Shown: positions 1 to 64,000 of the stretch, in pieces
Numbering within the stretch: the first letter of the stretch is position 1
Layout: every line of letters begins with the position of its first letter
Origin: Phoronis australis
Lineage: Eukaryota > Animalia > Phoronida
Assembly (NCBI GenBank): GCA_002633005.1
Contig: NMRA01000131.1
Span: 359,798-423,797, forward strand
DNA length: 64,000 nt
Direction: 5' to 3'
Translations under genes and position numbers: made by a program
Notes under the pieces: generated by a model
What the model was told of the DNA's origin: nothing
Databases searched by the model: none
What the model saw: the letters and a program-made list of their open reading frames with translations, nothing else

Positions 1-814
1 GTGAAACAATAAATCGATTTTATATGCAATGGTCACATGTTAGGAGATTCTTTATTTACAAAATAAGAGATATACAAATACATAATTCAAATTATTGTTA
101 ATGTACAACCTTCAGCCTGACGGTTCTGTGGTAGGGGGACCTGACTTAGCGGCCCCCGACAAGTAAGTAGATTTTCAGTTTCGTGGCTAATTGACCTAAA
201 TAATTATGTGCACAATATTTTTTAGCTCACTATTATAGTGTTTTCGTGACTTAAGCTGGTTTATGTTCGTGATGTCCAGTCCCGGCGGCCCTGATCTAGT
301 GGTTCCGAGCCACTGGCGGGGAGTAACGAGAGTTTTGTGTGTTTAGAACTGAAAAAATTGCAAGTCTAAAAGTACAACACACAGCTATGTTCCCCCGTCT
401 GCATTTCACGGAAGAATGAAATTTATCACCAAACAGGCCCAAACTCCCGCGATCCACGTTAAATTGGCCTACCGAACTCTGTAGGACTACGGTACGTTCA
501 AATACCTATAAATCCGTAACAGTGAAATAAAGCAACACGTGTGTTCAAGAACTCAGTGTATTTGTAAGGGATTTACATCGGATTTTGATGATTTATTGGT
601 GTTAAACGATGAATTCAAACGAGAAGTTGACGCCAGTAAGCGTGTTGGGAACGGCTGAATAGACTGCGTTCGAACCGATTACGTCACTGCGTTTCCCGTT
701 AGGTGTCAGGTAAAACGACTGAACTTGCTGTTATTGAGTGGAACTACTCAATCTAAATTGATACAAAATAGATTGTTTTTTGGGTGGCATTCTTCTTTAA
801 GTTTTAATATTACA

Positions 815-1135
815 ACTTCAAAGACCATTTATTAGATTCTAACTTAAATATTGTTACGAAAGCTGAATGCAATTTGCAATTGTTAAGTTTAAAATAAAAC
901 TATTAACAAAAAGTAACTGAGTTTACTTTACATTCCGCAACCGTGTTTTTACAAAAGCGGCGTTAAGTGGTTGAAAGTTTTAAACACGTCAACATTTTAG
1001 GCAAAATATCGCTTTTAAGATTCATGTGAGAGAAAGCAAATCAAATTTTGTCAAAATCCCTATGGATTTTGACGAAATTTCCAATAGGTTTTGCCCATGT
1101 TATAAACCTTAGACGAGTGTAGGATTCTCTGTTTA
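815..1135 (+). repeat. Interspersed repeat; second copy at about 15190-15440
   Basis: Shared TTACGAAAGCTG.ATGCAATTT, GTTTACTTTACATT.CGCAA.CGTGTTTTTACAAAAG and GTGGTTGAAAGTTT. Confidence 0.8.
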
Positions 1136-2020
1136 CGTCTTCATAAAATAATTGCATATTGCTTCGTCATAGAACCTGGTAGGCTTTCGTTTAACGAGAA
1201 TCCAAAGCCTTTCGTGTGAAAAAATTATTGGCTGCACATTACTTGGGGCTATATGAGCGTTCGGCACCGTCTCCTTCTCTGATATCCATTGACAACAAGT
1301 TGAACAGGCATGACGTCGTGATTCTTATTACGTTCTGGACAGTGTGCGTAATTCTAGCGGATTTCCGTAAGAACAACCTACGTTAATTTCTCTGTGATTC
1401 ATGAGACTAATCTGACATCAGAAATATATGATACTTTAAACCTCACTGATAAATGCCCTGTAGCTATTCTGTAGCTATTCACAGAGATGAGATGCGTCAT
1501 CACTGGGAGGAGAAATTATTGTTCATTTAAACACGTTAGTTGCGACTCCCTAGCACAAATCAATGTAAGTGCATCATGAGCTATATTCATGGACTGGGTT
1601 GTTTCACACTTAGTCTATGCATTAGAAGCCTACTCGACAACCTTTTGCCGTCTGACAACCAAGAGTCCAGCGGGACGACGTCAGTTCAGTTTTTGTGGCC
1701 AGGAAGCGTGCCCCTTCCTTTACGCAAGGTTGTAGTCTAACTTTGGATTCACTTTCATTGTATATTCCATTTCTTGAAAATACGAAATCTTTCTATACTA
1801 TGTAACCATATACACTCCTCTGTCGTCAATGACGCAACAGTCTATACGACCTAGGTTCTTTTTCCTGTAGCTTAGGGTACCTACAAACTTGCATCCTTCA
1901 GTGCACCAGATAATAAACCCAATCTGTATAGTGATGCCATGTAGATGTACGTCAGTAAGTGGGAACCCGTCGTGTTATGGCGGATAAGTAAACGCTTATC
2001 TTAACATGGATTCAACTTAC

Positions 2021-2221
2021 ATATGTCCTGCGTGTAGTTATAGTACTCATCGTGGCTCGTGAAGTTGTAATCTGGACTTCGTAGGCATTTACTGCTTAGT
2101 GTTCCCATGTAAAGCTGGAGGCCAACCAAGGCAAATATGGAGAGAATGAAGATTGTAAGAATCATTACATCGCGGAGTCGAATGACTGCTTGCATCAATG
2201 CTCCGACGATGGTTTTCAACC
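2021..2221 (-). CDS. Gene A coding exon 7, DI S4-S5 linker and S5 ([46 protein letters not shown]...)
   Basis: ORF track 2001..2219; acceptor ctattccag|, donor T|GTAAGT. Confidence 0.95.
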
Positions 2222-4102
2222 CTGGAATAGAGCGGAAGCAATGACGCCAATTGTAGCATTAATGTACAAGCTAAAGCCAAACTGGAGAGAATCTGCGATG
2301 TTAAAGAACAATTTGTATATTTATATTGAATTATCAACGAGTAAGTCGTAAAAAGTCAACCCTCTTTCCAAAATCAAAGTCGTAATATTTTTGGTCAAAT
2401 TTAAAAAACCGGTATATCTAATTCAAGAAACTGTATTTGAATTTGCTGCGACTTTGATGCCAGTGACCTAGCAATTTGCCTTTATTGTTTGTATTTGAGA
2501 ATCAAATGAATGGAACTTTAATGATTTTGTGAAATTATACAGAACCTACGAGTAACTTTTACAAAAATATAATCGAACATGACCAATTCTGTAGCCACCA
2601 GTGCCACATTGCTTATATTCCTCAAGGGGAGACAACCCTCATTGTCTACCCTAATCAACTATCTAACTAGCAGCTTGGACCTCGCTGCGTGAATCTGGAA
2701 GAGATGCCCACGAGAAGCTTCCGCAGGCCCCTGACAAAAATGATTTCAAAAAGCTTAGGATTGATCCTATTCAACTTTAAGTGGCCAATGTAACAGCCTT
2801 TCTTACAACCCAATTCAACAGAAGGAGTATGCTATTACGAACAATACAGGTCGTGTCTGTCACCATGCTACCTTCCAATTGAAGGAAATGAGAATGTTTA
2901 ACAAGGACAATCCCAAGTCAGGATATACCACCATTGGGGATGTTAATGATGTCCTGTCCACATGTCATTGAGAGAGTTGTCCAAGATGGCGACTATCGTA
3001 ACATTAACTACAGTCGCCAGATATTCAGGATTAATGCACCAGGTCAATCTTATGCCAATTACAGACTTTGGATATAAAATTGACAATCCTTTTAACGGAC
3101 TGGTTAAAACAAAACATCCTGTCCTTTTCATTCTCAATTTCCATTGCCACCAAGAGGTTCATCGATAATGGAAGACTGCCTAATAGACGTTTGAGTAAAA
3201 CTGCAAACTTGCTCTGGAGCACGATGGTTCAAGGACATTATGGTTGTAACTTCAATTTTCAAAGCACATTCAACTACAGTTGCTTCAGTTTCCAAGGCCA
3301 GGCAATTACGTGTATCAGTACAACAGATCTGTAGTGTTAATAGGACCATTTCTAGGTACCCAAAGCGCGTGTGAGACGATAATGAGTACATCCCGGCACG
3401 CAGCAACAGCGTGGTATGTTGACTGACTTTTAAACAAAAGCAAACGACGGCCTAACTTATCTCACAGTCCGACTATATGAAAAGAAATTGGAGCGAAATT
3501 TTTGCCTCCCGAAACGTCACTTCCGGAGTAGACGACGAGTAATTAATTAAATTACGAAAAGCAGTGAATAAGTGAAAAATATGTCTGGGATAATCAACGA
3601 ACCTTTTTTTTGCTAAAAATGACATGAAAAAAGGTTGCCTTCGCCTTTAAAAGTTCTCCTCTGAGGTGTTTCATATCTGCGCATGTACGACCTTCAGTCA
3701 TATGACCAATCGTTTTTCATTTTGAAGGCTACTACAATACGCGAGTGGTTCCGGATGTCGAACAAGACTTACGAAAAACAGAAAAGCAAGTTGTTAAAAT
3801 GAAATTTGAGTAAAGCTTGGCTTACGTGAAACAAACAATACCGGTAATTGAAGTTAATATTAATAACTTAAATCAAAGTAATCACAATAAACAAAAATGT
3901 ACTGAATAACAGAAATTCAGACACTCACAAACAAGGGAGAAACACATGTGCTATTGTAGTTATCGCATGTGCCAATATGCGAAAAATATGACAAAACGTT
4001 TTTAACAAAGCCTACATACGCACACATATACGGTTATTCTCTATTATATACATTGTCAGAATAATTTTCATTTCTTAGATGTGTCACGTCAAATATTCAT
4101 AC

Positions 4103-4224
4103 CCGGTACGGTGGCGACGGTTTTTAATGCCCTGAGAACTCGGAACGTTCGGAGTATTGTGAACTTCTGTCCAAAATCTCCAAAGTCTTGTATAATATTT
4201 GGTAGAATAACGTCAGTGGCGTAT
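4103..4224 (-). CDS. Gene A coding exon 6, DI S3-S4 (YATDVILPNIIQDFGDFGQKFTILRTFRVLRALKTVATVPG)
   Basis: Acceptor cttatttcag|, donor CGG|GTATGA; S4 voltage sensor LRTFRVLRALKT; phases 2/1 fit both neighbours. Confidence 0.95.
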
Positions 4225-4395
4225 CTGAAATAAGAATAATCTTATTTGTATGTGTTATAAAGGGAGGAAATAGTAAATAAATATAATGTACTCTAGCCAA
4301 CCACCTTCACAGAATTCGTCACCTCTGCAACATCATGGGTAACATTCAATCCTTTGAACATCGGGGAGAGCAAGAAAATTACTCATCTACTTTAA

Positions 4396-6722
4396 GGTTA
4401 TGTCCAACCTTATTTAGTGGCCTCCATTCTAACTCGTATATTAAAAAATTAAGCTTTGTCAACTGGTAAAAGTATATATTTTCTGAAACAACAAAGACCA
4501 GGAAATATAAATATACTTTTTATTTATGCGCTATTATTATTTTTACGTAAAAACTTTATTAAGTCAAAATTTCTTTTTTAAGAAAGGTACATTTATAGCA
4601 AAATAACCCCTCGGTCGATTTTAATGAAAACTTTACCAGTTACCTCAAAAATGCTATTAGGAATTTTCGATTAGTCAGTTCGTTTGGTTTCTATGACAAA
4701 TCAACTCGCAATACGTAAGGTATTTTTGTAAAAAATTGAAGTCGTATTAGTCTTTTGAGATTGGTGACTAAATATTAAGTTTGGGAAGTTTCAGCGAATT
4801 CCATTTAGCCGTTTTCGAGAACTGGTGTTCCTAAGTTCAAATAAAGTCGATTTTCGAAAGCCAATTTAACTAGGACAAGTGAAAATCTCAAAGTCTACCG
4901 GTTAATTATTCGGTGAAAACTTGTTTTAGGTACACATAACATATATACAATCCTTAACTATGTTAGCTATTTCAACGTTCACTCACAATGTCAACTGATT
5001 TTGCAGTGCCTAACTAACTTGATTATCATTAAAACCTCAAATAGACGTATCGTTCCCAGCCAACTTTTACTGTTGTTTAGGCCCTACTTTCTAAGTAGAT
5101 CACAGTTCATAGCGTGTACACGTCACGTGCTGGGAGAATGATAGCAAACCAAATAAGAAATGGATACTAAAAATCGAATCGGTGGTTAAAGTATGTCGTT
5201 AGCACGGGATCGAAACATCGAAATGTCAACTTATTAATTGAATGACCACAGAGGCCTGAGGCGACTCGAGTAGCATTCGTTTTCAACGCCAAGGGTCGTA
5301 TGCATATAGACACACAACTCCCTTAGGATAAAAACTACGTTTTGTCTTGGTTTTCCCCGGTGCCATTCTATCATAAGTACACCTCGGTGGCTCAATTATA
5401 TGGCGATTTTGTGAATGAAAGGACTGAGGGTATACCAAGCTGTTCTGTACCTGGCGGGAGATTCGATTTAATTGAAAGCCCTTTGAAGTTTCGGAAGTAC
5501 TGGAAGCCTATTTTTTTTCGTCGTAATCGGATCCAAGATCGCGGCCGTGGCGGCCATTTTGTTTTCATTTTAAGATTCAAAGGCCTCTGAAGGCTACAAT
5601 TTTTACGTTTAGAGCTGAAAATCGGCAATGGACCGGATGTGCTCTAGATGAATACCGGAAATTGTTCACTTCCGATCAAAGATGGCGGAAATATTGGCAC
5701 TCGCGCATGCGCACCTCGATTTCGGGGAAAAAGTTTTCTCCTGTAGAGGGCGCATTACAGGGCCAATTCCTTTGAATTTTTCAGATATTAGTTTTTTATG
5801 ACATGCTATTATATAATGCCAGAAAAATTGAAGTTACTTTCAAGATGGCGGATCTGGCGCATGTTGACCCATTTTCAGTCGTGGTGAGGTGCCATTAAAA
5901 CGGGAAGAGTAAATGACGTGAATTTTTGCATGTGGATTTTCCGAGGTATATTCTTCCAAATAAATTGTACAATTTTTTCTCAGACTTACCGTTTTTAATT
6001 TATTTGACTTTAAATTTCTTTAAAAAACGCGAAATTTCATTTTTTCGAAAAATTCACGGAATTGTGTGATACTATCAATTTAGATAGAGTTTTAAACGTG
6101 CTTTCAGAAGATGTTTTTCATTTTTCGCTAGGACGTCTACTTTTTGAGTTATTTGAGATTTTTTGATAACGCTGTTCCTTTGTTGAGCGCTCTTGCAGCA
6201 TTGATGTTGGTTTGTCTTCTATTGAGCTAGACTGTAGCCCATGTCTTATTGATTTATGATATCTAAGTTCGTCATATGAATGTTATGATGTTTTTCATCA
6301 TCTCCACCATCGTCATCATATTTGTCATCTTCGTCATCATCTCCGACGTCGTCTTTTCTTCAGTTAATTTCGCCAAGTGTCGCTCAAGACAGTAGCCTAT
6401 TTCGTAGTGATTTCTGACCTCTACGTTCGTCATTTGAATGATATCATACATGTAACTTGCATTGTGCATCATCGCCACCATCGTCGTCATAGCTGTCTTC
6501 TTCGTCATCATCTCTGTCGTCGTCTTTTCTGGTCATCTCTAACGTGGTTTTTTTGATTAGTTTCGCCAAGTTTCGCTCCTCGGGGCGCTTTCATTTTTTT
6601 CTCTCTACGCGGTATATATTTTGTATTTGAAGTTCCCCGAGAATGAAGATAAGGTATTTTGCTAGACACAAGTGAAATATTGTAAAAATGGCCAATTTTT
6701 GTGAATAAGGTTGGAGATAACC
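4396..6722. mobile_element. Non-autonomous DNA transposon with TTAA TSD (Kolobok-like)
   Basis: TTAA|GGTTATGTCCAACCTTATT ... AATAAGGTTGGAGATAACC|TTAA: 19-bp TIR with 1 mismatch. GG termini plus TTAA fit Kolobok rather than piggyBac. No transposase ORF seen. Confidence 0.8.
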
Positions 6723-7361
6723 TTAACAGTGCCTTACTGCAGCGGGTTATGTAGATCAATCGCACAAATATTCAGTTTCATATTTTTACAGGCAGATTGA
6801 TAACGAATAATGTATTTCTGCTAAAATGTTTTCGACGAAAGCTAAACCGATCAAACAGCGTATCTCCTCATATGTTACGATACAGGATGGGAGTATTCTT
6901 AAGAAACAGGAGCGCCTAAGGTTTCTTAAACGAGTACCTGCCTGCGCTTTAAGTAAACGTACTTATTCAGAATTGGTTATTCTACGTACCGAAATTGTCA
7001 TTCAACTTGTTCCTCCTAAAGACAATAGCGTCTTCATTATCATGTTCGCTTGATAGAAATAGGCAACAATCTCGCTTAGACAGCACGATTACGCTTACTG
7101 ACGTACGCGTAGCCGTACACCCCGAACAAAGAAACTGATCTTTCCTATCCGTAGAATAACCGATGCCGAGCATTGATTAAGCACGTTTTAATGTGCAGAA
7201 AGGCGCTATTTGGCTCTATTCTCAAGCATGCCCAAAACATGCGTGTAATTCACAAGTCACCCTTGTCAGCTGAAAATGTTTCAAAGAATAAAATTATACC
7301 ATTTTTATTTTGTAAAGCAAGATGCAGCTGCCTCGAAATAAACGCATTCTTAAATACTCAC

Positions 7362-7490
7362 GCTATACAAACAACAAAGAAATCTAGCCAATTCCACGGG
7401 TCTCGTAAATAGGTGAACGGTGCTAGAACAAAGCCTCTTGCTAGGATTTTCACTATCGCCTCTGCTGTGTAAACGGCCAAGAACACATAC
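7362..7490 (-). CDS. Gene A coding exon 5, DI S2-S3 ([43 protein letters not shown])
   Basis: Acceptor attacag|, donor GC|GTGAGT; 129 nt; [10 protein letters not shown] motif. Confidence 0.95.
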
Positions 7491-8733
7491 CTGTAATAGC
7501 CTTCTACGTAAGTGTAACATTAACACTAACGGTAACTACCGCGTAACACTTTACATGAGTGTAATAGTTAATGCGACTATAAACCCACAGTAGAGAAGTG
7601 GCCTGTGGGTTTGCCACGAACTGGCCCTTCGTTATTCCTTGAGACCATGCTCGGCGCATAAAATGACACGCCGCGGTGACAAGCCATTTTATTGAGCCTG
7701 GTTTCAAGCAATAATGAACTGTCAATTCTTTCAAAACATTTCCAGTTTAGCTAAGTAATAGTTTGAGACCAATTTGATAACAAATGGTCCAAATCAAAAG
7801 TTGCTCGTTTGTGTTGAAGAGTGGGTTTATTGCCGCTCTTCGTGTAACTGCGACTATGGTGTAACAATGCACACAAGTACTGCAATCTAGTAATAGATTA
7901 CATACATGTATGTGTAAAGGTGACTACCGTGTAGGTCCTTACAGACTATTATTGTTCACACACAAGACATTTACATGCTTTGAACAATTCAAGGCCCGCG
8001 GTCTAATCTTTGACATCGAATACAAACTCAAGACAAGTGTCGCTCGAGTACATTATGATGACCGTGTCATTAATGAGCCCATAAGTCAGAGTCTGTGCTA
8101 GAAGTTTCGATTTTTACTCGAAATCTCGAATTTTAACTTGAGGTAGAAGCATGAATCTAGGGGTCATAAAATGCGAACTTCGACAAAATAAACTCATTTT
8201 CGTGAACCATAATGTACCCTAACATAGAATTATGAAAATCTATCTGGAGTTTGTATTAAACCAGCACGGAAAATGTTGAAAATAATTTCGATTTCGAAGA
8301 CAAAGATAAGTCCTCAGACCCTAAAATTTTTCATGCAGTGCAATAAACTCCACTAGATGGCGGCTCATTTGCTTTGTAAAACTTTTTTGCTATATGATGG
8401 ATATTCATTAAAGGTCACCATTTGATTTTAGGCATTTTTCCATCAGATGCTCAATGATGTTTAAATTGGAACAATTGTTACAGTTGCTGTATTGACTTTG
8501 TCGAGATGGTCGAGCCGGCGGCATACTATTTGCGCTGCCACACCAAAGTCGTTCCCAGAATGACGTCCGTCTTAATGTCTTTGTGAAAAGGGATGCGGGC
8601 GGTCGGCCGAAAATGGGTGGTTCTCCCCAAAACCAAGATTGCACAACATTTGGTGGATTACCATTTGTTTTCTTTTCCATTTAGTTCTGAGAGCTACCGT
8701 GGTGTGACAGAGTCCAAAGACACAGAAACTTAC

Positions 8734-8817
8734 TCTACTTCCTTTCCGTATTCAAATGTGTCGGTCATAAAAATACAATTAATAAGGATTGTTAGCATCA
8801 CTACGAAACTAAATACT
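8734..8817 (-). CDS. Gene A coding exon 4, DI S1 (VFSFVVMLTILINCIFMTDTFEYGKEVE)
   Basis: Follows the AC acceptor; TILxNCIFMT S1 motif; donor GA|GTAAGT, phase 2. Confidence 0.92.
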
Positions 8818-8884
8818 GTGTAGAGAGTTAAGGAATGTTTTGTTTGCCCATTTTCAAGTTTGTGTGCCCCCACCTGGTATTGAA

Positions 8885-9160
8885 CTATTACTTCATAAGC
8901 CAACATCATCGTATATCATATTGTATTACTGATATCCGGTTACATAATCTCCAGTACGTGTATTTTCAGGCAAAAAGCATGGCATTTTCTTGTAATAGCC
9001 GGGCATCGTGCCAAATGACTAAATCTGCTTTTGATGACTGGGCTTCATTTCTTCTAATTCCCTTTCTCGTAAATTGCTTCTTTTCCGAAATATTTTTAGC
9101 GGACTCACCAAATGACGTCGATTTCTGCGACATGCTGTTTGGCAGTTCTTTGTGAGACAA
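8885..9160 (+). repeat. Old interspersed repeat; second copy at about 19360-19640
   Basis: Shared TTACTTCATAAGCCAAC, TTACTGATATC and TGCTTTTGA.GACTGGG.TTCATTTCTTCT. Confidence 0.7.
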
Positions 9161-10628
9161 CTCCGCGTGGGCAAACTGCTTTCGCCACACGGCGTGCATT
9201 CAGTTACGCTAGGACCTACGCTAGGACCTTGCTAAAATCTACCCAAAGTCACGTGTTCTCGTTTAAAATAGACTGGAATATCTCAGGTAATCTCGCGAAG
9301 TCTTGCTTCTTAGCGAGGTTCTACCGTTACTGAACTAGAGGTTGGTGCATGACTCTCATAGGCATTGTGCTGATTGTTGTTATTATGCTCTTTAGTAATG
9401 GAGGTAAAGTATGGGTTCAGTACACAAGGTAATAGTCTGATATAACAACAGTACTAAGAGTAAAGTGCTGCTCTCGATCGACTTCACTGATTCCGTCGAG
9501 TCCGCCAATCGAGGACATCTCATTGGTTTGTAAACCGGAAGACGTTGTCGAAAACCAATCAGATGTCTTAGCCGGCTGACCCGGCGGAACCGACGTAGTT
9601 TTCAAGGGTACCCTGTGTCTACCCGCAAACGAGATGGCACGTTTTAGATGAGTCACCGAAACAAGCATATTATTGTTTAATTTTTGTATAGCAACCAATC
9701 AGCAATTTCGGACGTTTGGTCGTAAGAATCGTATTAATCATAAAAACTTGAAAGGTGCATTGTCTATTGTTTCATGGATTGGCTGTCTCAAGCGAAGTCG
9801 TGGTTACAGTATTATTTTTATTACCTTATGAATGTTTACGACTACCTGAAAATCTAAAATCTCCATTTCTAACAACTGCTTATACATTAGTTTTGGTAAA
9901 TAATCCACGCTTTTAAAATATTCCTGGTAACCCATTGTGATAGCTGCAGTGCATAGGAAGTTCTAAACAATTGGTTCACCGTCATCTCCTCAATGGACAG
10001 TGTCGGGATTTCGCAAGAGCATGGCAATTGATTATCATTAGCTGTAGAGTTCCGCAAGGCTCTGTCATTAGGCCTGTTTTGTTTTACTTTGATAGGCCTG
10101 CATCCCAACTCGATGTCTATAGAGTGTAACTGCGTTAAACAAATTTGTCACAGGCGCTTATAAGATACTAAGAAGTCTTTTTGTTCCGATATGCGAATGT
10201 CCAAGAGGCAAACAGGGAAGTGCAGCAGAATATCGATGAAGTTGAACTAAGAGAAGACAGAGTTACTGGAATTATATGGCCATACCACCTGCCGCGGTCC
10301 TCACCCGCGCATTTAATATAGATGGCGCTTCGATAGCTCTAAAAGCATGTGGCATCAGCCAAGGAAATGTCGTTGGCTAACATCATGCATTGTCTGTATG
10401 CGGTTCTGCAGTATACCGCAATGTTCCTATCTAAGAAATGCTGTCCCGCAAAGTCTGACCCTTTATCAGCTCTAGTCGTTGAGTTTACTTTCCAATTTCT
10501 ATTGTTCACTCAAAAATGTTTGAAATACATGGGTAAACTAGAGCATCTTAATCCTGCACTGAAAAAGACTGGAAGACATTAATTGTCTTCTTGGGAAAGG
10601 GACAGCGTCTCCACTGACTACAACATAT

Positions 10629-10629
<1 letters not shown>

Positions 10630-10716
<87 letters not shown>

Positions 10717-10762
10717 GATGGGGATGGGGATGGGGATGGGGATGGGGATGGGGATGGGGATG
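10630..10762. repeat. Compound microsatellite (GAT)n then (GGGGAT)n
   Basis: Directly visible; lies inside the U12 intron about 70 nt from its donor. Confidence 0.97.
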
Positions 10763-10830
10763 AGGATATGCCGATAGCTAAGTAACCACATTGTATTTGA
10801 CCTCAATAGTCTATGCAGCAAAAAGGATAT

Positions 10831-10949
10831 GGATGAGTGTTCGTAAATAACGCCAGGCGTCGCAACCTGCTGTATGGTGATAGACACCCCAGTGCCTGTG
10901 TAGCTGTAAACCGGCATATTGTGCTGTCTCTCCCAACAACACAAAACAC
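10831..10949 (-). CDS. Gene A coding exon 3 (VFCVVGRDSTICRFTATQALGCLSPYSRLRRLALFTNTHP)
   Basis: Acceptor ttttgtag|; 119 nt; ends at the U12 donor CC|ATATCCTTT; matches the Nav F.V....I.RF.AT.AL..L.P....RR.A....HP segment. Confidence 0.92.
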
Positions 10950-12507
10950 CTACAAAATGATGAGATTAATGTTAGAAAAATGCTGTCCTGTTTTACTGGA
11001 TGTAAAACTATGTGTTTTCTTCTCACGGATGCCAAAAAGCGGCTAAGCACTTACTACCTAGTCATGGCCTCAGTACTGTCCATGCCTTAAGACGGCTAAT
11101 AGACACATGAGCTACTCAATACTAGCTTACTATTTTCAGCTGTAATCGGTAACGACTTGTCTGCTCTTCGTCCAGAAACTTTTAATTTGTGTGCAAATTG
11201 CAAGATGGGGCTAATTTTTGCAGTAATAAGTAACACGATTCAAAGCTAGAATTGGCCGCGACATCCAAAATTGCCGAAGGTGTGTACTGTAGTTTTTTTT
11301 TCTTAATCCTCTCCTTTATGCGTTTTGAGCATTCCTGTTGCTTTAAACATTGGTGGAAATCGCTGATTTCTGGACTTGTCGATCCAAAAATTCTAATTGA
11401 TAGTTACAGTAGAGGTATTACAGAACTTTATAAAACTGTCTACACGGATTTGAAGCACCAATTAACCAACAAATGTTTTCCTGCACTTTAAAGGGAATGT
11501 TTTCTCTGTTTGTAACGCCTCACATGCTAAAGGCTATTCTTTAGTTCACATCATTATAATGGAAATGACTCCCTTGAGAAAATCGGTTCTTGTGAGTGGA
11601 TTAGCACTAAAAGTAAATTTTCCCACCAGACTGAAGTCAATTCACTAACTGCAACTAGAAAATGAATTGGGAGAAATGCAATAGCTCACTAACAGTGCAA
11701 GTTCTCGCAATCTCCTTCCTGTGCTAATACCACGACTCGGGCTTTTATAGCTCCACCAAGAATGAAAATTAGGTCAGGTGGTCAGGTTTCATGGCAAGTC
11801 TGCCGTGGAATAAATGTGGAGCGATTGTCACGAATGGTATTCAGTACTTCTTTTAAGTTGTTTTTATTAAAAATTAGAAATTTGGCCTCGGTGCTCTGTT
11901 CTATCCGGAAGCGTGCGTCCAGCCACTTTCAGGGGTCTTACTTGTTTAGCGCAAATATTTTCGTGCAAATACACTAAATATTCAGACGAATGGAAACTGG
12001 AAAAAATCCGGCTGGTAAATGACATACTTTAATCTGTATTTCTGAAATCTGCCATGCAAAAGCATTACGATTCTTGTCTCCGCTCTAGGACGGGTACAGT
12101 CATGGAGATTAGTGACTCTGGGGAGAAAGAGGTGAAAATCGTGCTGGCCATTTTTCGACATCTCATTTTTTCCGATGGACGTGTTAAAGTAAAAAGACAT
12201 TATTTAGTTAAATTTCTTTTTCCTTGAGGAGCCCCACCGAGTGTGCGTTCTGCAAGTTATGTACTTTTTCAGGTGTCGTGTTGAACCAGACTAGCGATTA
12301 CGTTGAGATCAGTCACTCGCACTGGTGGTCTTAGGCCATAGACTATCTTATCGCCATTTCACCAGACATGTCATGGTTTATGGTACTAACTTTTTTGACA
12401 TGGGTGGTACTTTTACCACATTTTATTTTCAACCTGGGATAAACGTCGATTCATTACATACATAACATATTTTGTACTAACTCAAACGAATGCACCAAGT
12501 AATTTAC

Positions 12508-12663
12508 CTCTTTGTTGTAGTAGAATGGGTCTAAGTCTTCAATTGGAACGCCCGCCATCTCGGGGAAAAATTCACTCTTCAGCCGCGGAGGCAACTTTTC
12601 TCCTGCCGCTAGGTGGGGGTCAGGCTTAGATGACGTCTTCTGACTTCGAACATTGTCCTCTTT
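12508..12663 (-). CDS. Gene A coding exon 2 (KEDNVRSQ...KPDPHLAAGEKLPPRLKSEFFPEMAGVPIEDLDPFYYNKE)
   Basis: Acceptor ttcttgtcag|, donor GAG|GTAAAT; 156 nt, phase 0/0; Nav N-terminal motif PDPxLxxGxxLP...PIEDLDPFY. Confidence 0.92.
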
Positions 12664-14801
12664 CTGACAAGAAAATTAAATTAGCCTAATTGTGACACTT
12701 GTGTAAACATCATGCCGAACATTAACTATTAGAACAACCTGTCTGTAAATTTGAAGCCCGGGGACTCTGAATTTAGCATAAACTGAAAGACTCCGTGTAA
12801 AAACAAAAAAACGCACTAATGAATCATTGCTGTCTTTTCTCCATGACCAACAAGGTACTTGAGAGAAATCTTCATTTTATGGTCGAGTCACCTTAAAGCG
12901 AAATGCAAGCATTGGGTTCTTGATAAGTCTGCAATTATACACGACAGTTGTTTGATCAAAGAGTGAAAGTCAGGAGGTGAAAACGACGTAACCTAATTAA
13001 AACTGAACCATTTTTAGCTAATATATAAGCCTGTCGCTAGCCAGTGGCAATTTGACGAGATGGAAACCAATAAAGTTGCGAAACTTTTGTTCGGCTTCAT
13101 GTTCTGAAGGTTTGGTAAAGATCGATTTTTTCAGTTGTTCCGTGGAAATTGCCTCTACCAACCATCAATCGAATGATTGCTGACGTAACCAATATGCCGA
13201 ATCACACTGTGCGCACCAGTATATGTTAATCAAAAATCACTGAGCACACGTGTAGTCGTTTATACCACACTGCGTTTGAATTCCAATTGCACGTTTATTT
13301 TCATTTATACCATGTGAATTTGCACTTTTTAGGTGATATTGTCAACCACTATTGCCAAGAATTTATGACATGCATTAATGTAGGCATAGCACTGTTAATC
13401 CTGAATATTCCCTGGAGTAAATGAATGTGCGCAGTAATAGATGACCTGAGCTAAAGCGATGTTTATGCTTCTTTGACAATTGATGATTGTCTATATGGGT
13501 AAATTGTTTCCTGCAGACTTCGCTATAAGGGTATGCAGCCATAAAGAGGAATGCGTATGCAATATGGATAGACTGACACAAAGAAAGGGAAATTAGCACA
13601 AATTCAACTTTTCTCGGAACACTTACGAAAAACAGCATCTAAACAGAAGCACATTTTAAGAAAATACGTATCGAGTCAGAACTATGTTGTGAGTAAATAT
13701 CAGTGAGCAAAACGGGGCGTTATAGTTCAAAGAAGACGAAGAGGTATTACGACTGTGACAACGAAAACTCATTTTGTCTTCGTTTACACGGATTTTCAAA
13801 ATTATCTTCTCATATGATTACTCTGAGCTCTATCTTGACGAATTACAATGAGTTTATCATTGCCAGTAGCTGTGCGACCTGATGACAGTTTGGCTAGGGT
13901 ATTGCCGCTGTTTCTTTGACCTTTTTCTCTGTCCTTTGACCTAATTCTTCTCTGTCCTTTGGCCTCTTCTCAACATGTAAAACTGACTGGTTCCCAGTCT
14001 GAACGCTAGATGACGTGACCCAGATTACGTGGACACTGAGGAAGCTCTTGTGCGTGTTCTAATGGGGAACTCGAATGCCGCAACTAGTGAAGCATGTGAC
14101 CTACCCTTAAAAGGATACCAAACCCGGTTTTGGCTTATGAACAGATACTAAAAACGACTTTCTCATCCAGTCCTCTGAAACAAAATAATGCTCTGTAACC
14201 CTCGACAACCCAGTTTGGAGGAAAACTAATTTCTAAATCTGCTAAACGGGCAAGTGAGACCTACGCTATTAGGGAATTACACGGCAACCCACCAAGAGCC
14301 AAGATAATGTCCAAGTGTGATATAGTGAGTACGAGCTGCAGAATGACGAGATTGGTTGAAATCCTCCAAACAGGGTTTAATAGCCTATCCTTTCAAAATA
14401 TCTGCATCTCGGTAAATACCGTGGGTTACTTGTCACATGCTGATGACCTACTTTCTGTTCTCAATCCATGCAGATGTCAAAAAGAAAGGTATTTAATTGT
14501 TACTACACCAGCTAGGGCTCAATGTCAGCCAAGTTTCACATTGCGGGCATCATTCAGGAAAACTTTAACGACACAATGTACGAGTGCATAATGGGTTCTG
14601 AATCGCGATAACGCAGGTTGTATTTTATTTCTAAATCCTGTCGGTTGCATTGTTCTTAAAGCGTTATGGAAAGGAGGCGTGCCGCCATGTCGTTTCGCCA
14701 ATGTAATCCAGCACATCACTAGGCCTATGCTATCGAGGATTTTTTCTGAAATTTTTATAACTGCGTTTCTAACATGAATTAACTGGAATGTGATAAAACA
14801 C

Positions 14802-15661
14802 GACTGTTTAATAACACCGAGTACGTATTTTTTATGTTACATGGGGGAATCCCAAAGTAGTGCAAAGTAGAAATCCGTACGCCTTACATTTTGTGGTCTG
14901 CAAAGTACTGGAATTCCGTGAAGGTGACAAGGTTATGGTTGACAAATCTGGCACGCTTCAATATGACATCCAAAGCAGCAGTACTCCCAGTCGGGAGGGC
15001 AACTTCTTAAACGGGTCCATCTTTGGCGGCGAATTTCATATCGTCGTTAATTCAAACGGAGACGAACCCCAACTCAAGAGACCACGCACTGAGACAAGCT
15101 GTGCTGTTTCAATGTCAATTCAGTGCTCACGCCCGGGGAAGCACTCCTGACTGTTATTTAAAAGCATTTGTTACGTTTAAATGTTACATTTTCAAAGACT
15201 ATTTATTATATTCTAACTAGAACGCTTTTTACGAAAGCTGGATGCAATTTACAATTCTTACTTTTAAAATGACATTATTAACAAAAATTAACTGGGTTTA
15301 CTTTACATTGCGCAAGCGTGTTTTTACAAAAGTTGCGTCATGTGGTTGAAAGTTTCAGACACGTCGAGTTTTTCTGGAAAAAGATCGTTTTTACGGTTCG
15401 TGTCATAAACCTAAGACTTATATGGGATTCTATATTTCTCACGTGAACTGGTATACGTTACGATCTGACTGGTTAATAACACCGAGTACGTATTGTTTTA
15501 TAATATATGGGTGAGTAACAAAGTAGTGCAAAGTAGAAATCCATATGCCTTACATTTTATCGTCCGCAAAACACTAATATCAACAACCAAACAATGCAAC
15601 GAAGGTGACAAGGTTATGATTGACATATCCGGCACGCTTCAATATGACATCCAAACAGCAG
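14802..15661 (+). repeat. Local direct duplication of about 180 bp (14802-14981 and 15466-15661) flanking an interspersed repeat
   Basis: Both copies share AATAACACCGAGTACGTA...AAAGTAGTGCAAAGTAGAAATCC...GAAGGTGACAAGGTTAT...GGCACGCTTCAATATGACATCCAAA. Confidence 0.85.
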
Positions 15662-16154
15662 CATCATGTACGGCAAGCCTCGGGATTTTGACGAAATGTC
15701 CACGAGGTTTTGCGTATGTCATGAACCCGAGACTCGTGTAGGACTCGTTCTTTATTTCTATCTGTTGCGATTCCCAAAAAACAGTGTCAAAAGTAATAAT
15801 CACTTTTCTCTGCAAAATCTGCTCCGAAAGGTTTCTCATCATGATAGGACTTTATTGCAGTTTCCATGAAGGATATGCGCTCTATTTTTAAGTTAGAAAG
15901 ACTTCTGAAAATCATGGGTGTGGACAAATCTTTCAAATTTTCACTGTTTCAATGTAATCGCAGATTGATATCTGAATTTAGAAAACAGTGCTATCATGAC
16001 AAGAAACTTCAGGTCCAGCTTTATCGGTAACAAATTGAACAGCATGTTTTTATTTCAAGCTTAAAACTGCATTCCCCGTCTCAGTATAACCTGCCAAAAG
16101 ATCTCCATGATAGCAAGTAACAGCATATGTTCACGAAAACAACAACGGTTTTAA

Positions 16155-16202
16155 AACTTGACATGTTTCGGTGTCATTTATTAAACACCATCTTCAGAAG
16201 TC
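16155..16202 (-). ncRNA. Second, inverted copy of the hammerhead ribozyme (sense to gene A pre-mRNA)
   Basis: Exact reverse complement of 16991-17038. Confidence 0.83.
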
Positions 16203-16990
16203 ATAATACAGTGGCCACCTAGCTAGGCCCAGCAACAAGTTGTAAGTTCTTTGATATTAGAATCAAACCTAGCCCAAGTGTTGTTAATGCGATATACCCT
16301 GCATATCGCATTAACAACACTTGGGCTAAAGAACTTACAACGAATTTGCAAAAGAATGGCTATCCCCTAGAATTAGTCAATAAGGTACTGAATTAAAGCA
16401 AGACTCCAACGTAAACTTGATGATGTTCATCCTGTAGACAAAACTAACTACAAGTACTTTAAAATACCCTATGTTGGGTTTTACGCCAAAATTGCTCAAC
16501 GAAAACTCAACAAGTTGGTGAATGATTACTTAAGAGTTGTATTAACATTCAAGTCTCTAAAACTGTCGAGTTTATTTAACCCTAAGGACAAAATTTCTAT
16601 GGGTCTACGGTCCAAGGTAGTATACAAATTTATCTGTGTTGGATGTGGCTCCAGTTATATAGGCGAAACTGTTCGCCGTTTGAAAACCAGGACCAAGGAA
16701 CATCTAAATTCTGACAGTAATTCACATATCAATATTCACCTGCAGAGCTCCAATCATTGTTATCAGCAGTGCTCTTTCAATGACTTTGCAATAATAGACC
16801 AGGCAGTAACAACAAAGGAGCTTAAAATTCGTGAGGCTTTACATATCAGTTGGTGTAAGCCCAATCTCAATAGGCAACTGACACACCACAGGTTGTCATT
16901 GTTGGTCTAGTTCATTGTCACTCCCTGTAACTGACTCTATCTGTGCTTCATTACTTGTTGCTGGGCCTAGCTAGGTGGCCACTGTATTAT

Positions 16991-17038
16991 GACTTCTGAA
17001 GATGGTGTTTAATAAATGACACCGAAACATGTCAAGTT
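16991..17038 (+). ncRNA. Minimal type I hammerhead ribozyme in the Penelope pLTR
   Basis: actt-CTGAAGA-t-ggtgt(loop)acacc-GAAAC-at-GTC-aagt: core boxes present, stem II ggtgt/acacc, stem I actt/aagt, short palindromic stem III ACATGT. Confidence 0.85.
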
Positions 17039-20000
17039 TTAAAACCGTTGTTGTTTTCGTGAACATAACCTGCCAAAAATGAAAAAATGAATTTAAGCCA
17101 GTTTAGCTCATAGAATCTGTCTCAAAGCATAACATGGTTTGATTTCTGCCACCATCAATAACAGATTAATGAGAATATTTCAATCGTTTTGGTGTTGAAC
17201 AAGTGAACCCTAAAATTGCGAATTCAATCGCAAATTCCAAAATTGCGCATTTACTCATTGCCCGTGACTTGAGTTATCGGCTCGTTGGGCAACAATTCAA
17301 AATCGTATGAGTGTGGTAATGTTTCAAGACTCAAAGCGCTTTGGTTTATGTTTCACCATTGACAATAAAACACCGGCGAAATGCGTGGTTTTAAACAGTA
17401 AATGAAAACTATGGGCACTTATAATTGTTTTAATGTCGTTGTCTTCCACGATTTCGAGAATTGACGCTCTCACGAGGTGAATAAGCTACACTGATGACGA
17501 ACTCTTTCTTCAATACCTTGTACTTATTGCTACTGACGTAAGCGCTAACTAAACGTTGAAAACAATATTTTGGATTGGCTGCAAAACACATGGTCTCTTA
17601 TTAGCAATTAGTGTCAAAATAAAGACGGTGTAAAAAACAGTAGTGCAGATATAAAAATAAAATGAGCGAACACGCTACAGGTTTTCGGGTACAGATCGTC
17701 TCGAGAGGACTCGGTAAACCCACAACTTTCAATTAATATTATACCGTTTTCAGCATTAGTATTAAAGGGTCCTCCCGAAACTGTTGATATTTTCCTAAGC
17801 CGGGCGCAAAACGTAAAGCGGAGGAGGGGTTAACGGTTGTTGCATGGTTTTATTTATTTATTTTGAAAATTTTGGTGCATATCAGCTATGGGATGGACTT
17901 ATATATGTCTTCGTATACAGGAGAGAAAAGTCGGCATTTTGAAAGTACTGTTTATTGGAAAGAGGGTCTGGCAAAAAAGAATTCTTGAACTCTTCATCCA
18001 AATTTTGCTCAATCCTGGTTTTTCTTAAACTTTTGGCGCCACTACACAGCGAGACTGTAGCCGCGAACAAATGACCGTAGACACGGCACTCGCCTAGAAA
18101 ACAAATTTGCGGGGTAGGCCAGGTTTGGCGACAGTTTTGAGTTGCGCATTGTAAGTGGGTTCAGTGAATTTGGTTTGCTTGTGCTCGTGAGAAGTTCACT
18201 AGTTCGGTTGTAGATTTCATTTACTTCAATGTGGTGGCCTCGTATAGCAGTGACTGAGGAATATTTTGCAGTTTCAACTAGCCCTAAACAACTCAGAGTT
18301 GCAAAATACCTGATTGGATGGCAAATACTTTGGACCACGTTTGCGGAATCTGTAGTAGTGAATTTGCATTCGGAATATAGTATTAGCAGGTGTCGAGGAT
18401 TGCCGGAGGGGAATTGTGAGGCCGGGATGGTTGCCACATTTTTCTGAGACTAGCTTCCTTTTCATTGGCAATAAAGAGACAAAGATTACTAAGCGGAAGT
18501 TGCAATTTAGCAGGAAATTCAAACACTTCACATTACTCGGCTGGTGAGCATTCAACTTTTACCGGATTCTATAACTGGAGGGTTTTGTCAGACTGAATAC
18601 ACTGTCTCTTAGATCATACTAATTTCATGCGAATGGTGGCTCTGGGGTGAAAATTCTTGATTTGGCATATTTTGTATTGTTTTTAAGTAACCGGTTGCTC
18701 TTGCAGTTGTAAAATACGGAAAATCACTTTGGAATCAGTTTTATTAGATTTTGTAGATGGTTTTTGAAGTTTTTCAACCAGTATAACCACGGTTCATTTT
18801 GTTCAGGTTTTGTGCACCGAGAGGTGAAGCTGTCTCATTACACCTGTTTTTTCAAGCTCAAAACTAGAAAAAATGAGTGCCACTTATGAGGAGGGTTAGC
18901 CTCGAAACTGATAAGTTGGTTTGAAGGTGATGTTGATGTGTATATTTTGCACCAATTTTGTATAATAGAAAGAAGCACTTGGAATGACTCATCTAACTGT
19001 GTATGGATTTTTGGCTTTTGGTCAGAACGAGAAATTACATTGGAAGTGATCTTGATCATTGTATTTGGTACCGTCATTTCTTATTTCAATCAACCAAAGT
19101 GAAAACGAGTGATTAGGCGAGATCTTGTGAAAAGTCTGTCGCATCCGAGGTACAACGTAATCTGTACAAGGTGTTCGATTTAGTCATTAAAAATCCATGC
19201 AATTAAACTTTGTTCCTTGAAGCGTTGTGATTAGTAATTCATCAAAATATTTTATTTGTTGCTGAACTTCCAGATGTTAGAAAAGTGAACAATTGGTCAA
19301 TTGTGCACACGCACCACGTTGTCATAGTAATGCACATTTCTAGCAAGAGACGTCTCCTTTACTTCATAAGCCAACGCGCGTTTTATCTTACTGATATCTG
19401 GCCAGAGTTGCATCCATTTGTGTCACCACATGGGGTGTTTTCAGTTGAAAAAGCGTCATATCATCTCATATTCTACCACATTATCGTACTATCTTATCGC
19501 ATAATATCAGGCATTAAAAGCAATTTATGCTTTTGACGACTGGGTTTCATTTCTTCTGCTTCTCCGCTTACTCGTAAATGTATCCGATAACCGAGATTTT
19601 CGAGTTTTCCTAGCCACACGTTGTTTAGAAGTTCTTGGTGAGGGGTTCGAACCGTGTTCATCACCTGGAGGCCTGTTCTTGAAGAGTCTAGAGCCAGAAG
19701 TTGATTTTTTTGTCTTATGACTTTGACAGGCTACGGGATTCTTTTTTTACTTCAAGACAGCTTTTCTACCTTTTAGTCTTAGCCTGATTGCGTGAACAGG
19801 CTTAGCTATCCGTAGACTGACTTTCGACAAACATCAAAAGACAATGGACTCTACGAAAAACTGCCATCTGGTGTCCCTCTCATCTGGAACAGACGATCAC
19901 ATCAAGCTTCGCTACGTGCCTAGCCAGCACGTGCTGGCTACTGACCACCTAGCGGCACTCAGGGAACCAGCGAGCACATCACGCGTTCCGGGAAATATTA

Positions 20001-21446
20001 GCTTTTTATCATAAGTACTATAATTACAATCATTCTGTAATTATTGTTCAATTCACAATTAAACTGCGATCAACCTGCGTTCCATCGAAGACTCAAATTT
20101 TTCAGATCACTTGCCGCTATAACATTGATCTCAGCATGTTTCTTACTCAGACAAGTATTGATTTTTGCTCTTGTAAAGAATTGACAGTTACTCATTGCTC
20201 GATACCATGCGCAGCAAATAAAATGACACGGCGTGATAAGTCAACTTGCGGAGCCAGATCCCAATAATAAACCTCCAGTTCTTTTCAAGTCCAGGAGTAG
20301 CACTTATTTTTACTAATAAATAATCTAAGATCAAATTCATAAGAGCAAATGGCCTAACTAGAAAGGTCTTTTTGTGACTGAAACCGTGTTTATAATAGGT
20401 TTAAATATTACATTAAATTGGCATTTGCAAGCGCTCCAGTAGTAATTTAAAACTAGGCCTATTCATACGAACTCATACTCCGTCGGTGCAAGTTCCGCCT
20501 CGGCATAGGAGTCTATGTGCACCAGCATAACCCCTCATTCGCGATTTCATATCCGCGGAATATCGAGATTGCCGGCGCCATTTAGCATATCTTTTTCATT
20601 TCTTTAGCTTGCGGCTACTCTGCTAAGAGTGCGCTTTTACTGCTAAAAGGCGTGCTTCAAGGGATCAACCAGTGCCGCCATCTAGCGTTCGATCTTTGAA
20701 CAAGAAGCTGTCAGTCTTCAGCAACAATGAGTTTTCAGTTCTTCCATAGCTCCCTCCTTATCTGAGTAAGCGCTATAAATTAATATGAATTGTATGGGAA
20801 ACATGCTCAGGAATAGGATAGCGCTAGAAAGCTTCGATTTCATTTACGTTATTTTTTTGAAAACCCTTGTAAAGATACAATTATTGTGTCTTCCCCTTAA
20901 TTTCACACCATCATCATCTGTAGGAGATTTAAGTTTTAATTAACAGAGGTTACTCACTCAGTCTCGCAACAACAATGACGTGTTACTAGTAGTAGGAGTT
21001 AAACAACTGCAACAATCCCTCCCTCACATCACTCATATGTCAGCACATTGTTATTAATATTTCAATAGGACGTGTTATAGTTTATCTACTAAATGCCTGT
21101 ATATCACAGAAATAATCTAGCGAATTCCTGACAGTGACATTCTAGTTACCTACACTAAAGTACGAGACGAGTTTTATCCCTTACGGGTATTGTTGAGTCA
21201 TAGATTGATCTAATAATTTATCGATCGGCCATTTACATGTCCCTATTTGTTTATTCACAGTGTGATAAAATCCATCCGCGCTGTTACACAAACCTCACCC
21301 CTACTATTGCGTTGACATGAATGAACATTTATTGCGCGGAAATACTTAAGTGGGTTTGCGTTAGAAATGACGTATTCCATGAATCAAACATTACCAAGTG
21401 TCGTGACTGCAAAAACTCAGGCCAATAATTCAAAATGTTTTCTAAC

Positions 21447-21596
21447 CGTTTCTTGTTCGTCTGATTTGTTTTTTTCATCGTGTAAGGCTCGCCGTATCCG
21501 TTCCAGTGACTCTACTGTGAACGGAGTAAATACCGGCATATCCCCCTCATTGTCGCCTTCATAGTACGCCTCATCAATATGCTCCTCGTCGGCCAT
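21447..21596 (-). CDS. Gene A first coding exon (MADEEHIDEAYYEGDNEGDMPVFTPFTVESLERIRRALHDEKNKSDEQET)
   Basis: ATG at 21596 in a good context (acgATGG); conserved Nav N-terminal FxPFTxESL motif; donor ACG|GTTAGA, phase 0. An acceptor ttttccag| precedes 21622, so a non-coding exon lies further upstream. Confidence 0.88.
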
Positions 21597-24500
21597 CGTT
21601 GGGTGGGTGTCAAGTCATCCGGCTGGAAAAGACCAGATGAAAAGACATTATGAAACTTAACATAAATCTCAAAACTAAGTTCCGCAGCGTAACTGTAACT
21701 GCGTTAAACTAAATGAAACGGTCTGTGTTTACTAATCTTCTTGAACATGTCACTATTCCTAATCAGTCATCAATAAGGCAGTGTAACATCACTATTCATG
21801 TAAACTGACTTTTTATTTGAGGTCATAATGTGTTATACAAACATTACCGGCAAAAGCTATTTACGAGGTTTTAAGCATACCATGTTTTCCGACTACTATA
21901 GAATTGTAACGATATTTTATGAAAAGATCATAACTAAGTTAGTCATACGTTTTTTGGTCCTAATTTCCAAGCAATTGAAGAAATGATCATAATTCATACT
22001 TGTATGTGTTCACTGAGTAGGACATTTTTGGCAATTTGATCAAACATTTCCTAGAGAAAATAGTTAAGAACGAAAGTCACAAAATGGATGCTTCAAAGTG
22101 ATGCAATATTTTAGAAAGATGGCTTTGGTTTGACATTCTAAAATATGTATATCGTCATTTAAACATTAAAAACACGAAAAACCCGCACAAATTTGTTTCA
22201 GATATTCTCTTGGCATGACAGCAATAGCACAGTGCCGGATAGAGGTCTCCTTCGTCCTGAAGGTAGGAAAACGCGTCGTTATATTGGCCTAGTTTTAGCA
22301 ATGTCGGGCCGATTCCACGAATCACTTTGGAAAATATTGCATCCAAGGATACTTTTTGCTGTCGAAGTTGCAGCCCACAGCACAGCAGTAAAACCTCGTT
22401 GGCGTTGAAAGGTCGAATACAGTTAACGCACTTGAGAAAAACTTGAAAAGCAAGACACCATCAAATAACATGCGAATCCCCATGCCGCAAAAACGAGGCT
22501 AGAGAACTGCTTGACAGATGTTGCACCATTTTGGGTAGATACGGCATGATTCAAGTGTTGCTGTGTAATCCGGGACCGTCCTACTAGTTTGTACCTTCAC
22601 AGGATCTTGAATGGTTACTTGCCGTTCTCGATGACTAGGAGTTGCCCAGTTTTGGACGCGTTGGTCAACTCCATCCAAACTGACAACTTTTAGTTGCTTG
22701 TTGATGCCTTGCATGATATGTTCAGCGACGTTAATCATTTAATTATGTCGTGCAATGGTTCGAGACATCGTTTGTGACTAATCTTTGAGCAGCCTTTGTC
22801 CATTATTTGTCTTTTACGTAGTGAATAAGAAGGAAAGACCTCGTTAAAGTCGCTATCAACTATGTTCTAGTGTTAAGAACGTCGACTTTCTTCACGTGGA
22901 TTACACTGATATAGACATTTACTAAACTTTTCAAACTCACGCTCAACATTTTATACCAACAAGTCCTCTTAACCTTTCAAGTGTAAGTCATGTCTGAAAT
23001 ACGGTGACGCTTTATTACGTAAATCAGCCATTTGGTGACTCGTTCTTGATTACCTTTTTCTTAAAAGAATTTTATGTCATCAATGGATGAAAGCTCATAA
23101 GATATTCACCAAATCATCAGAAGTACCCGACTAAACATATCTACATTTGTAGACTATGTACATTTGCTCAAATTCCTGGAAAGATAAGGTAGTCACTTAC
23201 TTCTGAACAGTTTATGATCACGAAGTCTTCAACCGCAGTAATAGGAAAGAAATGGTCATGATACAATGAAAACGCGTGTACTGATTTTTATTCACATCTT
23301 GAAATCGTAAATTAAGGCTGTACTGTTTGTTGTCCATGGCACGCTGGCAGGAATTAAACCAGGTGTCTTGTGCGAACATTTAACAAAGCAAATAAGACAT
23401 GATGGTGGGCCAACTGCCAATCAGATGTTTTCTAAAAGTAGACCTAGGATGGTGAATTCAGTCTTTTGTGCAGAAATGAAGTAAAATCGTAAAATGGCAC
23501 CACCATTTATACCATACGAATTTAGGCGAATATTTTAATTCATTATCAATAATTTGAGAATATGTCGCGGAATATCATTAATCAACAGTAATATGACAAA
23601 ACGCGAATCATTTTCTGTGTAGAGATATACTTTGATGATACCAGGAACTCTGCTCATAGCTGTAATAACAATATCTGTGTTTACTCGAGCAACAGCTTTG
23701 CGGAAAAATACGCAATTTCATTCCGCAAAATTTCTGCAGTCAGCGAGCGTTCATATGACTCTGGTCACATTCCGCAATTTCTGTTACCTTAGTATTTACT
23801 AAACTATTACTCTAGTGTATCTTGAAACAACGAAAAACGGAAGTCAATTTTATGTTGTGGGTTTCATATTGCTTTATTTGTAATTTTTCTATGAGAGAAG
23901 GCAGCGTTTAATGTTCGGTCTTGAGATGGAACGTTTGGCTCAACTCGGTTGTCTGAGATCTCAGCGTCGTCAGCGATTAGCAGTGATGTTAATGTGCTCG
24001 TGAGTCGCAGGTTTGCAAGCGTGTCTCCTTATCAGACCACATCTTTTACAAAAGTAAAAAAATGAGGAAGCATTTACATATATGGCGGGAATGCCTGTGG
24101 CATGCGCAGTGCTGTGTCTTGTCCGTTTTCCGTTTTATGGCGAATAATAAATTACCAGGCTTATCTAAACAACTGTCACAGCGTCTGAAGCACTTTCCGC
24201 AATAAATTCTGCAAAACTTGGTGAAACGTGGAGTGCAGTAATTTTGCGTTCGCTCGATAACTTTTTCCGCATTTCCTACTCCACAAAATATTGCACAAAA
24301 TTTTCTGCAAAAGACTCGGAGATTCGCATGAACGGCTCTAATAATTACAAGACGATGAAAACGGGCCGATGTTTTAAGCTCTTTTCTATGCGTAATACAA
24401 TGCTCTTATTATGATGATGATTTCACAAACTTTCAGTCAGATGAGCCTCTTTGCTTTCTGAACTGCCCTGAAGTATGCAAAGCTGGTTACATATTTCTAT

Positions 24501-25323
24501 CATTCAGTGAAAATGTCTTGTACATTTTTGCTTGGCTTAATCTGATTTGGCGATGGGCTCAGATCTGCTTCCTAAACGCCACAAGCGAGTGCTTTATTGC
24601 ACCAACCTCGTTCTTCGGTCGTTATTTAAACTGCGAAAGCAACAGACGTTATCCAGGTATAGATAATGAATTGTAACAGAATACATCAACCGCTTGTAAT
24701 ACGCCGAGTTTCCATAAAATAAACTTATACGCAGAATAACACACATATGGAGAAGACATTTAAAATAGAAACAATTATAAAAATTGATAGCCATGATTTG
24801 TACCTACCCTTATCTGACCCGACGTAGCCTTTGTGTATTCTTTACACTGGCTGATCTAATAGCTTGGAGTGTTTACATACTCACGCTGATGGTGAGGGAC
24901 CCAAGGAATCAAACCATTTTTGCGTCAACTCTGCGGTAATATATGTTTTATTTTTAATCTAATTGAAAGCACCATTTGTATATAACTATGTGGTATTATC
25001 GCATTCGCATTATTGCATTACGGTGATTCATTTGTCTCCAATGAGGGTTTTGATGCACTAAATGGAGGGAAATATAATAATAGTGCCACTATGGGTTTGA
25101 CAATGCATGCCAACACGAAAACACAATTTAAGCAACAAGCTTAATTGCTTGTAGTAGTCCACTTTTAGAAAGCCCAGTACACTCAATTTTCTGAAGTAGA
25201 AAACTGACCTTTACGGGGGTGTGGCAGTGTAGTAGCAAATGACAGTTTGAATTAAGTAAGTTTGTTATAAAATTCCTATTTTTATTCAAATAATTTATAT
25301 AAAAACGGCGTAAAATGTGTATC

Positions 25324-25655
25324 GCAAACATTTCTAAGTTTGGTCAGCACGCCACCTATGGCCAAATCACGTGACCTAATGAATATAAGTCTGTGAAAAG
25401 GGACTCGAACCTGGGACCTTCAGCTAACCGTGCAGACGCTTTAGTCCACTGAGCCGTCGGAACCACCAGTCGAATGTACATCTCGCCCTTGAACTCCTGA
25501 GTGTACATATGCAAATCTTAAACCACCGTCTGCATGGTTTGCAGAAAATCTCAGGTTCTAGTTACGGTTGGGACAGCAATCTTTTTAGGCTGATATTCAT
25601 TAGGTCACGTGAAGTGGCCACAGGTGGTGTGCTAACCAAACTTAGAAATGCTTGC
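25324..25655. mobile_element. Second, more decayed palindromic tRNA-twin element
   Basis: Inverted arms share TCACGTGACCTAATGAATAT with the 55-kb copy; tRNA-like head on the minus strand at about 25400-25470; right head partly deleted. Confidence 0.8.
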
Positions 25656-26946
25656 AAAATAAGATTATATTGTGTTGTACAAATATCTAATGCGTGTTAG
25701 TACCTGGTCTGTGGCCTGATGCATCCATGATGCCGCACTAGTACCACAAAAAATAGACATGATTACGTAACGACCATAGTACGTGAATACGTTTTATTTC
25801 TGCAAGATGTTTGAAACAATCGTTGGCGTTCGTATTATCAAGCAAAAAGCTTTTAGAAATTAATTATACCGTTTTCGGTCTACGTCCAAGCGTAAACGCA
25901 TGAACTAAGACAACAGCAATTTGTCTTGCTTTCTTCCGTGAACTTTTAACCTGGTCTGTTTAGTGTTTCGTAAACTCAGCACACTGCTAGATGATTGCAT
26001 ATTTATTTCTCTGTGGTGTTGTATGGCATTTTTCTCGAGTAAAAGTTTTCGTAACTCCAGTTTGGACCTCTGTTTTATCACCACGTGCATTCCGCATATG
26101 GCGGCCTATTCTTGCATTATAGTTTTCGTAGCTTGCTGACGTTTGTTGATGTATAACCAGTGCTGTGGTGGTAAAATTAGAGCGCCCAAAGCCCACCGTA
26201 TCACATTGAGCACTGTGGTGCGTAGGCGCTACGTTCAAATGCCAAAAACTGGTTGGTTACGCCTACCTGCGCCTACGCCCCACTACAACACTGTGTATAA
26301 CCTATATAATAGCTTCAAGTTCAAACATTCCAGTCAACCCAATGATAACGTGCTCGACACAATGAGCTGCAGGTAGCATTTGTGACCTGAAATTTGGAAA
26401 TGCGAGCTAAGATTTTTGTCAGCTAGTATCAAGTCGCAAAATGTGACCTGGAATTTCCAACGTTTGCGTGCTGACAGCGATGATTCTACTAATTCTTAAG
26501 CAATCAACTTTCCAAACTTTTTGGTGGAAAGACACGTTTATTTTTCACATAAGATCATGTATCAAGTAGTTACGACAATATCCCTGATATCACACTGCGG
26601 CATTGGTCGGTCCCGTTGTTAGCGCGCAAACGGTCCCGGCAGACGATCGTTGGAAATGTGCTTCTCGTTTTTTATCATATAAGATAGCAAACTTTATAAT
26701 GACGACCCTATTAATCGCCAAACGATGTCCGCGTCTGTACTTTCAGCAAAGTAGTTTATGATTGTCTAAGAAATTCTCAAACCCTTTACTTGTTTTTGGA
26801 GCTACGTGCGCGACATGCCATTCGTCTGCTACATATTGTTGCCAAACGTAAAGTGGAGGCTTACTCCAGCGATTCAAATGCGTGAACTCACGCGTGTGCA
26901 CTACTCCAAAGCTGCACATCCAAAGAGATCAGCGACATCCCTAAAT

Positions 26947-27022
26947 CATGGACGGTGCAGCACTGAAAAAAGTGGGAGGCTAAAGCCCCCCCCCCCCAGC
27001 CCCCTATGGTGCGCCGCCCATG
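26947..27022. mobile_element. 76-bp mini-MITE with CATG termini and 5-bp TSD
   Basis: TAAAT|CATGGACGGTGCA ... TGCGCCGCCCATG|TAAAT. Confidence 0.7.
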
Positions 27023-30000
27023 TAAATGAAAGAGTATACTGGCTTGCCTCTGTTAAGCACGCGGGTGGCAATTTTTTATTTGACAATGAACTTTATGTTC
27101 CCGGCGGTTAAAAAAGGGACGATACTTTACGATATTCCCCTGGACCGATGTAGCCCAGAACTGATATTTTCATGTCCTGATGATTCCCGGGATCGATGTT
27201 CTCTAGGCCCGATGGCCCGATGTTCTACGTCCGTAGCCAGCTATTGTAACTAAACGGGCAGGTGCGAAATTATGGTTAGCGAACTTTTTATTCTTCTCTT
27301 TATACACCCCCGATAATTTTTCGCTTCCCGAACCACGCCGTAAAATTTTCAGACTCCAATAGAAAGAATCTTGTTACGGCTTTGAGCCATTAAAAACAGA
27401 ATTATTCCGGGTGGCTAAAAAGGTTACATTGTAGATGATAACGATAGCCAGAAAGTCATCCCTACAAAATGGAGTTTGCCTGGGAAAATGGTATTATAAT
27501 ACTAGCATTTCTTACCAATGCATTCTTTCAATAGCTTATTACCGCAAACACTCAGCTTAGCGACTACATTGGATTATACTCACGTATAAGCCTACTCCCT
27601 ACCTCTGGTTTGTTTCATAATAAGAGCTCACTGCTCTACGTGGCGTTCCCCTCAACTTTTGAGAATTTCAAATTAAGCGCCCACAGTTCAGCCTAGCGCC
27701 AATGATAGTGCACTACAAACGACCGCGCGTGGTTTGAATTTGGCACGCAGACTATATTGTGAGTCACTCACATTTTACATAACAACAAATCCAGTTTTCA
27801 AAAAAACGTAATCAATATGTAAAAACCAAACCCTGGCTTTGGTTTATACCTCCGAAAGAAAGTTAACAGTAGTGACATGCGTCTGGTTTTGTGACTGACC
27901 AAGTTTTCCCGTGAATGGAAGATATTGAGGAGCAAACTCGAATTACCTGATGGAAACTCGCGCGGAGTCGGGAATTATTTCGAGGCTTTTTATTTCGTAG
28001 AAAACTAATTGTTGAGTACGTAACCAGGATAAGTCCTACGTGTCAGTTTTGAAATTTGCACGGAATTGTTCCCCCGCATCCGAATACGTCATTCAGCTAG
28101 GGCAACGTTTCACGGATTTTTTTTTTCGGCAGGATGTTTTTCAAACGTCGAGTTAAGTTGCAAAGTTTGGGCTAAGAGCAAAACATGAAGGGAGTTTGTA
28201 CTCAGAGTTAGTTTGGATCTTTGACGATCTTGATGACAGCAATATAGCAGGTCACACTTAGCAAAATCGCAGGTAAAAGCATAATCTAAACATTTTCTCG
28301 GTGATCTAAAGAGTCAGGTTTGGCGCGTAAAAATGGTGAGAAATTTTGTGACCTGGCATTTATGAATGCGAGCTAAATTTTGATAATGCGACTTGGGATT
28401 TTGGCTGGATCGCAAAATACCACCTGACGATTTTCATAGCGTCGAGCCCCGAATACACAAACCCGACGTGATTCTGTGCATGCAGACAGTTTGGTAAAAA
28501 GGACATTGAGTGAAGGAAACTGTTCGTATATGGACGGCCATTTATGCAAAAACATCAAATTGTTTATTCAATTCCATTTAATAAACTCAATGCCAATTGT
28601 ACGACAATTCAATCCTATCTTGAACATTCAATGCTATTACACCAATTTAGTTCACACTCAATGCTGTTTTGTACATTCGAATTTCTCCGTCAAGACTGTA
28701 CGCACCTATTCTAACTGTTCTTGTGAGTTCGCTTCTAAAACGCAGTCGGAGCAGTTTGAAGTAACAAGCTAACGTGCAGGAACAGGACGAAACTGACAGT
28801 GGAGTAGGGTCTAACAATTTTGAGTGATTTATGATTAGCACGAAAAGTGCTCTATTAGAAATGAAACTCTGTGGCAACGTATGAAAATTGTGACGTCAAA
28901 TATGCGTTGTGAAAGTGACGACTGGGGACGAGGAGAAGCGGTGAAATTCGAGCGAACCATAATAAAGGGGTAATCACATATACCCAAATTTTAGGGTAAA
29001 ATCCTCCATACGCAATCCACTTGTCCCCGTCAAAATACCTTTTTCGCCCGGTCAAAGGGGGTCGAGATTTTAGCCGCAATATTTTGGGAGGTTTGGTTGT
29101 GAATGTTGATTCTAGAACAGGCCAGAAACTTTACTTGAAACATTTGCGTATGCCATGATACGAAATAGATTCCCATCGTCGATTATTAAAAGAGACGATA
29201 AGTAAGAGAATGTTAATTAGATAAAGACACTAGAATTGCATTGAATTACAACAAAATAATGATTCCCTCCCTGTGGAATTGCCATTTCACCGAGCTGTAA
29301 ACGTCATTTGTAGAACAAGGCATGATCAACTTGACCAAATCGAATAAAACTGCGCTGCGAAGTTCCCATGTATTAATATGTCTTTATTACAGCTTAACGC
29401 ACATCTGCGCACTGATTGCGTTACCACGCTAGGACGTACAACAAGGTGGAATGGTGCGCAAGAACAATTTATCTCAGAGACAGACAATGACTGGAGATAA
29501 AAAATAAGAGCGCTGCTGTGTATTACAGAGAAGGGTTAGTTGTGCCATAGTGCTTTATCACAGACGAAAGCGCAGTAAAGCAACGTAAAGGCCAAGGCTG
29601 CACGTGTGGCTCAGGATGAACGACAATAATCTGAATGCACAATTTCTGCGCCATTAATAGATTATTTGCCACAATCTCTGAACTTACGACCACGTTAGCT
29701 ATGGTCGAAAAATTGCTCTTTATATTAACAAGCCGTTAAAAGAAATTTAAAGATGATATCACGATAATGATTTAAGTCAAACGACCGATTCAAGCATGGT
29801 AAACATGGAATGCTACCATTGTGAGAGATGACTCATTTTTTGATTGCTTCACACAGTGAGCTTGCAAAAAGTACTCGATCACTTGTTTTGTTGTACGTAG
29901 TTTTAAATGTAGCTTGTTGTCCTTTCTAGAAACAGCATTAGAGATTATCGACTTTCTTTCGATGTCGTTTTAGTTATAAGTTTGAAAAACATACTTTAAC

Positions 30001-30385
30001 GTAAGTTGGAGTACACCATTATTTCATAGTAATCTGATTTCAGCATAGATTTCTTAATTTTAACCTTCTATTTTCGGGCACTACAGCGTAAAATGGGCGC
30101 ATCAAGTGGTCGACACTACTGAAACCACAGTGTTTGAAAACGTAGTTGACAGCATAAAATGCAGATACGTTCAGTGTTTAAAAACATTGCTACGCTCATC
30201 CGATCTTGAATTGTTACTGAATAGGCGATCGCAGGTACTGTGTACATGACCAATTTTCGAACAACCAATTTTAGGGTTGGTCAACCTCAATAAATTCTGG
30301 ACCACTTTCTTGAGTCGCTGATGGTTTCCACGGTAAGGGAAATTGAATCCTATCGTAATAAAGAATATTAAAGTAAAGGGCCTAA

Positions 30386-31409
30386 TTACTCTGCGCGTGT
30401 AAGCGCAGAGTACTGTTGTTCCTGGGTTTTCTTCAATTTTATTCTTATTCTTATTGTTATTCTTCTTCCGACCAAATTTGAGGCTTAATAACTCCAAATT
30501 GGGTGCAGGTACGGTCTTTAAATTCAGCATATGACTTTTGACAGTATATAAATTTTGATCGGTTATATAATCATATTCCATATTGCACCGGAAGAGGTCG
30601 TTTGGTGCAAAGGTCATATAATTTTCAAAATGCTACTCCTCCTTCAGTTTTAAAGCTATTTTTTTCAAATGTGGTGCACAGGTATAGGTCAACATGACAA
30701 TTTAAAAAATTACTTTTCTAAGTAATCGGGTCATCCAATCAGGTGAAATAGGTCAAAGGTCATTAGGTGCAAACTAAAATTTTAAGCTAGACACTTCAAA
30801 TTGACAGGTATGATTGCCACAGGTGAATCAAATCGGAATACAAAGTTTCAGATCATTTAGTGCAAACATGGGGTCATTAGGTGCATTTTTCTTCTGAAAA
30901 TTTGACATTTTCAATCAGCAAGTATTCTGATGTGTCAACCGTTAGACAACTGTGATTCTCAGCGTTAAACACATTTTCCATGGGCTTTGCAATAATTCTC
31001 CTAAAGATGCTTAAAATGCACCGGATAAGGTCAATTAGTGCAAAGGTCATGTAACGTTCAAAATGTTATATGTCTTACGTTTTCCAAGTAATTCTTTTCA
31101 ATTTCAGCACACTGGTGTAAGTCAACATGCCAATTGAATACCCTACTTTACTTCGCAATAGGCATAACCAATCAGAAAAAATAGGTCAAAAGTTAACACT
31201 TACTCCCTCATCGGGGCTCATAATGCACCGGAAGAGGTCAATTAGTGGAAAGGTCATCAAAAAATTAATATGCAGTTTCTCCTACAATTTTAAAGAATTC
31301 CTTTTCATACTGGTATACGGGTTACTATGAGTAACTTCCCATAATAATTCCAGTAATACGCACGCGCAGAGTCCGTTATTGTCACGCCGTGACAATAATC
31401 TTTCTAGTT
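30386..31409 (+). mobile_element. Non-autonomous Helentron/HINE (DINE-1-like) element
   Basis: SubTIRs ACTCTGCGCGTG (30388) and CACGCGCAGAGT (31361); short 5' hairpin; (TTCTTA)n-like microsatellite; internal repeats TGCACCGGAAGAGGTC...AAAGGTCAT; 3' stem-loop TTATTGTCAC/GTGACAATAA followed by CTAGTT. Confidence 0.8.
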
Positions 31410-34400
31410 CGAATTTTGTTATACCAGTCAGCTAAACAAGGCGAAATGCATCTTCAACCATAGAACTAACTCTAACTCTAGTTCTAGAGTTCTATGCTTC
31501 AATGTACATTTACCCGATCTTATTTTAGCAAGATTTTTCAATTGATCCGGTAAAAACAGCGGAAATGATAATTTTAATAGGAATATTATAAAGCTTAAAT
31601 GTTAAACAACCACAGCAAAAAGCAGCTTTCAGTATAACCCGCTAATGCAGCCTGTGTCATTACGCAGTTTGAACGCGAAAGCACTCTCTCAATCCATACA
31701 GCAAATACTTTTTAATGCACTAGGAGAAACATAATCTATTTTTAAATATAGGGCGCTTCTATATTTGTATGAAAACGCGGCTTAGCTTTTAAATCGGTTT
31801 TAACGAAAAAAAGAAGACACGTATGTAGATGAGTTTCCTTATTTCCAGAATTTTAGATTCAGTGCTGTTGACGTCATAAATTCTGGGTACGTAATGCTTT
31901 GTGGAAAGAATTCACGGTAGCACACTTTCCTTAGAATGGTGCTTTAATGGCTTGCAACAGACAGTGTGTGGTGCCAACGTGTTTGCATGAACATTTGTCA
32001 TCGTATCAGGCAATTCGTTTTCAGACTAATCATTATGGTACAAATTTCTTCAACCTGTTTTGTATGGACACAGAATTTGTCAACGTTTCCGAAATTTGGC
32101 TGACTTTTTGGCATGTCAATAGCTAGTCACTTCCCAGTTGCTGTGGACACGAGGAAACGTCTGAGACCAGTTGGAGCGAATCAGGCGATTTCATTGGTTT
32201 CGTTATGCGATGTTTTAACGGCACGTGCGCGTTGTCTTGAAATGGCCTATGTCCGAATTTGGACACGCGCTCCCATTCACTGAATGTGTCAAGAAATTGC
32301 CACTTAGTCTCGATTGAGACGACTGCGGAAGAACGATGGAGTTGCTGGGAACCTCCAGTCGTAGGGTGGGTGTGATATAATGATACAAGTTGAGAGAAAT
32401 AACCTAAATAATGATAAGTATTATAGTTAATGATATTATTACTAAGAACTTTAATCATAGTGACTGTCTCTGCTATTTTCTTGTCATTAAAATCATTACT
32501 TAAGCAACATAATAACTATTTGTGTTATAATATCTAGAATAATAAAATTAAAAACAATACGACTGACAATGACGGGGCAGCGATGACGCACAAGTGTATA
32601 TCTGCCTATTTATCCTTTATTGATTATTAACTCTTATAAAATTGTGTTGTGCACAGTTATTCAGCTCACGACATCAATGATGTAATGATGATAAATCCGT
32701 GTAACGATTTGTCACACCTTAAACTAGAATTTCCTGTTACGATAAAACCGAAACAAAAACCCCAAAGCTGGAATTCACAGAGAATAATTCTCACGGAAAA
32801 TCTCTTTTGTGTCTTTGGCGTAGTGATATCATAGTAAATGTAATTCCAGTAATGCATGCTTCTCTATACACAAATTACATTACATTCAAACACAGTAACC
32901 ACAAGTAGGTCTTGTCTTCCCGACGCAATAGGTGAAGACGCCCAACAAAGAGATCCGACGAGGCCTCATCTCAGTCCATCGTTAACAGAACCAACGAGGA
33001 TAAGCGGTGGGTAAAGTGTTGCCTCTTCAGGTGTTTCATCATTATGTGAGCAAGTCATAAAAAGTGAAATTTTCCCTCAAACTAGTGCAAACGTTTCCTT
33101 GACAGTGCCCTCTGTCTTTAAAGCAACATCCATGTCGGTTTTGTCTTCGTGCATATTTACAGACGTCCTATACCGATACTGCTTATATAGTTTTTGATTC
33201 CTCAGTTTCTCGAGTCCTTCATTTTTTCAGATTTTAATTACTTGGGCTGAGACGAAGGTCGCCATAATACAGGAGCAAGTTACTCAGATGTGAAGCGTTC
33301 TTGAGCAAGGGTAGTGCGATCATAGATAATCGTTATCTATAGTCTATGGTGCGATCGATCGCGTACTTGCCTTCCAAATGCATGGCGATATCTCGCGAAG
33401 ATCTCCCTTCGTGATCCTGCTGTTCTCGCAAGAGTTTTGCTCTATGGAACACAGGCCGGAGCTTTGTGCCATTTATTGGATACCAAACAACCATACTTTC
33501 ATTATTCGGTGTGAAGAAAATGTTGATCAAGCATATGCTTTCCTGACGGGTTGAGAACAGCCAGTTACCCATAGCACGGGTATCTTTTAAATTTGGCCTC
33601 TGCATTTGCGTTTAATATCCTTTTATGTAAGTTTATAACAGTGAAGGCCAGTTTTGCTCAGCTCTAGAAACCATTTTGTCGGTGTACCACCACAAACTCA
33701 ATTGAACTGAAAAGTTCTTTGTCAAATTTAGTTTACTTTGAAAAACTTAGACTTGACTAAATTGGTCTCCGTTGAAAATTTTAATCTAAAGCGGAACGGA
33801 GACAACATTCTATAAGCCATATAAAGCTAATTCCCGGGAATCACTTGGTGTGGCAACAATACATTCTGTATACATTTCGAAATCAAAGTCACGTCTGAAC
33901 TCCTTTAAACGGGTTCAAACACGATTTCTATGCAGCATTTAATTACTGCTTTGTAATATAACTTAAAAATAATAACTATAACTAATCTCAATAGAGGCTT
34001 ACTTTTTGCGACAGTGATTCGTTTGTCGCTATCTAATCTATGGAGAGTTACATGTGACGACCGCAGTCCTCTTTCCTGAACACACACAATCCATTAACCT
34101 ATTGCTGGAGACAAACGTAATGTAGTACGATTCTCATGTTCGAACGGCGCACCTGCTTGAAAGTAGCCTCTGTGTACTTTATTGTTTAATATTACATTGT
34201 TTTAAGAGTTAACGCATTATCGCAAAGTGAAACATCATTGACTTGTTTTGAAAATTCACCGCGTTGTCTTTTTACTCAGAAAAAAAGAAAGAAAAGCATG
34301 ACAACAAATAAATCTTTTTAATTCCAGAAAACTTGTACGTATAGAAAACCGATTGCTTAAATAGTGTAGGTGTACTAGGGTCCTCTTTAAGAACTAATTA

Positions 34401-35158
34401 CGAACTGTCGGGTGCGTCGATCGTTTGTTAAGGACAAACATTGCCAATTTGTTGTTTGTCGGTTTGGCCAAGTTTTTGTTGTAAAAGGGGATCGATGTCT
34501 GTGGGATTCACTGAACAGTTATCAATACGGCAAAACAGGTTTGTCGGTGATTCTTGTTATAGACTGAATACCGTTTTCTACTAAGCATCAAAATTCAAAA
34601 TATTACGACGACAGTGGACAACGGCGGAGATGACGACAGACGATGCCGATGTCGACTACCACAACAACGACGGTGACGACGATGATTGCCACAAAAATGT
34701 ACTTGTGACAATAATGATGGTGACGGTGATAGTCCAGTGTATCGTCCGTCATTGTCACTGTTACTGTCATCACTGTCTTCGCCATCGGCATTGTTGGCAC
34801 AACCACTACTGTACGCTTCGTTGTTACATCCACCCATGCGCCTATTTATGAAGCTGTGTGTATACCGGGAATCAGGTAGATCTACCTGTTTGCGAAAGCC
34901 CTGAACAAAGGAAAATCCGAAACTTTTAAAAAGGGGGCTACTTGAGCAAACACTATGGAATAGGACGAAACTTGAGTTATAATTGAAACGGCGTTATCTG
35001 AAAAAGTGCAAAGAATGAAGACGCACGAAACGCACAGCTTTTAAAATATGCATACATACATGTACAAGGAAAAATCTGAAAGACTCAGAATTTAAATTTA
35101 GTTATATGCTCCCACATGCTAACACACATATACAAGGCATAGCCGCAGGCGTTTAGAC

Positions 35159-35390
35159 CATGCGCGCCCCCAGGGGGGGCTCGAACGAGCCGCCAGTTTT
35201 GCGAAGTGGGCAAAAAGGTCCTCCTCAGAGAAACAAAGACTTCGAAAAAGAAGAAAACAAGACAAAAGACCACTAAAAAGGTAGGAACTGCAAATATTCA
35301 TAGTTCTGAAAATACCCTGTGAATCTCAGTACAAGATCGACATTCTTAAAAATTCTATCACCCCCATTTTTTAGGCTGGGTGCGCGCATG
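35159..35390. mobile_element. MITE with CATG termini and 5-bp TSD
   Basis: TAGAC|CATGCGCGCCCCCAG ... CTGGGTGCGCGCATG|TAGAC. Confidence 0.75.
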
Positions 35391-37179
35391 TAGACGTGAA
35401 ATATAGCACTACGCACCAATACGTTGAACACATAATTACACATAGCGGTAGACGCCGACGCCACATAAGTGACATAATAGTTGCATGCATGAAAGCGCCG
35501 TTTACACTACATAAGTTGACACGGGTCAGCTGACACGTAACGAGATGTTGCTGTGTGTAAAAGAGACTGACACGTACGGAGCAAATTGACACCGCGGTGA
35601 CAACTTTTGTCACCCGTTTGTGAGGTGGGGCGATTTGCGCTCGAAAATCTTGCTCCGTGTCAATTATATGTCTAAACGCGAAACTGGAGCAAGGAAAGTT
35701 CATCTCTATTGCGCTTGTGCAATGACCTACATACGGACTCTCTGTCTTTGCAATTCCCGCTATTTGACTTGCGCATGTGCGTTCCGCTTTCCAGCGTATA
35801 ACTTCCGTCTTGCCACAGTTAATGAAATTGCGTGTGTAAACGGCCACTTGACACCGATCAAGTAGGCTCCGTGTCCGTTGCGCTGGATCAGATGTCTAAA
35901 CGGGACTTTATACATACAAGGGATAATCTCTGGCGTCCAGAAGTGAAATAAAGACGCATGCACCCATATGCTAAACACATATAACAGGGACAGTCACAGG
36001 CGTCTGCTAAACACGCGAGTATTTTTTTAAAGACGCATCGTATCATATGAGCTAGGGGCTTAGTTAAATACATGCATAAACGTCAGGCCTAATGTAACAG
36101 TAAATAAGTTAATATTGAACTTAGAGCAACAATTATCTATTTGAGTGGACAACGTCGTCAAATCCGCTCTGCGCGTATGTTTAGTATTCAGTCTCGTTAG
36201 TTGTAATACTTGATTACCCCCACGTGTTGCCTAAAATTCTATATACACGGTAACAATAGCACTTTTGCTCCCCACTACCTGTGCAACCGAAAGACTTACA
36301 GTATACACAAGCATTGGGTTCGGTTAAAGATGAAATCAGTCAGATTAAGTAATACGTTGCTGAGAGACTACACTAGCTGCGACACTACATCTGTTCTTGT
36401 GTGCGCCAGCCTTAAATGCAAAAGCCATTAGAAACTAATGGAACTCGTTTCAAGAAGTATGGTTATATCATAACCAGGGCGTCGTACCACATAATTTAAT
36501 ACAATGATTTACGATTATTAGCCACGCCGACTAATAAATCACGATGTAGTGCTCCAAATATAATCAATAATTAAAAATCGTCCACTCGACTTAATTCACA
36601 CTTGCCGTTCACACGCATTCGTTATATTCATGTTCACTAACTTGTGCAAATTGTTCTCCGTGTAGTTTGAAGAAAGCACGAAAAGACATTTTATTGTGAC
36701 ATATCCTCAAGAATACGCCGTTACACGGAGCAGAGAATTGGCGTTCATCTGATTTTCTGGAAAAACATAACAAAATACGACAAAAAGATTTCAAGTTTAC
36801 CAATTATTTTAATTTTGTTTGCCTACACTAGTAATTAATGTCCACTATATTCTTTAATTCGTGTTACAATACATCTCATGGGTAATAAATTGTGTTTTTA
36901 AGCATGGACCTCCGCATACGAAATCAAGCTGTATTACAGTTTCGCCTTTAGTCCAGGAGCTAAGTGTCCAAATAATGCAAATGAATGCAAGTTTGTTTTG
37001 TCCATATGACTATTTTGGGGTGTTTTTTTTAATCTTGATAGGGCAAGCAATTTAATTTATACAAATAGGTCTCGGTATTAAGTGTTGTCATGGTGAAGTG
37101 ATGACATTATTATAATCCCATTATTGCTTTTCGCTTTGTGACTTCAATGACATAATTACTATCTCCTTGCAAATTCAAG

Positions 37180-37710
37180 AAGGCCTTTCGTCCTTCCGCA
37201 ACACTCACAAAGGTGAGTACAAAAGAACCCGCATGAAAAACATTCCACGGTTGCATTTCAAATCATCTTTCATGACCATAGATGTCACAGGCAGACGTGT
37301 CCAGGAAGGTGTCCAACAACCGTCATTGTCAATTCACCGCATTCACTTGGATATCATTTCTCATGGACAGTCTTAAGAGTCTGTATCTAGATTGAAGCGG
37401 TGCATTCCTGACATGTTAAGTGAGAGCATCTTTTTGTGGGGTTAACAGATCAAACCCTTGGGTAGACTGCGCAAAATGAACTCTCGATCTTGTGAATATA
37501 TCCTCATGAGTGTATGTCGTGGAATACAAACTGGTAACAAATCTCTCAATGACTGCAATGGAATGGAAACGGTAGACACTCCATCTTGGAGCTCAACATT
37601 TCTTCACCGTCTGCACTCTCAGGCTCCGCAAAAAGCTTCTCGGTGGCAAAACGATTTTGCGAGTGATAAATTGAGCCCACGCAGTTCGTTCTTCTCTTAA
37701 CTTCAATGTA
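37180..37710 (-). pseudogene. Decayed DNA-transposon protein C-terminus (Academ/XPG-type)
   Basis: Manual translation gives RTAW...IERFVTSLY...DLLTPQKDALT*HVRNAPLQ...G*IDNDGCWTPSWTRLP...LKC plus Cys-rich remnants. This matches the PPT.DAL.QH..RA.YQ...GW....W.P.WT.LP pattern I associate with AcademX proteins. The family call is from memory. Confidence 0.6.
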
Positions 37711-39209
37711 ATTTTCAGCTGGACACCTTCTTTTGCGGTTTTTGTTAGATTAGCCTTCATTTTCTTGGTGGATTCCATGGTAGATACTACTTATTTGCCA
37801 CACGTTCATCACGTTGACGGTTTTCTCAGATTTACGAATATTTTCTTTTATGGCTGCTTCAACGTCTTTTATTACTCGAACTTTCTCGGGACCAGCAATT
37901 GAGAATTCGTCGTCGAGAGAAATGGCTCCATCTTAATGTCACTACAATGCATCGATTTCATTTTGGGAGAAAATAGCAACGATTTGGAAATGGTCACGAG
38001 AGCCTGACCTTCAACGACCTTGAAAGTATCAAAAACAAACCGGGCATCCTGATTAACATGAGAACTGAGACAAAGAACCTCGGATTCCGTCAGGTTGCTC
38101 AACAAATAAGAATGTTAACAATTCACGCTAATTCCATGGGACCTAATTATGTATGCAAATCTGGGTTATTGAGATCGGAATTGCTTGCCCCATATCAGTA
38201 CGAAAAACCATCTATAAATAATTATTTGGACAAGGAATGGTCATTTCTAAGAAAATTTTCAAGTAGGTGACCTACATATCTGAGAAAAATGACAATGATT
38301 AAGAGATTATCACGTGACCTTTATCTTAAATGAAATGGAAAAAATATCATTGAGCATCCTGGCTAACATAGGAATTAAACCATCAATCAAGAAATTCACG
38401 TGATAGTTATATTCTTACATGTAATATGCCCATTAGGATTTAATTTTACATGCAAATCAGGCTTAATGAGGCCAAGCTCTCTTGCACAGTATCGGGATCA
38501 AAAAAGCACCTCAAAACGGTCATGCGGACAAAAATGGCGATGCCTCTCCCAACAGTTGCAAGTACTGGCCGCTTAGCTCTTCAACTAGTTATCCGTTCGA
38601 AAATACAAGTACGTTAACTGTTTCGGTAATCACAAAACAGTGTGTGTGGCCAGTACTGGTCAAACAAACAATTGTTAAAACTATATTAAAGCTTACAGTG
38701 TCCATGCTCATACCACGACCTGAAATAAACATTTTCTTTAGTGCACACTTTTGATTAAATTACTTTTCACAATTTTCTATTCCGATGTCGACTAGCTTTT
38801 TACGAAACTAGTGTATAATTTTTATAAAATGAGATTCTGCTCCACTGATATCTCAATTAGGATCCTCGTGCAGTTGTATGAGAACTGACATATCGCCAAG
38901 AGAAATTCCCGAAGGCGTTCATCGTCTGCATCAAACTCTTGCATGTCAGCACTGCTAATACTCGCGAAACAATAAGATTTATAGCGCCTGTATTCTACTC
39001 CCACGGCGACCTCAGTTTATTTCCGTTCTTCACAGTCAAAAGAAAAGTTCGATTTTTACATTTGCTTCAAACAAATATGTGCCGTCAACGTCGTAATATA
39101 TTAAGATATTCTTCTCCGGCTTCGTTTTGTATCGATCTATCTTTTTTTTCCAAAGGCTTCAGAATCGCTGTTGTCTTAGTTTGATCTTCAGCGGTTGAAA
39201 CATAATGAA

Positions 39210-39760
39210 GTCAGCGTAGCTCAGTAGCTAGAGTGGGAGAGTTGGGCGCCGAAAAAGCCCGCGAGTTACGGTTTCGTTTGACGCCCGGTGGCTCCAAAAT
39301 GGCCGGTGAACATTTTATCATTCGGACACGAGTGGGAATTTGGAATTGAAAATTATTTGCATCTTATCTGCTCCCTCACTGCCATATAAACTTGGCAATG
39401 CCTTTAAGCGTGAACTACTAAAACACAGCCGCGACAGAGAAGATTCAGAAGCAGTCGATTTCTGACATAAGTCGCCTAATATCAGCACTGTAAGTCATCA
39501 GTGGACTTGAACAACACAGAAACCTCCTCATGTGTTCTTGAGTAAGCATACGTCAAGGAAACTCTCGATATCACATACAAGCAGGCTGGTTCTGGTGAGC
39601 AACACCACAGAGCGTCTCGCAACTCCGAAAGAAATGTTCACCGGTTGGTTGAGTAATCATCTTTAAGAAGAATAGGAAATATGGATTCTGCCTCAGTACG
39701 TATCAGGGCAGTGCATTTGGACTTTACTTACGGATCACTACTACATTTACTCTCATTTAC
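39210..39760 (+). mobile_element. Possible decayed tRNA-derived SINE
   Basis: A-box-like TAGCTCAGTAG at about 39217; the B box is degenerate; a CORE-like TGTGTTCTTGAGTAAGC lies downstream. Confidence 0.3.
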
Positions 39761-42700
39761 TTCGATGATGTGGTTTCAAATATGTTAATATCTGTAATAG
39801 TACAAAGATTGGAAGCTTGCCGTTCGTTTCCACTTGTCATAAAAATTGGTGTACTAGTGGTACAACTTTCGCTCAGCATCAGTAAACCACGGTCGACGGT
39901 CGCTTACAATGTCTGCGCAATGTTGTAAGATTTTAGCTAATATTAAATATTTAGTATGCAGCTCAGGACATTTTACGCGTACAGTTGAGTGCTTCGTGCA
40001 GGGACTTTGGAAAAGGGTGAATTTATGTATTACGAGTGTTGTTCATGATTGGCATACCACAATATACAACAAATAAGGGAATGGTCTCATATTCGGAGCA
40101 CTGCACTTAAATTTTCTACTTAACGCATTATTTCGACTAAAACACCATGTTGTCTATTTTGAATTTCGCAGCACCAGCTGTAAGTTCGGTTTCTGTTTAT
40201 TCAACATTTTCAAATTAAATCTGAGTCGACTTTGCGTTAATTTCCACAGTGTTTTTCAATGTGGTCAAGGCTGACTGGCAGAAATACGCAATACGATTCC
40301 CCTTATATCCGCAGAAACGATGGTCTTATATTCGAATATAAACCCATGGCCTTTCACTCGAGATCGTTACGTTTTGAAATGTTTCCTGCAGAAAGGACAC
40401 GGTTCTCGCACGATGGCCACGTTCTTATACACGGGATTTTACGGTATCGCATGGAAAATCTGGTTCGTGATATTGCATATATTGAAAATGAATTCCTATG
40501 ACTCATCCACTTCTTGCCAGCACAAACAACAGGGTTCAGTACATATGAGATATCGTACTATGAATCTGCCTTTCACCACAAATATCAACTATTTTGACAT
40601 AGACCACTTAACGTTACGATATAGGTCTCAAATAAATCGTGGACTGAATGTCTGTAATAAGTTGTGTGGTAAAACTGGAGATGGTTTCATGGTTTCGAAG
40701 GAACTGCGTGGGCTCTTCAAGTTACCTTGTCACAGCGTGACATTTCATGCACCGAGCACCAGATTCAACCAGAAAAACATTATCTTATCTCAACAATTTC
40801 AAGTGTTGAAAATCTAGACGGTTTTAGAAAAAAAAATATCACACAGATGACTCAAATTCGGAAACATGCACCGTTTATGACAATAGATTTGTACAAAACA
40901 CATAGACCAGAGTTCGCAGTCGTCAACGTTAGCCAAGAGGCCACTATATCAAACAAGATGAAAAATTTAAATTACTACACAAACTATGTAGTTCTCAGTT
41001 AAAAAAATGTCAACGCCGATCTGAATTGCACCTCACAACCCTCGACACGTTTACCCTAGTAGATAAATTAATGACAAAAATTTATACCTTTAATTATGCT
41101 CGTTGATTTCTACAGTCACTGTTTGACAACAACGTAACATGATAGTTTCTTCTAATCGTCTTATCGTAAGCCTTACCTGACAAGATGTCAGTGTTTCATA
41201 ACTAGAAATGTCACTGCTTCGCTCAGATGACGGTGCCACTCCCGTAATAACGAACCCAGCTAGAACTGTTAAAACGCACGGGCGGACTGTTGGGAATATT
41301 TCGTTAAACCAATTCGCGCGTGCGTGAGATCCGGGTAAAATCTCCAAGCACGTGCACAGACAGCCTCTGAGAAAGCACGCCGGTGACAAGAAAGTGTTGA
41401 CAGAGGAACTCCGTAGACATCAGCGAGCTGTTCATGAAGAGCGACAATCCAAAAGCCTTTTATTGTTTTTCTACATTCGACACTCACGATCAAATACGGT
41501 TAATCTGTCTAGTTTCCATGGAAACTGAAATAGCTCGAGTCATTTAATTGGATAGTGGCTGGCGTTATCGGATGTAAAAGCACTGGACAGAAGTTTGTTT
41601 GTCGCAAATTATTAATGCGTACGCCCGGAACTTGTTTGCATAATGATACAAGACGTCGTGACAAGAAGTCACCCTGCCAGTTCTAATTATTCACAGAGGA
41701 CAGTAACGAACAAAACATGTAACAGAACGTCGGCGGTGGATAATGGATTGCTAATTGTCTACTGTAGAAAACCCCTGCTTTTGGATATAATTCAAACACA
41801 TGCGTTTTCGCCAAAATTGAAATATCTGAGTCGCCATGTGCTTTATAAGGTCCGTTTAAGTTACTTGAACACCGAAACGTGATTGAAATTTTACTTTTGT
41901 TTGTGTAGTCTGAAAAACCAATTATCGCATTTAAAAACTATTCGCTTTTTTACAATCATATGATTCTAGATCGCTTATAAGATTTGAAAAACACAAGGCC
42001 GATGATGAACTCACAAAATTATCATTTCAGCTTTTGTTAAGCAATTCGAACTGCTCGAACAGGTCAGATAATAGCATAAAAACAAAACGCTTTTCTCTAT
42101 GTTCATCAAATATGACAATGCCGTATCATATTGAATGTTCAAACTACATTATGTATGAGTATGTATATTTACATTCAATTTACACATTTGGTTTATAACA
42201 ATGACTGATTACACTTTGAAATTAAAAATGTCGACAATAAACGGTAAAAAATGTGTAACATAAAGGTAACTGACGCTTCCTTAAAATACATCCTTCAATA
42301 ACAGTCCTACAACATAATTTTACCCGCTCTAAAACGGTCCAGTTTTCCATTCGTTTCCCACGCTACCACAGGGCTACAGCATAAAACCACATTTCGTGAT
42401 TCTGACCGTAAAAAATAACTGGTTTTAACAGATTGGTGATTCAAAATATAATACATCAACAGCCTTTTTAAAAAAGCTGAGCAAATTTTAATTTGCCAAA
42501 CAAAAATTAACGAGAGCCGGGATTCATAGACACACCGTAGAGAAAAAACGCCAAGACTGAAATTCAAACTCCCGCACGTGGACACCATTTTAGCTTTAGA
42601 CAACTGTTTTAGTCTCCAAGGTTAATTTCTAGCTACAAGGACCTAGTTGTTCTATTCAAAAAAGTTCTTGGCTGGAAAACGGCGCTACCACAACTACACG

Positions 42701-44474
42701 CTGCTAGGACTGAGACGCTTGTGAGGTTGTGCCATAGTTATCCAAAAGGACCAAGTGGGAAGTTTCAAGCAACAAGGCCATGTTCTCTTTGGACAGGCAA
42801 CTACTGGGGAAAACATTTAGCACTCTATGACGACTAAATGATGACAAAAAACAAATGTTCACAAAATAAAGACATCACGGGAAGACACATTAACTGTCAA
42901 CAAAAATGACGAAAATATGAAGACAAAAGGTCTAGAATGAACACATAACAAACTTATATAAAAATTGCATTTAACACATCTAAGTGTCATAAATATTAAT
43001 AAATGTACACACTTATATACAAGGAAGACATGTAAACAAATCGGTATTGTCACCTTGCATAATTTAACAATCTCATAATAATAGGAGTATTATACTGTTA
43101 ACAAATGTTGTACATAATAATTATACAATACCCCAGCTAGTGATATGATTAATGCAACCAATCCAAACAAACAAAATAACAAACACATCATTTAGATATT
43201 TTAAATCTGCCAATTCTGTACACAATTTCAAAATGTACATTGACTGAACAATTAAAATACATATTGCTCATACTTTTAAAAGTGACTAAAACTACCTACC
43301 CCGATCATTTATTCTGAATTGGTTAAACTAATAAACAATGACATTTAGCATTTCTTGACTTTGGGCAATCTTCTAAATGAGACATACTGAAACTTGCCAG
43401 AAAATGATAAAATGTGTCTTTTATTTACACCAGAAAGTGACACTTCCTTTATGGTAGCATACCCAGTTTCAAAACCTTTAGCTTTCATATTTTAATGACC
43501 TCGTTTGTTCAAGAAACACAAAAATGTCTCCTAATTTTCAAGTAAGTGGCCCATATTTTTGTGTATATGGCTGAGGTTTTCATCTTTTCACCTTAGGTCC
43601 TGAATAGTTAATACAAACAAATGATCTGCTACCCAACACTTAAACAGTCACAGTGAGTAGATCATGGTTATAATATTGATAATAGTGATAACAATAACAA
43701 TGTTTCATTAGTTCATATAATAATCACAGTGAACATCAAGTCGATGTGGGATCATATGAAATAGGTCACAATGATACCCTGATCTCATCGCCTCACACAA
43801 CAACTTTCATAACCAAATAACAATGCCAAGCTTTCAACTTAAAGACACCTACAGGAAAACAGAAAAAACACCATAATTACCAGATGAATCAAATTTCTAA
43901 TTAATATGCCAACAGCGTCTTCTTTGAGCCAGGCCACAACAATGAACAAGCACTTTTTTTATCTAACATAAATCCCATGGGTTTTTAATTCAGTACAGAT
44001 CATTTTTTCCTCAAATTCAGCATAAGCCTTTACCTGAAAAGTGTTTCTTTATTGCAAAGTTCAAGAGAATTTTAAAAGGGATCTTAGTTTGTTCAACCCA
44101 GGTAGTTCAGATTTACTGTGGACACAAGTTCAAATGACACTCTGGATGGGTGTAACTTATGAGAACTCTACCAGCTTCAAAACAAAATCCAAATCCACCA
44201 AAATAATCATCAAGACCCATGCAAATGCACAATTCACAACACTAACTACACCAATGTTATGACTACATTTTTTGATAAGAACAATTTCAAAGACAAAACC
44301 TGATGACTACCAATCAGTAACAAATGAACCCGACTGACTATATTCTACAGTGCCCTCTTATGGGCGACATAAACATCGCCCAAATAAATCCATCATCTTG
44401 CCACTACCCTTAATTGACATTGCTACTGTAAGTTTGTTGCTGTTATTTGGTGATCGAAACCTGTATCTTTAACG

Positions 44475-45601
44475 CTATGCAACCACGTCACTTTCTGGGT
44501 GAAGTTCAATTGTTTTTGCATTGTCACCAGGTGGCGTGCTACTCTTTTCAGAAGCACCCTCTGAGTAACTCGGAGGTTTCTCATCTGACACCGACGGCGA
44601 GTGTACTTGTATGTCAACTTGGGCATCATCGACCACAACTTGTGGTTGGCGTGTCTCCCGTCTCTGCCGATTAGGATTAGCCAAATAAAGGCGCCAGTTC
44701 TTCTGAATAATGCGTGCACACCACGTTTCTCGTTGCATCTGCTTAAGCGAGGTCACGGGGTCGTATAGTTCTCCACGCTCCTCTCTTGCCATGTCACCCA
44801 TTTCATTTGATTCAATATCGACTGTTCCTAAGACATTCTTCGACAATGCATCTAGAATGTCCTTGCAGTGCACTCGTCCCTCAGTGCACACGGGCATGTC
44901 AATCCGAACCAGTGCAAGCCAGTTTGGTGCTATAATTTTTAATGGATCATCCAAGCTATTGACAAGAGCACTCAGCTTGGACACATGAATGTAACCAGTT
45001 GCCTTTGGGTCGTACTTCTCCCATTTCTCATAGTAAAGGTCGAAGTCTTCCTGTGTCAACCCCTGCTGTACATCCTCTGTGGCTTGACTGAAGTTTTCAA
45101 GGATGACAGCGATATACATGTTAATGACTACCATGAAGGTAAAGAGTAAATATAAGACCAGGTAGCCCACTGCCACCGCAGGGTTGCCGCAGTTCCCTTC
45201 CTCATTGCTGCAGCTGTCCTCAGGGTGAATAGGGTCCTCCTCCTGCGTAAGTGCTGTCAACACTTCGGCCCAGCCTGCCGACGTCGAGATCTGAAACAGT
45301 GCTATCATACTGCGGAAGAATGTGGTGAAGTTGATGACCTCGTCAACCCCGGATTTGAACCTGACATTCTTGAAGAAGGACATGCCGAAAGTGGCGAAGA
45401 TAAACATGACGAGGACGAGAAGAAGGGCGATGTTGAAGAGGGCAGGGATGGAGACCATGAGTGAGAAGAGTAACGTACGGATACCCTTGGCAGACTTGAC
45501 CAGACGCAGGATACGTGTGACACGAATAACACGAAGTACACGAAGCATGGTTGGTGAGACTGGAAGGGCATCGGCAATGTCAGTGTCTGCCAGGCCCATG
45601 A
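44475..45601 (-). CDS. Gene B terminal coding exon: DIV S4-S6, EF-hand-like domain, IQ motif, PY motif, stop
   Basis: ORF track 44475..45620; acceptor ccattttcag|; S4 LRVLRVIRVTRILRLVKSAKGIRTLL; FQISTSAGW; INMYIAVILENF. Confidence 0.97.
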
Positions 45602-46877
45602 CTGAAAATGGAGCAGACAAAGGTAGTATGGGGGAGTGGACAGTGGTCAGTTACGTCTAGGGGAGTGGACAGTGGTCTGTAAAGTATAGTGGAGTCAGCA
45701 AGCACATCTCATTTTCTTACCAACTGGTGATTAAATTGAATACACCACAACAGAGTTCATCCAGTACACTCCAGTGCACTAAGAATGTCTGCTATTCTGC
45801 AAGCAAGGCTATGTGAGCTCTGTGTGAAATCTTGTATAATGTAGCCCCAAAAGACTATGTTGGCCAAGTTTGAAAAAGGTAATGCATTTTCAGCAATGTT
45901 AATCTAGCCACTAAGGATTCTTCAAGCTCAATGCATTTATTGCAATACCTATGAGTTATTCTAGTGTAACAATTTTTGGGAAAATGAGCAAAGTGAAACC
46001 TTTTGGTTTCATCATGAAACTTGTAGAAATGGTCCACAAATTTTGATTCAATACTCTGGCAATAATCTGGCGCTTAATTTGTTTACTCATTTAAATTCAA
46101 AGCAACAAAACATATAGCATTTACACTTATATCAACCCAACACCATTTACATCACAGTAAACCGTTTGTTTACATGTATGCAACACGCTAATGGATCGCA
46201 AATAATGTCCCATTCACAAAAGTGCGACCTATCAACTCCATCGCAACTCCCCTTACCTGTCTCATTAACTTCTCTCTGGGACTAAGCATCAGAAGGAATA
46301 AGAGATTTTCCCAGTGAATATGTGTGATAAAGGTTTGACTGTAGCATTCAAGACGATCTAACCTTTCCCATTGCAGAAGACTTGCACAAATCCACAGTTT
46401 AATCCACCTATTTTGAGAGGAATTGCGATGGCTGTTTAAGTCCAAGAGTTGCACTTTCCCACTGATCAAAGCTCCCAAAACAGGGGAGCTGCGATGTTGA
46501 TGGGAAATTGATATAATGGATCCCACATTTTGAAAACCAGTTTTCTCCACTGAATAATGGCCATCAAACTGGTTCTCAAAATCCCAGAACCTGAAACTTG
46601 CCGAAACTGACATGGCAGACTTGTATGCCATTGTTTCGAAACGGCATTTGATAAAGAGATGTGGTTTCAAAAACAAAATCATCAACACAGGAGACACAGC
46701 ATTAGATGCAAAGCAAAATATCAAACAAAATTCATGAGGGTTGACATGGTTTAGGAAATATAGTGTCATATGTGGGTTGTCCAACTGGACACCAGATCAA
46801 CACGACAATGTGCACCTACCTCAGTCTGTGTATTAAGTGAACCCAAAGAATCAGAATCACGTGACTTCGGCACTCAC

Positions 46878-47148
46878 CTAGGAGAGAGATGACCACGACG
46901 ACAAAGTCGAAGACATTCCACGCAACCTTGAAGTAGTGCCAACGTAGGGCAAACAGCTTGAGAACACATTCGGTGGTGAAGATAGAGATGAAGATCAGGT
47001 TGATGACTGTTAGGTATTCACTAAACTCCTCCGTTTGTTGCGCGTGCTCCATACACATGGTGACCATGTTCAGCATAATACACGTCATGATGGCAATGTC
47101 AAATTTCTGCGATGCTGTGACATCGAACACAACCCGTTGTATGTAGAA
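46878..47148 (-). CDS. Gene B exon, DIV S1-S3 (FYIQRVVFD...WNVFDFVVVVISLL)
   Basis: ORF track 46816..47172; acceptor ctctccag|, donor G|GTGAGT; 271 nt. Confidence 0.96.
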
Positions 47149-48129
47149 CTGGAGAGGAGTAGTAAAGGCCACAACATTAGTGCTGCGGGAGTCTTAATCT
47201 AAAAATCACCTACTGTACAATTATTTTCAGCCAATTTTAACGCAGTATGGTGAAATTTTGTTTTGCCAAAATTGTCCACTAAAACAAAGATGCTGATAAT
47301 GAATGCTCCACTTATTTTGCACAAAAAATAAAATATTGCCAAAATGTTCAGTTTTCCATTTTTCAAAGGCTGGTTGTTTTGTGCAAATACTATGATTTTC
47401 AGCAATCCATGCTTGTAACAGAATAAAATGTTCTTAACCTTTACATCTGCACAAACTTGATTGAAACTACAACTGTACTTTTATATATATACACTAACTC
47501 ATACTCTCTGTACATTTTGTGATGCTGCGGTATGCAGTTGTAAAGCAAATCGCCAAAATGAATACACATTACAAACAAAAAACTTAAAAAAAGAGCAGCT
47601 AGAACAGGAATTGTGAAGAGAGCATGATTGAGCGAAAACCAAGCTGTCCACAAGAAAGTAGTCATGTTGTCAATCAAGTTCACATAAATGAAGGGAGAAA
47701 TTAAATAACATAGAGTTTCATTCATTGGCCATATTGTGTGCTAAGTAAGTGAGGACTTCTCGTAACACAATTTTAGCCTCAGCCTGATTAGCACTACGTA
47801 GGTGTCATAAAACAGTATTTGGGAAAATAACCATGATTTGCAGAAAGGTGATCAGCCTTAGAAAATATTGAAAAGTGACAATTTCAGCAATTATTTTTCA
47901 GTGAAATAAGTAGAAAATTACCATACCCCAATGTTTTCCTAGTACTTAATAGCTGTAATGCATTTAAAAATAATGTCACAGATTCTTTTTATGCATACGA
48001 GGACATTTGAATTAGATACCAGTGGACTGAACTTTTTATTTTCATTCATTTTTATTCACTTTCAGAGTCCTTTATTCTTCGACACTCTTCTCAGCTTGAG
48101 AAAAATTGACTGATAGTCTTGAGCCAGCC

Positions 48130-48605
48130 AAGGGTGAGTCGGGTGCGATTCATAAGCTAGTCAGGTGCGAGTGACTGGCCACATATGTAGCAGTCACTGT
48201 GCCAGTTAGGTACCAGTCAACGACCACACGGGGGCCAGTCAGGTGCCACTAATGGGTCATTCAGGTGCCAGTCAGGGGCCACTCCGGTGCTGGTTAGGTA
48301 CCAGTCAGATGCCAGCCAGGGGCCACTCTGGTGCCAGTCATAGGCCAGTTTGGTGCCAGACAGGGGCCAGTCAGAAGCCACTCAGGAGCCAGCGTGAGCC
48401 AGAAAGGTGCCAGTCTGGGGCCAGTCAAGGATTAGTCAGGGGCCAGTCAGATGCCAGTCAAAAAAAGAACCAGTCAGGGGCCAGTCAGGGTCCATTCAAA
48501 AAACAAACCAGTCAGAGGCCAGTCAGTGACCAGTCCGGTGACAGTCAGGTGCCAGTTAGGGGCCAGTCAGGGGCCAGACAGGGGTCAGACAGGGGCCAGT
48601 CAGTT
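48130..48605. repeat. Degenerate 12-bp minisatellite (GGGCCAGTCAGG)n
   Basis: Directly visible; explains the repetitive ORF 48243..48719. Confidence 0.9.
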
Positions 48606-48859
48606 TCCAGTGTTCTTCCACATTTGCTTTTCTCAATGACTGGATGCAACTTTGTTCTTATTTTTTTGGGTTATTTTCATATCCACACAATGAAGACCAG
48701 ACACTTTTCATCAAAATAATGTTTTTAAAATGTTCTATTTTGACATGAGGAGCTGATTTCATGAAAAACCTCAAAGGATGCGCATAAGAAAATCGAAATC
48801 ATAATTTAAACTTTTGAGATTTCATATTGAAAATTCATACCAAACAAAAGTTGGTCAAG

Positions 48860-51800
48860 TTATTGATACCATTGGTAAGCTAGGAATGCAGGGCTCTCCT
48901 TTTCTACCTCAAATGATCATGGGACCCCATTAGCAGATTGGTACTAAAAATGAAAAAAGAGCAACGCGGAGCGTTGAAATGCGCCCACGAATGCACTGCA
49001 AACGATGTGCCTCTAGGAGTGTTTATTTGGAACATAAAAATGGCCATTAAATGGCACAAAATACGTCGAATCCATCCAAAAACTGTTGTGTCATCAAAAC
49101 TAGTTACCAAATTTCATAAAAATTCGTCAGGGAACTTCTGAGAAACCGAAGAAACGAAAAAATGATGTTACCACTAGGAGGTTATAAGCGCCAAAAAACA
49201 TAACTGCTACTAAGAGGCACCACAGTAGATGACGTCATCGGAAAATCATTGTCAGACGTCCTCCTCACATTAGGAACATACATGCCAATTTCCAAATCCA
49301 TCCTTAGAGTAAATTGGGAGACAGAAAGGCAGACGCCAACTAACAGAAATCGAAAACAGTAAAAATGGCCACTGGGTGGCACAAAATGCCTCGAATTCAA
49401 CCGAGAACCAGACAATAGCGTCTCCTCACTAATAGATGCCTATCTGACAAATTTTATGAAAATCCGTTGGCGACGTTTGAAGATACAGTCTCAGGTAAAC
49501 GTAAAAATCCAAAATTGCCACTACAAGGCACCATGGTAGTCCGATCCGTTCGAAAGTCGTCGTCCTGTGTTGCCAACTTCATATAAATACACCAGCAAAA
49601 TTAAGTAAAGATCCTGTAGAGCATTTAGGAGATACAGCCATAAATGTTCTGAAGTGAAGGCCTCCGAGGAGTGTGAACCATTAGCTTATGCTGATGTTGA
49701 AAACACAACTACACCACATCTCGTGGAGTTGGCTCTAAAGTCTTTCAAACCACGGAAGTCGCCAGGACTAGACATGATATATCCTATAATGCTGCAAGAG
49801 GCTGGAATACCATTATTCCAAATACTCACAGAGACCTACAAAGCCAGTCTTAGATTAGGTTATATCCCCAAGACTCAGACTGAGGCTAGGGTAGTCTTCA
49901 TTCCTAAACCAGGGAAGAACTCGTACCTTTTGGCTGAATCATTTAGGCCTATAACCTTAAAATCCTTCTTTCTCAAAGGCCTGGAAAGGCTCATTCTGTG
50001 GCATCTTGATAAACAAGGCATACAGAACAAACTTCAGAACAACCACTATGCTTATAGGCCAGGTTTCTCCAGAGACTGCTCTACATCATCTGGTTGCTAG
50101 CTCTGGAAAGGGCCGTTTTAATAAAAAATTTGCCCTCTGTGCCTTCATTGATCTTGTTGGTGCTTTCAGTAATATTAAGCATGACACGGTCCAAGTTGCA
50201 CTAAACCAAAGTGAATAGGTGTCTTAAAAAGTGGATTATTAAAATGCTCAATCTGTGACTGCTTGTCCAGAGGATGTGAGTGTGGCGGTTCGTATCACCA
50301 GGGGAACACCTCAGGGTGTCTTACCCACCCTCTTTAACGTGGTTATGGATGGTCTGCTTCAACAATTATCTACTGACATGGGTCCAAGATTGCATGTTCA
50401 AGCCTATGCAGATGATATTGTTCTCAATGTGTCTAGCATTGATCTTGACACATGTCGCTATCTTGCTCAAAGAGCACTGAATACAACAGCCACATGGGCT
50501 CAGTCAGTTGCCTTAGAAATTAGTGGCAGCAAAACAAACTTAAGGTGATTATGTTCACCTGGAAGCTTAAATGGTCAGTGCGACCTTTAATGCTGAATGG
50601 TAAACATCTTGACCTTGTAGACAAGGTGACTTATCTAAGTGTCATTTTACACCATCATTTTTCCTGGACCCCACATATTACAGAAAACATCTCAAAAGCC
50701 AAAAATGCACGGGTGAGATGCAGTCATGTGGTAGGTAAAACTTGGGGAATGTCTCCCAGGAATATGTTCTGGATTTATACTGCTGTTATCCGACCTATGA
50801 TGTCCTATGATGCGTCACTATGGGTAACAGCATTAAAACAATTACAATTATCAACAAACTTAATCAGCTGCAACATCTAGCTTGTTTGTGCATAACCTCA
50901 GAAATGCCTTCTGCAGTCCCAGAAATGCTAATCGGTCTACCACCACTGTACATTTACCTTGAGGGTGAAGCTGCATGTGCTGCACTTCGTCTCAAATATA
51001 ATGGTCAGTGGGTGAAAACTAACATCCCTGAACTCGTTACACACAGAAGCGAAAGGAATGTTTGCAATAAGCTAATGGCCAAGACTGGGCAACTATGGAA
51101 CATGCCTAGTGATGTCCAGATCACAGCTTTCAATTATTCAAACAATTTCTTCACGGAAAGTAGTGATGGATGGCCTACCGCAGAACACAAAAATGAGGTG
51201 GTTTGTTATACAGATGGCTCTAAACTGGAAAATGGCCATACAGGTGCTGGAGCTTATCTTCCAAGCCTTCCTGTTGCAGATCCAGAAAGCTGGGTATCGC
51301 TAGGCAATCTTGCCACGGTGTTCCAGGCCATTGCAATTAATAGAGCTGCTCAACTGGCACGACAACACTGAGCCGGGAAATCAGCCAATTACCATCTTTT
51401 CAGATAGCCATGCAGCAATAAAAGCCATAAAGAAACCCAGGGTCAATTCTCGTTGTAATACTTGTATTAATGAGCTTAACAAACTTGCAATTGAAAGAAC
51501 CATCAATATACACTGGGTCAGGGCCCATGTGGGAATTGATGGTAATGAGAATGCAGGCAGACTCGCAAAGATAGGAGCAAGCATTCTACATTGTGTGCCT
51601 GAACCTGCTATCCTGGTATCTTACGGATGCTGCAGGATGAGGATACGCAACTGGGCACATACACAGTCAGCAGCCCAGTGGGCATCACTTATTTCCTGCA
51701 GAGAGACCAAGGAGAATTTTCCCAACGTGATCAAACCAAAAGGTTCAAAAAGCCTTCTGAGTGTAGATAGATAGGGCACAAGACACGTCATTCAAATTTT

Positions 51801-52680
51801 GACGGGCCACTGCAAACTAGTTTGACACAGACACATTACTGGGTATATGGGGAGCCCAGTGTGTCCTGGGTGTGGTACTGAATGTAGAATCCCCTAAACA
51901 CGTGGTAGAGTCTAGCCCAGCATTTTATAGGCTAAGGAGCAACCTACTGGATGGCACTGTTACATGCCTACAACATATAGTGCATGGCAACAAATGGAAA
52001 CGTCTGTCCGTTTTCTTAAAGGAGACTGACAGACTTGAAAACTTCCTCCACGAAGAACCAAAATGGGGCTCTCGTGCTTTAGCTCAGGTGTTTTGTGCAA
52101 TGGGCCCAACCATGAGGCCTGCACAGGTCAGGCCACCTACACTGTTTTTTTTACAGCCATCAACACAAAAACAAACAAAACTGGCACTAGTAGGTGCCAC
52201 AGTAGGTGGAGTCATTGGAAAATCATCGTCAGCTGTCTTCTTCACAGCAAAAACATATATGCCAATTTTCAAAATCATCCCTTGAGCTGTTTGGTTGATA
52301 GAAGGGCGGACGCTTAAAAACAGATGCGAAAACAGTAAAAATGGCCACTAGGTGGCACAGAGTAGCTCGAATCCGTCCGAAAATGGGAGGATGACATCAT
52401 CTCACTATTAGATGCCTAACTGCCAAATGTTATGAAAATCTGTTGAGGACCTCCGAAGATACAGACAGGTAAGTGAAAAAAACTAAAATTGCCACTAGGG
52501 GGCACACTGGTGGTCGGAGATGTCCGAACTGCGTCATCATCTGCTGTCAGCTTTATAGAAACACATCTGCAAAATCTCATCAAGTCATGTGAGGAGTTTA
52601 GGAGAATTACAGCTGCAGACACCGGACACCCAGACAGAGATGACAGCAATGTGCAACCACACATAAATATGTCGGCGCAC
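48860..52680. repeat. Degenerate tandem array of about 150-bp units (repeat-bearing non-autonomous element), split by the LINE
   Basis: Recurring AAAATGGCCACTAGGTGGCAC...AAATTT(C/T)ATGAAAATC units on both sides of the LINE (e.g. 49350-49500 vs 52328-52470). Confidence 0.7.
49642..52151 (+). mobile_element. 5'-truncated, frameshifted non-LTR retrotransposon (RT + RNase H; LOA/Lian-like, I group) in a gene B intron
   Basis: Motifs KSPGLD, VVFIPKPGK, FRPITL, GTPQG, QAYADD, YTDGSK, IFSDS and WVRAHVGIDGNE spread across broken ORFs; 9-bp TSD TACAGCCAT at 49633-49641 and 52152-52160. Confidence 0.92.
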
Positions 52681-52896
52681 AAAAATCAACTTCTACAGGC
52701 TATCTGCTTTCAAAATATATATACTTTTGCAGAGTTAAATACTTTTGTAAACATTTAGATAAATGCACTAATAAGGCTTCGTAAACCTTAATCATCTGCT
52801 TAATCAGAAAAGCTCAAGAGTAATCTTTGCTGGTAAACATTTCTTAGGGCAAGTCATGGCTTTTTAAATTTTCTGTTGTGAGGAACCATAACCAAC

Positions 52897-53007
52897 CTTG
52901 GGCCTAGGTATCGCTTTCTGTGGTGCACCACTCTGCATTTTCTTCATAGCTGCGTAATACTTCTTTTGATCCTCAGTCATGAACATCTCCAGTGAACCCC
53001 CTCCTGC
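52897..53007 (-). CDS. Gene B exon, DIII-DIV linker/inactivation gate ([37 protein letters not shown])
   Basis: Read manually (not in the ORF track); [11 protein letters not shown] motif as in insect para; donor AAG|GTTGGT, phase 0. Confidence 0.95.
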
Positions 53008-53585
53008 GTAAATAAACAACAGGTATGTTAACATCCTCAAAGAGCAGACAGAAGGCCACTAAATAAAAGGCAAACAATATTTTGTTGAAAACATGTTTAA
53101 CATCAGGCAATAAAATCCTTTGGATTTAAATTGGGTTAAAATTCCTTCATCAAACCTAAGTTTCCTGAAGAAGTAATAAATTTGAGCTGAACTTCTACAA
53201 TACAATATTTTTCTTTTAGCAGATGGGTGAAAATGTTTACCAGTATTCATAGAATGTCAAAATCACTGAAGACAAAAGGGTCTTCCCTTGAACCACACTC
53301 ACAACCATAATATGTATAACAAGATAGATTGTTCTTTGAAACACTGCACACATAATTTAATTGTCTGTGTTCCTTCATTCCTATCCAAAGACAGATAGAG
53401 CAAGTGCAAATAATGTTCTATATTCAACGAAGTTGGGACTGCAATATTCAGTTTAGCAAAGCGCCATCTGGTGGTGCCTTGAATACAGTACCAATGTCAC
53501 AACAAACCTAACACCGTTAGTCATTTTTCGTAGAACATAAAAAGAAATGTAGTCCAATCCCCATAGATACATCCTTATCGCACTA

Positions 53586-53746
53586 CAGTCGAACCTTTAA
53601 CAATGAATGTACTTCATAACATTCCATCATTTAAAATGTTCAACTGTATTGTAGACACAGGTAGATTTGGATATAAGTGAATAGCATTTAAAACACTGAC
53701 GAATTTAGAAACCTGCTGGGAGGGCTCATTGAAACAGGTTCAACTG
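53586..53746. mobile_element. Tc1/mariner-type MITE
   Basis: TA|CAGTCGAACCT ... AGGTTCAACTG|TA. Confidence 0.7.
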
Positions 53747-54370
53747 TATAGACTATACTGTCCCTGTAACATTGTCTCATAAAGGATCCTAAAACACGTC
53801 ATACAAACAGAGCAGTCAACATTGGTCACAAGTATAATTGTATAGTAAGTCAGGGCATATACAATTACTTCAGTCTAAACTTTCACCATGTCATGGTGTA
53901 ATATCAGGCACATCAAACTAGTAGACAGATTATTAGCAAATAAATCAAGTAAATTATAAAAACACAAAGAAAATAGCAATACATTACACAATATCTTGGT
54001 CACATAAACAGGCCATGCAGTGATCCATGCTGTAACAAAGTCAAATACATTCAAATCTCCATGGTAACAAAATGATCAGTTGACAGACTATTTTTTGTTC
54101 ATGGTACATGACAGAACATTCCAGAACATTAAATGTATTTTCGGTTCTAAAAATAACCCAAAACCACTTGTACCAAACATTTCTCAATTACTTAGCAGAT
54201 TGTTAATCGTTTAGCAACTCAAGGTCACATCAAGAGAGTTGGGATAACTGGGTGCAGAAAGGGAGTCGGGATAACTGGGTGCAGAAACATTTCCAATTTC
54301 TATTTAGACAACAACAATCACAAGAACTTAAGTAACACCAACACTAACACACAAACACATTGACACGCGA

Positions 54371-54371
<1 letters not shown>

Positions 54372-54437
<66 letters not shown>

Positions 54438-54450
54438 AACAAACAAACAC
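54372..54450. repeat. (CA)n then (CAAA)n microsatellite
   Basis: Directly visible. Confidence 0.95.
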
Positions 54451-54605
54451 ACCACATATCAAAACTTTGTAACAGGGATGAGCCCCTCATGGTTTCTTGC
54501 ACTAACTACACAATTCAACTGAAGATTATTAGTCAAGAGTAATCAACAAAATTAGTTTCAATGCTATCTAGTGCGGACACAAGCATGCTCTCTCTCGCAG
54601 TTTAC

Positions 54606-54615
54606 CTTCCGCGCC
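54606..54615 (-). CDS. Candidate 10-nt microexon GGCGCGGAAG in gene B (speculative)
   Basis: Context ccctttatttccttacAC|GGCGCGGAAG|GTAAAC; in frame only when joined to the alternative AG acceptor at 53005-53004. Confidence 0.45.
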
Positions 54616-54940
54616 GTGTAAGGAAATAAAGGGTATTTATACTAGTGGGTCAACTACAGAGGGCGTGAGCTAGGATGATCAAAGATTCACAAGCAATTAA
54701 AGTTTCACAGTACTTGCACCCTGTTGGGATTTCATTCCTTAATTTATTAATTAGAGGTTTTCAGCAACCTAGGTAAATTTCATATTTTTTCAAGAGGCAC
54801 CTCTGTTTAGGTGGCTGTTGTGGACAGAAATACAAAAGATGAAAATTGAAAAAAGTCAACGATACAACAAAATGTGTCGAACCCCCTTAGACTGAATTTT
54901 AAGCATCATATTTTCCAAAGTTGGCTCTACCAATTTTGAT

Positions 54941-55328
54941 TATGTTGCAAGCAGTTTATCCCGTTCAATCTGCCATATTTTTTATCACATCACGTGACCT
55001 AATGAATATATGTCCGAAAAGATTTCTGCCCTGACTGGTACTCAAACCCAGAACCTTCTGCTAACCGTGAAGATGCTCTAGCCACTGAGCCATCGGGACC
55101 ACTGGTCAAACACATGGGTAAGATGTTCACTGCAAAGTCTGATTGAATTTCTGTGTTTGACCAGTGGTCCCGATGGCTCAGTGGCTGAAGCATCTGCACG
55201 GTTAGCTGAAGGTCCTGGGTTCGAGTCCTGGTGGGGGGGGCAGAAATCTTTTCGGACTTATATTCATTAGGTCACGTGATGTGATCAAAAAGATGGCGAA
55301 TTGAATGGGATAAACTGCTTGCAACATA
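54941..55328. mobile_element. Palindromic element with two divergent tRNA-derived heads
   Basis: Arms 54941-55114 and 55152-55328 are reverse complements. The right arm has A box TGGCTCAGTGG and B box GGTTCGAGTCC; the left arm has the same A box and a one-mismatch B box. Confidence 0.85.
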
Positions 55329-58300
55329 TTCCTCGCCTCACTGAAAAAGATATATATATATACAATTTTGATTAGTAAAATAACTCAACAAAAGGATTAA
55401 GGTTATGTCGGACCCTACCAAAATGTGCAGATAAGACAAACTTCAGAATGTCATATCTCAGAATGGCTGATTGGATTCAGATAAAAATTTCAGATACTAT
55501 AATGCTAAGTTTATGCACAGGTCTTCAAAGCGCTATTACGAATTATTTTTAAAATGTTTCATTTTTGCATAACAAGCTATAAAAAGGACCTCAATGATCT
55601 ATGTGAAAAATATTTAAAAGTTGCATAAAGAAAAAACAAAATAAATTAAAAAAATTAAGTGTTTTTGAGATTTCTTCTAGGACACGTATATTAAACAAAA
55701 TCTGGCCAAGTTAATGATGCTATTGTAAATGTATACTAAAAAGACAGACATCTGACCCAGTTAGTGGCATGGTGGTATACGAAGTCAAACATCTACAACA
55801 GACTTTCCACTGTCAGAAAACAATGCACTTTTACTGAGTTAAATCTAAGGTTTTGTAGACATTTGGCTAAATACGAAAACTTGTCAATAAGATCCAACAT
55901 AATGTTAACGATGAGGGAATTTTGATATTATCATTGTCATTGTTTGTATAACACAGTTATCAGAATATAAACATTAAGAAAAATTTTTGCTTTTCAAAAA
56001 GCACCAGACCTTGGCTGAACTGATGGCATGTTAAATCGGTGAACGCATATCTCAAAATGCGTTGAGGTAAAGACCAGAATCAACTATATGCTTTTTTCAG
56101 CCTTGCCTTACTTTATGAAAAAATCGAGCAAACGTGACTTTTACAGACAGTACTCTGAATCTTTGATACACTCCAGCCAACAATATCTAATAGGGGAAGA
56201 TGAGATGCCATCATCAGAGAAGCTATGTCAATAGTGAAGACTTAAAACATGACATGGCATCTGTTTCATGATAGTGACGTAACACTTAAGACAGAAACTT
56301 GGACTTACGGTCCCAATTTACAATTTGTGAATGAAAATTTAGCCAAGACCAAATTTCCCTCTTAACTCTCAAGACATTTTTCATGAAACAGATACTGTTA
56401 CTTATCTCTGAGAAAGTTTGAGAGTGGTAAACTTTATAACATTTAGAAACCTTAATAATGGCCTTTTCAATCAGGAACATGGATATAGTCAAGAAGAGAC
56501 AGGGGGTAACTTTTCCACCAATTTTGATTGTGGGCATTTCCAAACTCATAAATAGTGAATTGTTTTGTGAACATGATCCCAAGACCTCAGCTAAAATGAA
56601 CGCTATAGAAGTCAAAACAATGATAAAAAAGAGACGGAAAGAGAAGAAATTGGAATAAATTGAATAAGAGGAAAACTCCAACCCCTACACCGGTGCAGCC
56701 CCACTCCCTCATTGAATTGCCCAATGATAAGCAGGCAGTGTAGCATTACTCAATTATTGGGCTGATCAATGATAAGCAACCATTGTAGTCATGTCCCATT
56801 TCAGTTCAACAGCATCATCCCAAACAAGATCTTCAAAGCAGCACCAATATCAGTGTCTAGAACCTTTTTATCATAGGAGAGAACATAAAGGGAGGGAAAC
56901 CCGTAACCACAGACATTTGTCCAATTTTCCAAATCATTTAATATGTGTCTGTATTACGATTCACAACACAAATTTAAACTGGTAAGTTTAAAATTTAAAA
57001 ACCAGTAACCACAGTAATCAAGCTGAAGATTAAGTGCCTGACAAAAGTGAAGCACTGTGGGTAAATAGCTCAATTTCTCATACACATTTTGATTTATTTC
57101 AGGATGAGGCCATAGAGAGTAAAGGTTGATTATAACAGGGAGAGGAATTCTAAGATGACACAATATAGTCAGACAAGGGAAGGGAAAGGGTTGTGAGTAC
57201 AACAATTAATACAAATATGTCATCATAATTATCTAAGTTAGAAGCAAGGAAAATCAAAGGACTGGCTATTTGTCTGTTTGAATCCCAATGTTCACAATCT
57301 AGTTACTAAATGCTCTTGAACTCATGTAATGTACTTTTACCCAGCGTTCCCTTCCTTGTCAATAAAGGCTGCAGAGGGCAACAAATTTAACATTAAAGAT
57401 GCATAGTCTCATTAAATTGTAAATATACCAATGAGGTATGACTTTATAAACACTCCCAGGTCCTCCAGTGTGCCACAAACCACCCCAGAGCCAGTTACCA
57501 TTACAATCTCGCTAAAGTCTCGTTTTGCAAGCCTTTTTATGAAAATAATATTTCATCATGGCAGACAAAAACCCGATGGCAGCCAAGAGAACAGAGAAGG
57601 CACATAATTTCATTTTGCTGTCAACTTGGACAATATTCAGAATCAAGCCATTTTGCATCGGGTAGTGCAAATTATAAGAGTTTGCACACATTTCTCATCC
57701 ACATTTCTTAAGACAACATGGGAATCCTAGGGAAACCCCCACAGCATTGGCGTTACCCTAATGAAACAAGGAGCAGTTTCTTTTCACTATCAAATAACAA
57801 TGCATAATATTTGGAATTACTAGGGTTTTTATGTGTTCACTTTGTTTTTAAGTGTATTAGTTGTGGTGTTTTCTTTAAAACTGCAATTTTTTATAAATTG
57901 TTTCTTTTCCTGATTATACTTAGTATCTTTTACACACACAGAGAGTTCTCCGGGAAGTCACTAGGTGGTGCTTGCTACAAATTTAAATATTCACGGTTTA
58001 ATGAGACATAGCATCTTTAAGGGCAATGGTAAACAGAGAACAGCCAACTGTGCTGCCTACCTCAAGTGAACCATAGTTGAGCTAACAGCCGATGGCAAGG
58101 TGTGGAAATATGGCAAAATCAAACCGCATTCATTCAATTCCTTTCGGCTTCATTGATGTGACCTGTCAGTTCAGCTGAGGTTCACAATGAGCAGACAGCT
58201 CAGTTAATAGCTACCTGTCTACGTTGGCTCTAACATAACAGAAAAGCAGAGTTGAACCAACAGAAATAACGAAGACCTATTCTGGCTTGTAAAACAATAC

Positions 58301-58368
58301 ACCTCTTATCAACTGACTAAGAATCAAAACATGTAGAGCCTAGTGTTTTAAACTCAGTGGATACTTAT

Positions 58369-58506
58369 CTTGTTCTTTTGAGCATTGAAGTTCTCGATGA
58401 TGACACCAATGAAAAGGTTAAGCGTGAAGAATGCACCGAAGACAATGAAGATGACAAAATAGATAAGCATATACCAACTGGCTTCCCTCACAGGCTGTTT
58501 GTCTTC
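58369..58506 (-). CDS. Gene B exon, DIII S6 ([46 protein letters not shown])
   Basis: Acceptor ccacag|; 138 nt; ends at the non-canonical donor AAG|ATAAGT. Confidence 0.95.
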
Positions 58507-59090
58507 CTGTGGAAGGAATGTGCAACAGTCTTTGACATCATGTAGACAACAAAGCAACTCTATGTTTGTGCTGCTCATTTATGTCCAGATAATCAGACTT
58601 TAGTAGAAAACAACAATGGCACCACTGATACACGATTTCTCTTCTATTCTGATGAAATCAATGACATACTTTGGGATGAATTTAAAAGACAAAATCATTT
58701 TACTGTCAGTCATCTAAAGGAAAATTGCATTCATCAAATTTTTCATTTAACTTAAAATAGGTGATTCTCCCATTGACAAAGTTTTACAAATTGTCAATAA
58801 TAGGTAAAAATAAATTGTAATGAAACATTAAAAGTTGGTGCAGTGTACAGCACTGATATAGATTACAAAGCATTGTGCAGATTTAAAGTTGTAATGTGTA
58901 ACCATGGAAACAGTTTGAAGCTGATGAAGTTCAGTCACGAATTTATTAACAAAAAGTTGATTGACAAGATGACCAATACCCGGGGCATTACAGTCACACT
59001 TCTGATGTGAAAGGGACCACCAAGGATTTGAAAGTTTTCAATGTCAGACCATCGGGTATTAAAATAATAAGTAAACTTATACGACTCATG

Positions 59091-59579
59091 GGACCCTGTT
59101 TCAAGAAACTTTTTCTGTCTCAGACCAAAGTCGGGCGAACTTAAGACGACATTGTCTTATCACTGTTTCATGAAATTTCTGAAGACTAAAATTAAGACCA
59201 CAATCAGTCTAAGCAAGCTAAGATAAAAAATTAGCCCCCTTTGGCAAAGGCTCAAGAATGAACTTTTGGTCTAAATGACATTTCCCAGCCAGGGTCTTCT
59301 CACTTAAGCACTTAACATCCCATCTGTATCCAAAATGTTGTATATAAATACCCATTTAGAGTTTCAAGACCAAGATTATTCTGAAACCGTTTTTCACAAA
59401 CCACCTCACTTAGTTTTATGAATTTGCAACAGGTTAAAATCGGACGTAATTAGTTAAGACTGAAGATCAAGGAGTGGACTACGTGATCATGAAATGGTCT
59501 TTAACCACTTCTGTTTTCGGCCTTAACATACACAAATTTTTGGTCTTAAATCTAAGGCACTTTTCATGAAACAGGCCCT
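59091..59579. mobile_element. Probable MITE ending about 20 nt from the DIII filter exon donor
   Basis: Imperfect TIR GGACCCTGTTTCAAGAAA / TTTCATGAAACAGGCCC; no clear TSD. Confidence 0.5.
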
Positions 59580-59598
59580 TGGTCACACAAATACTTAC

Positions 59599-59652
59599 CC
59601 CCATAGCATCTTCAGCGTCTGCCATAATTGGAAGCCAGCCTTTGAACGTTGC
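59599..59652 (-). CDS. Gene B exon, DIII selectivity filter (ATFKGWLPIMADAEDAMG)
   Basis: Acceptor atattcag|, donor GGG|GTAAGT; 54 nt; FKGW lysine. Confidence 0.95.
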
Positions 59653-60509
59653 CTGAATATCAAATACACCAATCATACTCAATTTGGTTAGCAGTAAAGC
59701 ATTTTTGACCCACAAAAGTTCCAAAATTTCATTTCACGTTTTAACGGGCACCCCCCAATTTTATATGACCAAGACTTCCTTGGAAGTGCTTGTGTTTTTG
59801 TGAATGCCCATCTCGCCACTTTTAGCTCCCAAAACAAAACAAAACTTGCAGACCTTACAGTGACAGAGTTTGAGCAGCACACTGCCTTATTCAGGCGGGA
59901 AAATACCTGCAGTTTCATTCACTGTCTAGGTCTTATTTGACTCTAGTCCAAAGCATTTCCTTGAATCAACCATTTCCAGCAAATTTCATGTTTAAGTAGC
60001 CATACCCCATGTAATGCTTACCCCCCACCCCAATGTTTGTGTTCTTCAATTTAGCACACACCTCGCAATGTTTGTGTTTGCCAATTTAAGCATCTTGGGC
60101 GTTACTAAATTTATTAAACAAGACCCACACTAATGACAGATAGAAATTTATATTTTAATTGAACTCTTCAAACTGATAATAATTGTAGTCAAAGATATAA
60201 AATTATTTTAATTATAATAACCGTAATGCAATTAAAGCAATAATACTATGTATTAAAGAGTTACGTTCTGAATCAGTTCTGGCATCAAGTCAAAGTATGA
60301 CACGAAGTCAAACAATCTCGATATCAAGGTAGAATATCATCAATTAATAATGCTTATTTTTTTTGAAAATACAGAATATGGTTATCTTGGAGAGGCATTT
60401 TTCCATATTAATTACTGTTCCCTCAACGTGTATCTACTATCCATAGAATGATAGAATGTGATGTAAATGGCTGAACTAAGGTTCTACATTCACTATCTAT
60501 TGATCAATC

Positions 60510-60945
60510 ACTGATGACACATACAATGTTCCTAACCTACACACACCATGTTCATGACCGACACACACCATGTTCATGACCGACACACACCATGTTCATG
60601 ACCGACACACAACCTCTTCATGACCGACACATACGAAGTTCATGAGCAACACATACCATGTTCAAGACCGACACATACAATGTTAAAGACCGACACATAC
60701 CATTTTCAAGACCGACACATACCATGTTCATAACCGACACATACCACGTTCATGAGCAACACATACTATGTTCAAGATCGACACACATCATGTTCATGAC
60801 CAACACATACCATGTTCACGACTGACACATACCATGTTCATGATCGACACACACCATGTTCATGACTGACACATACCATGTTCCCGACGGACACATATGT
60901 TCATGACTAACACATACCATGTTCATCACCAACATATATCATTTT
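60510..60945. repeat. 22-bp minisatellite (CATGTTCATGACCGACACAYAC)n, about 19 units
   Basis: Directly visible tandem units. Confidence 0.92.
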
Positions 60946-61168
60946 CAGAAGCCTTTCAAGTCACTTTGTACTGTTCCGTGAAAAGTGTCTTCACACCAGG
61001 GGAACAGCAATCAACACGGAAAAATATAAAATGTCTCTCCAAGATAACCAGGGATCTGCATTTGTGCTGAACATGTCATCAAAAAATGGTTGCAATCCCG
61101 TTTAAAAAATTATTAGTACTATCTTTGCAGTTGGATAACTGATGGTAATTCACATGAAAATTACGTAC

Positions 61169-61447
61169 GATTTGAAGCAGTGCCAAGTAAGCCTTGCCCA
61201 CGTCATCGAAGTTGATATCTGAGTTCTGCCATGTGTAGTTATTTGTTCCATTTGCCTGCTCTAAACATTCCATCTTGTTTGCAATGATGGAAGCATTAAC
61301 ACGGTTGCCTTCAAAGTCGACACATTTGTAGAACTGACCCTTGAAGAACTGGACACCCATGATGGCGAAGATGAGCCAGAAGACCAAAATAACCACCATC
61401 ACATTATAGATTGAGGGAACGGCCTGAATCAGTGCATTGACTACCAC
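61169..61447 (-). CDS. Gene B exon, DIII S5 and pore loop (VVVNALIQAVPSIYNVMVV...NFDDVGKAYLALLQI)
   Basis: ORF track 61079..61456; acceptor gttgcag|, donor ATC|GTACGT; 279 nt, phase 0/0. Confidence 0.96.
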
Positions 61448-61496
61448 CTGCAACATGACAATATCAACATTAGCCGTGTATTACAAAATATACCCG

Positions 61497-62270
61497 AAGG
61501 CACCAGATTAAAGCTTGGCAAATCATGGTTGGCAGCAGCGGAAACCACAGTAGAAAGAGTGTGTGAGCTGGATCTGGTTTGCAGAGGAGAAGAGTATATG
61601 AAGGTGGATGACAAAACAGCTTGCAGATTCACCAGGGTTGTCATTACTATAGGCCGAGAGTGTCATGACAGGGCGGCCTGTGCAGTTAACAGTGAAGTTC
61701 TCGAGCTGGTCTATGAAAATTGTAGTGAGGGAGATGCTGTGGTGTACACTGACAGATCGGTTAAAAAAGGAGAAAGACCTGGATGGAGCTATGTAGTCAA
61801 TGTGGATGGTACAATAGTAGCGGAAAATGGTGAGGCATATGAGCTAACAACATCTAGTATGAAAATGGAGGAGGTTGCTGCTGAAAAGGCACTTGCATGG
61901 CTACAGGAAAGCACTCATACCTGTGCAGTTATTGTGACAGAGTCTCAGAGCATGCTGTGAAAAATGAAAAAGGGATATCTCAAACCCAAGTGGCTGCTGT
62001 ATTTACAAAACAGTGGACTGAGAAAGCTGACTTGGATATTCTCCCCTGGGCATGCCGGAGAAAGCTGACAAGTTAGCAGGAAATGCACCAATACAGTGCG
62101 CCCTCAGATTGGGAGAGAGTGAGATTCTTGGAGGATATGGAGAGGTGGAGCCAAAGGAGAAGGGAGATGCAATTGACAGAATGCAGCTGTTTGGATGATA
62201 TGAGAGAGGCCGCGGAGTTGATAGCTGGTTGCATGGCCAGGCAAGACGACTGTGTGTCAGAATAAATATT
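61497..62270 (+). pseudogene. Non-LTR retrotransposon RNase H fragment
   Basis: VVYTDRSV...SSMKME...IVTESQSML, an in-frame stop, then LTWIFSPGHAG (RNase H catalytic motifs, partly decayed). Confidence 0.8.
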
Positions 62271-64000
62271 GATTAAGTAATTAGTAAGAATAGATCCATT
62301 TTAAGTTGCCCAAAATTTGTTCATATGTACTTTTAAATCATGGGGTCAGACTTGTTGACATTTATTTTAACGTCAAAATCTATTTTTAGATGGTGTTTAC
62401 AACTTTGGGTTCTGGGGTCAAAGTATTCTAGAGATTCTAGAATATTCTGAGAACAAATTGTAATAGCCAATAATATGAGTGGATATGATCATGTGGTTTT
62501 TATTAGCCAATCACTAAATAAGTGGAATGTTATATTATGGGCTGAAATCACCAAGATAATTAGATGCACTATAGTAGTTGAAGCATAAGGACTTGCTACA
62601 GTGTACAGAAGCAATTGTATGACAGAGCCATCTCGTGGAAGATTCTAGAAAGGATCTTGGCAAGGGCAAGGGTTAACGAACAGGAAGTTAACTAAAAGCT
62701 TGTCACTTGTATTGTGGGTAGTAAGATACTACCTGAAGTGTTGCGTCATCAGCCCGAGACTGTGACCAGCAAGAAGATTCGCGGGTAGAAGAAATTGCCT
62801 GCAAGTGTTGCGTCACCAAAGACGGTGACCAGCAAGTACACTGTCGCTATACAGTGTGTGTAGTTCGAAGATTCACCAACAGGACAGACATCCAACAAGT
62901 GGAGAGTCCTAGCTTGGACAGCAGATAAGACATTTGATCGTTTTGGTTGTTTGATTAAAGTAATCTTTAAAGAGGGCTCTAGTGTAGTTACTCTTTGTAG
63001 TTGATTACTTAATTAACAATAGGTTTCATTTGTCTAATTAGGGGTTATCATATAATAAATTAATTACTGGATTTGATTATTCACTCTCCATCTACGCACA
63101 ATCTCAAAGCATAGCTACCTTTTAAACAAACCCACAGTCAAACATCTGACACTGTGTAATCCGCCACTGGTTGGAGTGATTAGTCAAAGGACCTTGTCTG
63201 ACCTGATGGCATGGAAAGCTGAGCATCTATGGGTCTGCCTCGAGTGTGACAACACTGGTTCTGCACCCAAGTTATACCCAAGTAATGCAAAATATTTACA
63301 ATCAAACCTTGTACCAGTGATAAAAATACATGTCTCACAAGCTCATTACACGAAATGAAAAGGAGACCGAGGCTGTTGAAATAAGATCATTTATAATAAC
63401 AGTTAGAATATAAATACAAAGAATAGGGATGAAAATAAAATATAACATGTAAAAAATAATAACCTTTGGTAAGATGGGCAATAAAAAAACAACACATAGG
63501 TACGACCATATGCCAAAAGTAATCTGGCAGGTAGAGGGTGAGTAAAATTAACGAGTGTTTGGACACGTACTATCTGTGAAGGTGACACAAGGAAATTGAA
63601 CTGAAACGTGTGAGATAACAAACAATATATAGACATGTGACAATCATCAGCCTGTTGTGACAATCATCAGCCTGTGAGAGCAAGAACTGACCAAACCCAT
63701 GACGTGACAACATGGACCAATAAGAAGGTTGGGAATAAATATCTTAACCATAGCCCTGGACAAAGGAATAACTGGATCATTCCAAATAGAGGAAAAAGGG
63801 GTGTGAAAGGTAAGATCCATCTACACACTCCTATCAATACAATTATTTAACACGTGAAATATCATTTGTGATCAAGATAATTGTGTACCAACAATAAAAA
63901 TATATGCGTCACTAGAGATCAGGAGACCAAGTTTGGCGAAATAGGGTCACTAAAATGACAAAATAAGATGGGCAGTAAAAAAGCACCACAAGAGAAATTG

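Follow-up and report, generated by a model that had tools for sequence, protein, structure and literature searches.

An AT-AC intron lies just before the MFM latch in a sodium channel gene of Phoronis australis. The locus raises the question of whether this intron harbours an optional 10-nt microexon that would split it into two introns of different terminal type, as proposed in a sequence-only reading of the window, i.e., the whole 64,000-nt stretch of contig NMRA01000131.1 analysed here.

Homologue matches and a tree identified the gene as a protostome-type Nav1 lying outside the arthropods, an invertebrate and not a vertebrate channel. The exons encode ATFKGW, TSAGW, and MFM, match Nav1 (para-type) channels best, and carry the domain III K and domain IV A selectivity residues together with an MFM-type latch. 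The best protein identities were about 50-59%, and no close relative was found. The tree excluded the window's channel from the arthropod Nav clade with a support of 100/100 and rejected a group formed by this channel and copepods (AU p 2e-5). The branch of the window's channel was long. Domains I and II fall outside the window. The exons and intron at the latch were delimited as follows:

58369..58506, minus strand: domain III S6 exon, 138 nt, phase 0, ending ...NAQKNK (tblastn with Nav1 homologues; exon borders)
53008..58368, minus strand: AT-AC intron with U2-type signals, 5361 nt, removed whole in the skip form (sequence; AT..AC at the same position in loci L013 and L034)
58359..58368, minus strand: AT donor ATAAGTATCC, U2-type consensus except at +1, unlike the U12 donor at 10830 (sequence)
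53008..53030, minus strand: terminal AC acceptor that the skip form is predicted to use, with its pyrimidine tract (sequence)
53004..53007, minus strand: GCAG, start of the exon in the skip form, its AG being the predicted GT-AG acceptor on inclusion (comparison of AC-type loci)
52897..53007, minus strand: III-IV linker exon, ending ...RPK, with the MFM latch at 52986-52978 (sequence, homologues)

On the minus strand, the upstream exon ends ...AACAAG at 58369 and the intron opens with ATAAGTATCC at 58368. The intron thus runs ATAAGT...TAC (58368-53008), its terminal AC occupying 53009-53008; the next exon starts with GCAG at 53007, which places a second AG at 53005-53004. The intron has the form ATAAGTATCC...TTTATTTAC, its donor fitting the U2 consensus and its acceptor preceded by a pyrimidine tract, and not that of ATATCCTT plus TCCTTAAC. 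A true U12 intron in the same window (10830-8818) contrasts with it. The homologous position is AT..AC in a termite-like locus (L013) and in L034, as it is in vertebrate SCN genes. The start of the next exon reads AC|GCAG in all six AC-type loci, versus 12 of 50 AG-type loci.

Within this intron, the candidate block was delimited as follows:

54616..54641, minus strand: AC acceptor of the microexon and the AG-free pyrimidine tract before it, 13/15 pyrimidines, 26-nt AG-free zone (scan)
54606..54615, minus strand: candidate 10-nt microexon GGCGCGGAAG, encoding G-A-E and the first base of a Gly codon (8/10 identical blocks in L034 and L022)
54600..54605, minus strand: GT donor of the microexon, GTAAAC here and GTAGGT in both copepod-like loci (sequence)

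The layout, AC|10 nt|GTAAAC, with the AC ending at 54616, GGCGCGGAAG at 54615-54606, and GTAAAC from 54605, agreed with the splice anatomy described in the sequence-only reading when the coordinates were checked. Translation bore out its further claim that both skipping and inclusion, the latter with the +4 AG, are in frame; the inclusion product is two residues longer. The mixed pairings tested, AT..AG and microexon GT..AC, were out of frame. The block lies within the 3-30 nt size range of cassette microexons, has splice signals on both sides, and leaves the frame open whether included or skipped. Of 300 dinucleotide shuffles of the intron, 1.7% gave a match at the candidate's own thresholds and 17% did so once the pyrimidine threshold was relaxed to that of the true acceptor. 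Within the window alone, the block was only modestly above chance (2-17% of shuffles).

For a comparison of species, the candidate scan defined on the window intron was repeated with the same settings on its homologues in metagenome contigs. The search of the metagenomes for such loci covered 19 of 64 parts, in which 105 loci were confirmed and 80 kept. Exactly one candidate each was found in L034 (911-920) and L022 (387-396), both copepod-like as judged from their own exons. Both blocks are 10 nt long, follow an AC, and are 8/10 identical to that of the window; the differences are at third codon positions only, such that the window encodes G-A-E and the copepod-like loci G-A-D. Conservation of an AC/10-nt/GT block in relatives had been set as a test of the proposal, and it was found in these two loci. 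A match of at least 7/10 between AC and GT[AG] occurred in 10/2000 and 5/2000 shuffles (0.25-0.5% per intron) and was not found in 122,070 nt of other introns, both strands included. When 416 kb of loci were searched together with the window on both strands, GGNGCNGANGGTR was found at three sites, all of them preceded by an AC within the latch-side intron. The flanking intron sequence aligned poorly around the blocks, pyrimidine richness excepted. It is in this cross-species comparison that the excess over chance is decisive. Both positive loci are copepod-like and count as one lineage; the age claim thus rests on two lineages.

The block is conserved in distant species with coding-type change, and it is absent from the complete 4111-nt AT-AC intron of the termite-like L013. 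It was found in none of the 23 complete GT-AG introns at the homologous position, an absence to be expected should it shift the frame there. In the positives, the block is situated 1.5-1.65 kb upstream of the exon; three further AC-type loci, L012, L016, and L030, reach back only 324, 295, and 1013 nt and are therefore uninformative. A match of the AG-type L062 to a relaxed pattern had a different sequence and was left out of the counts. No stray animal DNA turned up in a screen of prokaryote genome contigs.

Based on these comparisons, the block conserved with copepods probably represents an optional microexon of ancient origin, one that would add two residues to the hinge before the MFM latch. 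In the proposed mechanism, the first base of the donor would select the acceptor dinucleotide, A pairing with AC and G with AG. The AT donor could thus join either the AC of the microexon or the terminal AC; when the microexon is taken, its GT donor would be joined to the AG at +4 of the next exon. The gain of 10 nt and loss of 4 nt would amount to +6 nt, and the frame would hold only for the two matched pairings. Inclusion would replace Ala with Gly-Ala-Glu (Gly-Ala-Asp in copepods). As both introns carry U2-type signals, one spliceosome probably handles all steps. We infer inclusion in P. australis and an effect on gating, whereby fast inactivation would slow down or become less complete to a degree governed by the inclusion ratio.

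The protein record bears on whether the exon acts as a switch. Among 458 database proteins in which S6 and linker are joined, none carried the insert, and this includes all 11 copepod proteins. In 10 of these 11, the intron was taken as a GT-AG shifted by 4 nt, so that the insert may not be visible in such models. The exon could be real and ancient without being a switch in the window's gene, either always included or a trace-level relic. This we regard as unlikely: the 0/458 count and the long branch of the window's channel speak for it, yet both acceptors and both in-frame products are intact, and 8/10 identity with changes confined to third positions would not be expected of a relic. Moreover, the two isoforms reported in passages on the copepod Acartia (see below), if they are the same event, co-occur in varying proportions.

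Quite improbable, in our estimate, is a window block that is a chance look-alike or that originated separately from that of copepods. At loose thresholds, shuffling the window intron yielded some candidate in up to 17% of cases, the flanks align badly, and only one outside lineage was found; against this stand the shared length, AC, GT, and 8/10 identity, the shuffle rates of 0.25-0.5% per intron, the lack of matches in the 122,070 nt of control introns, and the three occurrences of GGNGCNGANGGTR, always after an AC in this intron. A microexon would also be unnecessary if the +4 AG served a 4-nt-shifted GT-AG intron (GT at donor +5, giving QKNK-IRGGSLE) or anchored recognition of the 3' splice site. 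The shifted form is in frame, KKK-IRGSLE-type linkers occur in predicted proteins of Lepeophtheirus, Cherax, Procambarus, Rhodnius, and Trichonephila, and the block-less L013 keeps AC|GCAG. This explanation nevertheless leaves the conserved 10-nt block unaccounted for, and an anchoring role of the AG is compatible with a microexon. The Lepeophtheirus gene is annotated two ways (P0669, AGG; P0668, IRG), which looks like a gene-prediction artefact. We consider a +4 AG that serves in this way without a microexon very unlikely. Finally, TTCCTTAC just before the block might serve as a U12-type branch site, with the AG|GT that closes the block acting as a zero-length site of recursive splicing supplied from the GTATCC at donor +5. 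At -10, TTCCTTAC is similar to the branch site that the true U12 intron of the window carries (8836-8818), but both copepod blocks lack the motif and end in TG|GT instead of AG|GT, and what is conserved is the coding-like 10 nt; this reading is barely credible. A U12 branch site was likewise rejected as support for the exon, as it is not conserved.

Much of the context that the sequence-only reading had cited in favour of the microexon carried less weight. The CpG-rich patch is indeed the maximum of the intron (6 in 111 nt; intron o/e 0.37), yet the interval was chosen post hoc, making it weaker than claimed. The Rbfox-like GCATG is present as AGCATG, one of three GCATG in the intron, and is not conserved: neither GCATG nor (TG)n occurs within -120..+260 nt of the copepod blocks. 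The (TG)n tract was accordingly dropped as a cue, and neither copepod block has a downstream ACTAAY. The dual AC/AG acceptor is present as described; the +4 AG also occurs in AC-type loci in which no block was found, including the complete L013, and is thus no evidence for the exon by itself.

If real, the microexon would be a cassette exon at a critical gating element of a sodium channel. It appears common to the lineages of arthropods and Phoronis, which split in the Cambrian or earlier. It would offer a testable explanation for the retention of AT-AC ends at this intron in some lineages, though not the sole one, as L013 keeps them without the exon. Gene-prediction pipelines are badly placed to see such an isoform because the intron is often misread. 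In the literature on AT-AC introns, microexons, Nav splicing, and twintrons, we found no description of a cassette exon with a U2-type AT donor and AC acceptor.

A probably related isoform has been published. Passages from two reports on Acartia hudsonica (PMC4228620, PMC4468163) describe a 'mutant' Nav splice isoform in which some intron sequence is included and the inactivation gate is affected, the co-expression of normal and mutant forms in every individual, with one genotype, and subtle electrophysiological differences. The authors (Chen 2010; Chen et al.) presented it as a 'novel mutation' in a single species. As proposed here, this is alternative splicing at the gate of a copepod Nav; unlike for the present block, the passages give no AT-AC architecture or wider conservation. 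We think it fairly likely that the Acartia isoform is the conserved 10-nt exon, the inserted sequence lying outside these passages; the supplements of PMC3929608 and PMC5660226 yielded no match. The 'mutation' would then be recast as a regulated ancient isoform. The statement of the sequence-only reading that no description was known holds for the architecture and age, for which we found none, and probably fails for the isoform itself, since a gate-affecting one is already reported in these passages. In the fullest account, to which we give about even chances, a 10-nt microexon would derive from the ancestor of the arthropod and Phoronis lineages, end-pairing (A-C, G-G) would act as a frame lock, the AT-AC intron would be split into AT-AC plus GT-AG with Nav1 fast inactivation retuned, the 'leaky mutant' of Acartia would be this same ancient isoform and no new toxin adaptation, and the exon would have been lost where the intron became GT-AG.

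Other known systems share parts of this arrangement. The U2-type ('type II') AT-AC introns of SCN4A and SCN5A combine AT..AC with a U2-type donor, as in the window's Nav1; passages of PMC1557818 report that splicing of these human introns depends on U1/U2 and not U11/U12, and that changing the last base from G to C rescues an intron whose first base has gone from G to A. The same passages mention no internal cassette, whereas the window intron has a candidate one that would use the AT donor. In U12/U2 twintrons or nested introns (Drosophila prospero, SRSF10, MAPK8/9; PMC3564746, PMC8329584), a GT-AG intron likewise lies within an AT-AC intron and the choice alters the protein. Those twintrons involve two spliceosomes and a U12-type intron; in the window, the sequences of both donors are of U2 type, one AT donor would serve two AC acceptors, and the offset of 10 in and 4 out preserves the frame, such that the arrangement is nested-like only and falls outside the twintron definition (PMC3564746). 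Microexons of the eMIC/Srrm programme (PMC8797185) are also very short, net frame-preserving, found in neuronal ion-channel genes, and preceded by an AG-free zone and a pyrimidine tract. The window block differs in its AC acceptor, its 3n+1 length, and its lack of UGC near the 3' splice site: no TGC lies within 25 nt upstream in the window, L034, or L022. Finally, predicted Nav1 isoforms of bivalves and Lineus point to alternative splicing at the same intron that alters the latch (MFM, MLM, LFM). These involve apparently mutually exclusive duplicates of the whole linker exon, whereas a duplicate sought within the window was not found. The linker of amphioxus P0469, KKK-GGEGSSIDLFM, resembles the inclusion form; this protein is not close to the window's channel.

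The candidate microexon belongs to a four-domain sodium-channel (Nav) gene, whose 3′ part is contained in the window. All of the splice elements described in the sequence-only reading were found there; they are listed below, after the span of the gene's exons:

61453 to 44478, minus strand: exons of the 3′ part of the four-domain sodium-channel gene
58368, minus strand: AT donor
54615-54606, minus strand: AC-flanked 10-mer (candidate microexon) GGCGCGGAAG, in the context cac/GGCGCGGAAG/gtaaac
54605, minus strand: GT donor of the candidate microexon
53009-53008, minus strand: terminal AC
53005-53004, minus strand: second AG (+4 AG)

Translation of the pairings confirmed that the skip form (AT donor to terminal AC) and the inclusion form (10-mer plus the +4 AG) are both in frame, as had been claimed, and that the AT..AG and microexon GT..AC pairings are out of frame. 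A third in-frame reading had been overlooked: a GT at +5 used with the +4 AG yields QKNK-IRGGSLE. The 10-mer was the sole candidate in a splice-signal scan of the 5361-nt intron. Given that 1.7-17% of 300 shuffles of this intron yielded a candidate, the range being set by the thresholds, the 10-mer judged from the window by itself is suggestive only. The skip-form linker (53007-52987) has one glycine more than the usual protostome AGGSLE; across relatives, the linker ahead of the latch spans 18 to 21 residues.

The same scan was applied without change to homologous metagenome introns. Two copepod-like loci, L034 (complete AT..AC intron, 1989 nt) and L022 (partial intron), each gave a single candidate: tac/GGCGCTGATG/gtaggt and cac/GGCGCCGATG/gtaggt, respectively. 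Both blocks are 10 nt long and 8/10 identical to that of the window, from which they differ by one synonymous change (Ala) and one Glu/Asp change. L034 translates as KKK-AGGSLE on skipping or KKK-GADGGSLE on inclusion. Comparable matches (at least 7/10 identity between AC and GT[AG]) arose in 10/2000 and 5/2000 shuffles, and there were none in the 122,070 nt of the remaining introns. The block was not found in the termite-like L013 (complete AT-AC intron, 4111 nt) or in any of 58 AG- or AA-type introns (23 AG and 3 AA complete); three AC loci were excluded as their sequence was too short. The proposed check on orthologous introns revealed the AC/10-nt/GT block in copepod-like loci, and the original interpretation is supported, with corrections. 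We consider it very probable that the microexon is real and conserved, and quite likely that it is alternatively spliced in the window gene. The intron 3′ of the microexon (54605-53004 in the window) is of similar length in the three sequences (1602 nt, 1648 nt in L034 and 1517 nt in L022), which may be chance.

In a database protein search, the last exon of the window Nav was ~50-58% identical to nemertean, mollusc and annelid Nav1, with no close relative in the searched database. A tree of 27 proteins placed it outside arthropods (support 100/100), and its grouping with copepods was rejected (AU p 2e-5), the group having been picked after the copepod match was known. At the outer ring, the protein has GWLPIM in domain III (59652-59599), and GWAEV with a TSAGW motif in domain IV (last exon, 45608-44478), where many relatives are acidic. 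PMC5660226 treats a lost domain III acid as marking saxitoxin/TTX insensitivity.

A metagenome scan using the linker exon as query covered 19 of 64 parts, with 80 loci kept and 105 confirmed. Intron sequence was present at 64 loci: 28 complete introns (23 GT-AG, 3 AT-AA, 2 AT-AC) and 36 partial ones (31 AG, 4 AC, 1 AA). Moreover, 63 of 148 further proteins read through the intron into the exon, their last intron codon being His/Tyr in 33 (AC-compatible) and Gln in 28 (AG-compatible). These intron ends and codons indicate that AT-AC introns occur widely among protostomes at this position. In the 66 loci whose exon begins with A-G(G)-S, the acceptor dinucleotide was directly followed by GCAG in 6/6 AC loci versus 12/50 AG loci, and GCAG occurred in 2/6 intronless loci (p 0.06-0.08); with near-copies merged, the counts were 4/4 AC versus 4/29 AG (Fisher p 0.002), p-values that overstate independence because the five classed AC loci and L012 are all arthropod. 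AT-AA ends (ATGAGT...ATAA) occur in the same intron of loci with annelid-type linkers (L053, 1528-2295, L061 and L080, complete; L073, partial).

Starting from the observed splice anatomy, reading frames and block conservation, we propose that the first base of the donor would choose the acceptor, AC or AG. The AT donor would be joined to either of two AC acceptors, that of the microexon or the terminal one, and the GT donor of the microexon to the +4 AG, for a net gain of 6 nt. Were the outer intron turned GT-AG, joining the 10-nt exon to the phase-0 AG would break the reading frame, a prediction that the block's absence from GT-AG introns fits. U2-type AT-AC introns are defined in PMC1557818, which also records that an A/C combination can rescue the intron ends; PMC3564746 and PMC8329584 treat twintrons as U12/U2 pairs, and PMC8797185 gives the eMIC signature. 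An effect of the insert on gating is plausible, since it falls at the glycine hinge ahead of the latch and a title cited in PMC4468163 connects the slowed inactivation seen in human myotonia with a glycine of the same linker.

The insert was absent from all 458 proteins with a joined S6-linker (710 gathered), a genuine negative, albeit from models that handle this intron badly. KKK-IRGSLE or similar in many arthropod Nav models is a 4-nt-shifted GT-AG reading of the AT-AC intron (e.g., P0079, P0166, P0508, P0516, P0521, P0522, P0701), probably a recurrent annotation error. Ten of the 11 copepod proteins show the shifted IR/IS reading, and for Lepeophtheirus annotations of both kinds exist. Splicing of another kind is seen at this place in predicted bivalve and Lineus RefSeq isoforms, which, unlike the window's candidate microexon, use duplicated linker exons in two or three versions (e.g., P0241, P0263, P0288, P0295, P0297). 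Apparently these are mutually exclusive gate exons, and some alter the latch (MFM, MLM, LFM). An amphioxus (Branchiostoma) Nav, P0469, reads KKK-GGEG-SSIDLFM, similar to the inclusion form.

The sequence of a published Acartia isoform is in Chen et al. 2015; the isoform reportedly carries both a substitution and a short insertion in its III-IV linker. According to PMC4228620 and PMC4468163, this 'mutant' isoform of Acartia hudsonica incorporates part of an intron via alternative splicing, both isoforms occur in all animals from a single genotype, the inactivation gate is affected with inactivation possibly incomplete, and toxic algae neither induce nor select the isoform. The window and copepod microexon probably represents the same event. 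No such exon is mentioned in the available parts of PMC5295241, PMC3929608, PMC5660226 or bioRxiv 10.64898/2026.08.12.744261.

The first Nav gene is followed downstream by another in tandem, represented in the window by its 5′ part (21614-2030, minus strand), which has a textbook U12 AT-AC intron before domain I S1 (10830-8818; ATATCCTTTT ... TTCCTTAAC ... AC). A near-palindromic 394-nt insertion at 54938-55331 (arms 87-93% complementary; related pieces at 25363-25616) is presumably MITE-like. By eye, we take 49609-51771 (plus strand, in an intron) to hold decayed reverse-transcriptase/RNase H-like frames and 16392-16907 (plus strand) a GIY-YIG-like frame.
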